Assembly (NCBI GenBank): GCA_046582495.1
Contig: JAYGEG010000160.1
Coordinates: forward strand, 11,553-75,552
DNA: 64,000 nt
Source of the DNA: Rhodospirillales bacterium
GTDB lineage: Bacteria; Pseudomonadota; Alphaproteobacteria; Rhodospirillales; UBA2165
Reading direction: 5' to 3'
This document shows positions 1 to 64,000 of this stretch, one piece after another. The translations under genes were made by a program, and so were the position numbers. Each line of letters starts with the position of its first letter. Positions within the stretch are counted from its first letter, which is position 1. The notes under the pieces were generated by a model. The model was given only the letters and a program-made list of their open reading frames with translations. It was not told the origin of the DNA and made no database searches.

Positions 1-445
1 CCATAATTTCCGTGTCCATCGTCGATTGGAAAATACAGCCGCGATCCACCAATTTTTTTCGGAGGCCAACGGCGTTTGTGAGATTGCCGTTATGTCCGAT
101 CGCCAAGCCGCCAAACTCAAATTCAGCAAATAACGGCTGCACGTTGCGAATAACCGTCTCGCCCGCTGTCGAATAGCGATTGTGACCAATAGCGCTGCTG
201 CCGGTAAGTCTATTCATGACTTCTTGGGAGCTAAAAATATCGCCGACTAATCCGAGAGCGCGGTGGGTATTGAATTGCTGTCCATCGGTGGAAACGATGC
301 CGGCCGCTTCCTGGCCCCGGTGCTGTAAAGCATGCAGACCAAGTGCTGCGTGCGCAGCGGAATCTTTGTGATCGAAAATGCCGAAGACACCACATTCTTC
401 GTGGAAATGATCATCATCAAAGGGGTTGGTGGTAATATCTATCAT
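1..445 (-). CDS. purF: Amidophosphoribosyltransferase, N-terminal part (3' end lies beyond window start)
   Basis: Absent from the ORF track because it runs off the window. Reverse-strand translation from the ATG at 445-443 reads MIDITTNPFDDDHFHEECGVFGIFDHKDSAAHAALGLHALQHRGQEAAGIVSTDGQQF..., the Cys-nucleophile glutamine amidotransferase N-terminus of PurF. ATGA overlap with the cvpA stop. The cvpA-purF order is classical. Confidence 0.9.
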   Translation of the reverse strand, partial: MIDITTNPFDDDHFHEECGVFGIFDHKDSAAHAALGLHALQHRGQEAAGIVSTDGQQFNTHRALGLVGDIFSSQEVMNRLTGSSAIGHNRYSTAGETVIRNVQPLFAEFEFGGLAIGHNGNLTNAVGLRKKLVDRGCIFQSTMDTEIM

Positions 446-1110
446 TGGGTCCTGTCTAGGAGGTTTTCAATTCCACGGCGTTCTTTTTTATCATATCCGC
501 TCCGATCCCCAACGCCTGAATTTTTGGTCGTCGGACGGACGAGCCTCTCATAGGCTTCTTTTTCGATAAGTTCGCGGGTTTTGGCGCTCATATTTTCTGC
601 TGCGTCCGCACCCATAATTTTAAAGTCTTCGGGTAAAATATCGTTCAAAGCGCGTGTACCTGTGCGAATCAATGAAAGCGATTTCGCTTCGACCATCCAA
701 GTTGGCTGTTTTTCCGGTGGCCAAATATTTTCGGCAATGATGTAACCGCCGGCGAGGAGTATCCCAGCAGTCGCGATCCCCGCCAACATGCCGAGCGAGC
801 GATCCAGTGCATTTAACCGGCTATTGCGGACCCAGCCACCGATCACCGAGCTGAGCAGAAATAAAACCACCAGCGTTGCAATAAAGACCAACACGCCGCC
901 TGCAAGATCTGCAAAAAATTCGTTCTCAATATATTGACGAGCATAGGGCCGGATAACGGGGAATGCAAAAATAGTCACAATCGCCGAACCCAACCAGGAC
1001 AGCACAAATAATCCGCCGCGTACGAATCCGAGGACCAAACCAATGATTGCCCCCAACACAAGGAGCACAATCACACCGATATCGAGGATATTTATGGGGA
1101 GATTTTCCAT
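442..1110 (-). CDS. cvpA: CvpA family membrane protein (colicin V production protein homologue)
   Basis: 222 aa with a multi-TM hydrophobic N-terminal half and a soluble tail. Sits immediately upstream of purF and is translationally coupled to it. Confidence 0.8.
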   Translation of the reverse strand: MENLPINILDIGVIVLLVLGAIIGLVLGFVRGGLFVLSWLGSAIVTIFAFPVIRPYARQYIENEFFADLAGGVLVFIATLVVLFLLSSVIGGWVRNSRLNALDRSLGMLAGIATAGILLAGGYIIAENIWPPEKQPTWMVEAKSLSLIRTGTRALNDILPEDFKIMGADAAENMSAKTRELIEKEAYERLVRPTTKNSGVGDRSGYDKKERRGIENLLDRTQ

Positions 1111-1123
1111 CGATCTCTAGGCC

Positions 1124-2560
1124 TTATCCTTGATTGGCAGCCGCTTTTTCATGCGGTTTCTTTGGCGGATTTTTTTCGCCTTCAATGCGGATATAGTCGA
1201 GTAACTGTTCCAAGTGTTTAATCCTAACGACGCTTAAATTTTGTGTAGATTCCTTCTTCGCCGAGCCAGAACGCCGATGTATTTCCGGTGCAACCGCCCC
1301 ATTGAAGCCAAGCTTTGAGGCCTCTTTGAGGCGGACATCGCTTTGGCTGACAGGACGAACTTCGCCGGATAGACCTATTTCGCCAAAAACAACGATTTCA
1401 GATGGCACAGGCACGCCGGTTATAGACGACACCAGAGCCGCTGCAACCGCTAAATCAGCCGCCGGCTCACTAATGCGTAAACCGCCTGCTACATTTAGAT
1501 AGACATCATGGCCGCCAATTGAAAGGCCGCATCTTGTTTCTAATACCGCCAATATCATCGAAAGTCGGTTGGAATCCCAACCAACGACGGCGCGCCTTGG
1601 TGTTCCGAAGGCAGTCGGCGCCGTTAAAGCCTGGATTTCCACCAACATTGGGCGGCTGCCTTCGATGCCGGCAAAAACACTGGCCCCACTGACGCCATCT
1701 TCCCGATCCGCCAAAAAAATTGCCGAAGGGTTCGAAACTTCAGCCAATCCGGCATCTGTCATCTCAAATACGCCGATTTCATCCGCCGGGCCAAAGCGAT
1801 TTTTGACGGCGCGCAATATACGGAATTGATGACCGCGCTCGCCTTCAAAATAAAGCACGCAATCGACCATATGCTCTAAAACCTTAGGTCCGGCGATGTT
1901 GCCTTCTTTGGTGACATGGCCCACCAAGAACAAGGCAAAGCCGCGGCGCTTCGCGAGGCGGATCAGCTCCTGAGCAGATGTACGCACTTGGGTAACGGTG
2001 CCGGGGGCGGAATCTAAATTATCAACATAGAGGGTTTGAACGGAATCTGCGACAACAACGGTTGGCGCATTATGTTCGTCTAAAGAGGCCACGATATCGC
2101 GGACACTTGTGGCCGAAGCCAGTTCGACGTTAGCATCGGCGAGACCCAATCGCTCTGCGCGCATGCGAACTTGATCAATGGCTTCCTCGCCGGAAATATA
2201 AATGCAACGCGATCCTTCAATTTTGGACAAAGCCGCACAGACCTGCAGCAAAACGGTCGATTTGCCGATGCCAGGATCGCCGCCAACAAGGATGGCCGAC
2301 CCCGGAACCAAGCCGCCGCCACAGACACGATCGAACTCCGCAATATTAGAGAGCATTCGCGGAAGCGGTTTTTCTGAACCTTTGAGACCGACAAATTCAA
2401 TCCTACGGCCCTTTTTTGCGGAGAGCCCTTTGGGCGTGGTGTCTTTGGCGGCTTCTTCGACGATAGAATTCCACTCACCGCAAGTGTCGCACTGGCCGCT
2501 CCATTTGGCCTGGTTTGCGCCACATTCCTGGCAGACAAAGATAACGTTTGATCGGGCCAT
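1124..2560 (-). CDS. radA: DNA repair protein RadA/Sms
   Basis: N-terminal zinc finger CQECGANQAKWSGQCDTCGEWNS, Walker A GDPGIGKST, KNRFG motif and a Lon-like C-terminal domain. Confidence 0.95.
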   Translation of the reverse strand: MARSNVIFVCQECGANQAKWSGQCDTCGEWNSIVEEAAKDTTPKGLSAKKGRRIEFVGLKGSEKPLPRMLSNIAEFDRVCGGGLVPGSAILVGGDPGIGKSTVLLQVCAALSKIEGSRCIYISGEEAIDQVRMRAERLGLADANVELASATSVRDIVASLDEHNAPTVVVADSVQTLYVDNLDSAPGTVTQVRTSAQELIRLAKRRGFALFLVGHVTKEGNIAGPKVLEHMVDCVLYFEGERGHQFRILRAVKNRFGPADEIGVFEMTDAGLAEVSNPSAIFLADREDGVSGASVFAGIEGSRPMLVEIQALTAPTAFGTPRRAVVGWDSNRLSMILAVLETRCGLSIGGHDVYLNVAGGLRISEPAADLAVAAALVSSITGVPVPSEIVVFGEIGLSGEVRPVSQSDVRLKEASKLGFNGAVAPEIHRRSGSAKKESTQNLSVVRIKHLEQLLDYIRIEGEKNPPKKPHEKAAANQG

Positions 2561-2575
2561 TCCTATTCCTAGTTG

Positions 2576-3349
2576 TTATGCTTCAGCGGTCGCTTGAATG
2601 GGACCATCGATCTGGCCGCGAATAAATTGATCGACAAAGGGATTGCCGGATTGATCAATATCATCGGTTGGACCCGCCCAGATGATTTTGCCATCATAGA
2701 TCATCGCTATTTTGTCAGCGATTTTTCGAGCGCTCTGCATATCATGGGTGATCGTCAGAGCCGTCGCGCCGGTTTCTTCAACGCAATGCACGATCAGATC
2801 ATTGATGATGTCGCCCATAATGGGGTCCAATCCGGTCGTCGGCTCATCAAAGAAAATAATCTCAGGATCGCTGGCAATCGCGCGGGCCAGGCCAACGCGT
2901 TTTTTCATGCCGCCCGAGAGCGATTCTGGATATAGATCAACGACTTCCGAGCCGAGCCCGACGAGGGCGAGTTTTGCGACTGCGATATCACGCGCATCTT
3001 TACGGAGCGTACCCCGTGCGATTAATCCAAAGGCGACATTTTCCCAGACAGATTGGCTATCAAAAAGGGCTGCGCCTTGAAACAGCATGCCGACTTTATC
3101 ATTTACTCTGTCGCGCCGGGTTGAACTTATCCCGATCGTTTCTTCTCCATTTATGGTGATGGAGCCGCTTTCTGGTCTGAGAACACCGAGCAGGCATTTC
3201 AGCATGACCGATTTGCCGACGCCGGATCCACCGATGACAACGACCGATTCCCCTGTGGCAATATCAAGATTAAAGTCATCCAGAACAACCTTGAGTCCGA
3301 ATTGCTTGCGCACGCTCTTCATGCGAATTTTAAAATCAGTTTCAGCCAT
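2576..3349 (-). CDS. ABC transporter ATP-binding protein, MlaF-like
   Basis: Walker A GGSGVGKS, signature LSGGMKKR, Walker B IIFFDEP. Overlaps the upstream MlaE-like permease gene by 8 nt. Confidence 0.85.
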   Translation of the reverse strand: MAETDFKIRMKSVRKQFGLKVVLDDFNLDIATGESVVVIGGSGVGKSVMLKCLLGVLRPESGSITINGEETIGISSTRRDRVNDKVGMLFQGAALFDSQSVWENVAFGLIARGTLRKDARDIAVAKLALVGLGSEVVDLYPESLSGGMKKRVGLARAIASDPEIIFFDEPTTGLDPIMGDIINDLIVHCVEETGATALTITHDMQSARKIADKIAMIYDGKIIWAGPTDDIDQSGNPFVDQFIRGQIDGPIQATAEA

Positions 3350-4121
3350 TTGCCGCGAAGAATAACTCCGTCAAAATGTAGTTGAAACATAGAATGAGGA
3401 TCGATGACGATACCACTGCATTCGTGGTCGCCTGGCCGACACCTTGGGCACCGCCTTTAGAATGATATCCGTGATAGCAGCCCATCAAGGTAATTAAAAA
3501 TCCAAAAACAGCTGCTTTTACAAGGCCCGAAAATACATCGATGAACTCAACAAAATCATAGGTGTTTTGCAAATAGTTCGAAGCGTTAAAGCCAAGTTTG
3601 TAGACGCTCACGACATACCCGCCGAGCACGCCAATAATATCGGCAATGAAAACCAGGATCGGCATCATGGTAATGCCGGCAATGAATCGCGGTGCTACGA
3701 GATATTTAAACGGATTGGTCGAGAGCGTCGTGAGTGCATCCACCTGTTCTGTGACCCGCATGGTACCGATCTCTGCCGCAATAGAGGCTGCAATGCGCCC
3801 TGACACCATCAAGCCGGCGAGCACCGTGCCAAGTTCTCGGGTTATAGATAATACAACAACATTGGGGATGGCACTTTCCGCGGAGAATCTCGAAAAACCT
3901 GTAAAGCTTTGCAGCGCCAATACCATCCCGGCAAAAATCGCCGTCAACCCAACGACCGGCAGAGAGAAGAATCCGATTTCGATCATTTGTTTGAGGACAA
4001 TGCGCGGATAAAACGGCGGTCGTACAGAATGGAGTAGGGCGGTTCCTGTGAAACTCACCAAACGACCAATCGTTTCCAGAAAGGCAAAGGTGAAGCTGCT
4101 GATGGTTTGCAGAAAGTTCAT
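3342..4121 (-). CDS. ABC transporter permease, MlaE family
   Basis: 259-aa polytopic membrane protein with MlaE-type sequence (TRELGTVLAGLMVSGRIAASIAAEIGTMRVTEQVDAL). Coupled to the MlaF-like ATPase. Confidence 0.8.
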   Translation of the reverse strand: MNFLQTISSFTFAFLETIGRLVSFTGTALLHSVRPPFYPRIVLKQMIEIGFFSLPVVGLTAIFAGMVLALQSFTGFSRFSAESAIPNVVVLSITRELGTVLAGLMVSGRIAASIAAEIGTMRVTEQVDALTTLSTNPFKYLVAPRFIAGITMMPILVFIADIIGVLGGYVVSVYKLGFNASNYLQNTYDFVEFIDVFSGLVKAAVFGFLITLMGCYHGYHSKGGAQGVGQATTNAVVSSSILILCFNYILTELFFAANG

Positions 4122-4127
4122 CCTCCG

Positions 4128-5210
4128 CTATGCCTCATCCGAAATGTAATGGCGGTCAAAACGATGCCCCAAACTCGTGAGGATTTCATAGCCAATCGTT
4201 CCAGCTTGATCGGCAATTTGGTCTACAGGATTATTGGGACCAATAAGGTCTACCAATGCGCCCATATGCAACATGTCCTCCGGCACGCCGGTGACATCGA
4301 CAGTTGTTAAATCCATGGAAATCCGTCCTACCACGGGCACCTCAGAATCACCAATATAGACTATCCCCGAATTACTTAAACTGCGCATATATCCATCCGC
4401 ATAGCCGATCGCGAGTGTCGCAATTTTTGTCGGTTTTGAAGCCTGATGAGTGGCACCATAACCAACGGTCTGGAGGGTGTCAACGGACCGCAGCTGCAGG
4501 ATTTTTGCTTGTAAACGAATGACTTGCGCCATTTGGTTAACTTTTCCCGGAGTCGGGTTTACACCATACAAAGAGACCCCGGCGCGGCAAAGATCGAATT
4601 GATAATCCGGGCCTAGAAAGATACCTGAGCTCGCCGCTAAACTGACGTATTTTGCTTTGATGGATGATCGTAGCTCATTGAATAGGGCAACTTGCTCTAC
4701 GTTCTTAGGATGATCTTGATCTTCAGCGCAAGCGAGATGGCTCATCACGAGATCAATGTTGAATTTTGCCAAGTCTGGCGCGCTTTGCTCACATTCCGCT
4801 GGCGTTAATCCAAGACGCGACATGCCGGTGTCAACATGAAGACCAGCAGGCTGATCAGCATGAGCTTGCCATTGCTCAATTTGATCACGGCTGTTGAGGA
4901 TCGGGATGAGGTTATGGGCGAGCAATTCTTTGGCAGTTCCCGGTAAAACTCCATGAAATACGTAAATGCGGGCTTCTGGCAGAATTTGACGCAACTCACT
5001 GCCTTCTTCGAGCGTCGCCACGAAAAAGGTAGAACATCCCGCCGCTTGGAGAGCAGGTGCGGCCTCTTTGACACCAAGCCCATAGGCGTTGGCTTTGACG
5101 ACGGAGGCCAGTCCCGCTGATGGCAATTGGTCGCTGAGGATAGAATAATTTTTCGCGAGAGCACCTAGATCGATGGTCAAGGTCGCGCCGGCTTTTTTTA
5201 AATCGGTCAT
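4128..5210 (-). CDS. alr: Alanine racemase
   Basis: 360 aa with PLP-lysine motif VVKANAYGLG and a conserved C-terminal region (YGxxxxA...VVGRISMD). Confidence 0.9.
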   Translation of the reverse strand: MTDLKKAGATLTIDLGALAKNYSILSDQLPSAGLASVVKANAYGLGVKEAAPALQAAGCSTFFVATLEEGSELRQILPEARIYVFHGVLPGTAKELLAHNLIPILNSRDQIEQWQAHADQPAGLHVDTGMSRLGLTPAECEQSAPDLAKFNIDLVMSHLACAEDQDHPKNVEQVALFNELRSSIKAKYVSLAASSGIFLGPDYQFDLCRAGVSLYGVNPTPGKVNQMAQVIRLQAKILQLRSVDTLQTVGYGATHQASKPTKIATLAIGYADGYMRSLSNSGIVYIGDSEVPVVGRISMDLTTVDVTGVPEDMLHMGALVDLIGPNNPVDQIADQAGTIGYEILTSLGHRFDRHYISDEA

Positions 5211-5220
5211 TTTTAAGTCC

Positions 5221-5320
5221 CCCCCACCTTAATCCTCCCCCTCGGTGGGGGGAGGAGATTTGTGTTTGTAGTTGAAATTCTACCCCTTCCCCCCTTGAGG
5301 GGGAAGGTTAGGATGGGGGG
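5221..5320. repeat. Pair of G/C-homopolymer hairpins (REP-like) between dnaB and alr
   Basis: CCTCCCCC(5234-5241)/GGGGGAGG(5248-5255), with alternative pairing CCCCCACC(5221-5228)/GGTGGGGG(5245-5252). A second hairpin is CCTTCCCCC(5285-5293)/GGGGGAAGG(5299-5307). The spurious ORF 5262..5549 reads it as ...LPLPPLRGKVRMGG. Confidence 0.6.
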
Positions 5321-5366
5321 TAAAATAGGTGCTAATATCTTGCCCATCCGACTACTGACTTATTGG

Positions 5367-6914
5367 TTAATAAGATTCGGTGTGTTGGGTATCGAGATCA
5401 CCAAAGCGCGTATACATGCCATGGAAATGGAGTTTTGCCGTTCCCGTCGGGCCATGACGTTGTTTGCCGATGATCACTTCGGCGACAAAACGATTTCTTT
5501 CGCTGCGTTCTTCCCAATCCGTATATCGTGTCGCAAACTTATCTGGTGATTCTTCGGGGCGCTGAACGGGCTCTCCGCGCTCGTCATAATAGGCTTGGCG
5601 ATAAATAAAGCTTACGACGTCAGCATCCTGCTCAATCGTGCCCGATTCACGAAGATCCGATAATTGAGGCCGCTTATCTTCACGTTGCTCGACCGCGCGC
5701 GACAACTGGGACAAGGCCAATACCGGCACATCCAATTCTTTTGCCAGTGTTTTTAGGCCCCGCGTAATTTCACTGATCTCCTGCACCCGATTGTCGGATC
5801 GGGAAGAGCCTTCCATCAATTGCAGATAATCGACCACAATCAAGCCCAGCCCTTCATTGCGTTTAAGACGGCGGGCGCGGGTTCGCAGCGCGGAAACCGA
5901 GAGGGCCGGTGTATCGTCAATGAAGATGGGCAGCGTATGGAGTTGCTGTGAAGCGACCACCAATTTATCAAACTCATCGTTTGTAAGTGTGCCGCGTCGC
6001 ATTTTATCGGAAGCTATCTCAGCTTGTTCAGACAAAATACGTGACGCCAATTGCTCTGCTGACATTTCGAGAGAGAAAAAACCGACCACGGCACCGTCGG
6101 TGACTTTCTTTTCGCCGCTTTCATCAATTTCAAATTTATAATCGTAAGCGGCGTTAAAAGCGATATTGGTCGCAAGCGCAGTCTTACCCATCGATGGGCG
6201 CGCGGCGAGAATGATTAAATCCGAAGGATGAAGACCTCCCATGATTTGATCGAGGTCTCGCAGGCCCGTGGAAACGCCACTGAGATGGCCATCACGTTTG
6301 TGGGCGATCTCTGCCATTTCGACAGCGGAGACGACGGAAGATTTAAAATCCTGGAAGCCGCCTTCAATTTCGCCAGTCGTTGCAAGATCATACAGCGTCT
6401 GTTCAGCGTATTCGATCTGCTTCATCGCAGGATCGTCAACTTCTGGCGTATGGGCTCGGTTTACCACCTGTTCGCCGAGCTCAATCAATTGGCGCTTGAG
6501 GTGCAAATCATAAATGGTTCGGCCATACTCGGCAGAGTTGATGACGCTGACCATTGAGCCCGCAATTTCTGCGAGATAGCGCGTGCCGCCGACATCGGCG
6601 AGTGAGCCATCTTGCTCGAAGAAAGTGCGAAGCGTGATTGGATCAGCGATCTGCCCGCGTTCGATCAGTTTCGAAGTTGCATCATAGATGTTGCCATGGA
6701 TGGGATCGGCAAAATGCTCGGGTCTTAGGTATCCCGATACCCGGTCATAGGCATTATTATTAGCGAATATGGCACCGAGCAAAGCTTTCTCCGCCTCGAA
6801 GTTATGGGGTGGTGATCTGAAACTCGGCAGGCCTTGCCCGTCATCTTGCCCGGCTTGAATATTTGCTGGATTTTGAACTGCTGTTGCCATGGCAAAGAAA
6901 TTACTCTGATCCAC
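5367..6914 (-). CDS. dnaB: Replicative DNA helicase DnaB
   Basis: 515 aa. Walker A ARPSMGKTA, the DnaB C-terminal RecA-like domain (LIVVDYLQLM ... SQLSRAVEQR) and an N-terminal DnaB domain. Confidence 0.95.
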   Translation of the reverse strand: MDQSNFFAMATAVQNPANIQAGQDDGQGLPSFRSPPHNFEAEKALLGAIFANNNAYDRVSGYLRPEHFADPIHGNIYDATSKLIERGQIADPITLRTFFEQDGSLADVGGTRYLAEIAGSMVSVINSAEYGRTIYDLHLKRQLIELGEQVVNRAHTPEVDDPAMKQIEYAEQTLYDLATTGEIEGGFQDFKSSVVSAVEMAEIAHKRDGHLSGVSTGLRDLDQIMGGLHPSDLIILAARPSMGKTALATNIAFNAAYDYKFEIDESGEKKVTDGAVVGFFSLEMSAEQLASRILSEQAEIASDKMRRGTLTNDEFDKLVVASQQLHTLPIFIDDTPALSVSALRTRARRLKRNEGLGLIVVDYLQLMEGSSRSDNRVQEISEITRGLKTLAKELDVPVLALSQLSRAVEQREDKRPQLSDLRESGTIEQDADVVSFIYRQAYYDERGEPVQRPEESPDKFATRYTDWEERSERNRFVAEVIIGKQRHGPTGTAKLHFHGMYTRFGDLDTQHTESY

Positions 6915-7003
6915 GGCGGATGAGAAGTCTGAAAGGATTCACAGCCCTGTTAGACCTGGGGATAAGTCGATAATTTTTGCAAAAATTCTATCTTGACGAA
7001 ATT

Positions 7004-8266
7004 TTATGCTGCGCGGTTGTCGTTCGCTTTGGCTTCTCTCAATGCAGATTTTTCATTTGCCATATAGTCTCTGGTCATCGGCACGATCCGTCGGTCCTTA
7101 ACCAACTGTATTTGGAATACCGTTGAATCGAGATGGCGGAACGAGACTTCGCTGCACGCAAGATAATATTCCCACATGCGGCAAAAAGTTTCATCGTAGA
7201 TATATCTTACTTGATCGCGATTGTTCTGAAAGCATTGCTGCCAGTGCCTTAGGGTCTCTGCATAGTGGAGGCCAAGGAACTCAATATCGGTTACGATCAG
7301 ACCCGTTTTCTCAATTGCCGGCATGATTTCGGAAAGCGCAGGGATATAACCGCCGGGGAAAATATATTTTCGAATCCAAGGGTCCGTTGCTACTGGCGGG
7401 CCAATGCGGCCAATTGTGTGGAGCAGGGCGACGCCATCATCTTTTAAAGAGTCTCGAATTTTATTGAAGTATGATTTGAAGTGATTGACTCCCACATGCT
7501 CAAACATACCGACCGACACGATGCGATCAAATTTATCGCCTATGGTGCGATAATCTTGCAGGTGGAAATGTGCTTTATCTGCTAAATTTTCAGATTTTGC
7601 CCGTTGATTCGATTCCCTCAATTGCTCTTCAGACAAGGTCACACCATCTACATGAGCGTCAAAATGTCGAGCGATGTAGAGACCCATTCCCCCCCAGCCG
7701 GAGCCAATATCCAATACTTTGTGGTCACGATCGAGCAAAAGCTTTGCTGCGATGTGAGCCTTCTTGTCGGTCTGTGCGGTATCCAGGTCATTGTCTGGAT
7801 TTACAAAATAGGCACAGGAATACTGACGATCTTTATCCAGGAACAATTTATACAATTCGCCAGATAGATCGTAATGATGAGCGACATTTTTTCGGGATTT
7901 TGAGGCTGGATTAAATTGTTGGACGCGCCTCGAGAGGGCATCCAGTGAACCAAAAAATCGATGTAGCCAGTGATAATCATCGAGCTCAACATTAACGGAT
8001 AAAATTTGAAGAAAATCATATATGGAGCCACCTTCAACTGAGATGCGGTCCTCCATATAACCTTTGCCGAGCGCCATGCTGGGCGATAGAGCCAACCAGG
8101 TGGCATAGCGCATGTCGTGAAAGTGAACGCAGACCTCGCCCGGAACAAGATCACTTGCCTCACCAATAAATCTATAAATCTTACCGTCGGCATTCACTAC
8201 TTTTAAGCTGCCGATCTTTATCATGCGACTGAGAATTGGCTGTAACACGTACATCGTTTCCCTCAA
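7004..8266 (-). CDS. cfa: Cyclopropane-fatty-acyl-phospholipid synthase family SAM-dependent methyltransferase
   Basis: 420 aa. SAM-binding motif VLDIGSGWGGMG and Cfa-family sequence throughout (SCAYF..., YLACSEVSFR). Confidence 0.8.
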   Translation of the reverse strand: MRETMYVLQPILSRMIKIGSLKVVNADGKIYRFIGEASDLVPGEVCVHFHDMRYATWLALSPSMALGKGYMEDRISVEGGSIYDFLQILSVNVELDDYHWLHRFFGSLDALSRRVQQFNPASKSRKNVAHHYDLSGELYKLFLDKDRQYSCAYFVNPDNDLDTAQTDKKAHIAAKLLLDRDHKVLDIGSGWGGMGLYIARHFDAHVDGVTLSEEQLRESNQRAKSENLADKAHFHLQDYRTIGDKFDRIVSVGMFEHVGVNHFKSYFNKIRDSLKDDGVALLHTIGRIGPPVATDPWIRKYIFPGGYIPALSEIMPAIEKTGLIVTDIEFLGLHYAETLRHWQQCFQNNRDQVRYIYDETFCRMWEYYLACSEVSFRHLDSTVFQIQLVKDRRIVPMTRDYMANEKSALREAKANDNRAA

Positions 8267-8434
8267 TCAGCGGCCCCGCCTGATTTATTCGCCGCGCTTA
8301 TATAAATTGCGATATTTTGCCAATATTCCCCAATACTAAAAATTTACTGAGCTTCGTTATATTAGCACAATTCCCTTGACGTGTGAAGAGCATCACTTTC
8401 TTATCCCGGCAAAAAATAGTATTTGAATTTAGTC

Positions 8435-8470
8435 AAAAAAAACGGCGCATCTCTTGGCAAGATGCGCCGT
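8435..8470 (-). terminator. Rho-independent terminator downstream of rplI
   Basis: 11-bp perfect stem ACGGCGCATCT/AGATGCGCCGT with a 7-nt loop. On the minus strand it is followed by a run of 8 T (plus-strand A run 8435-8442). It lies 23 nt after the rplI stop. Confidence 0.85.
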
Positions 8471-8492
8471 CTTAATGAATATGTATGAAGAG

Positions 8493-9185
8493 TTATTCTT
8501 TTTCTTCAACCTGCTCTTCTGCTTCTTCGCTAGAAGCCTCAGCTTCTTCGTCGCTGGCTTCCGCTGCTTCAGATTCAGTGTCCGCATCGGCTTGGGCTTT
8601 GGCTTGATTGTCGGCTTCGTCTTCATCCGGCATGTTTGATTCGTCAGCATCAAGCTCTTCAACGAGCTCTTCCACTGTATGGGCTTCTTCGTCACCGGAG
8701 ACAATAGCCTGACCAGTCCGGTCTTGAATTTTTGCTTCTTCTTCAGATCGCGCGACATTGACGATAACTTCAACGCTAACCTCTGGATGAAGGGCCACTT
8801 GAACTGAATGCAGGCCAACGGCTTTGATGGGGTTATCCAATTTGATCTGGCCGCGTCCAACAGAAAAACCAGCTTCGGTTACGCCCGTTGAAATATCACG
8901 TGCACTCACTGAACCATAAAGTTGTCCGGCCTCACCAGCTTGGCGCACCATGATAATTTTGGCACCATCGAGCTTTTTACCGACTTTTTCCGCTTCAGTC
9001 TTAAGCTCAAGGTTCTGAGCTTCCAATTGAGTGCGCTGGCCTTCAAAATGTTCTTTGTTCTCGGCGGTCGCAGTGACAGCTTTTTTCAGCGGCAGCAAAT
9101 AGTTGCGCGCAAAGCCAGGTTTAACGGTGACGACATCACCCATTTGACCCAGCTTTTCAATTCTTTCTAACAGAATAACGTCCAT
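8493..9185 (-). CDS. rplI: 50S ribosomal protein L9 with a long acidic C-terminal extension
   Basis: N-terminus [32 protein letters not shown] is canonical L9. At 230 aa it carries an extra Asp/Glu/Ala-rich tail of about 80 aa. Confidence 0.95.
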
Positions 9186-9457
9186 TATTTCTACACCTTC
9201 GTTTTAATATCCGGTTTTCATGCCAAAGCAGATGTTGCGCTCAGCCCATATAAATTTTTGGGCTGTTACAACAAAATCGGCAGAAAACGTGAAAATTCGC
9301 CAAACCCTTATACCACTGAAGGGTTTAAGGCGGGGAACCTACTGCTTTATGACTGTCCTGGCAACCCAAATTTAACCGGAAAATATCAGCATTTTAGGGA
9401 TACCAGTTCATTTCGGTGAGGCGAGTATAATCCTTAAATTTTGCTATGGTTTTGGGA

Positions 9458-10966
9458 TTAATTAATCCCGATCACCACAGATTTGTGCTCGGTGTAATGG
9501 TTGATCACTTCCTCGCCGAGATCGCGCCCGATTCCGGACTGCTTGTAGCCGCCCATCGGCATGGCCGGGTGCGGGAAGGGGGCGCTGTTTACATAGACCT
9601 GACCCGCCCGAATTTTAGGCACGAGTTGGTGAACCTTCTGGATATCACGGCTCCAAATATAGGAGGAAAGGCCGTAGGTCGTGTCATTCGCGAGCGTCGC
9701 CGCTTCATCGAGATCGTCAAATGGAATGGCAGTAATAACGGGGCCAAAGATTTCTTCCTGGACGACTTCAGAGGATTGCGGCGGATTGGCCAAGACGGTT
9801 GGCTCGACATAATAGCCGGGACCATCAATCTGCGAGCCGCCCGTTACAGCTTCGCCGCCCGCTTTAAGGCCTGCTTTAATAAAACCCATCACCTTGTCGC
9901 GGTGCGCTTCTGAGACCAGCGGTCCGATATTTGTTTCAGGGTGTAGTCCCGGTCCAACTTTCAAAGATCTAGCCTCCTTGGAAAGCCGCTCCACAGCTTC
10001 ATCAAAAATACTGCGTTGGATATAGAGCCTGGAGCCAGCGACACATACTTGGCCGGTATTTCCAAATATCCCCACAGATATGCCTTGAACGGCTTTCTCT
10101 AAATTGGCGTCATCAAGCAAGATGACAGGCGACTTGCCGCCGAGCTCAAGCGTCACATTTTTCATGGTCTCTGTCGCCGCCCGGTTAATCACCTTGCCGG
10201 TTACAGCAGAGCCGGTGAAGCTTATCTTATTGACCAAAGGGTGCTCGACCAAGGCTTGTCCGGCCTCAGCGCCAAAACCATTTACAACATTAATGACACC
10301 TGCGGGAACGCCGGCATCTAGGGCCAGTTCTGCCAATCTAAGTGTTGCCAGAGGTGTCACTTCAGAAGGTTTGATGACAATCGTGCATCCGGTTGCCAAG
10401 GCGGGTGCGATTTTCCACATGGCAATCATCAACGGGACGTTCCAAGGAACTATCGCACCGACGACGCCCACTGGCTCACGCTGAGTGTAGGCAAAGTAGC
10501 GTTTTTCCGGCATCGGCTCACCGATATTCATCGTCTTGCCATTCAGCTTGGTTGGCCAACCCGCCATATAGCGCAGCGTATCCAGGACATTGGCGACTTC
10601 GACATGTTGGCCAATAAAGCTCGGCATGCCGACATCAAGGGCTTCAAGTTGGCCAAGTTCTTCCGCATGACCTTCAATGAGATCGGCAAAACGATGCATC
10701 AGGCGTTCGCGGTTTGCCGGCGGCATATCCCGCCACATTGGATCATTAAGCGCCGCATTGGCCGCTTGCACTGCCTGATCGATATCTTCGGCGGTGCCGA
10801 CCGGGATTTGCGTTAGCACCTCGGCGTTTGACGGATCAATAACCGAGATCGAATCGTTACCGCTGCCGGCGACCCATTGGCCGCCAATGAAATGTTTCTT
10901 TTCCTGATCCAAAAAACGTTGGGTATCGGGGATCAAGGTACTTAGATCATTTGCCATCACGTTCAT
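9458..10966 (-). CDS. NAD(P)-dependent aldehyde dehydrogenase
   Basis: 502 aa with ALDH motifs: LELGGKSP (catalytic Glu region), GQVCVAGSR (catalytic Cys), EEIFGPV. Strong SD (AAGGAGA) 16 nt downstream of the upstream ThDP-enzyme gene. Confidence 0.9.
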   Translation of the reverse strand: MNVMANDLSTLIPDTQRFLDQEKKHFIGGQWVAGSGNDSISVIDPSNAEVLTQIPVGTAEDIDQAVQAANAALNDPMWRDMPPANRERLMHRFADLIEGHAEELGQLEALDVGMPSFIGQHVEVANVLDTLRYMAGWPTKLNGKTMNIGEPMPEKRYFAYTQREPVGVVGAIVPWNVPLMIAMWKIAPALATGCTIVIKPSEVTPLATLRLAELALDAGVPAGVINVVNGFGAEAGQALVEHPLVNKISFTGSAVTGKVINRAATETMKNVTLELGGKSPVILLDDANLEKAVQGISVGIFGNTGQVCVAGSRLYIQRSIFDEAVERLSKEARSLKVGPGLHPETNIGPLVSEAHRDKVMGFIKAGLKAGGEAVTGGSQIDGPGYYVEPTVLANPPQSSEVVQEEIFGPVITAIPFDDLDEAATLANDTTYGLSSYIWSRDIQKVHQLVPKIRAGQVYVNSAPFPHPAMPMGGYKQSGIGRDLGEEVINHYTEHKSVVIGIN

Positions 10967-10982
10967 AACATTCTCCTTGCGA

Positions 10983-12641
10983 CTAATACGTCATCATAAT
11001 GTATTTCCACGGGCTCTTTTCGGTATTGCGATCGACCTTGACTTCGATAAGCGCCGGGCCGCCTTTTTTGATCGCCAAATCCAAAGCGGTTTTTAGCTCA
11101 GCTGGGCTTTCCGCATTATAGCCATCAATGCCGAAGGCTTCAGCTAAAGCCTTAAAATCAGGATTTTGCAGTTCGCTACCAAGCGGTTGGCGTTTATAAA
11201 TCCGCCGCATATCACGGCGAACATTGCCAAAAGCCGAGTTGTTCATGACGATTGTGATCAAACCGAGTTGTTCTTGTGCAGCGGTCGCCAATTCCTGAAC
11301 GCCGAACATAAAACCACCATCGCCGGTAACCGAGATCACCACTTTATCCAGATTGCCCGCCTTGACGCCGAGTGCGGCCTGAAAGCCAAATCCTAAATTA
11401 CCCTGAAATCCGCAGGTAACGTAAGTTCGAGGTTCATAAACCGGAAAAGCAAAGGTCGAGGTAAAGCCGATCTGATTTATCTCCTCAACAAAAAAGCCAT
11501 CGCGCGGCAGCGCCTCGCGGATTACCTTTAGATAATCAACATGGGGTTTAATCTCTTGCACTTTTTCATTCGCCCAAGACTTGGAATGAGCGATATCGGC
11601 GAGAGCTGTTGAGCGTGGCTTGTAGCCTTTGATCGCTTTTGTAAGCGCTCGGGTACCTTCCGCAGAATCAGCGATAATCCCGGCATGAGGAACCAGCCGT
11701 TCCATTTCTTCAGGGTCAATATCAATACGAATAAGATGCGGCGGTGCCAATGGATCGACGATGGCCCCCATCGGATTTGACCAGCGCATATAGGGCATCT
11801 CTAATCGAGAGCCGATACCAATCAATACATCGGCGTCTCGCCAAAGGTTGTGGGCCGCAACGTTAGAGGCACCTAGTTCATGATCCTCGCTGATGATACC
11901 GCGTCCGCCTCGATTAGCACTCACCGGGGCCTGCAAAGTCTCGGCCAATTCAAGGACGGCTTCACTTGCGTGCAGTGCACCACTTCCCACCAAAATAATA
12001 GGATTGGTCGCTTTTTTGACCAGCTTGGCAGCGGCGGCAATTTCCTCCGCGTTAATGGCCGGCGGGGCATCTGTTTCCGCCCGCGGTAATATCCCAACCA
12101 TTTCATTTTGTGCCATGTCATCCCAGCACATTTCAACCGACACCGGACCGGGACGTCCCGATGTCATAACCCTGAAAGCCTCATTGATAATTTCGGGTGC
12201 ATCCTCAGCGCGTTCAATGCGGACGGACCATTTGGTTATTGTTTGCAACGTTGCTATTTGATCGGGTAGTTCATGCAAATGCCCCCGAAGTTTGCCCATT
12301 GCATCGCGGGGAATTTGGCCGGTTACGCAAAGTACAGGCACGTTCGCGCCCCAGGCCGTGCAAAGCGCTGCCATGGTATTTAAAACGCCGGGGCCTGGGA
12401 CGACAGAATAGATGCCGGGCCGCCCGGTTGATTTGGCGTAGCCATAGGCCATGTAGGCCGCACCCTGTTCGTGGCGTGCGCCGATGGTCCGAATACGCGA
12501 CTGCACCCGGGCGAGGGCGTCGAAAATTGGATAGGTCTGGGCGCCAGGAATGCCGAAGACGGTATCAACGTCATTGGCCAATAGCGATTGCACAATTGCT
12601 TCGCCGCCGCTCATCAATTTTTTCTGAAGGTTTTCAATCAA
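10983..12641 (-). CDS. Thiamine diphosphate-binding enzyme (acetolactate synthase/2-oxoacid decarboxylase superfamily), substrate unknown
   Basis: 552 aa. The N-terminal ThDP pyrimidine-binding domain (GIPGAQTYPIFDAL ... RHEQGAAYMAYGYA) and the C-terminal ThDP motif GDGGFMF...NN are both present. Confidence 0.8.
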   Translation of the reverse strand: MIENLQKKLMSGGEAIVQSLLANDVDTVFGIPGAQTYPIFDALARVQSRIRTIGARHEQGAAYMAYGYAKSTGRPGIYSVVPGPGVLNTMAALCTAWGANVPVLCVTGQIPRDAMGKLRGHLHELPDQIATLQTITKWSVRIERAEDAPEIINEAFRVMTSGRPGPVSVEMCWDDMAQNEMVGILPRAETDAPPAINAEEIAAAAKLVKKATNPIILVGSGALHASEAVLELAETLQAPVSANRGGRGIISEDHELGASNVAAHNLWRDADVLIGIGSRLEMPYMRWSNPMGAIVDPLAPPHLIRIDIDPEEMERLVPHAGIIADSAEGTRALTKAIKGYKPRSTALADIAHSKSWANEKVQEIKPHVDYLKVIREALPRDGFFVEEINQIGFTSTFAFPVYEPRTYVTCGFQGNLGFGFQAALGVKAGNLDKVVISVTGDGGFMFGVQELATAAQEQLGLITIVMNNSAFGNVRRDMRRIYKRQPLGSELQNPDFKALAEAFGIDGYNAESPAELKTALDLAIKKGGPALIEVKVDRNTEKSPWKYIMMTY

Positions 12642-12916
12642 AATTTAACACCTAATGCCTGATCCGAGTGTGGCCCATTGCTTCAAATAATGGTTCCCAA
12701 TGGAATGTCATTCGCCACGCTTTTTATCAACATAACCATTGGTGTCAACTGTTGTATTGAAAGTGTCCATTTTCAAGCCGTTGATTGAGGGCGGTAGCTG
12801 AATTGAGATATATTTGCCAAGAGGGCTGTTGTAACTATTATTAAAACGCTCAGCCAGGTAATTTCATGAATGCCAAAACCTGCGTCAAATAAGAGGCCAT
12901 AAACCCACGGTCCTCG

Positions 12917-13888
12917 TTACTCGTCTTCATCTGCTTTTTGCGGAGAGGAGCCGAACTTTTGCCTAAGGCCAACCCATTCTTCGAAATAGCCGATGGTGGC
13001 TACAGCAACGATGGCCCAGCTCGAAATAATCATCAAAAAATAAAACGCGCCAAGGGCAACGCCGGGAGAACGCAAAAATCGAACCAAGGTATGTGCGATT
13101 GCGAGGCCAATGAAGAAAAACGGTATTGCCAGGATCATTACGAGATTGCGCCCGACATATTCAAAAGCGCCGGATCCCAATAGTGCAATTCCGCCGCCAG
13201 CGACGATTCCCCAATAAAGCCATTCCGGTGCTCGAATTTGAGAATATTGAATAGCCGGCCTGAGATTTCGCCCGGCTTTAAGGAGGATGGTTTGCGCAAT
13301 CATGCTGTTGATCAAGGTCATGACAATCCAAGAAGAGACGATAATTGCCGGAAAAAATGGGATCAGACGTTGAACCAGAAGGTGGCGCTCAGCTGGAACG
13401 TTAAACTGGACCCGTGCGGATAAAATATTATCGAGAAAGTTTTCGATGGTTTTGGGAAAGCCCCCCGGTGCATCAAAATACGTCACTGAACTTATTACGA
13501 GCACGATTGCGCCAAGAGCCGCCAATCGCGAGAGAACCTCGCCCATGGGGAACCGGTGTGTTGTGCCATCTCGCGCCGTTCTCGTCATCAAGGTGTAGCG
13601 CACGATCAACCAAGCAGGCAGGGCGACGGTAATGCCGAATAATGCGCCTTGGAATATATTGGTGAGAAAAATTGCGCCAAAGACACCGGCTGTCGCCGCT
13701 ATGCCCGCGCTTTTTGGGCCGCCGCTGAGTCCTATTAATAACATAGGAAGAAGGGCGAAATATGCGAGCACAAGACCGATGCCAGAACCATAGGCGACGG
13801 CTACAGAGAGTAGTGCACTGGCGAGGCCAGCGCCGATAGCAATGAACGTATCTTTATTCATCCCGCTTTGTCCCACCTCGTTGATCAT
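12917..13888 (-). CDS. Polytopic membrane protein (DUF2232-like), the usual partner of rpsR/rplI in alphaproteobacteria
   Basis: 323 aa with about 8 hydrophobic segments. The family name comes from memory of the conserved rpsF-rpsR-membrane protein-rplI arrangement and was not searched. Confidence 0.55.
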   Translation of the reverse strand: MINEVGQSGMNKDTFIAIGAGLASALLSVAVAYGSGIGLVLAYFALLPMLLIGLSGGPKSAGIAATAGVFGAIFLTNIFQGALFGITVALPAWLIVRYTLMTRTARDGTTHRFPMGEVLSRLAALGAIVLVISSVTYFDAPGGFPKTIENFLDNILSARVQFNVPAERHLLVQRLIPFFPAIIVSSWIVMTLINSMIAQTILLKAGRNLRPAIQYSQIRAPEWLYWGIVAGGGIALLGSGAFEYVGRNLVMILAIPFFFIGLAIAHTLVRFLRSPGVALGAFYFLMIISSWAIVAVATIGYFEEWVGLRQKFGSSPQKADEDE

Positions 13889-13906
13889 TTATCAACAGCA
13901 AGATAA

Positions 13907-13936
13907 AGGCCCGCGCTCAAATTTAAGTGCGGGCCT
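13907..13936 (-). terminator. Hairpin between rpsR and the downstream membrane-protein gene (possible partial terminator)
   Basis: 8-bp GC-rich stem AGGCCCGC/GCGGGCCT with a 14-nt loop. The minus-strand 3' flank TTATCTTGCTGT is only moderately U-rich. Confidence 0.35.
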
Positions 13937-13970
13937 CCAAAAATGCGTAATTTAATAGACTGATTTAGAA

Positions 13971-14258
13971 CTACTGTTGTACGTATGGCAAAAGCGCTAA
14001 GAAACGTGCGCGCTTGATTGCCCGGGCCAATTCACGTTGTTTCTTTGCAGAAACCGCCGTGATGCGACTTGGGACAATTTTACCGCGTTCCGAAATGTAG
14101 CGGGACAGCAGTTTTGTATCTTTGTAATCAATCTTTGGAGCGTTAGAGCCTGAAAACGGGCAGGTTTTACGACGCCGAAAGAACGGGCGACGTCCGCCAC
14201 CACCACCACCTGAACGTGAGCTGTCATTTGAGGAGCTCGATCTATCAAAATCCGCCAT
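13971..14258 (-). CDS. rpsR: 30S ribosomal protein S18
   Basis: C-terminal two thirds match S18 (CPFSG...[50 protein letters not shown]). The N-terminal Ser/Gly-rich extension contains GGGGGG. Confidence 0.95.
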
Positions 14259-14755
14259 TATTTTTCTCCCTCAGCTTTAGGTTCTTCTTTGGTTTCAGCT
14301 TTAACTTCTGGTGCTGCATCCGCCTCTGGCTTAGCTTCAGTTTTAGCTTCAGTTTTAGCTTCCGGTGCGGCTTTTGCCTCAGTCTCTGCTGGTTTGTTGT
14401 CATAATTCCGCGCTGGACGGTCATCTCGGCTAGAGCGAACCTGCGCTTGAACGGAAGGACCTTCCTCAAACTCATCAACACGCAACGTCAGGTGACGAAG
14501 AACATCTTCGTTCAATCGCATCAAACGTTCCATTTCGTGCATTGCTTCAGCAGGCGCATCGATATTGAAAAGGACGTAATGACCTTTGCGGTTTTTCTTG
14601 ATTTTGTAGGCAAGAGAGCGAAGACCCCAGTTTTCACGTTTTTCAACGCTACCACCGTTATCTTTAATGACACTTTCGAAAGTGTCGGCTAGAGCATCTA
14701 CCTGTTGAGTAGATATTTCCTGACGTGCGATTAGCACGCTTTCGTATAAAGACAT
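14258..14755 (-). CDS. rpsF: 30S ribosomal protein S6 with a Lys/Glu/Ala/Pro-rich C-terminal tail
   Basis: N-terminus [19 protein letters not shown]... and the core are canonical S6. The tail is ...[42 protein letters not shown]. Confidence 0.95.
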
Positions 14756-15027
14756 ATTTTATCCTTTCGGCTTGTCTCAGCCCAGTCAGATCACCATTGA
14801 TCCGTTCCAGGCATAGCCACTAACCGCATGCGATTAACTGGCAAGGAAATGTGAGCGGCGCACTATACAGATATTCATATTCTATGCAAGCGTCCCGCGG
14901 CACTTTAATAGGGGTTTTTGAATTTTTCAAATTTGGCAGGAAACCGGCTGAATTCGCAGCTTTGCTTGACAGTTATTGCACGTCGTTTATCACTCAATTT
15001 AAGATTTTTATTAAAGATGGACAAAAA

Positions 15028-15963
15028 ATGACAAAAGCTTTCGTTTTTCCGGGCCAGGGATCGCAGGCAGTCGGTATGGGCCAAGAACTCGCGGCCGCAT
15101 TTCCGGTTGCAAAACAGGTCTTTGAACAAGTCGATGAGGCTCTTGGGCAAAAATTATCGAAATTGATGTTTGAAGGTCCGGTGGAAGATCTCACTCTTAC
15201 TGCAAATGCCCAGCCAGCCTTGATGGCGGTGAGCCTTGCCATCATGCGGGTGCTTGAAACAGAAGGCGGATTAGACCTCGGAAAGGCGGCTAAATATGTC
15301 GCCGGACATTCTCTTGGTGAATATTCGGCGCTTACCGCGGCTAAAGCCATTGGCATTGCTGACGCAGCTCGGGTTTTGAAAACACGCGGAACGGCCATGC
15401 AAGAAGCTGTACCGGTTGGCGAGGGAACAATGGCTGCAATTATGGGCGTTGAAATGGATGTTGCGGAAGAGATTGCCGCAGAAGCCGCTCAAGGCGAGGT
15501 CTGTACGGCTGCCAACGACAATGCACCCGGGCAGATCGTCTTAAGCGGAGCTACGGCGGCAGTGGAGCGCGCCGTTGCAATCGCCGCTGAAAAGGGCGCA
15601 AAACGAAGTATTTTATTACCGGTTAGTGCACCATTTCATTGCGCGATGATGGCACCGGCAGCAGATGTGATGGCTAAAGATTTAGCAGCGCTTCTTATTG
15701 ATGAGCCAATGGCACCCGTTGTAGCAAACGTTAGCGCTGAGGCAGCTTCGGCGCCGGACGAAATCCGCAGATTACTGGTTGAGCAAGTAACGTCTCGGGT
15801 GCGCTGGCGGGAATCGGTTCTCTATATGAAAGATAATGGTGTTGATACCTTTGTTGAGATTGGTGCCGGTAAAGTCCTAACTGGATTGGCGAGGCGCATT
15901 GATCGCGATCTCATCGGCATTTCAATTCAAACTCCGGCCGATATCGAAGAATTTTTGAAATAG
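15028..15963 (+). CDS. fabD: Malonyl-CoA:ACP transacylase
   Basis: MTKAFVFPGQGSQ start motif and active-site GHSLGEYSAL. The track ORF begins at 14851, but the conserved N-terminus starts at the ATG at 15028. Confidence 0.93.
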   Translation: MTKAFVFPGQGSQAVGMGQELAAAFPVAKQVFEQVDEALGQKLSKLMFEGPVEDLTLTANAQPALMAVSLAIMRVLETEGGLDLGKAAKYVAGHSLGEYSALTAAKAIGIADAARVLKTRGTAMQEAVPVGEGTMAAIMGVEMDVAEEIAAEAAQGEVCTAANDNAPGQIVLSGATAAVERAVAIAAEKGAKRSILLPVSAPFHCAMMAPAADVMAKDLAALLIDEPMAPVVANVSAEAASAPDEIRRLLVEQVTSRVRWRESVLYMKDNGVDTFVEIGAGKVLTGLARRIDRDLIGISIQTPADIEEFLK

Positions 15964-15972
15964 GAGTTATTT

Positions 15973-16710
15973 ATGTTTGATCTCAGTGACAAAAAGGCAT
16001 TGATCACCGGCGCATCCGGTGGCATTGGCGGGGCGATTGCCAAAGCGTTGCATGCAGCAGGGGCAACGGTAACTCTATCCGGCACACGGGTTGATGCATT
16101 GCAATCATTGGCCGACGAATTGGGCGAGCGAAACCACGTCATTGCCTGTGATTTATCGAATTCGGAAGGCGCTCAACAACTTATTAAAGATAGCGCTGAA
16201 GCCATGGGCGGTCTCGATATTCTGGTCAACAATGCTGGCCTTACCCGCGATAATCTCGCCATGCGGATGAAAGACGAAGATTGGCAAACTGTTCTTGATG
16301 TCAATTTAACGGCGAGTTTCCAACTTTCTCGGGCCTGTCTGCGCGGCATGATGAAACAACGGTTTGGCAGGATCGTCGGTATTACCTCTATCGTTGGTGT
16401 GACAGGCAATGCAGGACAAGCCAACTATGCCGCCTCCAAGGCCGGCATGATCGCGATGTCTAAGTCATTGGCGCAAGAAGTCGCTTCTAGAGGCATCACT
16501 GTAAACTGTATTGCACCTGGATTTATCGTAACACCGATGACGGATGGGCTTGCTGATGATCAAAAAGAATCTTTGTTGAGCGGCATTCCTTCTGGTCGGT
16601 TGGGCGAGGTTGAGGATATCGCTGCTAGCGTGGTTTTTCTTGCCAGCAATGAAGCCAGTTACATCACCGGACAGACACTTCACGTAAACGGCGGTATGGC
16701 AATGATTTAA
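15973..16710 (+). CDS. fabG: 3-oxoacyl-ACP reductase
   Basis: 245-aa SDR with TGASGGIG, NNAG and YAASKAG motifs. Located between fabD and acpP. Confidence 0.93.
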   Translation: MFDLSDKKALITGASGGIGGAIAKALHAAGATVTLSGTRVDALQSLADELGERNHVIACDLSNSEGAQQLIKDSAEAMGGLDILVNNAGLTRDNLAMRMKDEDWQTVLDVNLTASFQLSRACLRGMMKQRFGRIVGITSIVGVTGNAGQANYAASKAGMIAMSKSLAQEVASRGITVNCIAPGFIVTPMTDGLADDQKESLLSGIPSGRLGEVEDIAASVVFLASNEASYITGQTLHVNGGMAMI

Positions 16711-16864
16711 GGTGTATAGGGTGTTCTCGAAAAGACCTTTAACCCGGTGCTGGTAAAGCAAAACAAAGTATGTTACGAAATCGTGAAATTCAGATTTCTA
16801 AGAACATGTATTTAAGTTGCCGTAAGGCGTTAATTCCAATCAAATTGAGTTGAGGTAGAACAAA

Positions 16865-17098
16865 ATGAGCGATGTTTCTGACCGCGTAAAAGGTATTATT
16901 GTTGAGCACTTGGGTGTGGATGCAGACAAAGTTACCGATACGGCGAGTTTTATTGATGATCTTGGTGCTGACAGTCTCGACACTGTTGAGCTTGTTATGG
17001 CATTTGAAGAAGAATTCGGCTGTGAAATTCCGGATGATGCTGCTGAGAAAATTCTGACAGTCAAAGATGCAGTTGATTTCCTTTCTTCGGCAACTTAA
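16865..17098 (+). CDS. acpP: Acyl carrier protein
   Basis: 77 aa with the phosphopantetheine attachment motif [12 protein letters not shown]. Confidence 0.97.
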
Positions 17099-17111
17099 TC
17101 ATCAAAAAATT

Positions 17112-17146
17112 AAAATGCCCGGTATCAACTGGGCATTCTCTTTTTC
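17112..17146 (+). terminator. Hairpin/attenuator after acpP
   Basis: ATGCCCGG/CTGGGCAT stem (8 bp including one G-U) with a 6-nt loop, followed by TCTCTTTTTC. This is the typical partial terminator between acpP and fabF. Confidence 0.6.
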
Positions 17147-17174
17147 AGATTAAAACGAAGTAGCGCGAATCAAA

Positions 17175-18437
17175 ATGAGACGTGTGGTTGTTACAGGTAT
17201 TGGTCTGGTTACACCGCTTGCCTGCGGGACCGACCTGACGTGGAATAGATTGATCGAAGGAAAATCGGGCTTAGGTCCGATTAAGTCTTTTGATCCATCA
17301 AGGCTATCATCTCGAATTGCTGGCGAAGTGCCGCGCGAAGAAGGTGGCGAAGGCAGCTTCATTGTCGATGATTTAATTCCCACCAAAGAACAACGCCGGA
17401 TGGATACCTTCATCCAATACGGTCTCATTGCCTCAGATATTGCGATTGCCGATTCTGGTTGGGCACCAACAGATGAAGAGAGCCTCGAAAAAACAGGCGT
17501 TCTTATTGGCTCTGGCATCGGTGGCCTGCCAGAGATCGAAGCAAGTGCAGCTAAAATCCATGCGGGGAATTTTCGTCGGCTTAGTCCGTTTTTCATTCCT
17601 TCAAGTTTGATCAATCTTGCGTCCGGCCAAGTTGCTATCAAACATGGCTTCAAAGGTCCAAACCATGCAGTCGTTACGGCGTGTTCGTCGGGTGCGCATG
17701 CCATTGGAGATGCAGCGCGGATTATCATGTGGGAAGATGCCGACGTGATGGTTGCCGGCGGTGCTGAAGCGGCGATTTGCGAGTTGGGTGTCCATGGTTT
17801 TGCCCAAGCTAGGGCGCTTTCAACAGGTTTTAACGATACCCCGGAAAAAGCATCTCGTCCGTGGGATGTCGATCGAGACGGTTTTGTCATTGGCGAAGGT
17901 GCCGGGGTCGTCGTGCTGGAAGAATTAGAGCACGCCAAAAAACGCGGCGCTAAAATTTATGCTGAAATTATTGGCTATGGAATGTCGGGTGATGCCCACC
18001 ATATTACTGCGCCGGCGGCTGACGGTAACGGAGCCTTCAGATCAATGCAGGCGGCGCTTAAACGCGCGGAGCTAAATCCCGAAGATATCGATTACGTGAA
18101 TGCGCATGGTACTTCAACGCCGCTGGGTGACGAGATAGAACTTGCGGCAGTAAAACGATTATTTGGCGACGCTGCGTATGACATCGCGATGTCCTCAACT
18201 AAATCCGCTATTGGACATTTATTGGGTGCCGCGGGCGCGGTTGAGGCGATATTCTCAATTCTGGCAATTCAGAACAATATCGTTCCACCAACATTGAATC
18301 TCGATAATCCTTCAGATGGATGTGACATTAATCTCGTACCGCATGAGGCCCAGGAACGCCCAGTTCGCAGAGCCTTATCAAACTCCTTTGGATTTGGTGG
18401 TACGAACGCCAGTCTAGTCATTTCTGAATTGGTTTAA
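17175..18437 (+). CDS. fabF: 3-oxoacyl-ACP synthase II
   Basis: 420 aa. MRRVVVTGIG start, active-site Cys region AVVTACSSG, and His motifs NAHGTSTP and GHLLGAAG. Confidence 0.95.
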   Translation: MRRVVVTGIGLVTPLACGTDLTWNRLIEGKSGLGPIKSFDPSRLSSRIAGEVPREEGGEGSFIVDDLIPTKEQRRMDTFIQYGLIASDIAIADSGWAPTDEESLEKTGVLIGSGIGGLPEIEASAAKIHAGNFRRLSPFFIPSSLINLASGQVAIKHGFKGPNHAVVTACSSGAHAIGDAARIIMWEDADVMVAGGAEAAICELGVHGFAQARALSTGFNDTPEKASRPWDVDRDGFVIGEGAGVVVLEELEHAKKRGAKIYAEIIGYGMSGDAHHITAPAADGNGAFRSMQAALKRAELNPEDIDYVNAHGTSTPLGDEIELAAVKRLFGDAAYDIAMSSTKSAIGHLLGAAGAVEAIFSILAIQNNIVPPTLNLDNPSDGCDINLVPHEAQERPVRRALSNSFGFGGTNASLVISELV

Positions 18438-18443
18438 AGCCCC

Positions 18444-19424
18444 ATGGGACGCGTTCTTCGCTGGCTTGGGGTTCTCTTTTTTCTAATCATTATTGGTGTC
18501 TCGGGTCTGGGATTTTGGGGATATACTGAATTTGTGCGTCCCGGTCCACTGGCTTCTGAAAAAATAATTGTTATTCCGCGTGGTGTTGGCATTGAGCGCA
18601 TCGCTATTTTGCTGGCCCGCCACAATGTCATTAAAATTCCGCTTATACTGAGCATGGCCGCACGGACAATCGCCGCAGACAAATCACTTCAGGCGGGGGA
18701 GTTTAGCTTTCCCAAAGAAGTCAGCCCGCGCGGCGTTTTGGAAATTTTGCAAAGCGGAAAACAGGTTGTGCGGCGTTTAACGATCGCGGAAGGATTAACA
18801 ACCTTTGAGGTTCTGAGTATTTTGAAAAAAACCGAAGGTTTGTCGGGCGGCGTTGTCGTACAGGTCAAAGAGGGCGATCTATTGCCCGAAACCTATCACT
18901 TTACGTTTGGCGATAGGCGCAACACGCTTGCCAAGCGGATGCAAGATGGAATGGCAGAGGCGCTCGATACACTTTGGGCAAGACGCTCTCCTAATTTACC
19001 ATTTTCGACCAAAAATGAAGCGGCTATCTTGGCGTCAATTGTTGAGAAAGAAACCGGCCGAGCTGCAGAGCGCGCACGTGTTGCCGGTGTCTTCATAAAT
19101 CGGCTGCGCATCAACATGCGGCTGCAATCTGATCCAACCGTCGTCTATGGTCTGACAAAGGGGCAAAGCGAATTAGGTCGCCCTTTAAGCCGAAAAGATC
19201 TCAAAACGCCAAGCCGCTACAATACCTACCTCAACAATGGTTTGCCGCCGTCACCGATTGCCAATCCAGGCCGGGCGGCGATTGAGGCTGTTCTCCATCC
19301 GGCAGATACCGGAGAGCTCTATTTCGTTGCAGATGGTAGCGGTGGACATGCGTTTGCGCGCAATTTGGCCGAGCACAATCGCAATGTCGCAAAATGGCGT
19401 AAATTTCAAAAGTCAATAAAATAA
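18444..19424 (+). CDS. mltG: Endolytic peptidoglycan transglycosylase MltG (YceG family)
   Basis: 326 aa with an N-terminal TM anchor and YceG-type sequence (ILASIVEKETG, DPTVVYG, YNTYLNNGLPPSPIANPG). Follows fabF, which is a conserved position. Confidence 0.9.
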   Translation: MGRVLRWLGVLFFLIIIGVSGLGFWGYTEFVRPGPLASEKIIVIPRGVGIERIAILLARHNVIKIPLILSMAARTIAADKSLQAGEFSFPKEVSPRGVLEILQSGKQVVRRLTIAEGLTTFEVLSILKKTEGLSGGVVVQVKEGDLLPETYHFTFGDRRNTLAKRMQDGMAEALDTLWARRSPNLPFSTKNEAAILASIVEKETGRAAERARVAGVFINRLRINMRLQSDPTVVYGLTKGQSELGRPLSRKDLKTPSRYNTYLNNGLPPSPIANPGRAAIEAVLHPADTGELYFVADGSGGHAFARNLAEHNRNVAKWRKFQKSIK

Positions 19425-19482
19425 GTTACTGAAAACATTGATTAATTAAATTTACCCCGGGGCAAATTTTTAGGGCAAATTT

Positions 19483-20244
19483 TTATTCTTTTGTTGGCAG
19501 TTTGCGAAAAATCGTATCGGTGAGCCAAACCGGCAAGGACGACATCAGCCAAACCAGTGCATATACCGGCAGTGGGAAGGCGATGCGGGCTTTGTTTTTT
19601 TTCAGACCATTTATAATAATTTTCGCTGCTTTCGGGGCATCCATGAAAAATGGCATGGGGAAGTTGTTCTGATCGGTTATTCGACTTCGGATGAAACCGG
19701 GACAAATGACCGAGACGCAAATGCCGTCGGCATAAAGGCTGCCGCGCAGTCCTTCACCGTAAGATCGTACCCAGGCCTTGCTTGCCCCATACCCGGGTGC
19801 GCTCGGAAGACCTCGAAATCCCGCAACGGAACTCACCAGTCCAAGTGAGCCTGTCTTGCGTTCTGCCATTTTCGGGATAATCGGATCGATGGTGTTTAAA
19901 ACACCGGTAACATTGATTTCCAGCATCCGCCGCATCTTTGCGTCGGTCACACTCTCACCAGATGTGCCAGGAGAAACGCCGGCATTAGCGATAACAAGAT
20001 CCAATGTTTGAGCCTGATCGACTTGCTCTATCCAGGTTTTCATCGCAGCTTGATCAGTGACGTCTATAACCCTTGCTTCAACGCTCGCCCCTAAGGAACG
20101 GCATTTTTCAGCAACGTGATTGAGGCGTACTTCATCTCGACCGGATATTGCGAGGAAAACACTTTCACCAGCAAGTCCTTCGGCGAGAGCCTCCCCGACG
20201 CCACTCGAAGCCCCGGTAATCAGAATGGATTGAAACTTTTTCAC
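19483..20244 (-). CDS. Short-chain dehydrogenase/reductase (SDR), substrate unknown
   Basis: TGASSGVGEA cofactor motif, NAG, and YGASKAW catalytic Tyr-Lys. Confidence 0.85.
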   Translation of the reverse strand: MKKFQSILITGASSGVGEALAEGLAGESVFLAISGRDEVRLNHVAEKCRSLGASVEARVIDVTDQAAMKTWIEQVDQAQTLDLVIANAGVSPGTSGESVTDAKMRRMLEINVTGVLNTIDPIIPKMAERKTGSLGLVSSVAGFRGLPSAPGYGASKAWVRSYGEGLRGSLYADGICVSVICPGFIRSRITDQNNFPMPFFMDAPKAAKIIINGLKKNKARIAFPLPVYALVWLMSSLPVWLTDTIFRKLPTKE

Positions 20245-20350
20245 ATGATCTCTCGTTATGTCGAACCATTTCTACAGTTTTGATTCTATTGTGATATTTT
20301 GCCCTAATTTTTACAATGGCATATCAAAAAGAATGTGCTATCTAGGGCGT

Positions 20351-21268
20351 ATGGTTAAGAAAAAAAGTAAATCCAACCCTTCAATTGCCAGCATGACAGG
20401 ATTTGCCAGATGCTCTGGCAGTAGTGATGGCTATAGCTGGAACTGGGAAGCTAAGAGCGTCAATGGCAAAGGTCTTGATGTTCGCTGCCGTCTACCACAA
20501 GGATTTGAGGAAATTGATGTTGAGGCGCGCAATGCGACCGGCAAGGCCTTCAAACGCGGCAATTTCAACTTGGTCCTGACGGTTCAAGAAACGTCGCGGC
20601 AAAGCCAATATCAAGTCAATCGGGCGCTTTTGGATCAACTCGTAGAAACAGCGAGTGAAATTCGCGCCGGAAATGATGAATTTGACAAACCGAGTTTGGA
20701 TGGTTTGCTAGCGGTTCGCGGCGTTATCGAGCCGGTGACGGAAGCTGACGACGAAGAAGAACGCAGAGCGCGCAAAAACGAAATGCTGACCGGGCTTAAA
20801 GAGGTTCTGACATCTCTTGGGCAAAATCGCCTGGAGGAAGGCGCACGGATGGCCGAGGTCTTGTTCGAGCAATTGGACACCATCATTGGACTTTGCCGGC
20901 AGGCTGAGAAGCTCGCAGAGCTACAGCCAGACAACATCCGCCAAAAACTAAAAGAGCAAATTGCCGAATTGTTAGAATCTACACCCAGTTTGCCGGAAGA
21001 GCGTTTGGCTCAGGAAGCGGCGGTTCTCATGACCAAAGCGGATGTGCGCGAAGAACTTGATCGTTTGCAGGCGCATATTGAGGCGGCACGTGACTTGATG
21101 GAAGAGGGCGGCGTGATCGGTCGCCGCCTCGATTTTCTCTGCCAAGAATTTAACCGCGAAGCCAATACGCTATGTTCCAAAGCTGCCGACGTTGGGCTAT
21201 CAAAGATTGGGCTCGAACTTAAAGCTGTGATTGAGCAATATAGAGAGCAGGTACAAAACATTGAGTAG
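20351..21268 (+). CDS. YicC family stress-induced protein
   Basis: SMTGFA N-terminal motif and a conserved C-terminal DUF1732-type region (EFNREANTLCSKA). The ATG at 20351 is preferred over the track start at 20258. Confidence 0.85.
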   Translation: MVKKKSKSNPSIASMTGFARCSGSSDGYSWNWEAKSVNGKGLDVRCRLPQGFEEIDVEARNATGKAFKRGNFNLVLTVQETSRQSQYQVNRALLDQLVETASEIRAGNDEFDKPSLDGLLAVRGVIEPVTEADDEEERRARKNEMLTGLKEVLTSLGQNRLEEGARMAEVLFEQLDTIIGLCRQAEKLAELQPDNIRQKLKEQIAELLESTPSLPEERLAQEAAVLMTKADVREELDRLQAHIEAARDLMEEGGVIGRRLDFLCQEFNREANTLCSKAADVGLSKIGLELKAVIEQYREQVQNIE

Positions 21269-21911
21269 TGAAAACAGCTCCTTTTCCAGGCGTGGCCTGA
21301 TGCTCGTTCTTTCTTCGCCTTCAGGGGCCGGAAAAACAACGATCTCGCGTGCCATGCTTGAGCGTGACGACAATCTCACAATGTCGATATCCGCGACGAC
21401 ACGTCCGATGCGGCCGGGCGAAGAAGATGGCAAAGATTATTATTTTGTCGATGAGGATAAATTCAACCAAATGATTAAAGATGGTGAGTTGCTTGAGCAT
21501 GCCAACGTTTTCGGAAATTTTTATGGCACTCCTCGAAAGCCTGTCGAAGAAGCTCTCGCTCGCGGAATGGATATTTTGTTCGATATTGACTGGCAGGGTA
21601 CACAAAAAATTGCCGATGATGAAATCGCCGGTAAGGATCTGGTGAGTGTATTCATTCTGCCGCCGAATACCGCAGAGCTTGAGAATCGTCTCAGAACGCG
21701 CGCGCAGGACCCGGAAGAAGTTGTGCAACAACGCATGTCGAAAGCTTCCGATGAAATGAGCCATTACCGAGAATACAATTATGTCATCGTAAATGATGAA
21801 ATTGAGGCGAGTGTTCAGCAGGTACAAACTATTTTGGCGACAGAGCGCATGCATATAGAGCGTCAAATCGGCCTGCATGAATTTGTACAGGAATTACGAG
21901 GTCCGGAATAA
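21231..21911 (+). CDS. gmk: Guanylate kinase
   Basis: P-loop SSPSGAGKTT, then TTRPMRPGEEDGKDYYFV. The start is uncertain: ATG at 21231, or TTG at 21261 overlapping the yicC stop. Confidence 0.93.
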   Translation: MSNIESRYKTLSSENSSFSRRGLMLVLSSPSGAGKTTISRAMLERDDNLTMSISATTRPMRPGEEDGKDYYFVDEDKFNQMIKDGELLEHANVFGNFYGTPRKPVEEALARGMDILFDIDWQGTQKIADDEIAGKDLVSVFILPPNTAELENRLRTRAQDPEEVVQQRMSKASDEMSHYREYNYVIVNDEIEASVQQVQTILATERMHIERQIGLHEFVQELRGPE

Positions 21912-21914
21912 GGG

Positions 21915-22742
21915 TTAGTTTCGTCCCTCAATCGCCTGGGCCAATAAACAAAATTCTTCAATCGATAAATTTTCCGCCCGCGCTGTCGGATCAATTCCGA
22001 TGGCGGCAATATCAATATCCAGTGGCTTGAGCGAAGAGCGCAGCATCTTGCGCCTTTGCCCAAACGCCGTTGCTGTTACTTTTTCCATGTCTTCAAATTT
22101 TGCTGCGTAAAGCGGTTCAGATCGGGGTTTTAGCGTTAGGACACTCGACATGATTTTTGGCGGCGGCGTGAAGGCTTGCCTGTCGACATGGAACTCAAAT
22201 CTGGTATCACAAAGCCATTGGGTGATAATGCTGAGGCGGCCATAGGTCTTGTTTGAAGGCTCGGCAACTATGCGGTCTACGACTTCTTTTTGAAACATCA
22301 ATGTCATCTGATCGATGCTTTCAATTTGTCTCAGCCAATTGATCAATAGAGCCGTTGAAATATTATACGGTAAATTGGCGACAATCCGGCGGGGCGCATC
22401 GCCCGAGGTAGAAATATCAAATTTAAGTGCATCGGCGGAAACAATCGTCAACTTACCCGGAAAGATCGGTTTTAATTCCTCAAGTGCTTCAATGCAGCGC
22501 CGGTCGCGTTCGATAGCAAAGAGGTGTTTTGGATTATGAGCCAGCAATGATCTGGTCAGCCCGCCTGGACCTGGCCCGACTTCAATGACGGAGACTTCAT
22601 TTAAATCACCGGCGGCGCGCGCAATTCTATCGGTAAGATTTTGATCAAACAAAAAATGTTGGCCGAGAGAATTTCGTGCTCTCAATTTATACTTCGCAAT
22701 AATGTCCCGGAGCGGCGGCAGCTGATCTCGAATATCGGTCAT
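21915..22742 (-). CDS. rsmA: 16S rRNA (adenine1518/1519-N6)-dimethyltransferase
   Basis: 275 aa with LGQHFL, VIEVGPGPGGLT and NLPYNIST motifs. 4-nt overlap with pdxA. Confidence 0.95.
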   Translation of the reverse strand: MTDIRDQLPPLRDIIAKYKLRARNSLGQHFLFDQNLTDRIARAAGDLNEVSVIEVGPGPGGLTRSLLAHNPKHLFAIERDRRCIEALEELKPIFPGKLTIVSADALKFDISTSGDAPRRIVANLPYNISTALLINWLRQIESIDQMTLMFQKEVVDRIVAEPSNKTYGRLSIITQWLCDTRFEFHVDRQAFTPPPKIMSSVLTLKPRSEPLYAAKFEDMEKVTATAFGQRRKMLRSSLKPLDIDIAAIGIDPTARAENLSIEEFCLLAQAIEGRN

Positions 22743-23743
22743 GAACGCCTGCGTGCTGTCATCTCTCCCGCCAGTTTGAGAGCCGATATTAAACTTTGTT
22801 CATTGGCGCTACCTGTTCCCGCAATATTCAATGCCGTCCCGTGGTCAGGAGATGTGCGGACAAATGGCAAACCAAGCGTGACATTTACGGCGGTATCAAA
22901 ATCCAATGTCTTAATCGGTATGAGCGCCTGATCATGATACATGCAGAGCACGACATCGTAATTTTTACGTGCCTCTTCGTGGAACAAAGTATCCGGCGGG
23001 TGCGGCCCGGTAATCGATAGGCCTAAATCTCGAAGTGCCTGTATCGCCGGCTCAATAAGCGTTGTCTCCTCATCGCCCATAGCCCCGCCTTCGCCGGCAT
23101 GAGGATTGAGCGCTGACATGGCAATCCGAGGCACCTCAATGCCGAATTCCTCGCGGAGCGCTTTTTCAGCAATGACGCCAGTTTCGACAATAAGGTCGGG
23201 TGTTAAGAGGTTGAGTGCTTCTTGAACGCCAACGTGGCGGGTGACGGGAACAACGCGCAATCGATCTGAAGCGAGCATCATTACTGGTTCCGTTTCGATA
23301 CCGGCTAAGGCTGCTAAATACTCGGTGTGACCAGGATGGGCAAAACCACATTGATAAAGTGCTTCTTTGTGGATGGGATTGGTGACAATTGCGCCAGCCC
23401 GATCGTTTTTCACAAAGCCAACGGCCTGCTCGATTGAAGAGATGACCGCCGATCCATTCATGGAATTGAGCTCGCCAGGTATCGATTGTTCTGGCAGCGC
23501 TAACGGATAAACCGGTAGGGCTTTTTCAAATATTGTCACAGCCTCCGCCGGTTCGGATATTTCAGCAATATTGATGCTGAGTGCCAAAGTCTCGGCCAGT
23601 TTTTTCAGACGTTCAGGCGAATCAACAACAAAAAATGGAGAGAGTGTGGCGTGCGAAGAAAGCCAGGCTTTGAGCGTAATATCACCGCCAATTCCGCTTG
23701 GCTCTCCCATTGTCAAAACGGTCGGGAGTTGAAGTTGGCTCAT
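22739..23743 (-). CDS. pdxA: 4-hydroxythreonine-4-phosphate dehydrogenase
   Basis: 334 aa with GEPSGIG, GHTEYL and TSPDHGTA motifs. Lies in the surA-pdxA-rsmA order. Confidence 0.93.
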   Translation of the reverse strand: MSQLQLPTVLTMGEPSGIGGDITLKAWLSSHATLSPFFVVDSPERLKKLAETLALSINIAEISEPAEAVTIFEKALPVYPLALPEQSIPGELNSMNGSAVISSIEQAVGFVKNDRAGAIVTNPIHKEALYQCGFAHPGHTEYLAALAGIETEPVMMLASDRLRVVPVTRHVGVQEALNLLTPDLIVETGVIAEKALREEFGIEVPRIAMSALNPHAGEGGAMGDEETTLIEPAIQALRDLGLSITGPHPPDTLFHEEARKNYDVVLCMYHDQALIPIKTLDFDTAVNVTLGLPFVRTSPDHGTALNIAGTGSANEQSLISALKLAGEMTARRRS

Positions 23744-25077
23744 CGCCTAATATCCACAAAGGCTGAACGCCTGATGTCTCTTAACATCCGGCGGGCCACC
23801 AGCGTTGCGCGTCTTTCAAGGAGCACATTGCGCACTCGGTTTCTGACGTCTGGCGTTACGCCGCCACCAGTTCTATCACAGACCATTAAGATCAAAAATC
23901 CTGCGCCGGTTCGAATTGGCGCGCTGGTTTTTGCCAAGGGGATGTTTTTGACAATATTCCTAATGTTGACCGGAAGTCTTGATATATTTGCAACTTCTAG
24001 CCGCCCCGATTGTTTGGAGCCAATTTCGACCCCCTTTTTTGCCAATGCAGCGCAACTGTTTGCCGTTGAGGATATCTGTTTGGCGAGGCTATTTTGGGCG
24101 GCGATTTCTCCTGGTGAGGCATCTCGGCGCACGGGCAGAAAAACCTGTTGAAGCGTAACTTTGACATCTGAAGCAGGGAGCCCGCCTGCCAGACGTTTAT
24201 TGAGCAGCCGCAATATATAATACCCATCTGCGCCTTTCACCGGTTTGGTTGTGCTTCCCTTAGTCATGTTAACAATTATTTTCGACAAATTTTCGTCAAC
24301 CTGATCGGTTCGAACCCAGCCGAGGTTACCACCTTTTGCCGCGGAAGCGCTCTGTGAGAATGAACGAGCTAGGGCTGAAAAATTAGCGCCACTCAATATT
24401 TGTGAATGCAATCGCAAGGTATTTTGATAGGTTTCATCTAAAGATTTAGTCGGATCAAATGGAATAAAAATTTCAGCGACAAAATATTCTGGCTTTCCTT
24501 TGTTTGCCTTTATTTCAGCAATCATCTCGTCGACGGCGTCATCGCCAATTTTAATCGTCGACCTAACCTGGCGAACGACCGTTTCCCGCCACGCTAATTC
24601 AGCTTCTACTTGAAGCTCGAAAGTCCGCCAGTCTATGGCACGTTCTGTGAGAATTTTTCGCATGCCTCCGGTGGCCACTTTGTTTCTTTTCTCAACGCCT
24701 TGTATGGCAACTTTTAACTGCTTGGGACGAATTTTAACGCCCACTCTTTTAGCCTCTTGCAGTTTGAGTTTGTCGTCGATCAAACCTCGCAGGACCTGCC
24801 GGGTAATGCGTTGAATGACCTTTTGATTATTAGGCAGTTGCGAGGAAAAAATAACAAACTTTATGCGTTTGCCGAGATCAAACTCTGAAATAATTTCGTC
24901 ATTAACGACAGCAATAATGCGCTGTGTCTGTTGCGCTTTCACCGACCTTACGGCATATGCTGAAGAGCCGATCAAAAAACATGCCGCGGCCAAACATATC
25001 GCTGCTCGGATGGGCCAAAACAATTTGATCCAACTCAATGAGTATCCAACTTTCGAATTGATCTTATTTTTTATCAT
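23740..25077 (-). CDS. surA: Periplasmic chaperone/peptidyl-prolyl isomerase SurA
   Basis: 445 aa with a signal peptide, a SurA N-terminal domain and a parvulin-like region. Located directly downstream of lptD. Confidence 0.85.
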   Translation of the reverse strand: MIKNKINSKVGYSLSWIKLFWPIRAAICLAAACFLIGSSAYAVRSVKAQQTQRIIAVVNDEIISEFDLGKRIKFVIFSSQLPNNQKVIQRITRQVLRGLIDDKLKLQEAKRVGVKIRPKQLKVAIQGVEKRNKVATGGMRKILTERAIDWRTFELQVEAELAWRETVVRQVRSTIKIGDDAVDEMIAEIKANKGKPEYFVAEIFIPFDPTKSLDETYQNTLRLHSQILSGANFSALARSFSQSASAAKGGNLGWVRTDQVDENLSKIIVNMTKGSTTKPVKGADGYYILRLLNKRLAGGLPASDVKVTLQQVFLPVRRDASPGEIAAQNSLAKQISSTANSCAALAKKGVEIGSKQSGRLEVANISRLPVNIRNIVKNIPLAKTSAPIRTGAGFLILMVCDRTGGGVTPDVRNRVRNVLLERRATLVARRMLRDIRRSAFVDIRR

Positions 25078-25106
25078 ATGCTTTTGCGTTCTGCGACGAA
25101 TGTCAA

Positions 25107-27278
25107 TTAGCCACCTAAATTGTCAAAACCGGTTTGAACGTCGCCCAGAGTTTTAAAGGTCAGCTTAAATAAAATAGTGTCGTTCGGTCGCAAGTCCCGA
25201 TCTTCGTAAAATTGTCTGCTGATGGTGGTGCTAAACGTAAAACATTCACAATCATAGGTTAAATTTAAGGATAAATTTCTTAGATCACCAGAGCCCTTAA
25301 GATCGTAGCGCCCGGAAAAGCTAGATTTCCAAAAACGATTTATTTTTGCGAATACGTTACCCGATATTTCTTCACGCCCGGAAAACTCGCTGTCAGCCGC
25401 GGCGTCAAAAAATACATAGTTCGAGGAAAACCGTAGGGCTGGAGGGCCAACTGTCACCTGAACTTCATTCCGCTTCGGTGATAGATTGTCTTTGTCCAAG
25501 CGCGTGCGATAAATTAGATCAAGACGACTATTGGGCGATATGTTAACACGCCCAACAAAGTCTGAAAGGCGCCCGTCCAAACCAGAACCTGCCGCAAATG
25601 TATCATCTTCTTTGAGACGATAGCTTTGGCCAGCAAAAACTGTAGTATGCCCGCCTTTAGAGCCGACCAAACCCCATTTTAGTCCATAGTTAATACGTGG
25701 TCCGCCTTCAACTCGATCGAAGCCGGTAAATCTATTGTCACTAAATAAATTGGTGTCGTCAAATTCCAAATCAATACTATCTTCATTTGGAATTTTAGAG
25801 GAATTGCCACCATAAGGACTGATTATGACCGAGGCCAGAGGCTCAATAATTTGGCTCACCGTACCATGTTGACGAGCTAAAGGTAGGCGCCAATCGGCTT
25901 TAAGCTGGGGATGCACGCGACCGGAAAATCCATCGTAATTGGCCTGGCCATTGCTCTGACTTAAATCGTTGACGTGGTATAGATCTCCTCGCAGGGTAGC
26001 CGAGAAATTGGTAACGTCGCCTAATCGACCAATATGCGGTAGGTGCCAGCCGCCGCCGACCGAAAGACGGCGGGTGTCGGTCCCCTCGCTTCTTGTCATA
26101 AGAACAGTATTCACATCAAAGCTTGTTCTCGCGCCAAATTTTCCAACATCGCTCAGTCGACTGTATTCAATCATTGGCAATACAAGTGGCGATTGACCAG
26201 GATCATCTTCAATTGCAGTTCCCTGGAAGGAATACGCATCCACGGCCAAATAATTCCGGCGGCTAAAACCTTCTACATAAACCCGCGAGGTTAAGGTGCG
26301 TGAGTTGGGGAATTGATAGCGGCGCAGATAGGTATCATCGGTAGATCGTTTTGCATCGAAACCCCAACGAAACTTATTGTTGATATCGAAGCGTCCAAAA
26401 CTGTCAATATGCCCTCGAACCTCATCATCTGAATCGTAAATGATGCTTGCTTTGCTATCCAGGCGACCGTTCCGAAAACGCTGTCGATACTCGGCTGCCA
26501 TTAACAATCCTTCATCAGTGTAATAGGTCGGCGTAATCGTCGCGTCTTTGTCTTTTGAAATCGCATAAAAATAGGGAGTTGAAATCGCTGATCCCAATGA
26601 TGAAGAGCCACCCGTGCTCGGTGTCAAAAAACCACTTTTCCGCTTAACTGTTGGGTCCGGGTGTGAAAAATAGGGCGTGTAGATAACCGGAATGCCGGCC
26701 AATTCCATCCAAGCGTCAAAATATTCAATTTCTTTGGTGGTTTGATCATGCACAACCTTTTTGGCTTTAATTTGCCAAAGAGGCGGCTGATCTGGATCTC
26801 GAGCGCAGGTTTCGCAAGGCGAATAAACCGCATTTCGCATTTCCGTTCGGTTGCCGCCGGTTCGGCGGGCACCACTTGCGGCGATCCGAGCGTTGTCGGA
26901 CAGCCTAATTCGTAGATCTTTGATGATGCCTTCTTTGAAATCTCCGCTCAGTTCCATAAATTCTGCGAACAGAACGTGGCCGGATTCTTCGAGTAAACTG
27001 ACATTTCCCGAGGCTGAGACGATGTCCTGGCGTTCGTTGTAGGAAATTGTGTCGGCCAAAAGGACTTGATTGTTGTGCGATATCTCAACGTTTCCAGATG
27101 CTGTCACAATTCCGAGTTTTCTGTCATGGGTGACTTCATCGGCTGTAAAAACAATCGGGTTTTCTAATGGCGGGCGATTTTGGGCAAAAGCTGCCGGCAA
27201 GACCGCCATTGAAATGCCAATCGCAGCGATAATGGCTGCTAGGAAATTGTACTTTAGGAGAGACATGCGCTCAGCCAT
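25107..27278 (-). CDS. lptD: LPS-assembly outer-membrane protein LptD
   Basis: 723 aa with a signal peptide (…AAFAQN), an OstA N-terminal domain and a large beta-barrel-type C-terminus. Upstream of surA. Confidence 0.92.
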   Translation of the reverse strand: MAERMSLLKYNFLAAIIAAIGISMAVLPAAFAQNRPPLENPIVFTADEVTHDRKLGIVTASGNVEISHNNQVLLADTISYNERQDIVSASGNVSLLEESGHVLFAEFMELSGDFKEGIIKDLRIRLSDNARIAASGARRTGGNRTEMRNAVYSPCETCARDPDQPPLWQIKAKKVVHDQTTKEIEYFDAWMELAGIPVIYTPYFSHPDPTVKRKSGFLTPSTGGSSSLGSAISTPYFYAISKDKDATITPTYYTDEGLLMAAEYRQRFRNGRLDSKASIIYDSDDEVRGHIDSFGRFDINNKFRWGFDAKRSTDDTYLRRYQFPNSRTLTSRVYVEGFSRRNYLAVDAYSFQGTAIEDDPGQSPLVLPMIEYSRLSDVGKFGARTSFDVNTVLMTRSEGTDTRRLSVGGGWHLPHIGRLGDVTNFSATLRGDLYHVNDLSQSNGQANYDGFSGRVHPQLKADWRLPLARQHGTVSQIIEPLASVIISPYGGNSSKIPNEDSIDLEFDDTNLFSDNRFTGFDRVEGGPRINYGLKWGLVGSKGGHTTVFAGQSYRLKEDDTFAAGSGLDGRLSDFVGRVNISPNSRLDLIYRTRLDKDNLSPKRNEVQVTVGPPALRFSSNYVFFDAAADSEFSGREEISGNVFAKINRFWKSSFSGRYDLKGSGDLRNLSLNLTYDCECFTFSTTISRQFYEDRDLRPNDTILFKLTFKTLGDVQTGFDNLGG

Positions 27279-28371
27279 CCTCTAAATGAAAGACCATGGC
27301 CAGGCCTAATAATGTTGATACGCCAGACGGTGTCCAGGCGGCCAAGATAACAGGAATGCTTTCTCGCAAACCAAGAGCGTTTATGATATCGGAAAAGAAA
27401 AACAGCAAAAACCCCGTCATAACGCCGCCGACAATTACAAATGTGGCACTCCCACGGCGGTTTTGACGGAGAGTAAATGTAGCAGCGATTAACACCATCG
27501 CACAGAGCAAAAGCGGTGCTGAAAGCAAGGAATGCCAATAGAGCCGGTGGCGAACCGCCGAGAACCCCGATCTTTCAAGATTTTTTATGAAATCAGGGAG
27601 ATCCCAAAACGACATAGTTTCGGGAGGGGAAAAACTCTCGTGAATATTGTTCAAAGTTATATCCGTTTCTACCCAGTGTTCGCTGACAAACTTTGGTGGT
27701 TTGTCTGTTATATTTATCCAAACGTTTCGGAGGTGCCAAAATCCATCTTCAAGACCACCCTGTTTTGCATCAATCCGCGAAACGAATTTATCTGCCCCTT
27801 CATAAACGAAAATTGACACATCGGACAGGGAGATTTCATCGTTTAAGATGGATATTTTTGGCGCATGAATAACCGATTGGTTTTTGCCAGTTGCTTGGCG
27901 CAGCCACAAGCCATTTTTAGATACTGCCAAGAGGTTGGATTGACCCTTCAAATGGGTGGCGTTTAGGCGATCATATTTGGCCAGCATAGCCGAGGCCAAC
28001 GGATTAAACGCGGCAATTTTAATTACACCCAAAATTAAGGCAACGAGCAGCACCGGCAATAGAAATTGCCAGGCTGATACACCGGCAGCACGGGTAACGA
28101 CGAGTTCGCTGGTCCGAGTCAGTCGCCAGAAGGAGGCCATGCCGCCAAATAAAACTGCAAATGGGAAAATTTGTTGGGCCATGAAAGGAAGTTTCATCAA
28201 TCCCATTTGAAAAATCAGTCCAAGACCAACATCTTCATGGCTGGAAGCTCGGCGCAGTAATTCAACAGTGTCAAAAAGAAATATTACACCCAAAAACACT
28301 ACGAACACGGTGAAAAAGCTGCTGAGGAAGCTACGTCCAATATAAAACGTTAAAATGGGAGACAAGCGCAT
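27271..28371 (-). CDS. lptG: LPS export ABC transporter permease LptG
   Basis: 366 aa of the YjgP/YjgQ permease family, with 6 TM segments and a periplasmic insert. Overlaps the lptD start by 8 nt. Confidence 0.9.
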   Translation of the reverse strand: MRLSPILTFYIGRSFLSSFFTVFVVFLGVIFLFDTVELLRRASSHEDVGLGLIFQMGLMKLPFMAQQIFPFAVLFGGMASFWRLTRTSELVVTRAAGVSAWQFLLPVLLVALILGVIKIAAFNPLASAMLAKYDRLNATHLKGQSNLLAVSKNGLWLRQATGKNQSVIHAPKISILNDEISLSDVSIFVYEGADKFVSRIDAKQGGLEDGFWHLRNVWINITDKPPKFVSEHWVETDITLNNIHESFSPPETMSFWDLPDFIKNLERSGFSAVRHRLYWHSLLSAPLLLCAMVLIAATFTLRQNRRGSATFVIVGGVMTGFLLFFFSDIINALGLRESIPVILAAWTPSGVSTLLGLAMVFHLEDG

Positions 28372-28383
28372 CTTACATCACCG

Positions 28384-29526
28384 TTACGAACCACCGACCT
28401 GAGCATAGTCAGGCGGCGGTATTTTGCCAGCGCGCTTTTTAAATCGCGGATGGAGGAGCAACAGGAACAGCAAAATAAACACAGGCGCGATAATTGAGGC
28501 GTAGAGAAGCGGGACCAATTGCAAATTTTTAGCACTGATATTAATGAGCCCCAAATTAGTAATTTGAAGGCTGACAAATATGACCGAAGCTAATAGGATT
28601 CTTTTCACCTGACCGCGTCTTGAAAAGTCACCTAGCAATAGGCAAACGAGGGCGATTAAAGCAAATCCAAGCGTGTTAATTGGCGTGGTTAAACGCTGGT
28701 GCCCCTCAACTTTAAACTTACCAAAATCTCTGGGGTTTCCGACATCTTCAATTTTTAAATCCAGCAATTCATCGACCATGCGCTCCCGAGCTTCGCGAAA
28801 ACGTTCTTCCGGCTTAGGTGTCACGCTACTCAAATCAAAACTATATCGATCAAAGTATAAAATCGATAACTTATTGGTTTTCTTGTCAATTATTTGACGG
28901 TTTCCATCAAACATTACGACACGAGCGCCTGATGAGGTTTTAACCATCACCCCTTTTTCGGCGATGACGGTTGCCGGCTTATTTTTGTTTCGGCTGTCAT
29001 GTATGAGCAAGCCACGCAATTCAGATTCTCCAGACCGTTCTCGGACAAAAACCGTGATGTGATCGGAGATAACGTTAAATACGCCTTCCTTCAGCAAAAT
29101 ATGAGAAAAACTATAGCGGATATCCCACTGAAGATTTCGAAAAATCTGATAGGATTTTGGTGTGCCATAGAGTGTTAATGCATAGCCAAAAAGCATAGAT
29201 ACCAAGGCAACCAATAGGGCTGGCCGAGCCAATGATATCGGTGACATGCCAGCGGCTCTCAAAACGACCAACTCGCGATCCGAATTGAGACGGCTATAGA
29301 CAAACAATGTTGCGATAAATATCGAAAATGGGATGATGTGGACCAAAAAATTCGGAACTTGAAGCACGGTCAAATACATAAATAGTTTTATGGACAGTCC
29401 GCGGTTTACAATCGAATCTACCGCGCGCACAGACACAAACAGCCAAATCACTCCGGTCATTACGAATCCCACCATAAGAGTGGAAACGACCAGCTGGCGA
29501 GTCAGATATTGATTAATTCGTTTCAT
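28384..29526 (-). CDS. lptF: LPS export ABC transporter permease LptF
   Basis: YjgP/YjgQ family. The conserved start MKRINQYLTRQL is at 29526; the track start at 29589 adds 21 non-conserved residues. Confidence 0.9.
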   Translation of the reverse strand: MKRINQYLTRQLVVSTLMVGFVMTGVIWLFVSVRAVDSIVNRGLSIKLFMYLTVLQVPNFLVHIIPFSIFIATLFVYSRLNSDRELVVLRAAGMSPISLARPALLVALVSMLFGYALTLYGTPKSYQIFRNLQWDIRYSFSHILLKEGVFNVISDHITVFVRERSGESELRGLLIHDSRNKNKPATVIAEKGVMVKTSSGARVVMFDGNRQIIDKKTNKLSILYFDRYSFDLSSVTPKPEERFREARERMVDELLDLKIEDVGNPRDFGKFKVEGHQRLTTPINTLGFALIALVCLLLGDFSRRGQVKRILLASVIFVSLQITNLGLINISAKNLQLVPLLYASIIAPVFILLFLLLLHPRFKKRAGKIPPPDYAQVGGS

Positions 29527-29896
29527 GCGTCCGTGTTCTGAATGTTGAATTGGCGCAGCCGATCCCAATAAATATAGTAGAATCAACAATTAAAGGAATT
29601 ATAGGTTATTTCTAAATTAAGTGCATGCGAATAGCAAATAGTGACTTAAATAGGCCGATTTAAGGCACCGAAATGTCATATCTGGCCATATTTTGGTGCA
29701 TTAGATGGCAAAATTAGCTCATTATACTTATTTTATCCACACAGTTTAAAGAAAATTAGTTTTTATATAACAATAGGTTATAAGATTTTCTGGGCTGCAG
29801 CCAGTCCACTCTAAATTTCATACCGGCTTATTACCCAATTATTACAATTCGACACAAAGTTTTTCATGATTGAAATCACGAGGCTACAATCATTCT

Positions 29897-30071
29897 CTAT
29901 ATTCATAAGTGTTCCCAATAGGGAATGTGATCACTACCCCGGTGATCACCGTATCGAACCAAAATTCGGTACACTGAATTCATCATATTTCTCCCGAGTG
30001 TGATGAATTCATTCCCAGACGTAAAGCCTCCCTGTAAACTCTCCCGGACCTGACAAGGTCCGGATTTTTTT
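29897..30071 (+). ncRNA. Candidate structured trans-acting sRNA (family not recognised)
   Basis: Four consecutive hairpins: 29911-29926, GTGATCAC/GTGATCAC 29927-29949, 29951-29972, and an 11-bp perfect stem TGAATTCATCA/TGATGAATTCA 29975-30011. After a single-stranded stretch comes a canonical intrinsic terminator. CUCCC lies in the hairpin-4 loop (29991-29995), CCUCCC at 30027-30032 and CUCUCCC at 30039-30045. A possible promoter is TTCATG(29863-29868)-16 nt-TACAAT(29885-29890). There is no upstream plus-strand CDS for the terminator to serve. The 5' end is a guess. Confidence 0.55.
30044..30071 (+). terminator. Rho-independent terminator
   Basis: CCGGACC(30044-30050)-TGACAA-GGTCCGG(30057-30063) followed by ATTTTTTTT. 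On the minus strand the 3' flank is GAGAGTTTACAG, which is not U-rich, so the orientation is plus. Confidence 0.85.
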
Positions 30072-31467
30072 ACGAGATGATTTTGCCGGGATTCATAATA
30101 TTATCCGGATCAATGGCCTGTTTGACCGCGCGCATAAGAGAGATAGTTGTCTCTGAAGCGTAATGCGCCAATTCTTCCCGCTTAAAAGAGCCAATACCGT
30201 GTTCGGCACTGATGCTGCCATTCATGTCGACAACCAGATCGTGGACAATGCGATTAAATTCTTCATAGCGCGCCATGAAGTCTTCTTTGGACATATCTGT
30301 GGGTTGGGTCAAATTGTAGTGAATGTTGCCGTCTCCAATATGACCAAACGGGCAGGGACGTATGCCCGGAAGAGCATCAGATACGCGTTTTGAGGCTTCG
30401 GTAATAAAGGCAACAGTCTTGGAAACCGGCACCGAAACATCATGCTTGATGCTGCCGCCTTCACGGGTTTGCGCGGCCGGGATTTCTTCGCGAATTTTCC
30501 AAAGCTCCTGCCGCTGTGCATCGCTTTCGGCAAAAACAGCATCCGAGACGACGCCGTCTTCAAAGGCTTTTTTCAGCACGGTTTCTATTTCGCTGCGTAG
30601 ATCATCATTTTCTCTGGCAGAGGTCAGTTCGATCAATGCGTAAAATGGATGGGTGGCTTCGAACGGATCAATCACACCGGGGATATGTTCAATGCCCAAA
30701 TCCATCCCAATTCTGGGGATCAACTCAAAAGCTGTCAGCCGATCACCGCAGAGCTGCCGGGTGGTCGTGAAAAGTTTCAAGGTGGCTTCCAATTCTGGCA
30801 GCGCTGCCATAACCGTTATGATCGTCCGCGGCGCTGGAAAAAGTTTCAACACGGCCTTGGTGATAATACCAAGGGTACCTTCCGCGCCGATAAAGAGCTG
30901 CTTTAGATCATACCCAGTGTTGTCTTTTCTAAGCGCGCTTAAGCCGTCCCAAATTTCACCATTTGGCAACACAACCTCTAATCCCAAAACCAAGTCCCGC
31001 GTATTTCCATAGCGTAATACGCCCACGCCACCTGCATTGGTCGAGAGGTTGCCGCCAATTCGGCAGCTGCCTTCAGCACCCAAACTTAGTGGAAACAAAC
31101 AGTTTTTCTCTGCCGCGGCATTTTGCAAATCAACCAGAATACAGCCGGTCTCGACGGTCATCGTATTGTTTAGCGGATCAACTTCAATGATTTTGTTGAG
31201 CCGGTCCGTTGCCAGAATAACCCCGCCATTGGCAATCGTGCCGCCGACCAGCCCAGTGCTGCCGCCAACCGCCACAATCGAGGTTTTGCTTTCAGCGCAA
31301 GCGCAGACGACCGCTGAAACCTCTTGCGTGGTCGCTGGCCGCGCAACGATATCAGCTTTGCTTGTTACCAAGCCGCGTTCTTCGTGCAGATAGGGGGCCA
31401 TATCGCTGACGTCTGTGATAACGCCATTTTTGCCGAGGATGGCTGTTAATTTTTCTTCAAGAGACAT
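30070..31467 (-). CDS. FAD-linked oxidase (GlcD / D-2-hydroxyacid dehydrogenase family)
   Basis: FAD-binding PCMH-type domain (VAVGGSTGLVGG..., GAEGSCRIGGNLSTNAGG) and a C-terminal FAD-oxidase domain (SAEHGIG). The ATG at 31467 (MSLEEKL...) is preferred and leaves a 7-nt gap to the upstream tsaC-like gene. Confidence 0.85.
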   Translation of the reverse strand: MSLEEKLTAILGKNGVITDVSDMAPYLHEERGLVTSKADIVARPATTQEVSAVVCACAESKTSIVAVGGSTGLVGGTIANGGVILATDRLNKIIEVDPLNNTMTVETGCILVDLQNAAAEKNCLFPLSLGAEGSCRIGGNLSTNAGGVGVLRYGNTRDLVLGLEVVLPNGEIWDGLSALRKDNTGYDLKQLFIGAEGTLGIITKAVLKLFPAPRTIITVMAALPELEATLKLFTTTRQLCGDRLTAFELIPRIGMDLGIEHIPGVIDPFEATHPFYALIELTSARENDDLRSEIETVLKKAFEDGVVSDAVFAESDAQRQELWKIREEIPAAQTREGGSIKHDVSVPVSKTVAFITEASKRVSDALPGIRPCPFGHIGDGNIHYNLTQPTDMSKEDFMARYEEFNRIVHDLVVDMNGSISAEHGIGSFKREELAHYASETTISLMRAVKQAIDPDNIMNPGKIIS

Positions 31468-31474
31468 AGGTCGA

Positions 31475-32422
31475 TTATTCACGTGTCGCTGCCCGGCGCA
31501 AGCGGTCGTTGATTGCAGTGCCAAGGCCCGCGTCTGGGATCGGCATGACTGCAATAGGGTTTGCGTCTGCGTGATCTAATTCGTGCAGCATGGCAAACAG
31601 ATTTGCGGCGGCCTCTATGAGATCACCGGTCGGGCTCAGGTTAAAGGCGTCTGCCGGCGCATTTGGACCAAAGCCCAGTACATTTTCATCTTCGCTAAAT
31701 TCTTTGGCGTCGAGGCGAATAGGAGCATCTGGTGCATAATGACGGATTAGCATTCCGGGCGATTTCGGCGAGGTCTCTTCATTTGTTAGCACTTCGATCT
31801 GGCCGATGATTGCCTCTATTTCGCTTCGGTTAATGGCCCCGGGCCTCAAAAGTGAAGGCGTGTTACCGGATAAATCTACGACGGTTGATTCCAAGCCAAT
31901 TGCCGATATTCCGCCATCTAGAATAAAGGAAATCTTATTGCCAAGCGAGGCCTGGACATGCGCGGCAGTTGTCGGACTAATTTTACCAGAGCTATTGGCG
32001 CTCGGCGCGGCGATCGGTTTTTCAGCTTTTTCGATTAGACTATGCGCGGCTTTATGAGCTGGCACCCGTACCGCAACGGTATCCAGCCCGGCACTAACAA
32101 GCAGTGATAACTGACAGCCTGCGGCCCGCGGCAAAATAAAAGTGAGAGCCCCCGGCCAGAATGCTGCCGCCAGCTTTTCCGCCGACTCATTCCAAACAAC
32201 TTCCTCTTTGACTTTTTGGGCATCCGGAAAGTGAACGATGAGGGGGTTAAAGCTCGGCCGTCCTTTGGCTTCATAAATGCGGGCGACGGCTTGGTCATTG
32301 GTGGCATCGGCGCCGAGGCCATAAACCGTTTCGGTCGGAAAAGCGACCAGCTCGCCGCCGCGAAGCAAGCGCGCGGCTTCGTCTAATCCTGAATTTCCAA
32401 TATCGAGAATTTGAGCTGTCAT
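31475..32422 (-). CDS. L-threonylcarbamoyladenylate synthase (Sua5/YwlC type: YrdC + Sua5 domains)
   Basis: 315 aa with YrdC motifs VAFPTETVYGLGADA and SANSSGK, plus a C-terminal Sua5-type domain. Confidence 0.88.
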   Translation of the reverse strand: MTAQILDIGNSGLDEAARLLRGGELVAFPTETVYGLGADATNDQAVARIYEAKGRPSFNPLIVHFPDAQKVKEEVVWNESAEKLAAAFWPGALTFILPRAAGCQLSLLVSAGLDTVAVRVPAHKAAHSLIEKAEKPIAAPSANSSGKISPTTAAHVQASLGNKISFILDGGISAIGLESTVVDLSGNTPSLLRPGAINRSEIEAIIGQIEVLTNEETSPKSPGMLIRHYAPDAPIRLDAKEFSEDENVLGFGPNAPADAFNLSPTGDLIEAAANLFAMLHELDHADANPIAVMPIPDAGLGTAINDRLRRAATRE

Positions 32423-32450
32423 AATCGGGCTTATAGCACAAATTTAAAGC

Positions 32451-33215
32451 TTATCGCCCCTTGGCGATAAAATGCGGATTGAGGATATTTTCTTTGCCAT
32501 AAACGAATGGCGATCCATCGATTTTAGTGATTGATCCTCCGGCTGCGGCAAGAACCGCATGGCCGGCGGCTATATCCCATTCTGAAGTTGGACCCAGCCT
32601 CGGATAAAGATCGGCTTCACCCGCCGCAATCAGGCATATTTTGATGGAGCTACCGGTAATAATAACCTCTTTGACCCTATAGTCCGAGAGGAATTCTTCC
32701 TCACCATCGCGATGAGACCTGCTGGTGGCTACCACGATACCGTCGTTTGCCGGCTGGCGGGCTTGAATAGCCTGCTTTTCAACACCCAAATCGCGAACAA
32801 ATGCACCGAATGGGCCGCCCCAATAGGTGCGCGATTTGGCCGGGACATGGACGATGCCAAAGACCGGCAAGCCATTTTCAATCAGGGCAATGTTGACGGT
32901 AAACTCATCGCGTTTATTGACGAATTCTTTGGTGCCATCCAATGCATCGACGAGCCAGAACACACCGCCGGAGATATCCGGTCGCTTACCCGCCGTAAAG
33001 GCTTCTTCGCCGATTGCCGGAATATCCGGCGCAAGCTTTGCGAGCCCCGCCAAAATGATGGCCTCAGCTTTTTCATCAGCTTCCGTAACCGGTGAGCTAT
33101 CCTCTTTGGTGCGTATGTCGAAATCCGTATGATAGATTTCAAGGATGGCGTCTCCGGCCTCAATCGAGAGATCCAGGAGTGCCTCTACAAACGCGTTGTT
33201 AAAATCTGGCAACAA
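32451..33215 (-). CDS. cysQ: 3'(2'),5'-bisphosphate nucleotidase CysQ (inositol monophosphatase family)
   Basis: 254 aa with IMPase motifs SPVTEADE, WLVDALDGTKEF and WDIAAGHAV. Confidence 0.8.
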   Translation of the reverse strand: MLPDFNNAFVEALLDLSIEAGDAILEIYHTDFDIRTKEDSSPVTEADEKAEAIILAGLAKLAPDIPAIGEEAFTAGKRPDISGGVFWLVDALDGTKEFVNKRDEFTVNIALIENGLPVFGIVHVPAKSRTYWGGPFGAFVRDLGVEKQAIQARQPANDGIVVATSRSHRDGEEEFLSDYRVKEVIITGSSIKICLIAAGEADLYPRLGPTSEWDIAAGHAVLAAAGGSITKIDGSPFVYGKENILNPHFIAKGR

Positions 33216-33226
33216 AACAAAAGTTC

Positions 33227-33712
33227 CTAATCGTGGGCTTTTTCAGCACCTTCGTGCCAATGTTTGGTCGGCTCATTTGAGCCGATTAAAATGAAGGCAA
33301 TCTGACACGGTTCATCGTATGGATTTGCCCAACCATGCATGGTCGCGCGTTGGACCATAACGTCGCCTTGCTCGAAACTTACCTTGTCATCCTCATCCAG
33401 CAACATTTCGCATTTACCGGACATGCAAATTGCATAATCGATGGTATCGGTGCGGTGCATATAAGCTTCTTTGCCCGGCACCAGTTCCAAAATACGAAAT
33501 ATCGACCCTGTTTTGGGCGGCTCAATACCCTGCGGTGTTGAGGTCGGATCTTCACCGTTTACGTCGGCAGGTGTGTCTTCTGTGACCCACAGCAAAGTTT
33601 CAAAGTTGCCGGAACGCAATTGCTGGACATTTGTCGTGACTTCATCGGTTCCAACGATGGCTTTTCCATCATCGCGGTGTGAGGTCACGATACGGCGAAC
33701 ATTAAGCGTCAT
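33227..33712 (-). CDS. Cupin domain protein
   Basis: About 161 aa from the ATG at 33712, which is preceded by GGGGAGA. Cupin-type motifs are HRTDTIDYAICMSGKCEM and GDVMVQRATMHGW. Confidence 0.65.
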   Translation of the reverse strand: MTLNVRRIVTSHRDDGKAIVGTDEVTTNVQQLRSGNFETLLWVTEDTPADVNGEDPTSTPQGIEPPKTGSIFRILELVPGKEAYMHRTDTIDYAICMSGKCEMLLDEDDKVSFEQGDVMVQRATMHGWANPYDEPCQIAFILIGSNEPTKHWHEGAEKAHD

Positions 33713-33870
33713 TGATTTTCTCCCCAAATTAAATTTGTTGCGTCTGTTCCCGAGCATTTAGCAAAAAAATTGCCAAACTGCCACACAATTGGAAAATAAG
33801 GGCGCTATTAATTTTAAAATCTGCCTCTTACCCTGCCGATTGATAATTTTGCATGAGGGGGAACACCTGC

Positions 33871-34899
33871 ATGAAGTTTGGTCTTTTTGATCACGTCGAT
33901 AAATCCACCCTTGGATTGGCGCAGCAATTTGATGACCGCCTGGAATTTGTCGCCGCGGCTGATGAGTTTGGTCTTTATAGTTACCACATCGCTGAACACC
34001 ACGCGACGCCGCTCAATATGGTGCCGGTGCCGGGCGTCTATTTAGGGGCCGTCGCGCGCCTGACCAAGCGTATTCGGCTTGGGCCTTTGGTTTATTTATT
34101 GCCGCTCTATTCACCTCTCCGACTGATTGAAGAAATTGGCATTCTTGATCATCTCTGTCATGGCCGGTTGGACATCGGAGTTGGCCGCGGCATTTCTCCA
34201 TACGAGCTCAATTATCACAGAGTTGATCCTGAATCCTCTCGTGAAATTTTCATAGAAGCTCTTGATGTTCTTCTAAAAGGCATGACCAGCGAGCGCCTCA
34301 CTCACCAAGGCAAACATTTTGACTATGAAAATGTGCCGATGGAGCTGCCGCCGATGCAGCAACCTCATCCGCCGATCTGGTATGGGTCCTCGAATGCACC
34401 TGGTTCCGCTTGGGCTGCCGAGAAAGGCTACAATTTTGTGACCCTCGGTGGGCTTGAACTCGCAAAAGGAAATATAGCTGCATTTAAAGAGGCCTATGCA
34501 GAAAGAAACGCGCCTGGAACTAATGTTGATTTTGAAGGTGGAAGCGCGATTGGCGTGATGCGACACATTGTCATTGCCGACAGCCATGAAGAGGCCATGA
34601 AATTGGCGGCTCCCACTTATGATCATTGGCATGCCAGTCTGACCAAACTAGAACGCGAAAATGTTAGGGGTCCCGCCGTTGCTAAAAACATGCCCAAAAG
34701 TGCAGAAGAAGCGATAAAGGTTGGCATGGTCATTGTTGGCACGGCTGAGACCGTCGGCGAAGAAATCGAACGTCAGATCGAAGTGCTTGGCTTAAACTAC
34801 ATGATCATTGGAATGTATTTTGGCTCGATGAAACACGCCACGGCGATGAATACGCTGGAGCAATTCAGCACCAAAATCATGCCAGGTTTGGTTGGTTAA
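33871..34899 (+). CDS. Luciferase-like (LLM class) flavin-dependent oxidoreductase
   Basis: Typical LLM N-terminus MKFGLFDH... and TIM-barrel family sequence throughout. The track start at 33853 is also possible. Confidence 0.8.
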   Translation: MKFGLFDHVDKSTLGLAQQFDDRLEFVAAADEFGLYSYHIAEHHATPLNMVPVPGVYLGAVARLTKRIRLGPLVYLLPLYSPLRLIEEIGILDHLCHGRLDIGVGRGISPYELNYHRVDPESSREIFIEALDVLLKGMTSERLTHQGKHFDYENVPMELPPMQQPHPPIWYGSSNAPGSAWAAEKGYNFVTLGGLELAKGNIAAFKEAYAERNAPGTNVDFEGGSAIGVMRHIVIADSHEEAMKLAAPTYDHWHASLTKLERENVRGPAVAKNMPKSAEEAIKVGMVIVGTAETVGEEIERQIEVLGLNYMIIGMYFGSMKHATAMNTLEQFSTKIMPGLVG

Positions 34900-35768
34900 C
34901 CCCGTCGGCGTTCGCGGTAAATACTGTAATAGTTGCCGGCGAATATCAGGCCAGCGCCAAGGAATATCCACGCTGAAAATGGCTCGGCATAGAAGAAAAA
35001 TCCGATGACCGCGATCATTGGCATGCGGATAAAATCAATCGGGATGACCACTGTGGCATCGGCCAGCATAAGGGCGCGGGTCATGGTGTAATGCGCAGTT
35101 AATGCAGTTACGCCAATCAAAGCGATCCACGGCACATCTGCCCATTCTGGTGTTATCCAGACAATACTGGCGCCGATTGCGCCAATTGGCCATTGCATGA
35201 GAAACATCAAAAAAATAATGGTGAGGGCGCTATCCTGCCTTGCCAACGACTTCGTTGCGACGTTGGAAATTGCAAATCCCAGCGATGCTGCCAGCACTGC
35301 CAAGGAACCAAAATCGATGCTGACCAGTCCTGGCCGCAGAATAATTAGGACGCCAGCAAAGCCCAGAACAATGGCGACGATTTTACCAATCGTCATTTTC
35401 TCTTTGAGAAAAACCACAGCAAGTAGCGCAACCCAAATCGGGATGCTGAACTCCAGCGCAAAAACCTGGGCGAGAGGAATGAGGCCAACGCCGACAATCC
35501 AAGAAAGATTGGCACCGTAGTGAATAATGTTGCGGAAAAAGTGGAGAGGCAGCCGTTGTGTGTAAATCGCTGCTTTTCCCTGATGAGCAACCATTGCCAG
35601 CACGATGACTAGGGCAACGCTTGTTCTCATAAATACGATCTGAAATGGATTGAGCGTATCCGACAGTTCGCGTGCCGCGATTGCCATGGTTAGAAATGAC
35701 ATCAACGTTCCGCACATCCATAGGATAGCGCGATAGAGATCAGACTTATTGTCGATTGTTTCGTTCAA
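34896..35768 (-). CDS. DMT superfamily (EamA-like) transporter
   Basis: 290 aa with 10 hydrophobic segments in two EamA-like halves. Confidence 0.8.
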   Translation of the reverse strand: MNETIDNKSDLYRAILWMCGTLMSFLTMAIAARELSDTLNPFQIVFMRTSVALVIVLAMVAHQGKAAIYTQRLPLHFFRNIIHYGANLSWIVGVGLIPLAQVFALEFSIPIWVALLAVVFLKEKMTIGKIVAIVLGFAGVLIILRPGLVSIDFGSLAVLAASLGFAISNVATKSLARQDSALTIIFLMFLMQWPIGAIGASIVWITPEWADVPWIALIGVTALTAHYTMTRALMLADATVVIPIDFIRMPMIAVIGFFFYAEPFSAWIFLGAGLIFAGNYYSIYRERRRG

Positions 35769-35854
35769 TATTGGGGCTTTGCTTTATGACGTTTTGCGCC
35801 AACCTGCCTGATGAGGTGCTTTGACGCAAGGCCAGGAATGAGCAGGGAAAATGG

Positions 35855-37333
35855 TCAGTCTGAATTCCACAGCGGAGAATCGGCTGGTAAATCCTTGGAC
35901 GACACGCCTTCGGTGACATACCGCCACGCCTGAATAGAATTCGACCAGTAATTCTCTTTGAGGCCGGCTTTGCGTTTGAGGTGCGCTAGGAATTTCTCAG
36001 GGCCCGGCAGTTGCTCCCAAACCACCGGCAGGAACACGCCGCGCTTTTTACCTTCCTGAAGCACTATACCGTCGATGCCAGGTTGCAACTGAGATAGGAA
36101 GTCTTCTTCGCTTGAGAAGCTCATTGGGATTTGCGGGCTTAAGACCGATATCGACATGGTAATGTCTCCGGTCTCTATTTCCTTCGAGGTCAATTTCTGA
36201 AAACGGTGATCTTTGAAGGCGGCTTTGCAGGCATTTTCGGCGACGTCTGTAAGAAGCGGTCGCCACGCTTGAATGGAGCCAATACATCCGCGTAACTGAC
36301 CGGCTTTATTGAGCGTGACAAAACAGGCGGCGTGCTCGCCCAATGGCTTTGCAAATTCCTTCAAGCTAAGACGCATCGGGCCGGTCTTGGTTAGATGAGC
36401 GAGAATGCCTGCTGCGCCAACATGCAATAAAGTTTGGCCGTGCGCAGAAAGAAGCTCCCGCGTAGCCGCGCCAAAATCGCTCTTCGAAGTCGATTTGTTG
36501 TCGCCGTCCTCGGTAAAATACCACGAGCCGTAACCAACAACCCGGTCTTTGGTGCCCGCCGTGTCGCCAGAATTTCGGACATCTGCGGTAATAGCAGACA
36601 ACCCTTTCTCGCGTGCCATCAGCATCAGTCCTTTGATCGAATGGCGTCCGCATGCTTGTTCGTCGCCGAGCGCCATCGGGTCCAGGCGTTCGATGGCCTG
36701 GCGGGTCCGGTCGTCCATCGCTCTGGCTTTGTCATAGGAAAGGTAGTGGCTGAGATCGGAGGAAATAAGAATGAGCGTTTCCGGGCCTCCCCAAAGTGTT
36801 TCCAGAACTTCGGCAACTTCTTCTGGGCTCGCCTGGCCGACAATCATCGGCACGATGCTAAAATCGGTGAGTATTTTTTGCAGGAAAGGCAGATGAACCT
36901 CAAGCGCATGATCTTCAACATGGGTGTCGTTGAAAATTTCCACCTGTGGCAGGCCAATTATTGACGCGACCGCGTCCATATCCAGTGGAACATTGCCGAG
37001 CGGCGTCGCAAAAGCCTCCGTGCTTGGCAGCGCCAATCCTTTGACCGCGACCCGGTGACAGGGCCCCATAATAATGACGCGCTTGATGATGTCTTTGGCG
37101 GGAAGCAGGCGATTGTAGACAGCTGCTGCGGTCAGACCTGAGTAGACATAGCCGGCATGTGGCGCAATGATTGCTTTGGGGGCCGTGCTGCTCGGCATCT
37201 CGAATTTATTGGCAGCTTCTGTGAGATAGTAGTGAACAGACGCCTCAAGCTCCTTCGGATTGCTCGGATAAAACATCCCCGCCACCGCTGGCGGGCGGAT
37301 GAGTTGCGAATCTGTTTTTGAAGGCGATGCCAT
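35855..37333 (-). CDS. AmmeMemoRadiSam system fusion protein: Memo-like protein B (N-terminal) + AMMECR1-like protein A (C-terminal)
   Basis: The N-terminal half carries Memo-family motifs (PAVAGMFYP, IIAPHAGYVYSG, ISSDLSHY, EQACGRHSIKG). After a polar linker (TEDGDNKSTSKSDFG), the C-terminal half carries the AMMECR1 motif FVTLNKAGQLRGCIGSI and VLSP...GIVL...RGVFLPVVWE. Divergent from the partner radical-SAM gene. Confidence 0.85.
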   Translation of the reverse strand: MASPSKTDSQLIRPPAVAGMFYPSNPKELEASVHYYLTEAANKFEMPSSTAPKAIIAPHAGYVYSGLTAAAVYNRLLPAKDIIKRVIIMGPCHRVAVKGLALPSTEAFATPLGNVPLDMDAVASIIGLPQVEIFNDTHVEDHALEVHLPFLQKILTDFSIVPMIVGQASPEEVAEVLETLWGGPETLILISSDLSHYLSYDKARAMDDRTRQAIERLDPMALGDEQACGRHSIKGLMLMAREKGLSAITADVRNSGDTAGTKDRVVGYGSWYFTEDGDNKSTSKSDFGAATRELLSAHGQTLLHVGAAGILAHLTKTGPMRLSLKEFAKPLGEHAACFVTLNKAGQLRGCIGSIQAWRPLLTDVAENACKAAFKDHRFQKLTSKEIETGDITMSISVLSPQIPMSFSSEEDFLSQLQPGIDGIVLQEGKKRGVFLPVVWEQLPGPEKFLAHLKRKAGLKENYWSNSIQAWRYVTEGVSSKDLPADSPLWNSD

Positions 37334-37353
37334 GGGCTTTTCTCCCTGGCGTT

Positions 37354-37381
37354 ATTGTAGGCGAAAATGAACTGTTTCTAA
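37354..37381 (-). promoter_or_regulatory. Putative sigma70-type promoter for the Memo/AMMECR1 fusion gene
   Basis: On the minus strand: TTAGAA (37381-37376), a 16-nt spacer, then TACAAT (37359-37354), followed by GGAG and the ATG at 37333. Sequence pattern only. Confidence 0.3.
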
Positions 37382-37417
37382 AGTGGGGAATTAAATAGGT
37401 ATGTTTCGCTATAGACT

Positions 37418-38590
37418 TTAAGAGCTGGAAAGCGAATTTAAAATTACCTGGCACTTTTCTTTATTTAAAGTGCGACGGATTCCTTCACGGACAAAATTAT
37501 CATCTATACCCATTCTACGGCAAACTAATATATCAGATGTCCGGGAAACATTAAAAATTGTTCTTCCTCTTAGTAGAGTGTCGTCAAGGCGATTATAATC
37601 TTCATCAAGGTAGGCAACCCAATCATCTTGCAATTGAGTGATGTCTTTTCCATACACGATTTGAAAGTCTTTTCCTCTGTAGATTTGTAACAACCTACTT
37701 ATACCGCCGTTCTCAATCAAATACCTAATAAATGAACTGGCAAAAATGTACCGGATGCCAACTTTGGTATAGGTGTTGCTCTCACCATGGATACGAAATA
37801 ATTCCTAATTTTTGTGGAGTACTTTGAGTTGCCCATCTTTAATTTTATCTAATAAATGCCTTAAAGTTAACAAATGGGCATTATATTTTGTTCCCCAGCC
37901 ACCCACAGCTAATTTCACCGCCAGAAATGAGGCTAACCCTTCATCCAGCAATCTACTACTATACCAATTGTACCGGGCACCGACATTTGCATCACTGTCT
38001 ACATTCTTAATGTATGGTCCCGATCGTCCCATCAAGCTATGTGTTATTTCAAGAATCAATATACCGTCTTCAATTCTTCTCTTGAAACTTGAATAAGGAA
38101 CGATAATTCTGCCCAAGGCTGACTTGGCCCGCGGATATTTTTCAGATGATTCCTCTCGAACAATGATCGTAATTTTTCGAGGAAATTTAATTTCCAAAAA
38201 ATCGGCGACTTTTTGATAGGCTATTTCAGCGGCGTCTGCAATTTCCTGTGCTTCAAAATTTGAAATTTTGTGAGTCAATAGACACAAAATACCCCTATCA
38301 ATAATATTGGGCTGTATTAATTCACCAGCGCCTAAAGATTCTATTTCCTTACATTGATTTGGGTCATGAACATTTACAAAATTATCATTCCGAAATTGTT
38401 CAACACTGTGAAAAGGGTGTTTCGTGAAATCGCTTGAGACCGGAGTTGGATCGTGTGTTTCTGTCGTTTGGCATGCAGTCAGTGTTATCGTAACAAACAA
38501 TGCAATCGATCTTACGTACAATTTGCGCGAAATGGCTCTAGTAAAATAAAATAGTACTCTCAAAAGTTGTTCCATGAATTTTGATAGCAA
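37418..38590 (-). pseudogene. AT-rich lipoprotein gene (distant peptidase-MA-like fold) interrupted by a single in-frame TAG
   Basis: Track ORFs 37805..38590 and 37418..37720 are in the same frame. The 28 codons between them (ELFRIHGESNTYTKVGIRYIFASSFIRY) are open, and the only interruption is TAG at 37807-37805. Signal peptide and lipobox are LTLTAC. The xExxH remnant LEITH and DEGLASF lie upstream of the stop, and the FIRYLIENGG...LQDDWVAYL motif lies downstream. Hand counts gave 18/60 and 24/60 G+C for lines 37801 and 37861, against 36/60 for line 38701. Confidence 0.65.
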
Positions 38591-38654
38591 TAGAAATTGA
38601 CGATGTAAAGTATTGGAGCATTAAAAAAATCACCCCTTCGTGCTACACTGACGC

Positions 38655-39719
38655 ATGAACTTTCATACTAAACACTGGCATGCACTCGACGATGGCCGGG
38701 TGCAATGCGATGTCTGTCCGCGTGAGTGCAAGCTCAACGAAGGGCAGCGGGGCTTGTGCTTTGTGCGGGCGCGGGAAGGGGACGAGATCGTGCTCACGAC
38801 CTATGGTCGGTCTTCTGGTTTTTGCGTCGACCCAATTGAGAAAAAGCCGCTCAATCATTTTTTGCCGGGGACGCCGGTATTGTCGTTTGGGACTGCCGGC
38901 TGCAATCTCACCTGCAAATTTTGTCAGAACTACGATATTTCTAAATCTCGCGAAATGGACAAGCTCGCAGATCAGGCGAGCCCTGAAAAAATAGCAGCCG
39001 TTGCTGAAAAGCTCGGCTGTAAAAGCGTCGCTTTTACCTATAACGATCCGGTCATATTTATGGAATACGCCATGGACGTCGCCGATGCCTGTCACGAACG
39101 CGGCATAAAATCGGTCGCCGTCACGGCAGGTTACATTTGCCCGGAACCGCGCACCGAGTTCTACAACCACATTGATGCGGCGAATGTCGATCTCAAAGCC
39201 TTCACCGATAAATTTTATATGGAACTGTGTTCAGCCCATTTGGACGAGGTATTGGATACGCTGAAATATCTCAAACATGAAACCGATGTGTGGTTTGAAA
39301 TTACGACCTTGCTGATCCCCGATGAAAATGATTCAGAAAAAGAAATCAATGAGGAATGTGCGTGGATCATGGAGAATCTCGGGCCGGATGTACCGCTTCA
39401 TTTTTCTGCCTTTCATCCCGATTGGAAAATGCGCGACAAGCCAAACACGCCGCCTGAGACGCTGCACCGTGCCCGCAGGATCGCGAGAGAGCATGGACTG
39501 CGATACGTCTATCTCGGCAATATCCACGACTATGATGGTTCCAGCACCTATTGCCATTCCTGCGGTGAGACGCTGATTGGTCGGGATTGGTATGAACTAT
39601 CTACCTGGAGTCTTACGCAAAATGGCCTTTGCAGCAATTGCGGTGCCGAGTGCAATGGCGTCTTCGATGGACCGCCCGGTGCCTGGGGGCGCAAACGCCA
39701 ACCCATTCGCATGAGGTAA
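38655..39719 (+). CDS. AmmeMemoRadiSam system radical SAM enzyme
   Basis: 354 aa. The CX3CX2C radical-SAM cluster motif GCNLTCKFCQN uses Cys83/87/90 (nt 38901-38924). The N-terminal Cys cluster is CDVCPRECKLNEGQRGLCFVR and the C-terminal Cys-rich ribbon is CHSCGETL...CSNCGAEC. The architecture resembles PFL-activase. Confidence 0.85.
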   Translation: MNFHTKHWHALDDGRVQCDVCPRECKLNEGQRGLCFVRAREGDEIVLTTYGRSSGFCVDPIEKKPLNHFLPGTPVLSFGTAGCNLTCKFCQNYDISKSREMDKLADQASPEKIAAVAEKLGCKSVAFTYNDPVIFMEYAMDVADACHERGIKSVAVTAGYICPEPRTEFYNHIDAANVDLKAFTDKFYMELCSAHLDEVLDTLKYLKHETDVWFEITTLLIPDENDSEKEINEECAWIMENLGPDVPLHFSAFHPDWKMRDKPNTPPETLHRARRIAREHGLRYVYLGNIHDYDGSSTYCHSCGETLIGRDWYELSTWSLTQNGLCSNCGAECNGVFDGPPGAWGRKRQPIRMR

Positions 39720-39785
39720 CCCGGATCGTCGCCCAGAACTTGATCTGGAGTATTGTAATCCATCAGAAATCTCAAAGGTAACTAT

Positions 39786-39814
39786 TCTGGATTCTGGCAT
39801 TCGCCAGAATGACA
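39786..39814 (-). repeat. 29-nt REP-like palindromic element, copy 1
   Basis: The minus strand reads TGTCATTCTGGCGAATGCCAGAATCCAGA, with an 8-bp stem ATTCTGGC/GCCAGAAT. It matches the element at 55499-55527 at 26 of 29 positions, differing only in the loop. Confidence 0.8.
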
Positions 39815-39866
39815 AAGGCAAAATATTGCGCTGTCACAACTGAAATAGCCGTGCTAAACGGTTCGC

Positions 39867-40823
39867 ATGAATAAAAAGACCATATTTTTTATTGCAAAAT
39901 TTGCCGTCTCAATGCTTTTGATTTGGGTGATCGCCGCCAATTTTGAAATTGGTTCTGCAGCTGAGCGTCTTAAAGACATCCAGTTTATTTATATATTGGG
40001 TGCCTTTATTATTTTTATCGTGTTGATGATTAACAACACTTTTCGATGGCAAATCGTGCTGACTGCTATCCACGCGCACTTGCCATTTGCCATAGCCGCA
40101 AAAATTCTCTACATCGCAATTTTTTTTAATCAGATACTTCCATCGACAATTGGTGGTGATGCCTTTCGCATGTTTTTGTCGAGAAAAGCTGGTGTCAGTT
40201 TAAAAGGTGCCGTGAATGGCGTGATGTTGGAACGCATGGCGACAGTTACCGGTCTGATCTTTCTGGTTGTTGTAACTCAACCATTTCTGTTGGCTCGTAT
40301 TGGCGACAATCCGGCGAAATATGCCTTTCCCGCATTGGCCGGTCTAGCTGTTTTGGGAATCGCCTTCTTGATGTTACTGGATCGTTTGCCTGAACGGTTT
40401 CAAACTTGGAGCCTTGTGCGCGGTCTCGGTCATTTGGCGGCGGATACAAAAAAACTTTTCCTATCACCGAAATATGCGATCCAGGCAATAGCTTTGGGTG
40501 CGTTTGGAAATATTTTGATTGCTTTGATAGCCTATATGGCAGCCATGGCTTTGGCGATAGATGTGTCGGTGTTGGATTGTCTCGTTCTTATTCCACCAGT
40601 AATTTTGGTTATGACCCTCCCAATCTCAATCGCGGGTTGGGGGCTACGTGAAGGCGCCATGGTCGCCGCTTTTGGATTTGTCGGCGTGGCAGAAGGTGAT
40701 GCCTTTGTGATGTCTATCTTGTTTGGTTTGATAAACGTTGTTGTTGCATTGCCCGGTGGTCTTCTATGGTTAAAGGGTGGATACACACGAAAAGATATTG
40801 AAGATGAGATAGCAGAAGAGTGA
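39867..40823 (+). CDS. Lysylphosphatidylglycerol-synthase-TM-region / flippase-like (UPF0104) membrane protein
   Basis: 318 aa with about 8 TM segments and a family-typical N-terminus (KFAVSMLLIWVIA...RWQIVL...LPSTIGGDAFR). Confidence 0.65.
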   Translation: MNKKTIFFIAKFAVSMLLIWVIAANFEIGSAAERLKDIQFIYILGAFIIFIVLMINNTFRWQIVLTAIHAHLPFAIAAKILYIAIFFNQILPSTIGGDAFRMFLSRKAGVSLKGAVNGVMLERMATVTGLIFLVVVTQPFLLARIGDNPAKYAFPALAGLAVLGIAFLMLLDRLPERFQTWSLVRGLGHLAADTKKLFLSPKYAIQAIALGAFGNILIALIAYMAAMALAIDVSVLDCLVLIPPVILVMTLPISIAGWGLREGAMVAAFGFVGVAEGDAFVMSILFGLINVVVALPGGLLWLKGGYTRKDIEDEIAEE

Positions 40824-40916
40824 TCCGTTCGCATTCAAACAATGTCTTTCCTTTATGGTAGGGCCAGCTACATTTAACCTAAATTTATTTCCACACAAAA
40901 TTGATAAGAGGATCAG

Positions 40917-42419
40917 ATGAAAATTTCCTTTGCCAAACCAGGATTGCCCGGGACGGGTGTTGTTGTTGTCAGCGCAAACGCAGGCGGAAAACTTTCTGCT
41001 TCTGCGGCGAAGCTCGATAAAAAAGCCGGCGGCGCGCTCACCCGTGCTATTCGCGCCAGTCGGTTTGAAGGCAAAAAAGGGCAGTTGTTAAATGTGATGG
41101 CGCCAGCTGGAACCAAGCTCGACCGCGTGATGATCGTCGGTCTCGGTAAAGCATCCGAAATCACTGATTTGGAAATGCAAAATTTGGGCGGACGGATTTA
41201 CGCCAATACCAACAAAGGTAAAAAAGGCTCGGTCGCGGTCGCTGTTGATGCGGTTTCTGATTCCAAGATGAGCGCAGGTGATATCGCCGCTGAGATCGCC
41301 TTTGGTGCTCAACTTCGCTCTTATCGATTTGATAAATATAAAACCAAATTAAAACCTACAGATAAACCGAGCATCAAAACCTTGGCGCTCCACTGCGCGG
41401 GCTTCGCCAATGCGCGCAAAAAATATGCTGGTCTCGGCAAGGTCGCCGATGGTGTATTTTTCACGCGCGATTTGGTTTCCGAGCCGCCGAATATTCTCTA
41501 TCCAGACACCCTCGCCAAGCAGGCGAAGACGTTGGAAAAGCTCGGTGTCAAAGTTCAGATCCTCGGCGAGCCTCAGATGCGAAAACTCGGTATGGGCGCA
41601 CTTCTAGGTGTTGGCCAGGGCAGTATCCGCGAATCCCGATTGGTGGTGATGCAATGGAACGGCGGCCCCAAGGGCCGCGGCAAGGCAGCCCAGCCGATCG
41701 CTTTCGTCGGTAAAGGGGTAACCTTTGATACCGGCGGTATTTCAATCAAACCTGCTGCGGGTATGGAAGATATGAAATGGGATATGGGCGGCTCCGGCGT
41801 TGTCATCGGTCTCATGAAAGCGCTCGCCGGGCGTAAAGCCAAAGTCAATGTGGTGGGTGTTGTTGGTCTGGTTGAAAATATGCCAGGTGCCAATGCACAG
41901 CGTCCCAGTGATATCGTCACTTCAATGTCGGGCCAGACCATTGAAGTGCTCAACACCGATGCCGAGGGGCGTCTCGTGCTCGCCGATGCACTGCATTATA
42001 CCAATGATCGCTTTAAGCCGAAATTTATGGTCAATCTTGCGACATTGACGGGTGCGATCATCGTGTCACTCGGCAGTCATCATGCAGGATTGTTTTCGAA
42101 CAATGATCAATTGTCGGAACGTCTCACCACTGCCGGCATCGATGTTGAAGAAAGACTTTGGCGACTGCCGCTGAGCGATGCCTATGACAAGATGATCAAT
42201 TCGCAGGCAGCCGACATGCAAAATATTGGCGGGCGCGGTGCGGGCAGTATTACCGCAGCACAATTCCTCAAACGCTTTGTCGGAAAAACGCCGTGGGCGC
42301 ATTTGGATATCGCCGGTGTGACTTGGTCAAAGGCCGATGCACCCACTGTGCCAAAAGGCGGCACGGCGTTTGGTGTTCGCCTGCTCGATCGTTTGGTCGC
42401 GAATAATTACGAAAGCTAA
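40917..42419 (+). CDS. pepA: Leucyl aminopeptidase (M17)
   Basis: 500 aa with M17 signatures [16 protein letters not shown] and [14 protein letters not shown]. Confidence 0.95.
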
Positions 42420-43126
42420 TCGATCTCAAAAACGATGCTGACAGAGGCTGAAATCTGTTGCTCACCTGCTGCAACAGGGACAGCCTCGGCAGCCATCCGG
42501 GCGGCTTTAAATATTGGTGGGCGCGGCATCCGAACACCGCTTTCAGAAATACTTAAAACCTTGCCGACATCGACGTCAGCTTCATCAGCGTAGAGTTCAG
42601 CGCGGCGCTTCGCATCTTTAATCGCCAGTTTACGGGCTTCATTGGTTTTGTCGCTAATGTCGCTGACGCCAAAAGAAATGCCGTTTAGCCGATTGGCACC
42701 ATCGCCGACCAATGCCTCTAACAAGCCGCCAAGTTTTTCGAGATCGCGGAGACGCGCCGTCACCATGTTGGTTACATTATAGGCTTCAATTTTGGGCGGC
42801 TGCCCCGGAGGGGGACGTCTCGTATAAACCGGGTTCACGTTGAACGAGCTTGTTTGAATGTCGCGCTTTTTCAGACCAAAGCGATCCAAGGTGGCAAAAA
42901 GTTTGGTGACGCGTGCGGTATTTTCTTTCAATGCTTTGGCAGGGGACACATCGCGGAAACTAACGCCAACACGAATCGTCGCCATGTCTGGTGTGACCGA
43001 GATCGAGCCGGTGCCGTTAACCGATATGGTTCGTTGTTGTTCGTGATTTCGGGCAGAGGACGGAAAAGCCGCCATTAGAAGTGTCAGAGCAACTGCACTT
43101 GCCGAGATGATTGTAAGAATGCGCAC
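42416..43126 (-). CDS. SIMPL (DUF541) domain periplasmic protein
   Basis: 236 aa with a signal peptide and SIMPL-type sequence ([22 protein letters not shown]...). The family assignment is from memory. Confidence 0.6.
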
Positions 43127-43235
43127 TGGCTTTTCCTTTACGATATATTTGTGAGCGATTTTAAACCAACTTCAGGCTAGTCCGCAAATGAGGCATGATT
43201 TTGACAGAGTTAAAATTGATATTTAAAGTCAACCT

Positions 43236-43688
43236 ATGACCGACATCGCCTTTTACCATTTGCAGCGCTCGAATTTAGAAGACGCTCTGCCAAAGCTTTT
43301 GGAGCACACGCTAAAAGCTGGCAAGCGCGCACTCGTTCGGGCGGGTTCGGTAGAACGAGTGGAGGCGCTGAACGCGATTCTTTGGACTCATGGCAAAGAT
43401 AGCTGGTTGCCACATGGCAGTGCAAAAGATGGCTACGCTGAAGATCAGCCGATTTGGCTGACCGCCGAAGAAGACAATCCCAATGCGGCGACTTTTGTTT
43501 TTTTAACCGATGGAATAGAGGCAACGGACGTCGATCAGTTCGAACGCTGTTTTGATCTTTTTGATGGCAATGATGAAACATCGGTGACAGCAGCCAGGGA
43601 TCGCTGGAAAATTCACAAAGAAGCCGGTCACGATCTGCATTATTGGCAGCAAGATGAAAATGGCAGGTGGGTCGAGAAGAGCACGTAA
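43236..43688 (+). CDS. holC: DNA polymerase III subunit chi
   Basis: 150 aa with the chi-family N-terminus MTDIAFYHLQRS...LPKLLEHTLKAGKRALV. Found in the pepA neighbourhood, as in E. coli. Confidence 0.85.
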   Translation: MTDIAFYHLQRSNLEDALPKLLEHTLKAGKRALVRAGSVERVEALNAILWTHGKDSWLPHGSAKDGYAEDQPIWLTAEEDNPNAATFVFLTDGIEATDVDQFERCFDLFDGNDETSVTAARDRWKIHKEAGHDLHYWQQDENGRWVEKST

Positions 43689-43830
43689 TATTCTTTTTTG
43701 AAAAATTAGGTGGATTCGGATTTAGGCCATTCACCAGAATGAGTTCACTATCGCTTGAGCTTGATGAGATTGCTATTCCTTACATCGATAGTTTGTAGGT
43801 ACAATTTCTCCAGATATCCCTTCAGCCTAT

Positions 43831-44253
43831 ATGAGAAACGCCATGCCGACTGAATTGTTATATCTCTTTCTCACTTCCGTTTTGCTCGCCCTGATGTGGA
43901 TTCCTCACATTATTGGACAAGTTCGCTTTGCCGGACCGTTGCAGGCCGAAGAATATGTCACCTTGCGCGAGCCCGCGACGCACAACTACATCAAGCGGTC
44001 CAATCGGGCTCACGTTAATTTGGTTGAACAATTTGGCGCCTTTGCCGGTCTTGTCGTGATCGCCCATCTTTTACAAGTATCGACCGAACTCACGGCTGGC
44101 GCTGCTGCGGTGTTTTTCTGGGCCCGCATTCTTCATGCCGTTGTTATGCTTTCAGGATTCAAACAATTTATGGCGCGGACATTAATCTTTACCGTCGCTT
44201 GGCTAGCGCTGATGGTGATTGCTTGGGAAATCGCGGCAACGAAACTTTTTTAA
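43831..44253 (+). CDS. MAPEG family membrane protein
   Basis: 140 aa (or 136 aa from the ATG at 43843) with 4 hydrophobic segments and an RAHxNxxE-type motif (RAHVNLVEQ). Confidence 0.65.
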   Translation: MRNAMPTELLYLFLTSVLLALMWIPHIIGQVRFAGPLQAEEYVTLREPATHNYIKRSNRAHVNLVEQFGAFAGLVVIAHLLQVSTELTAGAAAVFFWARILHAVVMLSGFKQFMARTLIFTVAWLALMVIAWEIAATKLF

Positions 44254-44261
44254 CTTACCAT

Positions 44262-44296
44262 AAAAAAACCCGGCGCTTTTTGAGCACCGGATTTTT
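44262..44296. terminator. Possible bidirectional terminator between convergent genes
   Basis: An A7 run, then an imperfect stem CCGGCGC/GCACCGG (one C-A mismatch), then a T5 run. Lies between the MAPEG gene (+) and the DUF2189-like gene (-). Confidence 0.45.
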
Positions 44297-44313
44297 GCTT
44301 AAAATTGTTTAAA

Positions 44314-45111
44314 TCAACAATCTACAATTTTGCGGTATATATGCCAGGTTGAATGTCCAAGTACGGGCAGAACGACGCATAGTCCTGTAAAGAATGGCAG
44401 GGATCCGATGAGCAATGATCCTGCTACAATCACGCCCCAGGCCGCCATGATGATCGGATTCATAAGCACTGCCTTAATGGAAGTTTTAAGAGCCACGATC
44501 ACACCGACATCAAGATCTAACAGCATCGGGAATGAAATGACGCTGAGGCTCAAAACAACAACAGCCAAAACGAAGCCAACCGTACAGCCGACAATTATCA
44601 TCGAAAGACCTTCACGCGTAGAAATGAGTTGGTTGAAAAATCCAATATATGATTCCGGTGCGGCCTCACCGAAATGTTGGATGTAGATTGCCTGGGCGAC
44701 GTACAGCCAGACAAAATAAACAGCCATCAAAATAATGCCCATATTTACGATGGCATTTATCGAATGCGATTTAAATACCAAGAATGCATTTGTCCGTGAC
44801 GTGTAGCGGCCAAACTCGCGCCGTCGGCTGAGCTCGTAGGTTCCAATAGCAACGATTGGCCCCAGCAGCGTGTAACCGGCAAGCAGCGGAAAAATGAAAG
44901 GCAATAAATCCAAATCGCCATAAAATCCTGCGATGGCAAAGGTGACCATAGGATAAATAATTGCGAGGTAAAAATAATGCGTCGGCATGGCGTTAAAATC
45001 GGCGAACCCTTTGCCTATTGCGTCCATTAAGTCCGACATACTGATTTGACGAATATCAGGATGTTCGGATCGCGTCTCACGTGCAACTAAAGGGATATCA
45101 GCAGTCGTCAT
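44314..45111 (-). CDS. DUF2189-like integral membrane protein (oxidase-associated)
   Basis: 265 aa with about 6 TM segments and a conserved N-terminal region (IRQISMSDLMDAIGKGFADFNAMP). Divergent from the oxidase operon. The family name is recalled, not searched. Confidence 0.55.
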   Translation of the reverse strand: MTTADIPLVARETRSEHPDIRQISMSDLMDAIGKGFADFNAMPTHYFYLAIIYPMVTFAIAGFYGDLDLLPFIFPLLAGYTLLGPIVAIGTYELSRRREFGRYTSRTNAFLVFKSHSINAIVNMGIILMAVYFVWLYVAQAIYIQHFGEAAPESYIGFFNQLISTREGLSMIIVGCTVGFVLAVVVLSLSVISFPMLLDLDVGVIVALKTSIKAVLMNPIIMAAWGVIVAGSLLIGSLPFFTGLCVVLPVLGHSTWHIYRKIVDC

Positions 45112-45510
45112 TTGTTTACCTCCAGAACCTTGGTTCGGGGTTGAAATCCAAATATTCGACTAGTGGTTTGCAGGGACACCAATCAAATAGAATAGCAACC
45201 CAGTACATAACTCAACTTTCGTCAATTATACGCGAGATAAATTTTCGTTGCGATTGACTCTTATGTTCGTGCTAATATAATCCTCGAATCGCCGTTCAAT
45301 TGTTAGAACGATTACAGATACATAATATGTTAGGAAGCGACGAGATCGGATGTCTTGAGAAATGAAACTGGCGACGAGCAATTCTGACAAAACAAACAGT
45401 TAATCGCTCCTCACAAAACGATCTGTCGAAGGAACATGAAGAATAAAGGTAAAGTATAATAATATTAGTTAAATAGTCAGTTTCTTTAGATAGATCTCCA
45501 TATCATTTAG

Positions 45511-46416
45511 GTGAAGGAAGAATTCAGAATGGTTCTGGCAATAGTACTTGTTTTAATAGCAGTCGGCTCTCTGGTGTTCCATATTTGGAGCCCATGGTGG
45601 GCAACACCCATCGCCTCGAATTGGGGCTCAATCGACGATGCGATTTCTATCACCTTCTGGATCACGGGCGTTGCCTATATCGTGATCATCTTATTCATGG
45701 CCTTCTGCGTTTATAAATATCGCTATCGCGAAGACCGACGCGCCGACTACGAACCTGAAAATAGCAAACTAGAGTGGTGGCTTACCTGGATAACAGCTGC
45801 CGGTGTTGTTGGGCTGTTAACGCCTGGTCTGATCGCTTGGAATGACTTTGTTACTGTGCCTGAAAATGCCACAGAATTTGAAGTTGTCGGCAAGCAATGG
45901 GAGTGGAATTTTCGTCTGCCTGGAAAAGACGGAAAACTGGGAAAAACGAGCATTAGATTGATCAACGATGACAATCCGTTCGGCATTGATCCCAATGATC
46001 CAAATGGCAGAGATGATGTTTTGATCGAAGGGGATGATTTACATCTCCTGCTCAATCAGCCGCTCAAAGCGTTGCTGCGCTCCACTGACGTATTGCACGA
46101 TTTTTATGTTCCTCAGTTCCGCGCTAAAATGGACCTTGTGCCGGGCCTAGTTACATTCTTCTGGATGACTCCCACGCGGACCGGAACCTTTGATATTTTA
46201 TGTGCCGAATTGTGTGGCGTTGGTCATCACGCCATGCGGGGTACTGTCGTCGTTGACGATGAGGCCGCTTACAAAAAGTGGCTTGGAGAACAAGAAACAT
46301 TTGCCTCGCTCTATCCTAAGGGAGCGGGAGTCAAACAAGCAGCGAACACTGAAGAGCCGAAAGAGAAAACAATTCTAACGGCAACTAAATCCGAATCGAA
46401 AAAGTCGATTCGCTAG
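45511..46416 (+). CDS. Heme-copper oxidase subunit II (CuA type, CoxM-like)
   Basis: Two N-terminal TM helices and the CuA ligand motif HDFYVP...CAELCGVGHHAM. No fused cytochrome c domain. The start could be GTG at 45511 or ATG at 45529. Confidence 0.9.
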   Translation: MKEEFRMVLAIVLVLIAVGSLVFHIWSPWWATPIASNWGSIDDAISITFWITGVAYIVIILFMAFCVYKYRYREDRRADYEPENSKLEWWLTWITAAGVVGLLTPGLIAWNDFVTVPENATEFEVVGKQWEWNFRLPGKDGKLGKTSIRLINDDNPFGIDPNDPNGRDDVLIEGDDLHLLLNQPLKALLRSTDVLHDFYVPQFRAKMDLVPGLVTFFWMTPTRTGTFDILCAELCGVGHHAMRGTVVVDDEAAYKKWLGEQETFASLYPKGAGVKQAANTEEPKEKTILTATKSESKKSIR

Positions 46417-46450
46417 TATTTATGAATTTGCAGCATAGAGGGCTGATATA

Positions 46451-48262
46451 ATGAGTAATGGTATGCTCGAAGAAACCACCGTAATCCCGACAGCAGAGCT
46501 TGAAGAGGTTGATCTTTATCACGCTCATAGTTGGATCACCAAATATGTGTTTAGTCAGGATGCTAAAATCATCGCGATCCAGTACTCAACGACGGCGGTC
46601 CTCATTGGACTGGTGGGATTGGTGTTATCCTGGTTGATGCGATTGCAGCTAGGTTTCCCGGAAGTTTTCTCTTTCATTGATGCTGAAAGCTATTATCAGT
46701 TCGTCACCATGCACGGCATGATTATGGTGATCTACCTGTTGACGGCGCTCTTCCTGGGAGGATTTGGTAACTATCTTATTCCGCTGATGGTGGGTGCCCG
46801 TGATATGGTCTTCCCCTATTTGAATATGCTCAGCTACTGGGTTTATCTCGTTGCTGTCCTGGTTTTGACCGCCAGTTTCTTCGTTCCTGGCGGCGCCTCA
46901 GGCGCAGGTTGGACGCTCTATCCACCGCAGGCCATTTCCCCAGGAACACCAGGCATAGACGGCGGTATTATATTAATGCTGGTCTCTTTAGCGCTGTTCA
47001 TTATCGGCTTTACAATGGGTGGCCTGAACTATGTGGTGACGGTACTGCAAGCGCGGGCACGCGGCATGACCCTGATGCGCATGCCGTTGACGGTATGGGG
47101 CATTTTTACAGCTACGATACTTGCGCTCTTAGCCTTCCCAGCTCTTTTTGTTGCGGCCATCATGATGACATTGGATCGTCTTTTGGGCACCAGTTTCTTC
47201 ATGCCGGAAATGATCATTCAAGGCGAATTGGCGCCCACCGAAAACGGCAGCCCGCTTTTGTTCCAGCATTTGTTCTGGTTTTTCGGCCATCCTGAAGTTT
47301 ACATCGTTGCGCTTCCTGCTTTCGGCGTTGTTTCCGATATTATCGCCACGCATGCACGGAAAAATATTTTCGGCTACCGCATGATGGTATGGGCAATTGT
47401 CGGCATTGGCGGCTTGAGCTTCGTCGTCTGGGCGCACCATATGTATGTCAGTGGTATGAATCCTTATTTTGGTTTCTTCTTTGCAACGACAACTTTGATC
47501 ATTGCCGTTCCGACAGCGCTTAAATTGTATAACTGGGTGCTGACGCTATATAAGGGCAACATTCATCTCACGATCCCAATGCTTTATTGTATTGCCTTCA
47601 TTCTGACTTTTCTGAACGGTGGCATCACAGGCCTATTCCTAGGCAACGTGATCGTTGATATTCCGTTGTCAGATACGATGTTTGTGGTTGCTCACTTCCA
47701 TATGGTGATGGGTATCGCGCCGATCTTGGTGATTTTTGCCGCTATTTATCATTGGTTCCCGAAAATGTCCGGGCGCATGCTGCATGAGGGCTGGGGGCAG
47801 TTCCATTTCTGGGTTACTTTCCTCGGCAGTTATCTGATTTATTTCCCAATGCACTACCTCGGCTTTGTCGGCGTGCCGCGGCGGTATTTCGAAATTGGCG
47901 AAACACAATTTGTGCCGCCTTCCGCAGCAACCTTGAGCGAGTTCATTACCATTGTGGTTTTGATCGTTGGCTTTGCCCAAGTGGTCTTCATCATCAATAT
48001 TGTGACGAGTATCTGGAAAGGCAAACCTGCTGGCGACAACCCCTGGAATGCGACAACGCTTGAGTGGCAAACAGCAACAACGCCTCCTGGGCATGGAAAC
48101 TTTGGCGACGAATTACCCGTGGTTTACCGTTGGGCTTATGCGTACTCAGTACCAGGTGTTGAGGCTGACTTCGTGCCGCAGAATATGCCGCCGGATCAGG
48201 TCAAACGAACTGACGGCGGATTTGGGGCGATAGCTGGAGACCCACCTGAGCTTCATAAATAG
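46451..48262 (+). CDS. Heme-copper oxidase subunit I (CoxN-like)
   Basis: 603 aa with the canonical subunit I motifs WFFGHPEVYI, HHMY and VAHFHMV. Confidence 0.95.
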   Translation: MSNGMLEETTVIPTAELEEVDLYHAHSWITKYVFSQDAKIIAIQYSTTAVLIGLVGLVLSWLMRLQLGFPEVFSFIDAESYYQFVTMHGMIMVIYLLTALFLGGFGNYLIPLMVGARDMVFPYLNMLSYWVYLVAVLVLTASFFVPGGASGAGWTLYPPQAISPGTPGIDGGIILMLVSLALFIIGFTMGGLNYVVTVLQARARGMTLMRMPLTVWGIFTATILALLAFPALFVAAIMMTLDRLLGTSFFMPEMIIQGELAPTENGSPLLFQHLFWFFGHPEVYIVALPAFGVVSDIIATHARKNIFGYRMMVWAIVGIGGLSFVVWAHHMYVSGMNPYFGFFFATTTLIIAVPTALKLYNWVLTLYKGNIHLTIPMLYCIAFILTFLNGGITGLFLGNVIVDIPLSDTMFVVAHFHMVMGIAPILVIFAAIYHWFPKMSGRMLHEGWGQFHFWVTFLGSYLIYFPMHYLGFVGVPRRYFEIGETQFVPPSAATLSEFITIVVLIVGFAQVVFIINIVTSIWKGKPAGDNPWNATTLEWQTATTPPGHGNFGDELPVVYRWAYAYSVPGVEADFVPQNMPPDQVKRTDGGFGAIAGDPPELHK

Positions 48263-48285
48263 AGTAGAGTGAGGATCGTAAGCCA

Positions 48286-48903
48286 GTGAGTATATTCCAC
48301 GAAATCACCAAGAAACCTTGGTTAGAGGAACCTGTCGATTCGGGCGGAATGCCCCATCAAAGCGCGTTCTTTGCGCCTGCTGGAAAAGTTGGCCTCCGGG
48401 TGTTTCTGTGTGTCGTCACTGTTATCTTCACGTTAACGCTCATCGCCTATGCAGATCGGATGCGGTTCCCAACCTGGCAGATCATGCCGGAGCCATGGGT
48501 TTTATGGCTCAATACGGCGTTTTTGATCATCGCTAGTTTCGCCATGCAAAGAGCCCTCAACAGTGCACGTCAAAATCATCTAAATGGCGTGCGCGATGGC
48601 CTTCTGTTAGGAGGCATATTCACGTTCGCCTTTCTGACCGGCCAGGTGTTCGTTTGGCAGCAACTTGTTGAGATGGGGTATTACGCAAATACCAATACTG
48701 CGAATGCCTTCTTTTATCTGCTCACTGCACTGCATGGCCTCCATTTGGTTGGCGGCCTCGTTGCGTGGTGGCGGAGTGTTTTTCGAATGTGGCGCGGCAG
48801 TTCAGCGACCGATCTACGTTTGAGCGTCGAATTATGCACGAAATATTGGCACTATCTATTACTGATTTGGCTTATTTTATTTGGCCTATTATTGATTAGT
48901 TAA
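48286..48903 (+). CDS. Heme-copper oxidase subunit III family protein, short paralogue (CoxO-like)
   Basis: 205 aa from a GTG start with 5 TM segments and subunit-III-type C-terminal helices (FYLLTALHGLHLVGGL, YWHYLLLIWLILF). Confidence 0.75.
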   Translation: MSIFHEITKKPWLEEPVDSGGMPHQSAFFAPAGKVGLRVFLCVVTVIFTLTLIAYADRMRFPTWQIMPEPWVLWLNTAFLIIASFAMQRALNSARQNHLNGVRDGLLLGGIFTFAFLTGQVFVWQQLVEMGYYANTNTANAFFYLLTALHGLHLVGGLVAWWRSVFRMWRGSSATDLRLSVELCTKYWHYLLLIWLILFGLLLIS

Positions 48904-48913
48904 GAAGGAAATA

Positions 48914-49648
48914 TTGAACATGGCGCCATCAGATACCGCAACTAACGTGGCCGGACCATCCGCGATAACTAATGGATTAAACAGCGCAGCCGAGGATTGG
49001 GGTTCCGATCAGCGGACATTTAAGAACGTGCCTTGGGGTAAGGCGATGATGTGGATATTCCTAGTCAGTGATACCTTCATCTTTTCATGCTTTTTGATTG
49101 CCTATATGAAAGTGCGAATTTCGACGACAACGCCTTGGCCGGAGCCGAGCGAAGTGTTCGCGTTGTCGTTTGGCGGCGAGCCAATCCCGCTTATTCTAAT
49201 CGCCATCATGACATTTATCCTGATTACCAGCAGCGGCACCATGGTGTTAGCCGTTAATTACGGCTATCGGAAAGACAAAAATAAAACCGCAATACTGCTG
49301 CTCATTACCGCTCTCTTCGGTGCCTCTTTTGTCGGTATGCAGGCTTTTGAGTGGACCAAATTGATTGTTGAAGAGGGTGTTCGCCCCTGGAGTAATCCAA
49401 TGGGTGCTCCTCAATTCGGTGCAGTATTTTTCATGATAACCGGCTTCCATGGATTCCACGTATCGGTCGGCGTTTTGTTTTTGCTTTTGGTTGCCCGCAA
49501 AGTCTGGCGCGGCGATTACGATACCGAAAAACGCGGCTTTTATACCAGCCGAAAAGGTAGTTACGAGATCGTTGAAACCATGGGCCTTTACTGGCACTTC
49601 GTCGATCTGGTTTGGGTTTTCATCTTTGCATTCTTTTATCTTTGGTAG
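48914..49648 (+). CDS. Heme-copper oxidase subunit III (CoxP-like)
   Basis: 244 aa with subunit III motifs FFMITGFHGFHVSVG and LYWHFVDLVWVFIF. Confidence 0.85.
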   Translation: MNMAPSDTATNVAGPSAITNGLNSAAEDWGSDQRTFKNVPWGKAMMWIFLVSDTFIFSCFLIAYMKVRISTTTPWPEPSEVFALSFGGEPIPLILIAIMTFILITSSGTMVLAVNYGYRKDKNKTAILLLITALFGASFVGMQAFEWTKLIVEEGVRPWSNPMGAPQFGAVFFMITGFHGFHVSVGVLFLLLVARKVWRGDYDTEKRGFYTSRKGSYEIVETMGLYWHFVDLVWVFIFAFFYLW

Positions 49649-49659
49649 AGGCGAACGAT

Positions 49660-49980
49660 ATGGCACACGCAGAAGGTCAACACCACCCGCTAGGTGTTTA
49701 TTTTAAAGTATGGGCACTGCTGTTCATACTCAGTACGTTCTCCTATCTTGTTGATTTTTATCATGTTCAGGGATATCTCAGATGGACCTTGATTCTCCTC
49801 TTTATGTTCTTAAAGGCCGGATTTATTATCTCCGTCTTCATGCACATTAAGTGGGAACGCTGGGCGCTTAGTTTGGCGATATTGGGACCACCGACATTGC
49901 TATTGATTTTTATAGCGATGATGATGATTGAAGGTGATTATACTTTCCTCACACGAGGTATATTCTTCACCGGATCTTAA
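49660..49980 (+). CDS. Small oxidase subunit IV-like membrane protein
   Basis: 106 aa from the ATG at 49660, with 3 TM helices (VWALLFILSTFSYLV..., LILLFMFLKAGFIISVFMHI...) as in prokaryotic subunit IV proteins. The track start at 49612 overlaps the previous gene. Confidence 0.65.
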   Translation: MAHAEGQHHPLGVYFKVWALLFILSTFSYLVDFYHVQGYLRWTLILLFMFLKAGFIISVFMHIKWERWALSLAILGPPTLLLIFIAMMMIEGDYTFLTRGIFFTGS

Positions 49981-50024
49981 TCTCAATTCTTCCATGGCCG
50001 GTAGTTCGGCCGAACAGAAAAGCT

Positions 50025-50411
50025 ATGCGGTACGTTACGCTAACATTATTGTCATTAATGGGGAGCTTGGCTCCCCTCACCCCTGCTTTCGCGCATTTCG
50101 GACTGGCTGATGGCGAAGACGTCAGCCATGGGCTGTTTGTCGGATATGTTCTGGCTCTCCTCGGGCTTATTGCCTTTGTTATTTATCGGCGGCGGAAGAG
50201 CACACAAGAATCGCCTGAGCTTAAATCTCTTAAACGTCAGCTTAGAGACCTCGAACGCTCCCTGACGGCCTGCCTCGCACAGCTAAAAAACGCCGATGAG
50301 TACCCAAACGAATGCGGGCTTACCGAAGAACAGCGCAAAGAACGGCTGAAATCTGCTGCCTCGATCAGAGGAAAGATCGACACCACGAAGGCAAGTTTAG
50401 CGGCCATCTGA
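50025..50411 (+). CDS. Hypothetical membrane-anchored protein
   Basis: 128 aa. The N-terminus is signal-like (...LAPLTPAFA/HF), followed by one TM helix (LFVGYVLALLGLIAFVIY), RRRK and a charged coiled-coil-like tail. It follows the oxidase operon. No family recognised. Confidence 0.5.
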   Translation: MRYVTLTLLSLMGSLAPLTPAFAHFGLADGEDVSHGLFVGYVLALLGLIAFVIYRRRKSTQESPELKSLKRQLRDLERSLTACLAQLKNADEYPNECGLTEEQRKERLKSAASIRGKIDTTKASLAAI

Positions 50412-50456
50412 GCCGGCTAATCCAAATAAAAATATTCCGAGTTTTTTCATGCAGAC

Positions 50457-51854
50457 CTAGCGGCTGAACCATATTTCACGGCGCGTTAGGGAAATCAGGA
50501 GAAAAACCGTTATCAATAATCCTGCTGCGAGGAAAATCGCCTGAAAAGCGGCAACGAAGCTGATTTGCCGCTGCATGATTTCAAATCCGCCGGTGACCAC
50601 GGATGCACAAATGACCATGCCGATCATACGGGTGAGTGAGACGAGCCCACCTGCGACACCGCGTTCGGCTCGAGGTAAGGTTGCAGCCGTAAGCTCCAGG
50701 CAAGACAGCTGAAAAAGACCAAGGCCAAGACCGATCGCAAACAACGCAGGTGCGAGCGCAAAAAGTCCGGTACTGGGTTCAAGCAGAGCCACACCGAACA
50801 ATCCCACTGCCGTGATTACCACGCCGGAAAAGGCAATTTTACCGGCGGCGATTTTCGCGATTAACCAGCTGCCTGCCAACCCGGCAGCGCCGCCGCCAAT
50901 GAGGGACAGGGCTAAAACCAGACCAGCTTCAATCACTGACAAGCCGACCTCGCGAACGAGATAATGAGGTCCGATAACCATGAGAGTAAAGCCGCACAAA
51001 TTAACCATGAGATTGGTCATTTGTAACATTGAAAACCCACGGTCCCGGAACATGGCCAATCGCAAAATGGGTTCGGGAGCCCGGCTTTCGGCACGCAAAA
51101 AGCCTTTCAAACAAAGAATTCCGACCAATAGCAGCAAGCCCGTCAGTAGCCAGGAAATCTCTGCCTGTTGCAACTGGTTGAGTGCCAGGATGAAGGCGCT
51201 GAGCGTTGCGATCAATAATGCGGCTCCGGCGAGATCGAGATTAGGTTGACGCTTCGGTTGATCAATCTTGGGCAGAAAAATCATCAAAATCAGTGCCGTT
51301 ACGGCAAGCGGGACCCGAAACCAAAAGACGCCCGGCCAGCCCCAGTGCTCAATCAGCCAGCCGCCAAATGCCGGGCCAAAAGCCATGCCAAGAGCGAACA
51401 TCATGGTGTAGATTGCGAGCACGCGGCCTCGAAGTTGTTCTGAAAACAAAAAGGTCGCGAGCGCTGGGCCGCAACCGATCAGCATCGCAATACCAAACCC
51501 CTGCAGCACACGGAAAACCAGAAACCAGCCGAACGTACTCGAATAGGCACAAAGTGCATGGGCCACAACGCTGACCATTAGTCCAAGAGTGAAAAGCTTC
51601 TTGTGTCCGAACAGATCGCCAAGCTTGCTGAAAATCAGTACTGAACCGGCCTGTGTTAGGACGAAACAAATAATCACCCACTGAATACCATTGAGGCCGA
51701 TTTCGAAAGAACGGGTGATATCCGGAAAGGCGATATTGACCGAGGAATCCAACGGCCCCAAAATGCTGCCCAAGCCAACGACAAAAAGGCCGAATTTCGC
51801 CCTGAAATCTGAGGGCGGCGGCAGGTCAGTTGGGTTGGGGGTCGGGTCCGGCAT
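50457..51854 (-). CDS. MFS transporter (14-TM drug:H+ antiporter-like)
   Basis: 465 aa with about 14 hydrophobic segments and an MFS motif-A-like sequence (GKLGDLFGHKKLF). Confidence 0.8.
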   Translation of the reverse strand: MPDPTPNPTDLPPPSDFRAKFGLFVVGLGSILGPLDSSVNIAFPDITRSFEIGLNGIQWVIICFVLTQAGSVLIFSKLGDLFGHKKLFTLGLMVSVVAHALCAYSSTFGWFLVFRVLQGFGIAMLIGCGPALATFLFSEQLRGRVLAIYTMMFALGMAFGPAFGGWLIEHWGWPGVFWFRVPLAVTALILMIFLPKIDQPKRQPNLDLAGAALLIATLSAFILALNQLQQAEISWLLTGLLLLVGILCLKGFLRAESRAPEPILRLAMFRDRGFSMLQMTNLMVNLCGFTLMVIGPHYLVREVGLSVIEAGLVLALSLIGGGAAGLAGSWLIAKIAAGKIAFSGVVITAVGLFGVALLEPSTGLFALAPALFAIGLGLGLFQLSCLELTAATLPRAERGVAGGLVSLTRMIGMVICASVVTGGFEIMQRQISFVAAFQAIFLAAGLLITVFLLISLTRREIWFSR

Positions 51855-51859
51855 CCCTG

Positions 51860-52804
51860 CTATTCGGCAGCTTCCTTGAGCCCTGGCATGGCGAAGTCGA
51901 TGCCATGCAAAGCTTGGGTTAGTCCCGCCATTTGCGCCTCATCCAGAGCAACAAGCGGTGGGCGGACGCGGCACCAGTCTGCATCATCGCCGTATATTGC
52001 CGCCGCTGCCTTAAGCGCTGGGATCATCGGGAAGTTTTGGAAAATATCGCGAACAGTATCCAAGCCAGCTTGCAGCGCGTCTGCGTCATCCGACTGCCAG
52101 TTCGCATACAGATTATGAATGGCCGCGGGGTTTACGTTGGCCGTTGCCGATATGCAGCCGGCGCCTCCGTTCCGCATATTTTCCAGCAGGAAGGTCTCAG
52201 CACCGGCAAAAACGCGGAAATCGTCCCAGCCAGCCTTCAACATGGCTAATGTATTCTCCATCACGCCGCCACTGTCTTTGACGCCGACAACTGTATCCGG
52301 ATATTCTTTAATCAGGCGCTCAATGAGCCCAAGGCTGAGCGGCACGTTTGAGATCGGTGGAATGTGGTAGAGATAGATGCGCAGATTTGCATCACCGACT
52401 TTCTGGATTATCTCCGAGAAATTTGCATAGAGACCATCATCGCTGACGCCTTTGTAATAGAACGGCGGCAGCATCAAAGTGCCACCACAGCCGAGCTTTA
52501 CCGCATGTCCGGTCAGCTTGACGCTGTCGGAAAGTGCACAGCAGCCTGTGCCCGGCATCATCCGCGCCGGATCAATGCCGCCCTCGACCAAGCGGTCCAT
52601 CAGTTCAATTTTTTCGTCCGTCGAAAGAGAGTTCGCTTCACTGTTGGTGCCGAACACCGCGAGGCCGACATTATGCAAGAGCATCCATTTGCATTGCCTG
52701 ATCAAACGTTCCGCATCGGGTGTTAGATCGGCGGTAAAAGGCGTGATGACAGGTGTTAAAACGCCTGAAAACTTCTCTGGTGCACTCATAATTTTGTTCC
52801 CCAC
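51860..52804 (-). CDS. Dihydrodipicolinate synthase family (DapA-like) lyase
   Basis: About 309-314 aa of the class I aldolase DapA/NAL family (GVLTPVITPF, FGTNSEANSL, YLYHIP, VGVKDS with the Schiff-base Lys). The true substrate cannot be called. Confidence 0.75.
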   Translation of the reverse strand: MGNKIMSAPEKFSGVLTPVITPFTADLTPDAERLIRQCKWMLLHNVGLAVFGTNSEANSLSTDEKIELMDRLVEGGIDPARMMPGTGCCALSDSVKLTGHAVKLGCGGTLMLPPFYYKGVSDDGLYANFSEIIQKVGDANLRIYLYHIPPISNVPLSLGLIERLIKEYPDTVVGVKDSGGVMENTLAMLKAGWDDFRVFAGAETFLLENMRNGGAGCISATANVNPAAIHNLYANWQSDDADALQAGLDTVRDIFQNFPMIPALKAAAAIYGDDADWCRVRPPLVALDEAQMAGLTQALHGIDFAMPGLKEAAE

Positions 52805-52883
52805 TATTGGTGTTTGATTTGATGGGTAGGTAAATCATTCTGAGCCTGAAATACAAGACTAAAGTAGCAAAAATAACCGCAGG

Positions 52884-52936
52884 CACCCTGGACTTGATCC
52901 AGAATCCAGTCTGGACCCTGGATCAAGTCCAGGGTG
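52884..52936. repeat. 53-nt nested palindromic (REP/MITE-like) element
   Basis: Perfect 17-bp inverted repeat CACCCTGGACTTGATCC(52884-52900)/GGATCAAGTCCAGGGTG(52920-52936). The 19-nt centre contains CCAGTCTGG. It shares the 11-mer CCAGAATCCAG with the 29-nt elements at 39786 and 55499. Confidence 0.8.
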
Positions 52937-52945
52937 ACGATTGTG

Positions 52946-54832
52946 TTACTCTTCCAAGTTCTCCAAAATCTCTTGTGCCTCAAGCCAGGCAGCTTCGGTC
53001 TCGGCCAATTCTTTTTTGGATTTCCCAAGCAGCTTTTGCCATTCAGCAATCTCGTCTGGAGAGCTATCATAGAATTTTGGATCAGCCATTTTGGTTTCGA
53101 TTTTGTCGATTTCTACCGAGAATTCCGCCATTTTGTTTTCAGATGTCTGAACTGTTTTTCTGAGATGGGCTGACTCAGCGCGCTTTTCGGCTCGGGCGCG
53201 GCGAAGTTCCTTTTTGTTTTCTGAAGGCTTTGCCTCACCGTTTCCGACGCCATTTGATTTTTTGGTAGAGCGCGCCGCCAATAGAAGCCGTTCGTAATCG
53301 GCGAGATCACCGTCATATACTTCGCATTTACCATCCTCAACCAGCCACAAACTATCGGCGACGAGGCTCACAAGATGCGCATCGTGGCTGACCAATATGA
53401 CCGCGCCCTCATAAATGTTAAGTGCCTCTACCAGCGCTTCTCGGGCGTCAATGTCGAGATGGTTGGTTGGCTCATCGAGCAGCATGATGTGGGGTTTCTC
53501 AAGGCTCATCAGGGCAAACAGCAGGCGGGCCTTTTCGCCGCCGGATAGATTGGCAACTTTTGTATCAGCGCGTTCCTGTTGAAAGCCGAAACGTCCCAAA
53601 TGCCCTCTGAGGCGCGAGGGGGGCTCCATCGGGCGCAGCTCACTGATGTGATCAAAAGCAGAGCCATCGGGGTTTAATTCCTCCGATTGATGCTGCGCAA
53701 AATAGCCGACCTCCAGTTTTTTGGATTTTACCAATTTGCCGGTTTCAGGTTTCAAGCGCCCTGCCAGCATTTTCATCATGGTCGATTTGCCGTTGCCATT
53801 TGCACCAATCAGCGCGATGCGGTCATCCATATCGATCCGCAAATCAACATCGCGCAAGATCGGTTTGCCGGGCTCGTAGCCGACGGACGTCTTGTCCAAG
53901 GCAATCAGCGGCGGCGATAAGAGCGGCGGGTGCGGGAATTCAAATGAAATCGTCTTTTCCTCAACGACCGAGGCAATGGGTTCCATGCGCTCCAACATTT
54001 TAACACGGCTTTGAGCTTGGCGGGCTTTGTTGGCTTTGGCGCGAAAACGATCAACAAAAGCCTGAATGCGTTGACGCTCCGCAGTTTGGCGTGCCGCCAT
54101 TTTGGATTGCAGCATGAGCCTTTCACGCCGGGTTTTCTCAAAAAAATCGTAGCCGCCGGTATAGCGTGTCAGGCGGGCATTTTCGAGATGCACAATATGA
54201 TCAACAGACTGATTGAGCAGGGTGCGTTCGTGACTGATGATCACCAGCGTGCCGCGCCAGCGTTTGAGAAAGTTCTCCAGCCACAACACGGCTTCTAGAT
54301 CTAAATGGTTGGTAGGCTCATCGAGCAATAAGAGGTCGGGTTCGGCGAATAGCGTCGCTGCCAGCGCAACGCGCATGCGCCAGCCGCCGGAAAAATCACT
54401 GCAAGAGCGCTGCTGGGCGGCCTCATCGAAGCCAAGACCGGATAAAATCGTCGCTGCGCGAGCCGGCGCGCTTTCGGCTCTAATATCAGCAAGTCGGATA
54501 TGAATCTCAGAAATCCGTGCGGGGTCTATCGCGGTCTCCGCTTCTGCCAAAAGGGCCGTGCGTTCGACATCCGCAGCGAGAACCGTTTCCAACAAGCTCT
54601 CAGGTCCGGCGGGTGCTTCCTGGGCGACGGTGCCAATCTTATGTTTGTCGTTGATATTTATTGTCCCTTCATCGACCGACAATTCGCCCATAATCAGGCG
54701 GAAAAGCGTCGTTTTTCCGGTGCCATTACGGCCAACCAGGCCTACTTTTTGGCCATCGGGTATCGCAATCGTCGCGCCTTCATAGAGCGCGCGACCGCCA
54801 ATTCGATAGGTCATGTCATTGATGTGGAGCAT
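52946..54832 (-). CDS. ABC-F family ATPase (two ABC domains, no TM domain)
   Basis: Two Walker A motifs (GRNGTGKTT, GANGNGKST), two LSGG signatures and a C-terminal coiled-coil extension. The start is placed at the ATG at 54832 (MLHINDMTY...) rather than the track start at 54871. Confidence 0.9.
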   Translation of the reverse strand: MLHINDMTYRIGGRALYEGATIAIPDGQKVGLVGRNGTGKTTLFRLIMGELSVDEGTININDKHKIGTVAQEAPAGPESLLETVLAADVERTALLAEAETAIDPARISEIHIRLADIRAESAPARAATILSGLGFDEAAQQRSCSDFSGGWRMRVALAATLFAEPDLLLLDEPTNHLDLEAVLWLENFLKRWRGTLVIISHERTLLNQSVDHIVHLENARLTRYTGGYDFFEKTRRERLMLQSKMAARQTAERQRIQAFVDRFRAKANKARQAQSRVKMLERMEPIASVVEEKTISFEFPHPPLLSPPLIALDKTSVGYEPGKPILRDVDLRIDMDDRIALIGANGNGKSTMMKMLAGRLKPETGKLVKSKKLEVGYFAQHQSEELNPDGSAFDHISELRPMEPPSRLRGHLGRFGFQQERADTKVANLSGGEKARLLFALMSLEKPHIMLLDEPTNHLDIDAREALVEALNIYEGAVILVSHDAHLVSLVADSLWLVEDGKCEVYDGDLADYERLLLAARSTKKSNGVGNGEAKPSENKKELRRARAEKRAESAHLRKTVQTSENKMAEFSVEIDKIETKMADPKFYDSSPDEIAEWQKLLGKSKKELAETEAAWLEAQEILENLEE

Positions 54833-55009
54833 TGCCGGGGTGTAGCATGCTAAAGCCAGCACGGAAAGCACGAGTACGGAGAAAACATATAAGGCTATTC
54901 TTTACAAATTTTCTATTGCCAGTCCGCCGTGATCCGGCTATAAGCGCCCGGTTTTCGGTAATCTGCCGACATTGAATAATCCTTGAAATAACAGAAGAGG
55001 TTCGGGGCA

Positions 55010-55432
55010 ATGGCCATCGAACGAACATTATCAATCATTAAACCAGATGCGACCCGCCGCAACTTAACCGGACAGATTAATGCTCGGTTTGAAAAAGCTG
55101 GCCTCAGCATCATTGGACAAAAACGCCTGCAACTGACATTGGAACAGGCCGAAGGCTTTTACGCAGTTCACAAAGAGCGCGCATTTTTTGGTGAGCTTTG
55201 CGAGTTCATGATTTCCGGTCCTGTCGTTGTACAGGTGCTTGAAGGCGAAGACGCCATCGCTAAAAACCGGGAAGTTATGGGCGCGACTAACCCCGCCAAT
55301 GCTGACGAAGGCACGATCCGTAAAGATTTCGCAGAAAGCATTGAGGCCAATTCGGTCCACGGCTCAGATGCACCAGAAACGGCCGCCGAAGAAATCAATT
55401 ATTTCTTCGCTCAGACTGAGATTGTCGTTTAA
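55010..55432 (+). CDS. ndk: Nucleoside-diphosphate kinase
   Basis: 140 aa with [14 protein letters not shown] and the active-site motif NSVHGSD. Confidence 0.97.
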
Positions 55433-55458
55433 ACACTGCCAAAGATTAAATTAGAAAA

Positions 55459-55489
55459 GGCTGTCTCTTAACTGAGGCAGCCTTTTTTT
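55459..55489 (+). terminator. Rho-independent terminator of ndk
   Basis: 9-bp stem GGCTGTCTC/GAGGCAGCC (one G-U pair) with loop TTAACT, followed by a T7 run. Confidence 0.85.
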
Positions 55490-55498
55490 GTTGCTCTC

Positions 55499-55527
55499 TG
55501 TCATTCTGGCGCAGGCCAGAATCCAGA
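55499..55527 (+). repeat. 29-nt REP-like palindromic element, copy 2
   Basis: TGTCATTCTGGCGCAGGCCAGAATCCAGA. This is the same element as 39786-39814 in the opposite orientation. It sits between the ndk terminator and the purN stop. Confidence 0.8.
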
Positions 55528-55532
55528 CTGCT

Positions 55533-56183
55533 TTAGCTAGGATTAATAATAGCGCTGTCAGGATTGACGGCGTTTTTAATTTTGACCGCCCCATTTTCAA
55601 CTGAAACGCGGCCTTCGGCGATCAATTTTACAGCCAGCGGATAGATTTTGTGTTCCTCGATCAACACCCGGCCAGCGAGGGCGTCTGGCGTGTCTTCCTG
55701 GTGTATTGGGACGGCGGCCTGAACAATGATCGGCCCATCATCCATTTCAGGTCTAACAAAGTGGACAGTACAGCCGGAAAAGCGGACACCGGCTTTAATG
55801 GCACGCTCGTGCGTGTGCAGCCCCTTAAATGACGGCAAGATGGATGGATGAATGTTAATCAGTTTATCGAGCCAGTGATTAACGAAGGAATCGGTTAGCA
55901 ATCGCATAAACCCGGCCAAGCAGATAAGCTCGACGCCGGCACTCGTAAGTGCGTCATGCAGCGCGTCTTGAAATGGCTCGCGCCCGTCAAAATCTTTGTG
56001 ATTGATCTCAGTCGTCGGAATATTCGTCTGTTGAGCCCGTTTCAGCCCACCGGCATCCGGGACATTGGAAATCACGGTCACAATCTCGGCTGGAAAGTCG
56101 CTGTCTAGGGCGGCATCGATGAGCGATTGCAGATTGCTGCCACGGCCTGAAATCAAGATGCCGAGCTTTAGCTTAGCACTCAT
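55533..56183 (-). CDS. purN: Phosphoribosylglycinamide formyltransferase
   Basis: 216 aa with [18 protein letters not shown] and HFV...DDGPII motifs. 4-nt overlap with purM. Confidence 0.93.
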
Positions 56184-57259
56184 ACTTTCCAGGCTTCTTC
56201 AATGTCATGCACTATAACTGCGTCACCATCTGGCCGCTCCACAACCTCACCGATCGGTGTGACTTCTTCGCCGTGCTCGCGCAAAATCTCTTGAATATCG
56301 GCGGCGTGATCGGGAGAGGCAATGATTACCATGCCGATGCCGCAATTGAATGTTCGTGCCATTTCACGTGGTTGAATGCCGCCTGCTTTGGCCAGCCACG
56401 GAAACACCGCTGGCAAATCCCAGGATTTTGCATATAGATCGACACCAAGACCTTCCGGCAAAACGCGCGGGATATTTTCAATCAAGCCGCCGCCGGTAAT
56501 GTGAGCGAGCGCCTTTACCTCACTTTTTTTGATCGCGGCGAGACAGCTTTTGACGTAAATGCGGGTTGGGTCTAGTAGCGCCTCACCGAGTGATCTAGAG
56601 GTATCAAAAGGTGCGGGATCCCCAAATTTAAGCCCCTCGACCTCGGCCACTTTGCGCACTAGGGAAAAACCATTGGAATGAAGGCCATTGGAAGCCAGTC
56701 CCAAAACCACGTCATGGGGTTCGATATCGCCGCTTGGCAGTAAAGCCCCACGTTCGGCCGCGCCAACACTAAAACCTGCAAGATCATAGTCACCTGGAGC
56801 GTACATGCCGGGCATTTCAGCGGTTTCACCGCCGATTAGAGCTGAGCCTGACTGCAAACAGCCTTCTGCGATGCCTTTGACGACATTTGCGGCGGCCTTG
56901 GTGTCGAGCTTGCCGGTGGCGAAATAATCAAGAAAGAACAGTGGCTCTGCGCCCTGCACAACAAGGTCGTTGACGCACATTGCGACCAGATCAATGCCGA
57001 CGGTGTGGTGAATGCCAACATCATGGGCGATTTTAAGTTTGGTACCGACGCCGTCCGTCGCTGCAATCAGAATCGGGTCTATGAAACCGGCGGCTTTTAG
57101 ATCAAATAAGCCGCCAAATCCACCCAGGCTTCCGGCAACTCCAGGCCGGTCTGTCGATTTTGCCATTGGTTTAATGGCCTCGACGAGGGCCTCGCCGGCA
57201 TCGATATCAACACCGGCATCTTTGTAGGAAAGACCGTTTTTATCTGAATTGGATGAAAT
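56180..57259 (-). CDS. purM: Phosphoribosylformylglycinamidine cyclo-ligase (AIR synthetase); 5' end uncertain, possible ATT start
   Basis: The track ORF (56180..57166) starts at MAKSTDRPG. The universally conserved PurM N-terminal motif [22 protein letters not shown] is encoded in frame upstream (57167-57232). No ATG, GTG or TTG lies between it and the upstream TAA (57292-57290). An ATT at 57259-57257 sits 8 nt after AAGGGG. Confidence 0.8.
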
Positions 57260-57362
57260 TTTGGTAACCCCTTTTGCCCCAAAACACTTTTACCTTGCGG
57301 CTAACGTGCTAAATTAGCTGAATAAGAATGGCTAGAACATACTTCATCCGGGGCGGTTTGCA

Positions 57363-58589
57363 ATGAGCCTATGGTGTGTGCGCCACCCTCGCCGTGAAGG
57401 ATGGCAATCGAACGCGAAAGAGAGCGATGGTGGCGCGAAATTGAAATGCCCTGCGCTGTTTCTGCGCGCGGGTATGGGTGCATTCATTGCCGCATTTTTG
57501 GTGCCCACCTTAGCGTTCGATGTAAAATCTCAGGCAATTGATGCTTTTACGGTGGCTGATATCCATGTCGACGTAACAGCTAAGACCGCGGCCGCGGCGC
57601 GCAAGTTGGCATTGCCGGATGGCGAAAAGCGCGCTTTTGAATTTCTCCTAAAACGCCTCACCATGCGAATCGACCACAAACGCTTGCCAGTTCTCCCGGC
57701 TAAAGAGATATCAAGCTATGTGCAAGATTTTGGCGTTAAAAACGAAAAAAATTCACAAGTTCGCTATCTCGCCGATCTATCCTACCGATTTAAACCTCGC
57801 GACATTCGTTTTCTGCTCCGCGATAGCGACATTCAATTTGCCGAAACAATAAGCAAACCGATTTTGGTGTTACCTGTTTATCAAGTTGCCGGCGCAGCCT
57901 CGCTTTGGGATGATCCCAACCCGTGGCGCCAAGCTTGGATAAATCGGCCTATAGTCGATGGTTTGGTGCCGATGATATTTGCTGCTGGAGATCTCGCCGA
58001 CATAGCGATGATTGGCGCGGAGCTTGCCGTCAAAGGCGATGAGCAACGATTGGCAGCTATTGCGAGGCGCTACCAAGTTGCAACCACTTTGGTCGTGCTG
58101 GGTACATTGAGTTCGACCAAGCGAGGTCGACCTGTGCTTAAAGTTGCTATTTTTCGGTATGGAAAGAACGAAAGCCGGGAAGCTTTTTCAGCTGAAATTG
58201 ACACCACTCCAGGAGAGGGTATTGATGGTCTGTTAAAACGCGCTGCGATCGAAATCGGGGCACAGATTGAAGACAAATGGAAATCTGACAATTTATTGAA
58301 ATTTGAGCGTCTGGGGGTTGTTGCTGTAACGTTGCCTATCAAAAGTCTCGGAGAATGGGTTGATGCAAAACGGCGCCTGGCTCGCGTCGCAGTTATTGAA
58401 AATGCAGAGCTGGTTTTACTGTCGCGTAGCGAAGTGCGTATAAATATTCATTTTATTGGTGAAGCAGGGCAGTTAAAATTGGCCTTAGCACAGTCGGATA
58501 TGGTGCTGACGGAAGAGCAGGGAAGTTGGATTGTAAAACTCCAACCCCGGGTTAAATCTGGGGCAACAAAACGTGTGAAAAACAAATGA
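57363..58589 (+). CDS. Hypothetical exported protein (DUF2066-like)
   Basis: 408 aa in the track. The likely start is the ATG at 57474 (MGAFIAAFLVPTLAF..., a signal-like sequence). It is the first gene of a four-gene overlapping operon. The family name is recalled from alphaproteobacterial synteny, not searched. Confidence 0.5.
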   Translation: MSLWCVRHPRREGWQSNAKESDGGAKLKCPALFLRAGMGAFIAAFLVPTLAFDVKSQAIDAFTVADIHVDVTAKTAAAARKLALPDGEKRAFEFLLKRLTMRIDHKRLPVLPAKEISSYVQDFGVKNEKNSQVRYLADLSYRFKPRDIRFLLRDSDIQFAETISKPILVLPVYQVAGAASLWDDPNPWRQAWINRPIVDGLVPMIFAAGDLADIAMIGAELAVKGDEQRLAAIARRYQVATTLVVLGTLSSTKRGRPVLKVAIFRYGKNESREAFSAEIDTTPGEGIDGLLKRAAIEIGAQIEDKWKSDNLLKFERLGVVAVTLPIKSLGEWVDAKRRLARVAVIENAELVLLSRSEVRINIHFIGEAGQLKLALAQSDMVLTEEQGSWIVKLQPRVKSGATKRVKNK

Positions 58590-59152
58590 GTAAAGAAGAC
58601 ATACGCATAAATATTCCGAATTTAATAAGCCTTGCAAGATTGCTGTGTGTGCCGCTGACTGTGTGGCTCATTTTGAACAATCAGGTTTTGTATGCTTTTT
58701 GGGTATTTGTGTTTGCCGGCATTAGTGATGCACTAGACGGCTTTATCGCCAAACGATTTAAATTGCAGACCGAACTTGGTGCCTATCTAGACCCGATCGC
58801 CGACAAAGCTTTGCTCGTCAGCATTTTTGTAACTTTGGGTCAAGTCGGGTATCTGGATTCCTGGTTGGTCTTGTTGGTGGTGTTTCGCGATGGGCTGGTA
58901 TTGTGTGGTGCCATTCTTTATCACGTTATTTATCAAAACCTCACCATGCAGCCACTATTGATTAGTAAATTAAATACCACCGCTCAATTTGCGCTGGCGA
59001 CGGCGGTTCTCGGATTGACGGGATACTCGATCGCCGACGGTTTGTTGATTGAAACTTTGGTCTATACTGTGGCTGCGACAACGGTTCTTTCAGGCGCCGC
59101 CTATGTTGGCATCTGGGGAATACGTGCAGCGACTATGGAGCCGGGAGAGTGA
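58586..59152 (+). CDS. CDP-alcohol phosphatidyltransferase family protein
   Basis: 188 aa with the signature DALDGFIAKRF...GAYLDPIADK (D-x2-DG-x2-AR...G-x3-D-x3-D). ATGA overlap with the upstream gene. Confidence 0.88.
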   Translation: MSKEDIRINIPNLISLARLLCVPLTVWLILNNQVLYAFWVFVFAGISDALDGFIAKRFKLQTELGAYLDPIADKALLVSIFVTLGQVGYLDSWLVLLVVFRDGLVLCGAILYHVIYQNLTMQPLLISKLNTTAQFALATAVLGLTGYSIADGLLIETLVYTVAATTVLSGAAYVGIWGIRAATMEPGE

Positions 59153-60246
59153 CTATGGGGATTACCCGAGAGCGACAATTTTGGATTTGGTTGGTGGTCG
59201 TCGTTGTCGCGATTTCTTTTATAGTATTTGTCAGCAGCGTGCTGCTGCCCTTTGTTGCCGGTATGGCTGTTGCGTATTTTCTCGATCCGCTGGCTGATAA
59301 GCTGGAAGAGTGGGGGCTCTCCAGGACGCTCGCGACGACAATCATAACCGTTTTCTTTTTTGCCGCCGTCATTGCGGCACTGATTTTAATCTTTCCGCTC
59401 CTCCAAGGTCAGGTCATTGGATTTTTCCAAAAAATACCGACCTTTATTGAAAATTTTGAGGTCTGGATTGCACCGTTGAAGGAAACACTCTCGGAGCGTA
59501 TTCCATCAGAGAAACTTCAAGAACTGTCTGAAGCTTCAAAATCCTATGGCGGCGCTATCGTCAAATGGTTGGCGGGGCTTCTACAGGGTATTTGGCAGGG
59601 CGGCCTGGCGCTTTTCAATGCGCTTTCCCTCATTTTGATTACGCCGGTTGTGAGTTTCTACCTTCTCAGAGATTGGGATAAAATCGTCTCCAAAGTCGAT
59701 AGCTGGCTGCCTCGTGAGTTTGCACCTTCAATTCGCACAGTCGTTAAGGATATAGACGTAACCATTGCCGGTTTTGTGCGTGGGCAGGGAACGGTGTGTT
59801 TGTTTTTGGCGGTGTTTTACGGCATTGGCCTGACCATCGTCGGTCTGGATTTTGGACTTATGGTTGGCATCACAACCGGGCTGATATCCTTCATTCCTTA
59901 TTTTGGCATGCTGGTGGGTATGGTGACGGCATTGGCCATCGCAGTTGCTCAATTTGGTGAATTGGTGCCGGTTGTATTGGTGCTGATTGTTTTTGGTGCC
60001 GGCCAAATTATTGAATCGATGTTCCTAACGCCAAAATTGGTCGGCGAGAAAGTTGGCCTCCACGCCGTCTGGGTGATCTTTGCCCTAATGGTTGGCGGTG
60101 CGACTGTCGGCTTTACCGGCGTTCTCTTGGCTGTGCCTGTCGCTGCAACAATCGGTGTGCTGGTGCGCTTTTTCCTAGCTCAGTATCTGGCCAGCCCGCT
60201 TTACTCCGGCAACACTGATTCTTCCGACAGCGATGGCCCGTCTTGA
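59149..60246 (+). CDS. AI-2E family transporter (PerM/YhhT-like)
   Basis: 365 aa with about 8 TM segments and a family-typical C-terminal half (ISFIPYFG..., IESMFLTPKLVG). GTGA overlap with the upstream gene. Confidence 0.8.
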   Translation: MTMGITRERQFWIWLVVVVVAISFIVFVSSVLLPFVAGMAVAYFLDPLADKLEEWGLSRTLATTIITVFFFAAVIAALILIFPLLQGQVIGFFQKIPTFIENFEVWIAPLKETLSERIPSEKLQELSEASKSYGGAIVKWLAGLLQGIWQGGLALFNALSLILITPVVSFYLLRDWDKIVSKVDSWLPREFAPSIRTVVKDIDVTIAGFVRGQGTVCLFLAVFYGIGLTIVGLDFGLMVGITTGLISFIPYFGMLVGMVTALAIAVAQFGELVPVVLVLIVFGAGQIIESMFLTPKLVGEKVGLHAVWVIFALMVGGATVGFTGVLLAVPVAATIGVLVRFFLAQYLASPLYSGNTDSSDSDGPS

Positions 60247-60911
60247 ATTCTGCCGAGCAGCTTCCTTTTGAATTTGAACACCGGCCATCTTTAAGCGGTG
60301 ATGATTTTTTGGTTGCACCCTGCAATCAGGTGGCTGTTGCCTGGCTCGATAAATGGCCCGATTGGTCATCGCCATTTTTAATAATTTATGGCCCACCCGG
60401 CTGCGGCAAATCGCACCTTAGCCATGTATTTATGGCCAAAAGTGGTGCTATGGCGTTGACATCTGCCTTGATCGAGGATGCCGGCTTGGCCAATATAATT
60501 TCCTCTGCACAAAACTTTGTCGTTGATGATGGTGATCAAGATTTCGACGAAGAAGCATTGTTTCATATCTACAATGACCTTGCCTCGCGCGATGGTCATA
60601 TGTTGATCACATCAACTGTTTCGCCGGTTGAGTGGCCGATAAAATTGGCTGATCTTGCCTCGCGCGTTAAGGCTGCACCAGCGGCTGAAATCAGGCAGCC
60701 AGAAGATGATCTGATTAAAGCTGTGATGGTGAAATTATTTTCTGATCGGCAGGTGCGGGTCGAAAGCGGTGTCATTGATTACGTCTCCAAACGCATGGAG
60801 CGCTCGTTAGATGCTGCTCGGCAATTTGTTGAAGCTGCGGATAAGGCGGCGTTGGTTGAAAAGAAAGCGATAACGCTGGCAATCGCTCGGCGTGTTTTGG
60901 CAGAAGCCTAG
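60243..60911 (+). CDS. hdaA: DnaA regulatory inactivator HdaA (Hda homologue)
   Basis: 222 aa. The N-terminal QLPFEF clamp-binding-like motif, Walker A GPPGCGKSH and DnaA-domain-III-like sequence are present. TTGA overlap with the upstream gene. Confidence 0.85.
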   Translation: MNSAEQLPFEFEHRPSLSGDDFLVAPCNQVAVAWLDKWPDWSSPFLIIYGPPGCGKSHLSHVFMAKSGAMALTSALIEDAGLANIISSAQNFVVDDGDQDFDEEALFHIYNDLASRDGHMLITSTVSPVEWPIKLADLASRVKAAPAAEIRQPEDDLIKAVMVKLFSDRQVRVESGVIDYVSKRMERSLDAARQFVEAADKAALVEKKAITLAIARRVLAEA

Positions 60912-60921
60912 CCGGGATATA

Positions 60922-62574
60922 TTATTTCCGTTGCGGGGCGCTTGGATAGGCTAAGACCGTTGATCGATCCCAGACAGCGATATATTTACCGCGATATTTT
61001 TGGACAAAATCCGGTTTGGGCCCTGGGCCAGACTTTCTATGGATATCGGTATTTGTCAACTCGTGAACCGCGACGACTTTGGCTTGAGGTGTCACAGCCA
61101 GCCATTCCAATACTTCATGGTCGCCAGTGATTTTAATCGGATTTTTCAAGCGCCCTAAAAACTGGAACTGACCGTGATATTTGCCGTAACTGCCAATGGC
61201 GTATCCTTTGCGTTGTGCCTCAGCGATATAATTGGCAATAGGTCTTAAGTCATACCCTGTATCCAAAATTGGCCGTGCGATTCCATGCACCGAGATGACG
61301 ACAATGGCGCTGCTTGCAGCGATGGCAAACAGGCGTTGGTAACCTTCCTGCGGTGGTTTGAAAATGAGGAACGCTCCCAGTCCAACAAGCGGCAATGCCC
61401 AGAGGCGGTTTATCTCTGCCGTCCAACTAGGCTTGTTGAGGGCTGCGCCAATCTCCGGCGCGGCACCGGCAGCGAATCCCAAAAGGATCAAAAAAAGAGT
61501 TGGCGGCAGCATGTCCCAGCGACCTTTCAGAAAATCTTCTTTTGCAAGGCCGGCGATGAGGATGGCACCGCCAAATGCCAGGGCGGGGAACATGGGCAAC
61601 AGATAATGCGGACGTTTTCCGCTGATTGCCGATAAGATCAACACGGTGGCGACGGCCCAAACCATAATTAGGCGCAATCCAGGATCAGGGTCATTTTGGT
61701 TGCGAGTGCGAATATTTTGCCACAATTTACGCAATAGGCTCGGCCACAGTAGCCATGGCAATAACAAGCCGGGGATGATTGCGAGATACCACCAAAATGG
61801 CTCGCGATGGGCAAAGGAGCTCACGACGCGGCCGGCAGATTGACCCCAAAAAATTGCGTTACGATATTCTTCGCCGCCGGCAAATCCGGCTGGGATGGCC
61901 CAAGCGAGCGCAATGCCTGCGCCTAATAGAACACCAGCTAATATACCCAAATACCACAGGCCCCAATTTGGCCTTCTGACGTTTGCTGCCCAATAGGGTG
62001 CCAGCAAAGCTGTTGGTAATAGGTAAACCAGAATGACCGGGCCTTTGCTCAACACGCCAAATCCAATTGCAATGGCGAACAATATCCAGCCCTTCATTCT
62101 GTGGCCCTGCCAGACTTCAATGAGACCATTGATGCCGACCAAAGTCCAAAAGGCGACCAGCAGATCAAACATTGTGAGAGTGGTGTAGATGCCCCAGTAG
62201 AAGGTACCTAGAAGCAGAACAGGAACAATGATATAGGCTTGGCTGCTCGGCCAGAGACGGCGGCAGGTGACGGCGCTTAGTCCAAGGCTGGCGAGCCCAA
62301 ACAGCGGTGCGACGAGCCTCGGCCACCAGTCATTTACCCCAAATATGCCCCAGCCTGCGTTGATAAGCCAAAATAATAAAGGTGGTTTGTGGCTATAGGT
62401 TGCGCCGTTGAGGTGAGGGACTAAAAAGTCCCCACGCAACCACATTTCCCAGGCGACGGTGATGTAGCGGGTTTCGTCTACGGGCATTAGCGGGCGGAAA
62501 GATAACCCAGCGGCCACAAGGGCGGCCCAAGTAATTCCCCATACCCAAGGCTTAAGGCGTGAATAATCTGGCAT
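60922..62574 (-). CDS. Glycosyltransferase family 39 (ArnT/PMT-like) membrane protein
   Basis: 550 aa with a polytopic N-terminal two thirds carrying the GT39-type motif (DETRYITVAWEM...HKPPLLFW) and a soluble C-terminal domain. Confidence 0.8.
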   Translation of the reverse strand: MPDYSRLKPWVWGITWAALVAAGLSFRPLMPVDETRYITVAWEMWLRGDFLVPHLNGATYSHKPPLLFWLINAGWGIFGVNDWWPRLVAPLFGLASLGLSAVTCRRLWPSSQAYIIVPVLLLGTFYWGIYTTLTMFDLLVAFWTLVGINGLIEVWQGHRMKGWILFAIAIGFGVLSKGPVILVYLLPTALLAPYWAANVRRPNWGLWYLGILAGVLLGAGIALAWAIPAGFAGGEEYRNAIFWGQSAGRVVSSFAHREPFWWYLAIIPGLLLPWLLWPSLLRKLWQNIRTRNQNDPDPGLRLIMVWAVATVLILSAISGKRPHYLLPMFPALAFGGAILIAGLAKEDFLKGRWDMLPPTLFLILLGFAAGAAPEIGAALNKPSWTAEINRLWALPLVGLGAFLIFKPPQEGYQRLFAIAASSAIVVISVHGIARPILDTGYDLRPIANYIAEAQRKGYAIGSYGKYHGQFQFLGRLKNPIKITGDHEVLEWLAVTPQAKVVAVHELTNTDIHRKSGPGPKPDFVQKYRGKYIAVWDRSTVLAYPSAPQRK

Positions 62575-62586
62575 CGTTTGCCTAAG

Positions 62587-64000
62587 TCAATTCCGTTGTT
62601 TTTTTCTTTTTTTCTTTTTAGGTTTCTCTAGCTTGGCGATATACGCCGTTGCGTCTTTAACAGTTAAAGGTTTAGAGAAATAATAGCCTTGAGCAAAGTC
62701 ACAATTGAGTTTTCCAAGTTGGATAAGATCGGCCTTTGATTCAACACCTTCTGCAACGGTGCTGAGATTTAAATTGTGGGCCAGGGCAATAATGGTTCGA
62801 ACGATTTCCATATTTTCTTGCGATTCGCCCATTGAGATAATGAAGGATCGGTCAACCTTTAGGGCATCGATTGGAAAACGATGGAGATGGCTCAAAGATG
62901 AATAGCCTGTACCAAAATCGTCGACATGAAGCTGAATACCCATTTTACGGAGTTGTTTTAGACGGTTGGTAACCTCGTGCGGATTTTCCATAATCGCACT
63001 TTCGGTAATCTCTACTTTCAGATGTTTACCTTCTAATCCGGTATTGGAAAGGATATCGCCTATATCGTCGATTAATTTATTGTCTTTAAATTGTTCGGGC
63101 GAAATATTGACGCTGACAGCAATATTGAGATCAGGAAACTTCGCCAGCCATTTGCTCATTTGGCGACAGGCTTCCATCAGCACCCAACGACCAATGGGTA
63201 TGATTAGTTTCGTTTCTTCGGCGATGGGAATAAAATCCCCAGGTGGGATGAAGCCTTGGTCTTTATGGTTCCAGCGGATCAACGCTTCAAATCCCGCCAG
63301 TTTTTCGGTTTTTATATCAACGACCGGCTGATAAGCGAGTGTGAAATGTTTTTTCTCCAAAGCTTCCCGGAGATTGGTTTCCAATTCCATTTGAGTGACG
63401 GCTCGGACATGCATTCCTTTTTCAAAAACCACGTGCCGCGCCCGTCCTTCGGATTTGGCTTGATACATAGCAATATCTGCATCACGGATCATTTCTTCAG
63501 GATGACCGTATCCGAGCGAGCTAAACGCAATCCCAATACTCGCATTTGATACAATCTCGCGTCCAGATAGAGCGAATGGCTGTCCGAGTGAATGATTAAT
63601 ACGTCGGGCTACCTCTTCAGCTGTATTTTCAGAATCAAGGTCATCGAGTAAAATTGCAAACTCGTCGCCGCCAAGTCTGGCCACGGTATCAACGTCACGG
63701 GTGCATTCTTTGAGACGTTGGCTAATTTCAATCAAGATTTGGTCGCCATAGGAATGACCGAGACTATCGTTAATCAATTTAAAACGATCAAAGTCTAAAA
63801 ACATGACAGCAAATAGATGCTTGGTATTTCGAGTGGAGCGCGAAAGCGCTTGAACAAGGCGATCAGTAAACAGAGCTCGATTCGGTAAATTTGTGAGCGT
63901 GTCGTGCAGTGCGTCTTTAAGCAATTGATGTTCGGCGCGTTTGGTTTCGCTGATGTCGCTTAGCGAGCCTGCAATCCGCGTTGCTTTGCCGTCTTCATTT
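62587..64000 (-). CDS. GGDEF-EAL (diguanylate cyclase/phosphodiesterase) signalling protein, 5' part beyond window end
   Basis: GGDEF motif RLGGDEFAIL and EAL-domain motifs FEALIRW, DDFGTGYSSL and EGVE. The frame stays open upstream of the track start to nt 64000 (…EDGKATRIAGSLSDISETKRAEHQLLKDAL…), consistent with an upstream PAS-type sensor domain. Confidence 0.9.
   Translation of the reverse strand, partial: NEDGKATRIAGSLSDISETKRAEHQLLKDALHDTLTNLPNRALFTDRLVQALSRSTRNTKHLFAVMFLDFDRFKLINDSLGHSYGDQILIEISQRLKECTRDVDTVARLGGDEFAILLDDLDSENTAEEVARRINHSLGQPFALSGREIVSNASIGIAFSSLGYGHPEEMIRDADIAMYQAKSEGRARHVVFEKGMHVRAVTQMELETNLREALEKKHFTLAYQPVVDIKTEKLAGFEALIRWNHKDQGFIPPGDFIPIAEETKLIIPIGRWVLMEACRQMSKWLAKFPDLNIAVSVNISPEQFKDNKLIDDIGDILSNTGLEGKHLKVEITESAIMENPHEVTNRLKQLRKMGIQLHVDDFGTGYSSLSHLHRFPIDALKVDRSFIISMGESQENMEIVRTIIALAHNLNLSTVAEGVESKADLIQLGKLNCDFAQGYYFSKPLTVKDATAYIAKLEKPKKKKRKKQRN

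Follow-up and report, generated by a model that had tools for sequence, protein, structure and literature searches.

Genomic context and fold of the RNA

The window analysed here, which is the whole stretch of 64 kb, contains a non-coding gap of 543 bp (29527-30069) between lptF and a FAD-oxidase gene when the lptF start is taken at the ATG at 29526. This start is backed by a TIGR04407 match from residue 4 and by a public gene call of 380 aa; the gap of 480 bp given in an earlier sequence-only reading of this DNA rests on an upstream TTG as the lptF start. A structured RNA spans 29911-30071 (+) and consists of four adjoining hairpins (H1-H4), an unpaired C-rich stretch of ~30 nt, and an intrinsic terminator (Table 1), and all of these features described in the sequence-only reading were located there. 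A 2-nt overlap between the terminator and the stop codon of the convergent FAD-oxidase gene is peculiar to the window. The RNA is present as a single copy, with no paralogue in the 64-kb window. Two genes off is a gene for an inositol monophosphatase of the SuhB family (PF00459). The plus strand was predicted to fold with -63.4 kcal/mol (z = -7.38), and 0 of 200 shuffled sequences were as stable, while the minus-strand fold gave z = -2.86.

Table 1. Features of the RNA locus, with positions counted in the window
Feature	Position	Strand	Description
Conserved DNA block TTATTACAATTCGACACAAAGTTTTTCA	29841..29868	+	~-70 to -43 from the predicted start
44/45-codon ORF	29866..30003	+	Judged not a gene
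TGACATCA-type box, window version TTGAAATCA	29870..29878	+	TTGACA-like, 22 bp upstream of the -10 box
-10 box TACAAT of the sequence-only reading	29885..29890	+	Present in the window, with TTCATG at 29863-68
Best candidate -10 hexamer TATATT	29898..29903	+	Constant distance from H1
Hairpin H1	29911-29926	+	GUUCCC-AAUA-GGGAAU; predicted 5' end of the RNA
Hairpin H2	29927-29949	+	9-bp stem GUGAUCACU-ACCCC-GGUGAUCAC; C-rich pentaloop
Hairpin H3	29951-29972	+	Sequence variable, structure conserved
Hairpin H4	29975-30011	+	Long stem with TGAATTCATCA/TGATGAATTCA arms; apical UUUCUCCCG
Unpaired seed-like region	30012-30043	+	UUCCCAGACGU (30012-22), GCCUCCCUGU (30026-35), AAAC
Intrinsic terminator	30044-30071	+	Stem 30044-30063, CCGGACCU-GACA-AGGUCCGG, then A, then U7 (T run 30065-30071)

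Homologues and covariation

Related marine Rhodospirillaceae-like genomes and metagenomes yielded 13 further distinct versions of the RNA. Five of these versions are distant, with a neighbouring gene that is only 70-73% identical. The loci L001-L004 were found via synteny, L077-L084 by a 20-mer scan of metagenomes, and L089, L092, L093, L094, and L096 via protein anchors. Since the 20-mer lies within H1/H2, the invariance of H1/H2 in the eight copies fished with it is by construction. The RNA was not found by nhmmer and covariance-model searches of 72 more distant FAD-oxidase loci, and direct inspection of the regions downstream of the FAD-oxidase gene in L005-L012, L019, and L072 revealed unrelated sequence. 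No viral contig contained the H1/H2 20-mer, which indicates that the element is not phage-borne.

In structural alignments of the 14 sequences, which were fitted to the structure model, the proposed pairs were kept in 95.4% of cells, as compared with 28-52% when the partners were slid. Changes on both sides of a pair were observed at 24 pairs and in 67 cells against 13.0 and 20.4 in shuffles, and these values were reached in 0 of 500 shuffles. RNAalifold on nine close sequences returned the same five helices from an alignment that was already fitted to the model. The conservation of the stems, on which the sequence-only reading had made its proposal depend, is borne out by these compensatory changes, and the five-helix architecture of the RNA is shown by covariation among the aligned sequences.

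The individual helices differed in how they vary. H1 cells were 100% paired; its basal G-U was changed to G-C in four sequences, and a C and a G were lost together in L089 and L096. Thermodynamic folding gave the H1 3' arm an alternative partner, CCUCCCUGU. H2 contains two copies of GTGATCAC (29927-34 and 29942-49), and 96.8% of its cells were paired, with both-side changes at three pairs in distant members; its loop, which is ACCCC in the window and CCCCC in most relatives, was predicted to be wholly unpaired. For H3, 99.1% of cells were paired despite only 42% sequence identity, and the best compensation was a change of the loop-proximal pair from A-U to G-C; part of the count of double changes in this hairpin arises from some alignment rows that are out of register by one column. 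H4 showed both-side changes at eight pairs, and its second pair was A-U in seven sequences, G-C in five, and G-U in one. The H4 loop (CUCCC at 29991-29995) had an unpaired probability of 1.00 in nine of nine close members, and the apex reads UUUCCUCCC or UUCCUCCC in distant members. The terminator was detected by a terminator scan and carried both-side changes at six of its eight pairs across the RNA family, and the U run behind it was present in all complete copies. The terminator of the sequence-only reading was thus recovered, with a run of seven T preceded by an A in place of the eight T described there.

G-U cells outnumbered A-C cells (70 vs 11), which indicates that the transcribed strand is the plus strand. 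With the plus strand as the RNA, 95.4% of cells were paired, as compared with 86.3% for the minus strand, and the U run follows the terminator on the plus strand only. The RNA core was 84-88% identical to the L001-L004 copies, indicative of purifying selection; in the adjacent gene, third codon positions were 47-50% and the coding DNA overall 74-76% identical.

At the examined loci, no co-directional gene was present upstream of the RNA. In most lineages the RNA gene is divergent from a long acyl-CoA dehydrogenase (ACAD) gene and survives where that gene decayed; the element was kept whether the ACAD gene was intact, internally deleted, or absent. The RNA was also whole in L089, L092, L093, L094, and L096, where other genes lie between it and the FAD-oxidase gene. 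The covariation, the strand asymmetry, and the lack of a co-directional upstream gene all support the stand-alone structured RNA gene on the plus strand that had been proposed. Judged from these comparisons of sequences, the RNA is a real, independently terminated gene that is conserved in a clade of uncultured marine alphaproteobacteria.

The unpaired C-rich stretch

The unpaired segment AACUCCCAGACGUAAAGCCUCCCUGU showed a mean pairwise identity of 89-90% in the 10 sequences that were found without sequence bias, whereas the stems of H3, H4, and the terminator showed 42-65%. This high identity of an unpaired segment next to lower identity in the stems looks like the signature of a base-pairing seed. 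The C-rich stretch pointed out in the sequence-only reading is therefore the best-conserved part of the RNA, which fits a seed. Of the three anti-Shine-Dalgarno (SD) motifs proposed there, the third, CUCUCCC (30039-45), is lineage-specific and not conserved in distant homologues, and half of it lies within the terminator stem.

Motif b was removed by a 14-nt deletion in the L077/L079/L082 lineage, in which the remainder was kept. The predicted ensembles of seven of the nine close sequences pair CCUCCCUG with the H1 3' arm (unpaired probability 0.07-0.34), which suggests that motif b may be partly masked. UCCC occurs five times, as compared with 2.5 +/- 1.1 expected from the composition; this count was reached by 31 of 1000 shuffles, so that the excess is modest.

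The upstream region and the predicted promoter

The 75 nt upstream of H1 contained zero indels, and RNAalifold found no consensus RNA structure in this upstream region. The conserved DNA block was near-invariant in close relatives and recognisable as TTTTTACAATTTGACACA... in distant ones, and it was retained in genomes without the divergent ACAD gene. Its probable role is that of a regulator site for the sRNA promoter. In each of the 13 homologues, the box downstream of it was found as nTG(A/T)CAT and its position did not vary, although its spacing to the -10 box exceeds the canonical -35 spacing. The best candidate -10 hexamer was TATATT in 11 of 13 homologues and TAGTAT in the other two, and it is followed by six variable nucleotides and then an invariant UGUUCC. 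It was missed by a consensus promoter scan because it has no -35 partner. Transcription would probably start ~7 nt past this conserved box. Since a proper -35 box is lacking, the upstream regulator site probably assists the predicted promoter. Because the conserved -10 box places the 5' end at H1, the RNA is predicted to be ~161 nt long, not ~175 nt as estimated in the sequence-only reading.

The promoter TTCATG-16-TACAAT proposed in that reading is indeed present in the window but is not conserved: homologues carry TACAAA, TACATA, TACAGA, AAATGT, or TACACG at the position of its -10 box, and the TAnnnT pattern is broken in 7 of 13 of them. A promoter at TACAAT 29845-50 was rejected, since sequences of the L084/L077 lineage no longer have the final T and distant members have not preserved the box. 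A fifth 5' hairpin, 'H0' (AUGAUUG/CAAUCAU, 29866-29893), seemed to be compensated between the window and L003; it was rejected because it is not maintained in L004, L002, and L078 and gave no RNAalifold consensus, and the region was treated as promoter DNA. By eye, the spacing of the upstream blocks fits none of the sigma-54, RpoH, EcfG, and Pho-box readings.

The small open reading frame

The sequence-only reading had also raised the possibility that the ORF of 44/45 codons is conserved as a protein, and comparison among the homologues revealed that it is not. The frame is open in the window and partly open (~40 codons) in L004 and L084. In most homologues it is interrupted or has no ATG: early stops occur in L003 and L077/L082, and L002, L001, and L078 have lost the ATG. 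The window and L004 also differ by an indel that shifts the reading frame within the ORF. No SD sequence was found upstream of it, no family matched it, and no gene was called for it in public assemblies. The substitutions, moreover, track base pairs and not codons. A small protein encoded by this ORF or by another short ORF is thus effectively refuted.

Comparison with known sRNA families

No Rfam family matched at the gathering threshold in the whole window, in agreement with the earlier statement that no known family was recognised; at E<=10, the RNA region gave chance-level matches only, which were mostly driven by the terminator. The closest Rfam families were alphaR8/MmgR and SorX, both of which share a CCUCCCU(GU)-AAACU-terminator module with the present RNA.

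The alphaR8 RNAs (RF00519), which include MmgR of Sinorhizobium meliloti, SuhB of Sphingopyxis, and SisA-D of Caulobacter, are likewise alphaproteobacterial and stand-alone transcription units. Their defining feature is an internal single-stranded 10-mer, 5'-UUUCCUCCCU-3', which follows a weak hairpin (PMC12559287). The single-stranded UUUCCUCCCU combined with a terminator is a precedent for the function proposed below (PMC12559287). They are presumed to act by Hfq-dependent base pairing via the C-rich core (PMC12559287, PMC7143759), and those of Caulobacter pair with the G/A-rich loop of another sRNA, CrfA (PMC12559287). Both alphaR8 and the present RNA have an unpaired CCUCCCU core, A(A/G)ACU, and then a Rho-independent terminator, which in the window begins 8 nt past CCUCCCUGU. 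The RF00519 'suhB' model gave scores of 12.1 bits (window), 15.1 bits (L089), and 19.0 bits (L093), all short of the gathering cut-off of 41; the matches cover the full model (1-77) and lie on the 3' half of the RNA. The consensus GUUUcCUCCCU-AgACUU-terminator aligns with GCCUCCCUGU-AAACU-terminator.

The window lacks an exact copy of the 10-mer UUUCCUCCCU; its unpaired stretch contains CCUCCCU (7 of 10 positions), and its H4 loop has UUUCUCCC. In L089 and L096, UUUCCUCCC matches the 10-mer at 9 of 10 positions, but in the H4 loop, and in L093 a small CUCC/GGAG hairpin immediately precedes CCUCCCUGU. The present RNA differs further in its length of ~161 nt, with four covarying hairpins 5' of the module, as compared with ~77 nt for alphaR8 (77 nt for MmgR, PMC7143759), and in an extra conserved seed part, CUCCCAGACGU. 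The comparison with alphaR8 was made via the Rfam model and the published definition, not with bona fide alphaR8 sequences.

SorX of Rhodobacter sphaeroides (RF02784) has the consensus ...ACCUCCCUGUUGGAcc-terminator, which matches GCCUCCCUGU(U)AAAC-terminator, and L093 shares a 10-nt identity with it (CCUCCCUGUU). The RF02784 scores were 14.8-19.4 bits and did not reach the gathering score of 46.6. SorX is an Hfq-dependent translational repressor of 75 nt that is processed from the 3' UTR of the mRNA for an OmpR-type regulator (PMC9438474), whereas the present RNA has no co-directional upstream gene and has a putative promoter of its own.

The AbcR (ar15, RF02345) model gave no match at E<=10. 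AbcR RNAs are ~110 nt long and tandemly duplicated beside a LysR-type regulator in Rhizobiales. AbcR1 has three hairpins and base-pairs with SD regions through two single-stranded UCCC modules, M1 and M2, of which one is located in a loop and the other between hairpins (PMC4152367). AbcR1/AbcR2 share with the present RNA, which has four hairpins and a terminator, only the principle of the UCCC module. Comparison with the AbcR type in the sequence-only reading is thus no more than an analogy; the nearest known RNAs are alphaR8/MmgR and SorX. The ar14/cuckoo/CcsR/NfeR1 family (RF02344) is likewise alphaproteobacterial and has tandem hairpins with anti-SD-like C-rich motifs (PMC4615179), namely 2-4 adjacent hairpins, each with CCUCCUCCC in a loop of 9-27 nt (PMC4615179). 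In the present RNA, in contrast, the loops measure 4-6 nt and just two hairpins out of four are C-rich; CCUCCUCCC was not found in 29911-30071, and RF02344 gave no match even at E<=10.

Proposed function and alternative explanations

The locus has the generic features of a gene for a base-pairing sRNA, that is, a covarying structure, a conserved unpaired seed, a terminator with a U tail, and a putative promoter. The RNA is a new family of a well-known regulator kind, and its best-conserved unpaired stretch looks like a ribosome-binding-site decoy. We consider it reasonably probable that ~29911-30071 (+) is an independent gene for a trans-acting sRNA of ~161 nt with an anti-SD seed. In the architecture shown by covariation, H1 is the 5' hairpin, H2 and H4 have C-rich apical loops, and H3 is a variable spacer. 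In the proposed mechanism, the unpaired AACUCCCAGACGUAAAGCCUCCCUGUAAAC between H4 and the terminator would be the seed. Its (C)CUCCC(U) motifs, aided by the UCCC loops of H2 and H4, may pair with SD regions of the GGGAG type, and by analogy with alphaR8/MmgR, SorX, AbcR, and ar14, this pairing would block ribosome binding on a subset of mRNAs. The G+C-rich terminator with its U7 tail would serve as the usual 3' module of the Hfq type. C-rich sRNAs with an anti-SD action are textbook regulators in Alphaproteobacteria and Firmicutes, and no concept is changed by the present family. It is a well-supported uncatalogued sRNA family in abundant uncultured marine alphaproteobacteria, where almost no riboregulators are known; the covariance model and the 14 sequences can be used for mining metatranscriptomes. 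The family also hints at a greater age and modularity of the CCUCCCU seed module of the alphaR8/SorX type than the present Rfam families would imply.

A reading that refines rather than competes with this explanation is that the RNA is a 5'-extended, diverged member of alphaR8 (MmgR/SuhB/Sis), in which two alphaR8-like C-rich modules are fused and which has the same anti-SD mode and a role in carbon metabolism. The sub-threshold RF00519 score recurs in three homologues, the consensus aligns with GCCUCCCUGU, the H4 loop UUUCCUCCC of L089/L096 matches the 10-mer at 9 of 10 positions, and a SuhB-family PF00459 gene is two genes off. The scores are, however, far under 41 and stand amid other terminator-driven matches at chance level, the window lacks the exact 10-mer, the RNA is twice as long, and the second motif is in a hairpin loop and not in a single-stranded linker; we thus regard membership as possible but rather doubtful. 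More speculative, and in our view unlikely, is that a fused two-seed alphaR8 descendant co-evolved with the divergent long-chain acyl-CoA dehydrogenase in uncultured mesopelagic Rhodospirillales and couples fatty-acid/carbon status, sensed at the shared upstream region of fixed spacing, to translation of a GGGAG-SD regulon, or that it is a multi-site sponge and not a repressor.

It is improbable that the RNA is a decoy or sponge whose C-rich motifs titrate an RNA-binding protein or G/A-rich partner RNAs instead of blocking ribosome-binding sites. Such a role would account for the several similar C-rich motifs shown in loops and unpaired regions and for a sequence of H1/H2 that is conserved beyond the needs of pairing, and the pairing of the Caulobacter alphaR8-type RNAs with the G/A-rich loop of CrfA (PMC12559287) is a parallel. 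The number of motifs varies, however, since one lineage deletes motif b and distant members are without motif c, and one long conserved unpaired stretch resembles a seed and not an array of repeats. In addition, we know of no bacterial C-rich UCCC-binding protein in this group. It is very improbable that the element is not an independent RNA but the 3' UTR or terminator of the FAD-oxidase mRNA on the minus strand, or a DNA regulatory region of ACAD or lptF. In the window, the element lies directly next to the stop codon of the FAD-oxidase gene; it usually adjoins the ACAD gene, and the upstream 75 nt resemble a DNA signal in their fixed spacing and lack of RNA structure. Nevertheless, the G-U/A-C asymmetry and the z-scores favour the plus strand, the minus-strand hairpin has no U run, and compensatory changes in five helices are unexpected for protein-binding DNA. 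The element also persists without ACAD and where other genes intervene before the FAD-oxidase gene (L089, L092, L093, L094, and L096).

Candidate targets were sought for the anti-SD sRNA that we favour. No conserved complementarity between the seed and the ACAD translation start was found. In ~740 kb of searched sequence, none of the translation starts was conspicuous for extended complementarity and the best were short SD matches; exact or one-mismatch complements of both conserved seed parts were found only on the element's own antisense strand. tblastn for Hfq, ProQ, and CsrA gave no match in the 64-kb window, which is uninformative. In a duplex scan of the whole window and 239 candidate translation starts, the best was an AI-2E transporter gene at 59155, with CCGGGAGAGU 6 nt before the AUG. 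This candidate was rejected, since half of the sRNA segment involved lies in the terminator stem and is unconserved in distant members. Strong SD sequences of the GGGAG type were present in only ~3 of 18 neighbouring genes, which suggests that such a seed would be selective.

Locus and anatomy of the RNA

The element lies between lptF and a gene for a GlcD-like FAD-binding oxidase (FAD oxidase). Since the lptF ATG is at 29526 and the oxidase gene ends at 30070, the gap is 543 bp of non-coding DNA, inside which public assemblies call zero genes. The plus strand at 29893-30072 folds at -63.4 kcal/mol, against a mean of -35.7 ± 3.8 kcal/mol for shuffled sequences (z = -7.38; 0 of 200 shuffles as stable); for the minus strand of the element, z was -2.86. 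The hairpins H1-H4, the unpaired stretch and the terminator described in the sequence-only reading were all found, with small corrections.

Coordinates of the genes, RNA segments and upstream motifs in the window
Feature	Position	Strand	Remarks
lptF	28384-29526	minus	ATG start backed by TIGR04407 match from residue 4 and public gene call of 380 aa
GlcD-like FAD-binding oxidase	30070-31467	minus	
Conserved block TTATTACAATTCGACACAAAGTTTTTCA	29841-29868	plus	
Conserved nTG(A/T)CAT	29870-29876	plus	
Hexamer	29898-29903	plus	TATATT in 11, TAGTAT in 2 homologues
H1	29911-29926	plus	
H2	29927-29949	plus	holds both GTGATCAC copies
H3	29951-29972	plus	
H4	29975-30011	plus	loop CUCCC
Unpaired stretch	30012-30043	plus	
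Terminator	30044-30063	plus	then A and seven T

In the nine close sequences, the predicted probability that the H4 apical loop (UCCC) stays unpaired is 1.00; the H2 loop is C-rich across the family. GGGA occurs only once in the RNA, on the 3' side of H1, and can pair either with GUUCCC of H1 or with UCCCUGU of the unpaired stretch. The latter pairing is preferred by the thermodynamic ensemble in 7 of the 9 close sequences, whereas RNAalifold picks the H1 pairing; in one lineage (L077) UCCCUGU is deleted.

Distribution and covariation

The search for relatives started from the FAD-oxidase protein, which gave 76 GTDB-genome loci; those nearest to it come from marine 'Rhodospirillaceae bacterium' MAGs. 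In the nearest four, L001-L004, BLASTN and nhmmer located the element in convergent orientation to the oxidase gene; the oxidase protein there is 78-83% identical and the element 82-88% identical over about 235 nt. Scanning metagenomes with a 20-mer of H1/H2 yielded a further set, L077-L084 (for L081, identity to the window is 99%), which is uninformative on H1/H2 conservation because its members were picked by this 20-mer. Against this bias, more distant oxidase homologues were taken and their contigs were searched with R1, a covariance model of nine close sequences. R1 matched at 71-124 bits in L089, L092, L093, L094 and L096 (oxidase identity 70-73%), and did not find the element in L088, L090, L091 and L095 or in 72 more distant loci. 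The family is restricted to one clade. There is no second copy within the 64-kb window and no copy in viral contigs. In L086, a Logan assembly, the terminator hairpin is followed at 1848-1883 by the reverse complement of upstream sequence (GAGAGUUU...), the U run is missing and a second weak covariance-model match lies on the opposite strand; this arrangement resembles an assembly artefact in which the sequence folds back at the hairpin.

In a structural alignment of 14 sequences fitted to the model (A7), standard pairs fill 95.4% of cells, versus 28-52% when the 3' partners were slid by 1-3 columns. Both sides are changed in 24 pairs and 67 cells, against 13.0 and 20.4 in column shuffles, and 0 of 500 shuffles reached the observed values. 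Some 'double changes' in H3 represent a one-column register shift in some rows; register-independent compensation is seen in the loop-proximal pair of H3 (A-U to G-C), in the second pair of H4 (A-U, G-U and G-C) and in 6 of 8 terminator pairs. For the nine close sequences, RNAalifold arrived at these five helices too (model-fitted alignment A5). G-U cells outnumber A-C cells (70 versus 11), so that a minus-strand reading of the helices leaves only 86.3% of cells paired, and the U run follows the terminator on the plus strand only. On this evidence the element is a plus-strand RNA, and we regard a real RNA gene as highly probable.

Selection and independence from neighbouring genes

The RNA core of the window is 84-88% identical to its counterparts in L001-L004, versus 47-50% for the third codon positions and 74-76% for all coding DNA of the neighbouring oxidase gene. 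Mean pairwise identity, taken over the ten sequences whose discovery involved no sequence bias, is 89-90% for the unpaired segment AACUCCCAGACGU / AAAGCCUCCCUGU, compared with 42% for H3, 65% for H4 and 61% for the terminator. A single-stranded stretch conserved above its helices looks like a base-pairing seed. Of the anti-SD motifs proposed earlier, the third, CUCUCCC, is lost in distant members.

A 45-codon ORF was rejected as the gene: its ATG is lost or early stops occur in most relatives, and an indel shifts the frame. A tie to a neighbour was also considered. In most lineages the element is divergent from a 595-599-aa acyl-CoA dehydrogenase (ACAD) gene, with 128-223 nt from H1 to its ATG. 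This gene, between the sRNA and lptF (L003 4853-6640 and equivalents), shows graded loss: L001-L004, L080, L083, L089 and L092-L094 keep it intact, an internal deletion has left just N- and C-terminal remnants in L077, L079, L082 and L084, and the window (between 29527 and 29840), L081, L078 and L096 lack it. The element is whole in each of these loci with deleted or absent ACAD, and in L089 and L092-L094 other genes are inserted between it and the oxidase gene. Since it is intact despite ACAD loss and inserted genes, the element is kept for its own sake. In L088, L090, L091 and L095 (oxidase 71-77% identical), the oxidase gene is followed directly by lptF with a gap of 300-400 nt, and both sRNA and ACAD gene are missing, which means that the two can disappear as a pair.

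Putative promoter

Across 13 homologues, zero indels occur in the 75 nt that precede H1, and no consensus RNA structure was found in this stretch. The conserved hexamer, the candidate -10 box, is followed by six variable nt and then an invariant UGUUCC, a spacing that places the predicted start at about 29909-29911, right at H1, and shortens the RNA from the earlier estimate of about 175 nt to about 161 nt. TACAAT, formerly taken as the -10 box, is replaced by TACAAA, TACATA, TACAGA, AAATGT or TACACG in homologues and, being so variable, is not a conserved -10 box. A TTGACA-like box lies 22 bp from the hexamer at 29898-29903, which exceeds the normal -35 distance; from the sequence, we infer that the promoter is activator-dependent.

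Comparison with known families

Rfam thresholds were reached by no family, in keeping with the earlier failure to recognise a known one. In narrow searches, the 3' half gave recurrent sub-threshold matches to RF00519 'suhB' (MmgR, alphaR8; 12.1, 15.1 and 19.0 bits, gathering score 41) and RF02784 SorX (14.8-19.4 bits, gathering score 46.6), and the alignments have a module common to all three: CCUCCCU(GU), then A(A/G)ACU, then the terminator. Owing to these matches and this module, we regard alphaR8 and SorX as the closest known relatives or analogues, rather than AbcR as first suggested; AbcR has two UCCC modules (PMC4152367), and only this principle is shared. MmgR is 77 nt long and Hfq-dependent (PMC7143759), and two features define the alphaR8 RNAs, a terminator and UUUCCUCCCU in single-stranded form downstream of a weak hairpin (PMC12559287). 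The window matches this motif at 7 of 10 positions in the linker, and its H4 loop contains UUUCUCCC; in L089 and L096 the H4 loop contains UUUCCUCCC. Two genes from the element is a gene for a SuhB-family inositol monophosphatase; the Rfam 'suhB' family is presumably named for SuhB-type neighbour genes. Given these similarities, a 5'-extended alphaR8 derivative is conceivable, though on balance unlikely. Cuckoo/ar14 RNAs carry, by definition, CCUCCUCCC in a 9-27-nt loop on each hairpin (PMC4615179); membership in that family was rejected, as the element lacks this loop pattern. The element is a new family of a well-known sRNA kind.

Proposed mechanism and target leads

The 5' hairpin, C-rich loops, long conserved unpaired C-rich stretch and terminator with U7 would fit the architecture of Hfq-type trans-acting sRNAs. 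Such RNAs occlude Shine-Dalgarno (SD) regions, and this sRNA would act likewise; we infer both its expression and the anti-SD mechanism. The conserved structured plus-strand sRNA gene with a C-rich seed put forward in the sequence-only reading is supported, with promoter, length, one motif and nearest family corrected; the full statement, a conserved independent gene including the anti-SD mechanism, is favoured with some reserve.

Strong GGGAG-type SDs were found for only 3 of 18 called genes around the locus (Memo/AMMECR1, luciferase-like, cupin), and a CUCCC seed would therefore be selective. At the cupin gene, four genes away, several lineages show complementarity between GGGAGAA(A/U) and the H4 loop, a weak lead that may simply mirror the strong SD. 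This SD region lies in the same conserved gene row at ~33712-33730 (minus) in the window, ~833 in L003, where it reads CUCGGGAGAAU, and ~824 in L004. Another weak lead is the AI-2E transporter start at 59155, which matches ACUCUCCCGG. The start of this gene (PF01594; 59137-59157, plus) reads CCGGGAGAGUGACUAUG and has 10-nt complementarity to sRNA 30037-30046, half of which is inside the terminator stem. An extended complement of the conserved seed was absent from ~740 kb searched, and conserved pairing with the sRNA was not found at the ACAD start. L089 ~725-736 (minus) and L058 ~792-803 (minus) have A(C/G)AGGGAG(G/C)CUUUAGCAAAUAA in common, which agrees at 13 of 14 positions with the complement of seed part b (ACAGGGAGGCUUUA); in L089 it lies about 100 nt upstream of the start of a Fer4-protein gene.

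Other non-coding elements

Ahead of the alanine racemase gene (4128-5210, identified by Pfam), the leader at 5211-5330 (minus) has nested G/C-rich hairpins CCUUCCCCCUCAAGGGGGGAAGG, UCCUCCCCCCACCGAGGGGGAGGA and GGUGGGGGGG that end just before the AUG (-61.3 kcal/mol, z = -4.3); possible readings are an RBS-sequestering leader and a REP-like element. All relatives conserve a block of ~85 nt located 36-120 nt upstream of lptF (29562-29646, minus sense; L003 6664-6748 and equivalents), but not its flanks. The block contains ATTTGCTATTC, with a perfect TATAAT in most relatives, and probably acts as promoter or 5' UTR for the lptF-lptG-lptD-surA-pdxA-rsmA operon.

Follow-up and report, generated by a model that had tools for sequence, protein, structure and literature searches.

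An intact AmmeMemoRadiSam system with a Memo-AMMECR1 fusion and a lipoprotein-like gene inserted between its two transcription units

The 64-kb stretch of DNA analyzed here (the window) carries a bona fide and intact AmmeMemoRadiSam system, made up of a fusion of protein B (Memo) with protein A (AMMECR1) and a divergent, dedicated radical SAM (rSAM) gene. This system is known and widespread, and the copy in the window is ordinary. Its identity is established because three models score above their curated cutoffs, Pfam and Foldseek agree, and the catalytic and metal-binding motifs are invariant. The host is a marine, Rhodospirillaceae-like bacterium that respires O2, as shown by the COX2 and COX1 genes at positions 45511-48262 of the window. 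The account given below, which covers identity, the history of the spacer, expression, and chemistry, is as a whole probably the best explanation of the locus, whose features are the following:

35855..37333, minus strand: Memo-AMMECR1 fusion gene (AmmeMemoRadiSam protein B + protein A), 492 aa (ORF, HMMs)
35909..36433, minus strand: AMMECR1 (protein A) domain, residues 301-475 (limits from HMM)
36434..36514, minus strand: polar disordered linker EDGDNKSTSKSDFGAATRELL, residues 274-300 (sequence, pLDDT)
36515..37297, minus strand: Memo (protein B) domain, residues 13-273 (limits from HMM)
37334..38654: spacer between the fusion and rSAM genes, 1,321 bp, AT-rich
37342-37347 (Shine-Dalgarno, AGGGAG), 37354-37359 (−10, TACAAT), and 37377-37382 (−35, TTTAGA), minus strand: candidate signals of the fusion gene (scan, conservation)
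37418..38575, minus strand: inserted lipoprotein gene, 385 codons, pseudogene in this assembly (single frame, one TAG)
38621..38649, plus strand: tentative rSAM core promoter, TTAAAA-17-TACACT (conservation; under the scan threshold)
38655..39719, plus strand: AmmeMemoRadiSam radical SAM enzyme, 354 aa (ORF, TIGR04337)
38706-38759, plus strand: N-terminal 4-Cys module of the rSAM enzyme, C18-x2-C21-x3-C25-x9-C35 (sequence)
38901-38924, plus strand: CX3CX2C of the rSAM enzyme, GCNLTCKFCQN, C83/C87/C90 (sequence)
39552-39641, plus strand: C-terminal 4-Cys ribbon of the rSAM enzyme, C300-x2-C303 ... C326-x2-C329 (sequence)

The open reading frames of the two genes have the coordinates and motifs given in a preliminary description of this DNA. 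The fusion protein, which contains PAVAGMFYP, IIAPHAGYVYSG, ISSDLSHY, and QLRGCIGSI, scores 244.6 bits against TIGR04336 (Memo, protein B; cutoff, 26) and 180.4 bits against TIGR04335 (AMMECR1, protein A; cutoff, 99), and exceeds the gathering scores of Pfam PF01875 (Memo) and PF01871 (AMMECR1). The rSAM protein reaches 659.9 bits against TIGR04337 (cutoff, 220) and exceeds the Pfam Radical_SAM gathering score, and the membership in the system proposed in that description is thereby confirmed. The AlphaFold2 model of the fusion has a pLDDT of 88.5 and a pTM of 0.66, the relative orientation of the domains being uncertain, and Foldseek matched it to MEMO1 (7kq8) and AMMECR1 (1vaj). The metal-site signature of the Memo domain is intact (H59, H93, D193, H196, and C228) and invariant in 46-54 homologues, and the alignment to human MEMO1 spans the APHAGY, GPxH, and SSDxxH motifs. 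Likewise, the residues of the AMMECR1 motifs RGCxG (R348-G352) and DxRF (D375-F378) are invariant among homologues; motifs of this type were proposed to form the active site (PMC2034487). The linker between the halves is polar, as had been noted, with pLDDT below 50 at residues 277-285, and is located where the stop and start of B and A overlap in unfused relatives. Within the species, the fusion gene has 4 variable sites, all 4 synonymous, and the rSAM gene has 0 variants; strong purifying selection continues to act on both genes.

Thirteen cysteines of the rSAM enzyme are invariant across 81 sequences, including those of CX3CX2C and both 4-Cys modules, and the median identity across phyla is 72%, which is unusually high. 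Its AlphaFold2 model (pTM of 0.83) has PFL-AE (3cb8) as its best Foldseek match. This closest fold, together with the label “pyruvate formate lyase activating enzyme” given to many homologues by JGI pipelines, would fit an ordinary glycyl-radical enzyme activase of the PFL-AE/NrdG type with its target elsewhere. However, none of the glycyl-radical activase models reaches its cutoff on this protein, the scores being 4-8 fold below: 55.6 for TIGR02493 (cutoff, 231.75), 46.9 for TIGR02494 (174.35), and 37.5 for the NrdG2 model (131.15), against a score for TIGR04337 well over its own cutoff. Moreover, the conserved partner of the rSAM enzyme is Memo/AMMECR1, and the window encodes no glycyl-radical enzyme, its largest ORFs specifying LptD, an ABC-F protein, and COX1. 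An ordinary activase, which would have contradicted the preliminary description, is effectively refuted by the HMM scores and has next to no probability.

A role of the rSAM enzyme as a RiPP maturase, with a small precursor peptide encoded in its vicinity as the substrate, is only marginally more credible. Peptide-processing conflict systems are reported to include a related rSAM domain (PMC7159879), and our survey of neighbors covered ORFs of at least 90 aa, which a short conserved peptide gene would escape. Against this, the enzyme shows no SPASM/twitch signature, and its scores stay far under the cutoffs of the SPASM models, with 16-18 bits for the sactipeptide and SCM maturase models where 400-625 are needed. 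Among ORFs of at least 90 aa, no neighbor besides Memo/AMMECR1 is conserved across phyla, the flanks being otherwise wholly different. Just 79 bp lie upstream of the rSAM gene up to the inserted gene, and the gene 3′ of it encodes a membrane protein. The earlier case against a RiPP role, the lack of a visible small ORF, points the right way but is weak; the missing SPASM signature and conserved neighbors make it better.

Neither the fusion nor the divergent layout sets this locus apart. All of the top 120 homologues of the fusion protein are B-A fusions (120/120), B and A are fused at 14 of 80 genome loci and have overlapping genes at 22 more, and AMMECR1-dioxygenase fusions were already reported in 2007 (PMC2034487); the fusion is common, and it is not new. 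The back-to-back arrangement is the norm, being found at 45 of the 48 loci with Memo nearby, with gaps mostly of 106-400 bp. In syntenic relatives (L097, L095, and L001) the gap is 178-250 bp and holds no insert, which suggests an ancestral state with the two genes back-to-back about 180-250 bp apart. Their adjacency nevertheless appears to be dispensable, because the two units lie apart in L092 and L099, the gap is occupied by a sensor kinase or a 178-aa ORF in L037 and L079, and 14 loci with full flanks but without the partner have rSAM sequences interspersed among the partner-adjacent ones. The function was rightly described as unknown: TIGR04335, TIGR04336, and TIGR04337 are all still hypothetical equivalogs in NCBIfam (June 2026), and no characterization was found in the literature that could be searched.

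The spacer has a GC content of 0.36-0.40, compared with 0.50-0.58 in the flanks, and its sole minus-strand reading frame has one in-frame TAG at 37805-37807. This inserted gene (GC of 0.377, versus 0.52-0.54 for its neighbors) encodes a lipobox, L-T-A-C35 (codons at 38471-38482), and a gluzincin-type zinc-peptidase signature, HExxH...EG. It is unrelated to the proteins of the system, as had been stated, and its product gave 0 matches in Pfam, NCBIfam, PADLOC, and PHROG. The family has 12 members among 1.84 billion representatives, with H175, E176, H179, E212, and G213 invariant, and its distant members touch PF13485 below threshold (29.5 bits; cutoff, 32.4). Neither repeats nor mobile-element marks were found in the flanks of the insert.

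The insert is more than a one-off disruption: it is present in all assemblies of the window's species that reach the region, intact in some of them. In two related species, homologues fill this slot in the orientation of the fusion gene, with identities of 44% (L101) and 35% (L099) compared with 68-91% for flanking proteins and 79-91% for neighboring genes; the gene is missing from the equally close L097 and from 80/80 genome loci. It is common to a few related marine bacteria and diverges very fast. Since it is present in three related species, the insertion most likely dates to the ancestor of a small subclade, when a lipoprotein gene with a gluzincin signature would have entered between the two core promoters. 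One insertion followed by fast divergence is indistinguishable from repeated allele replacement at the same site, and L097 may have lost the gene instead of never having had it.

The description of this gene as interrupted holds for the window copy only. There, Q257 is replaced by TAG through one C-to-T change at 37807, where 5 other assemblies read CAG, and His175, a zinc ligand of HExxH, is replaced by Leu at 38051-38053 (T at 38052, minus strand). These are the 2 inactivating changes among 4 private substitutions of the window copy. Two other assemblies of the species carry differing frameshifts, whereas the 385-aa ORF is intact in L082 and L083. Overall, 3 synonymous, 6 nonsynonymous, 1 nonsense, and 2 frameshift variants were observed within the species. 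The gene therefore appears to be decaying in the window's species, with a nonsense codon and a lost zinc-ligand histidine in the window copy. The sources are metagenome assemblies, and the CAG codon and intact ORF seen elsewhere would also fit a real gene that is intact and functional, the TAG and the His175 change being consensus or assembly errors or minority variants. This is unlikely given the private substitutions and the different frameshifts of two other assemblies; moreover, the 6 to 3 ratio of nonsynonymous to synonymous changes, next to a fusion gene with synonymous changes only, argues for relaxed constraint over random error.

It is improbable, more so than such errors, that the inserted lipoprotein-peptidase-like gene is no passenger but a lineage-specific functional partner co-transcribed with the fusion gene. 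In all three species it points the same way as the fusion gene and is just 57-84 bp from it, in L099 it still adjoins the fusion gene although the rSAM block has moved off, and no terminator-like site was found in the 84-bp spacer of the window. These observations are outweighed by the unrelated contexts of 3 of the 6 closest insert homologues, by the absence of the gene from L097 and the genome loci, and by its decay beside a conserved system. In addition, the lipobox implies export, whereas the proteins of the system have no visible signal peptide, and the fusion gene is predicted to retain its own conserved promoter.

The candidate promoter of the fusion gene reported previously, TTAGAA-16-TACAAT, is present at 37354-37382 (minus strand); the promoter scan places it as TTTAGA-17-TACAAT with 9/12 matches. 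Phylogenetic footprinting supports it, as the hexamers and the Shine-Dalgarno sequence are conserved, with a varying spacer, in relatives with the insert (L101 and L099) and without it (L097). This suggests that the insertion left the promoter untouched. The count of promoter-like sites in the AT-rich stretch, 7 versus 3.3 ± 2.2 in shuffles, is not decisive alone. For the rSAM gene, the window and L092, which has a different upstream gene, share about 40 conserved bp 5′ of the ATG, and L097 shares part of them. The −10 of the tentative promoter in this region ends 5 nt before the ATG, so that a leaderless mRNA would result, and no Shine-Dalgarno sequence was found upstream of the gene. We infer that transcription of the fusion gene is driven by the preexisting promoter, which lies some 20-50 bp 5′ of the ATG, with possible read-through from the inserted gene, and that the rSAM gene has a proximal promoter of its own, from which the mRNA may be leaderless. 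The need for separate promoters had been attributed to the insert; because the divergent layout is ancestral, both genes would have had their own before any insertion.

For the chemistry we put forward a tentative proposal, with somewhat less than even chances. A PFL-activase-like core flanked by the two 4-Cys modules would cleave SAM reductively, and the 5′-deoxyadenosyl radical would take a hydrogen atom from a ubiquitous cellular molecule, with no dedicated precursor peptide. This substrate would be held in the AMMECR1 cleft beside the invariant Cys350, the His/His/Asp/His/Cys metal center of Memo would perform the accompanying redox or ring-opening/hydrolytic step, and the fusion would channel the intermediate between A and B. 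The proposal is consistent with the H-atom abstractors of the PFL-AE type being the closest relatives in sequence and fold, with Memo/AMMECR1 as the only neighbors of at least 90 aa conserved across phyla, and with the SPASM results. Eukaryotes retain Memo and AMMECR1 without the AmmeMemoRadiSam rSAM enzyme, so the rSAM step would not be intrinsic to A/B catalysis. Candidate substrates, following Aravind and co-workers, are nucleotides, RNA bases, and isoprenoids, the Cys cleft of AMMECR1 and the RNA-base hypothesis having been described in PMC2034487.

The closest characterized relatives of the rSAM enzyme act on proteins, which favors another model, unlikely overall but the strongest of the alternatives: the enzyme would modify Memo-AMMECR1 itself, by a protein radical or a posttranslational modification, for example at the RGCIG loop, as PFL-AE does with PFL, and the modified protein would be the working catalyst. 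Indeed, the characterized enzymes nearest to it in HMM, sequence, and fold comparisons are glycyl-radical enzyme activases, which take hydrogen from a glycine of their protein target, the PG of their DGPG substrate-binding loop aligns with the invariant P71-G72, the sole conserved neighbor contains an invariant Arg-Gly-Cys-x-Gly loop, and unlinked genes with independent promoters suit a substoichiometric, catalytic activase. However, the fusion has no glycyl-radical domain, an RVxG[FWY]-type fingerprint was not seen by eye, the activase models fall short as given above, eukaryotic Memo and AMMECR1 function without such an enzyme, and the host respires O2, to which glycyl radicals are labile. 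Furthermore, conservation is far higher in the rSAM enzyme than in the target assigned to it by this model (72% versus 57.5% and 48.6%), the reverse of the usual pattern for an activase and its target. A radical on the conserved Cys of AMMECR1, which would suit this model, was suggested by Balaji and Aravind (PMC2034487).

Among known systems, the inserted gene alone resembles the MA-clan gluzincin peptidases (PF13485, Peptidase_MA_2), with HExxH followed about 30 residues on by the invariant E-G; unlike them, it carries the signal of a lipoprotein, and one zinc ligand is missing from the window copy. The PFL-AE/glycyl-radical activases (PDB 3cb8/3c8f; TIGR02493/02494/02495) are the best structural and sequence match of the rSAM enzyme among characterized enzymes and share its partial TIM-barrel core and CX3CX2C, but the enzyme differs from them in an additional N-terminal module, about 70 aa long and bearing 4 invariant Cys, in its C-terminal 4-Cys ribbon, and in having Memo/AMMECR1 and no glycyl-radical enzyme as partner. 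The Memo domain has the fold of human MEMO1 (PDB 3bcz; 7kq8, Fe bound; 7l5c, Cu bound) and of the class III extradiol dioxygenase LigB (Foldseek to MEMO1: E of 4e-23, TM of 0.79 on the target). H59, H93, D193, and H196 align to the MEMO1 motifs and C228 is invariant, at an identity of only 26%; unlike human MEMO1, the domain forms one protein with AMMECR1, and its gene is linked to that of an rSAM enzyme absent from eukaryotes. The C-terminal AMMECR1 domain shares the two-lobed RAGNYA fold and the invariant RGCxG and DxR[aromatic] motifs with AMMECR1, a human disease gene, and its archaeal counterparts (1vaj, PH0010; 1wsc; 1zq7). AMMECR1 is mainly an anaerobe marker (3.4% of aerobes versus 50.7% of anaerobes; PMC13386939), and the O2-respiring host of the window differs in this respect. 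All three models of the AmmeMemoRadiSam system (TIGR04335/TIGR04336/TIGR04337) are covered over their full length, with scores above cutoff, by neighboring genes, in the arrangement of B-A fusion and divergent layout that is commonest among relatives, and the window departs from the typical case in the 1.16-kb foreign gene between its two transcription units.

The locus qualifies fully as an AmmeMemoRadiSam locus, and the genes considered here are:

35855..37333 (-): fusion gene, 492 aa, Memo (protein B) joined to AMMECR1 (protein A)
37418..38575 (-): insert gene, an AT-rich lipoprotein gene with a gluzincin-type signature
38655..39719 (+): radical SAM (rSAM) gene, 354 aa

The reading frames of the fusion and rSAM genes lie where the preliminary description had placed them, and all three system-specific models scored over their cutoffs. 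Residues 13-273 of the fusion protein match positions 1-270 of the 270 in TIGR04336 (protein B; 244.6 bits, curated cutoff 26), and residues 301-475 match positions 2-173 of the 175 in TIGR04335 (protein A; 180.4 bits, curated cutoff 99). The Pfam models agree, both for Memo (PF01875, 165.3 bits versus a gathering score of 27) and for AMMECR1 (PF01871, 140.3 bits versus 25). For the rSAM protein, residues 5-353 match positions 1-349 of the 349 in TIGR04337 (659.9 bits, curated cutoff 220). All three families are classed as "hypoth_equivalog" in NCBIfam release 20.0 (June 2026), and no biochemical characterisation of the AmmeMemoRadiSam proteins was found in the literature searched, which left most subscription journals outside it. 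AMMECR1 has been placed among the top uncharacterised archaeal families (Makarova et al.).

All three modules retain their catalytic signatures. In the Memo half, H59, H93, D193, and H196 align with the metal-ligand motifs of human MEMO1 (H49, H81, D189, and H192), and these four residues and C228 are invariant among homologues. The MEMO1 alignment ends at residue 223, and from its CGRH motif we take C228 to be C244 of the human protein. In the AMMECR1 half, R348-G349-C350-I-G352 and D375-H-R377-F378 are invariant among homologues; these RGCxG and DxR[aromatic] motifs form the active site put forward by Balaji and Aravind (PMC2034487). The CX3CX2C triad of the rSAM enzyme (C83, C87, and C90) is invariant in 81 sequences. 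Structure prediction of the fusion protein gave a mean pLDDT of 88.5 with a disordered linker at 277-285, and a pTM of 0.66, which leaves the relative placement of the two domains unsettled. Foldseek matched this model to MEMO1 (7kq8, E 3.7e-23) and to archaeal AMMECR1 structures (E 8e-17). The predictions confirm the folds and add no further mechanistic information.

The B-A fusion had been presented as a remarkable feature of this locus. It is in fact common, since among about 8,000 scored homologues all but one of the top 120 are proteins of 465-533 aa carrying both Pfam domains (the exception is a 405-aa sequence with 83% query coverage), and the JGI annotation of the top homologues already reads "protein B/protein A". 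AMMECR1-dioxygenase fusions beside an rSAM gene were described as early as 2007 (PMC2034487). The layout was surveyed with profile HMMs on six-frame segments of 80 related genome loci with an rSAM gene.

Layout around the rSAM gene at the 80 loci
B-A fusion gene immediately upstream of the rSAM gene and divergent from it: 14/80
B and A as separate genes whose stop and start overlap, same position: 22/80
Memo alone in the divergent upstream position: 9/80
Memo downstream or convergent: 3/80
Neither Memo nor AMMECR1 in the available flank: 32/80, 14 of them with the full 8 kb on both sides

The divergent arrangement, also singled out earlier as unusual, is thus common as well. The rSAM gene directly adjoins its partner at 45 of the 80 loci, and divergent Memo/rSAM gaps are mostly 106-400 bp; in the window the two genes lie 1.3 kb apart. 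Its spread over the census shows that the back-to-back layout of the fusion and rSAM units is ancestral, and both genes therefore had their own promoters long before any insertion. The rSAM genes without a partner were considered as a distinct subgroup, which was rejected: they are intermixed with the partnered ones, and no residue separates the two groups. No alternative conserved partner was found near them among ORFs of at least 90 aa.

The rSAM enzyme is the most conserved of the three proteins. Across 81 sequences from about ten phyla (L001-L080, the census loci, plus the window), 39% of positions are at least 97% identical, and 13 cysteines are invariant, namely C18, C21, C25, and C35 (N-terminal), C57, the triad, C146, and C300, C303, C326, and C329 (C-terminal ribbon). 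In the same 36 genomes, median pairwise identity reaches 72% for rSAM, compared with 57.5% (Memo) and 48.6% (AMMECR1); the absolute rSAM identity is biased upward because the census took the 80 best among at least 599 matches found through conserved peptides, and the ranking of the three proteins is unbiased. In one of the census loci, from a Magnetovibrio MAG (L018, 2521-2610, +), the rSAM gene is preceded, at a distance of about 240 bp, by a degenerate copy of its first ~27 codons that contains an in-frame stop, IRTKYRHTLDDGHV*CDLCPRECK.

The spacer between the two units (37334..38654, 1,321 bp) has a GC of 0.36-0.40 versus 0.50-0.58 on both sides. Its minus strand holds a single reading frame with one in-frame TAG at 37805-37807. 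The encoded protein has a lipobox (L-T-A-C35) and, in the intact allele, HEITH (HExxH) followed by an invariant E212-G213, a signature which is that of a putative gluzincin-type zinc peptidase. No Pfam, NCBIfam, PADLOC, or significant PHROG match was obtained for it, and PF13485 (Peptidase_MA_2) gave none even at E up to 10; the best distant member of the family reached 29.5 bits on that model versus a gathering score of 32.4. A HMMER search of 1.84 billion representatives returned only 12 relatives, and H175, E176, H179, E212, and G213 are invariant in the intact alleles and in all 11 aligned family members.

The preliminary description had called this an interrupted lipoprotein gene. The AT-richness and the interruption were both confirmed, and the in-frame TAG turned out to belong to the window copy only: it is a single C->T change at 37807, where five other assemblies read CAG, and two other assemblies of the species (L082 and L083) carry an intact ORF of 385 codons. 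The window copy has also lost a zinc ligand through His175->Leu (38052) and carries Ile266->Ser, and there are frameshifts in two further assemblies (+1 in L081, -1 in L084). Seven independent assemblies of the species have an identical fusion protein, with DNA 99.7-99.9% identical, and the insert is present in every assembly that reaches the spacer. Variants of the insert gene within the species comprise 3 synonymous and 6 non-synonymous changes, 1 nonsense change, and 2 frameshifts; in the fusion gene, each of the 4 variable sites is synonymous, and the rSAM gene shows no variation. From these variants, the insert gene is apparently decaying in this species while the AmmeMemoRadiSam genes stay under purifying selection.

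The insert gene is absent from the 80 genome loci and from the syntenic relatives L001, L095, and L097, whose gaps measure 178-250 bp. Homologues co-oriented with the fusion gene occupy the same slot in two other close relatives, L101 (P0244; 44% identity by tblastn, full synteny) and L099/L100 (P0246; 35% identity, E 9e-66). Both genes are AT-rich relative to their neighbours, and the proteins encoded in the flanks of these relatives share 68-91% identity with those of the window. We read this as a probable single entry in the ancestor of the subclade, followed by very fast divergence; repeated allele replacement at the same site is a possible alternative history. Three other members of the family lie in unrelated contexts. 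At the insert itself, no terminal inverted or direct repeats were detected beyond short chance matches, nor any PADLOC or significant PHROG match that would mark a mobile element. Base-level boundaries are not given because the intergenic DNA of the insert-free relatives is too diverged; alignment to the closer relatives placed only the two core promoter regions. L101 has, between the rSAM and P0244 genes, an extra ORF of 73-77 aa (4646-4867, -) with no Pfam match and no counterpart in the window, where the corresponding space is 79 bp.

The separation goes further in some close relatives. In L099 (4834-7479), the insert homologue and the fusion gene lie behind NDK, and the rSAM block no longer adjoins them; in L092 (5001-6065), an rSAM gene 87% identical to that of the window lies behind SBP_bac_3, EipB, and GGDEF genes. 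The two halves thus appear to be unlinked in close relatives, as judged from L092 and L099, which may be different organisms. L092 also has a 144-aa ORF and DO-GTPase2 as two extra genes before LPG_synthase_TM. In two census loci the Memo/rSAM gap holds an unrelated gene: in a Magnetovibrio MAG (L037, 6105-7900, -) it is an ORF of ~600 aa that resembles sensor histidine kinases, and in Thalassospira sp. UBA1131 (L079, 7409-7945, +) one of 178 aa. Unrelated genes seem to land repeatedly in the divergent promoter gap, and adjacency of the fusion and rSAM units is evidently dispensable.

The insert had been taken as the reason why each half needs its own promoter, a claim which does not hold, given that separate promoters predate any insertion. 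The promoter candidate proposed for the fusion gene fared better. The scan recovered it as TTTAGA-17-TACAAT at 37382..37354 (-), with 9/12 matches, although promoter-like sites (7 versus 3.3 +/- 2.2 in shuffles) are weak evidence on their own. Across the aligned 130 bp that precede the fusion ATG, TTTAGAA, TA(C/T)AAT, and a GGGAG Shine-Dalgarno sequence are kept in L101 and L099, which have the insert, and in L097, which lacks it, while the bases between these elements differ. The predicted core promoter of the fusion gene would thus be pre-existing, the insert gene having landed upstream of it. No terminator-like site was found by the scan in the 84-bp spacer between the insert and fusion genes, so read-through from the former into the latter is possible. 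The only terminator-like hairpin of the region (37278-37295, -) lies inside the fusion ORF, in the PPAVAG codons that precede MFY, and was dismissed as a coding coincidence because its pairing is not kept in L101 or L095.

On the rSAM side, the window and L092 share a conserved stretch of about 40 bp before the ATG, though the upstream gene differs. This region (38621-38657, +) contains TTAAAA-17-TACACT, which falls below the promoter-scan threshold. TACACT stops 5 nt short of the ATG, and no Shine-Dalgarno sequence was found upstream of the rSAM gene in the window, which suggests that its transcript may be leaderless. Rfam searches of the window between 34.5 and 41 kb (E up to 1) and of seven related loci returned no riboswitch or other RNA element. 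Since the compact, conserved promoters of the two units tolerate insertion and even separation, strictly coupled expression is probably not needed.

Two neighbouring features bear on the host and its lineage:

45511-48262 (+): subunits II and I of a heme-copper cytochrome c oxidase (Pfam COX2 and COX1), ~6 kb away from the rSAM gene
33853-34899 (+): luciferase-like (LLM class) monooxygenase gene between cupin and EamA genes, also in L081 and L083

The oxidase genes indicate that the host respires O2. In a 2026 study, AMMECR1 was the strongest Pfam marker of anaerobes, occurring in 50.7% of anaerobes versus 3.4% of aerobes (PMC13386939), which makes the aerobic host here a minority case. The monooxygenase gene is missing from the cupin/EamA position in L095, L097, L099, and L101, and represents a second lineage-specific insertion, ~1 kb from the fusion gene.

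The structure predicted for the rSAM enzyme (pTM 0.83) gives it a core that resembles H-atom-abstracting activases. The top Foldseek matches were 3cb8, 3c8f, and 8fo0 (E 7e-12 to 8e-11; TM 0.70-0.73 on target), the pyruvate formate-lyase activase PFL-AE (3cb8, E 7e-12) being followed by lipoyl synthase and then viperin. PFL-AE was also the sole match in a PDB sequence search (E 3e-5), and no solved structure for the rSAM family was among the matches. That the enzyme is itself a glycyl-radical activase was ruled out, every characterised activase model falling far under its cutoff: PFL-AE TIGR02493 at 55.6 bits versus 231.75, the generic TIGR02494 at 46.9 versus 174.35, NrdG2 TIGR02495 at 37.5 versus 131.15, and YjjW at 41.4 versus 250.2. 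No cognate glycyl-radical enzyme was seen among the annotated ORFs of the 64-kb window. The two tests that the preliminary description had set for its identification, the scores on the system models and possible membership in another characterised rSAM subfamily, have therefore come out in its favour.

The preliminary description had also argued against a RiPP role, in which the enzyme would be an rSAM/SPASM maturase acting on a precursor peptide. The absence of a SPASM/twitch domain speaks against such a maturase (the best SPASM-family models gave 15.8-18 bits versus cutoffs of 225-625). As regards neighbours, the survey covered ORFs of at least 90 aa, among which Memo/AMMECR1 was the only conserved neighbour of rSAM genes across phyla.

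On the chemistry, we tentatively favour a scheme in three steps, which as a whole we consider possible though far from assured. The rSAM enzyme would make a 5'-deoxyadenosyl radical and take hydrogen from a ubiquitous cellular substrate held in the AMMECR1 cleft near Cys350; the Memo metal centre would carry out the accompanying redox, ring-opening, or hydrolytic step, and the B-A fusion would favour hand-over between B and A. Burroughs et al. reportedly made a nucleotide-base/isoprenoid proposal in JBC in 2019. The scheme builds on the RNA-base proposal for AMMECR1 chemistry (PMC2034487).

The kinship with activases, together with the independent, sub-stoichiometric-looking expression of the two genes, would also fit an rSAM enzyme whose target for modification is the Memo-AMMECR1 protein, a relation like that of PFL-AE to PFL. 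We regard this as rather unlikely, since the glycyl-radical domain is absent, the host respires O2 (COX2/COX1 at 45.5-48.3 kb), conservation of the rSAM enzyme far exceeds that of its supposed target, and eukaryotes, to our knowledge, have Memo and AMMECR1 but not such an rSAM enzyme. A further reading makes the rSAM enzyme an autonomous catalytic maturase of a universally conserved macromolecule (an rRNA or tRNA base, or a core protein), with Memo-AMMECR1 completing the chemistry. It draws on the near-ribosomal-protein conservation of the enzyme (median 72% across about ten phyla, among the best 80 of at least 599 matches), on the 13 invariant cysteines with two flanking 4-Cys modules, and on the repeated, apparently harmless unlinking in the clade (the insert, the translocation, and the 14 fully flanked partner-less loci). 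We find this reading distinctly unlikely; were it true, the natural "unlinked" variants of the clade could be used to separate the two steps.

The much slower evolution of the rSAM enzyme relative to its partners and its 13 invariant cysteines in three groups constrain models of the substrate. Both Memo and AMMECR1 have a link to human disease, and their conservation extends from archaea to humans. The biochemical function of Memo, AMMECR1, and their rSAM partner is a long-standing question on which this locus gives no special leverage; the organism is uncultured, and the question is no more testable here than at thousands of other loci. Cultured carriers such as Shumkonia mesophila, Halomonas ramblicola, Microvirga vignae, and Peristeroidobacter agariperforans offer a better experimental entry. 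The fusion and the divergent layout are both common, and the insert is a side story, which records a tiny, fast-evolving lipoprotein family with a gluzincin signature for the first time in an AmmeMemoRadiSam context.

Compared with known systems, the window copy of the insert gene departs from the MA-clan gluzincin peptidases in their HExxH-plus-Glu signature, as it reads LEITH and stops at codon 257. With the glycyl-radical enzyme activases, the rSAM enzyme shares a PFL-AE-like core fold, which points to a possible likeness in mode of action and not to membership.
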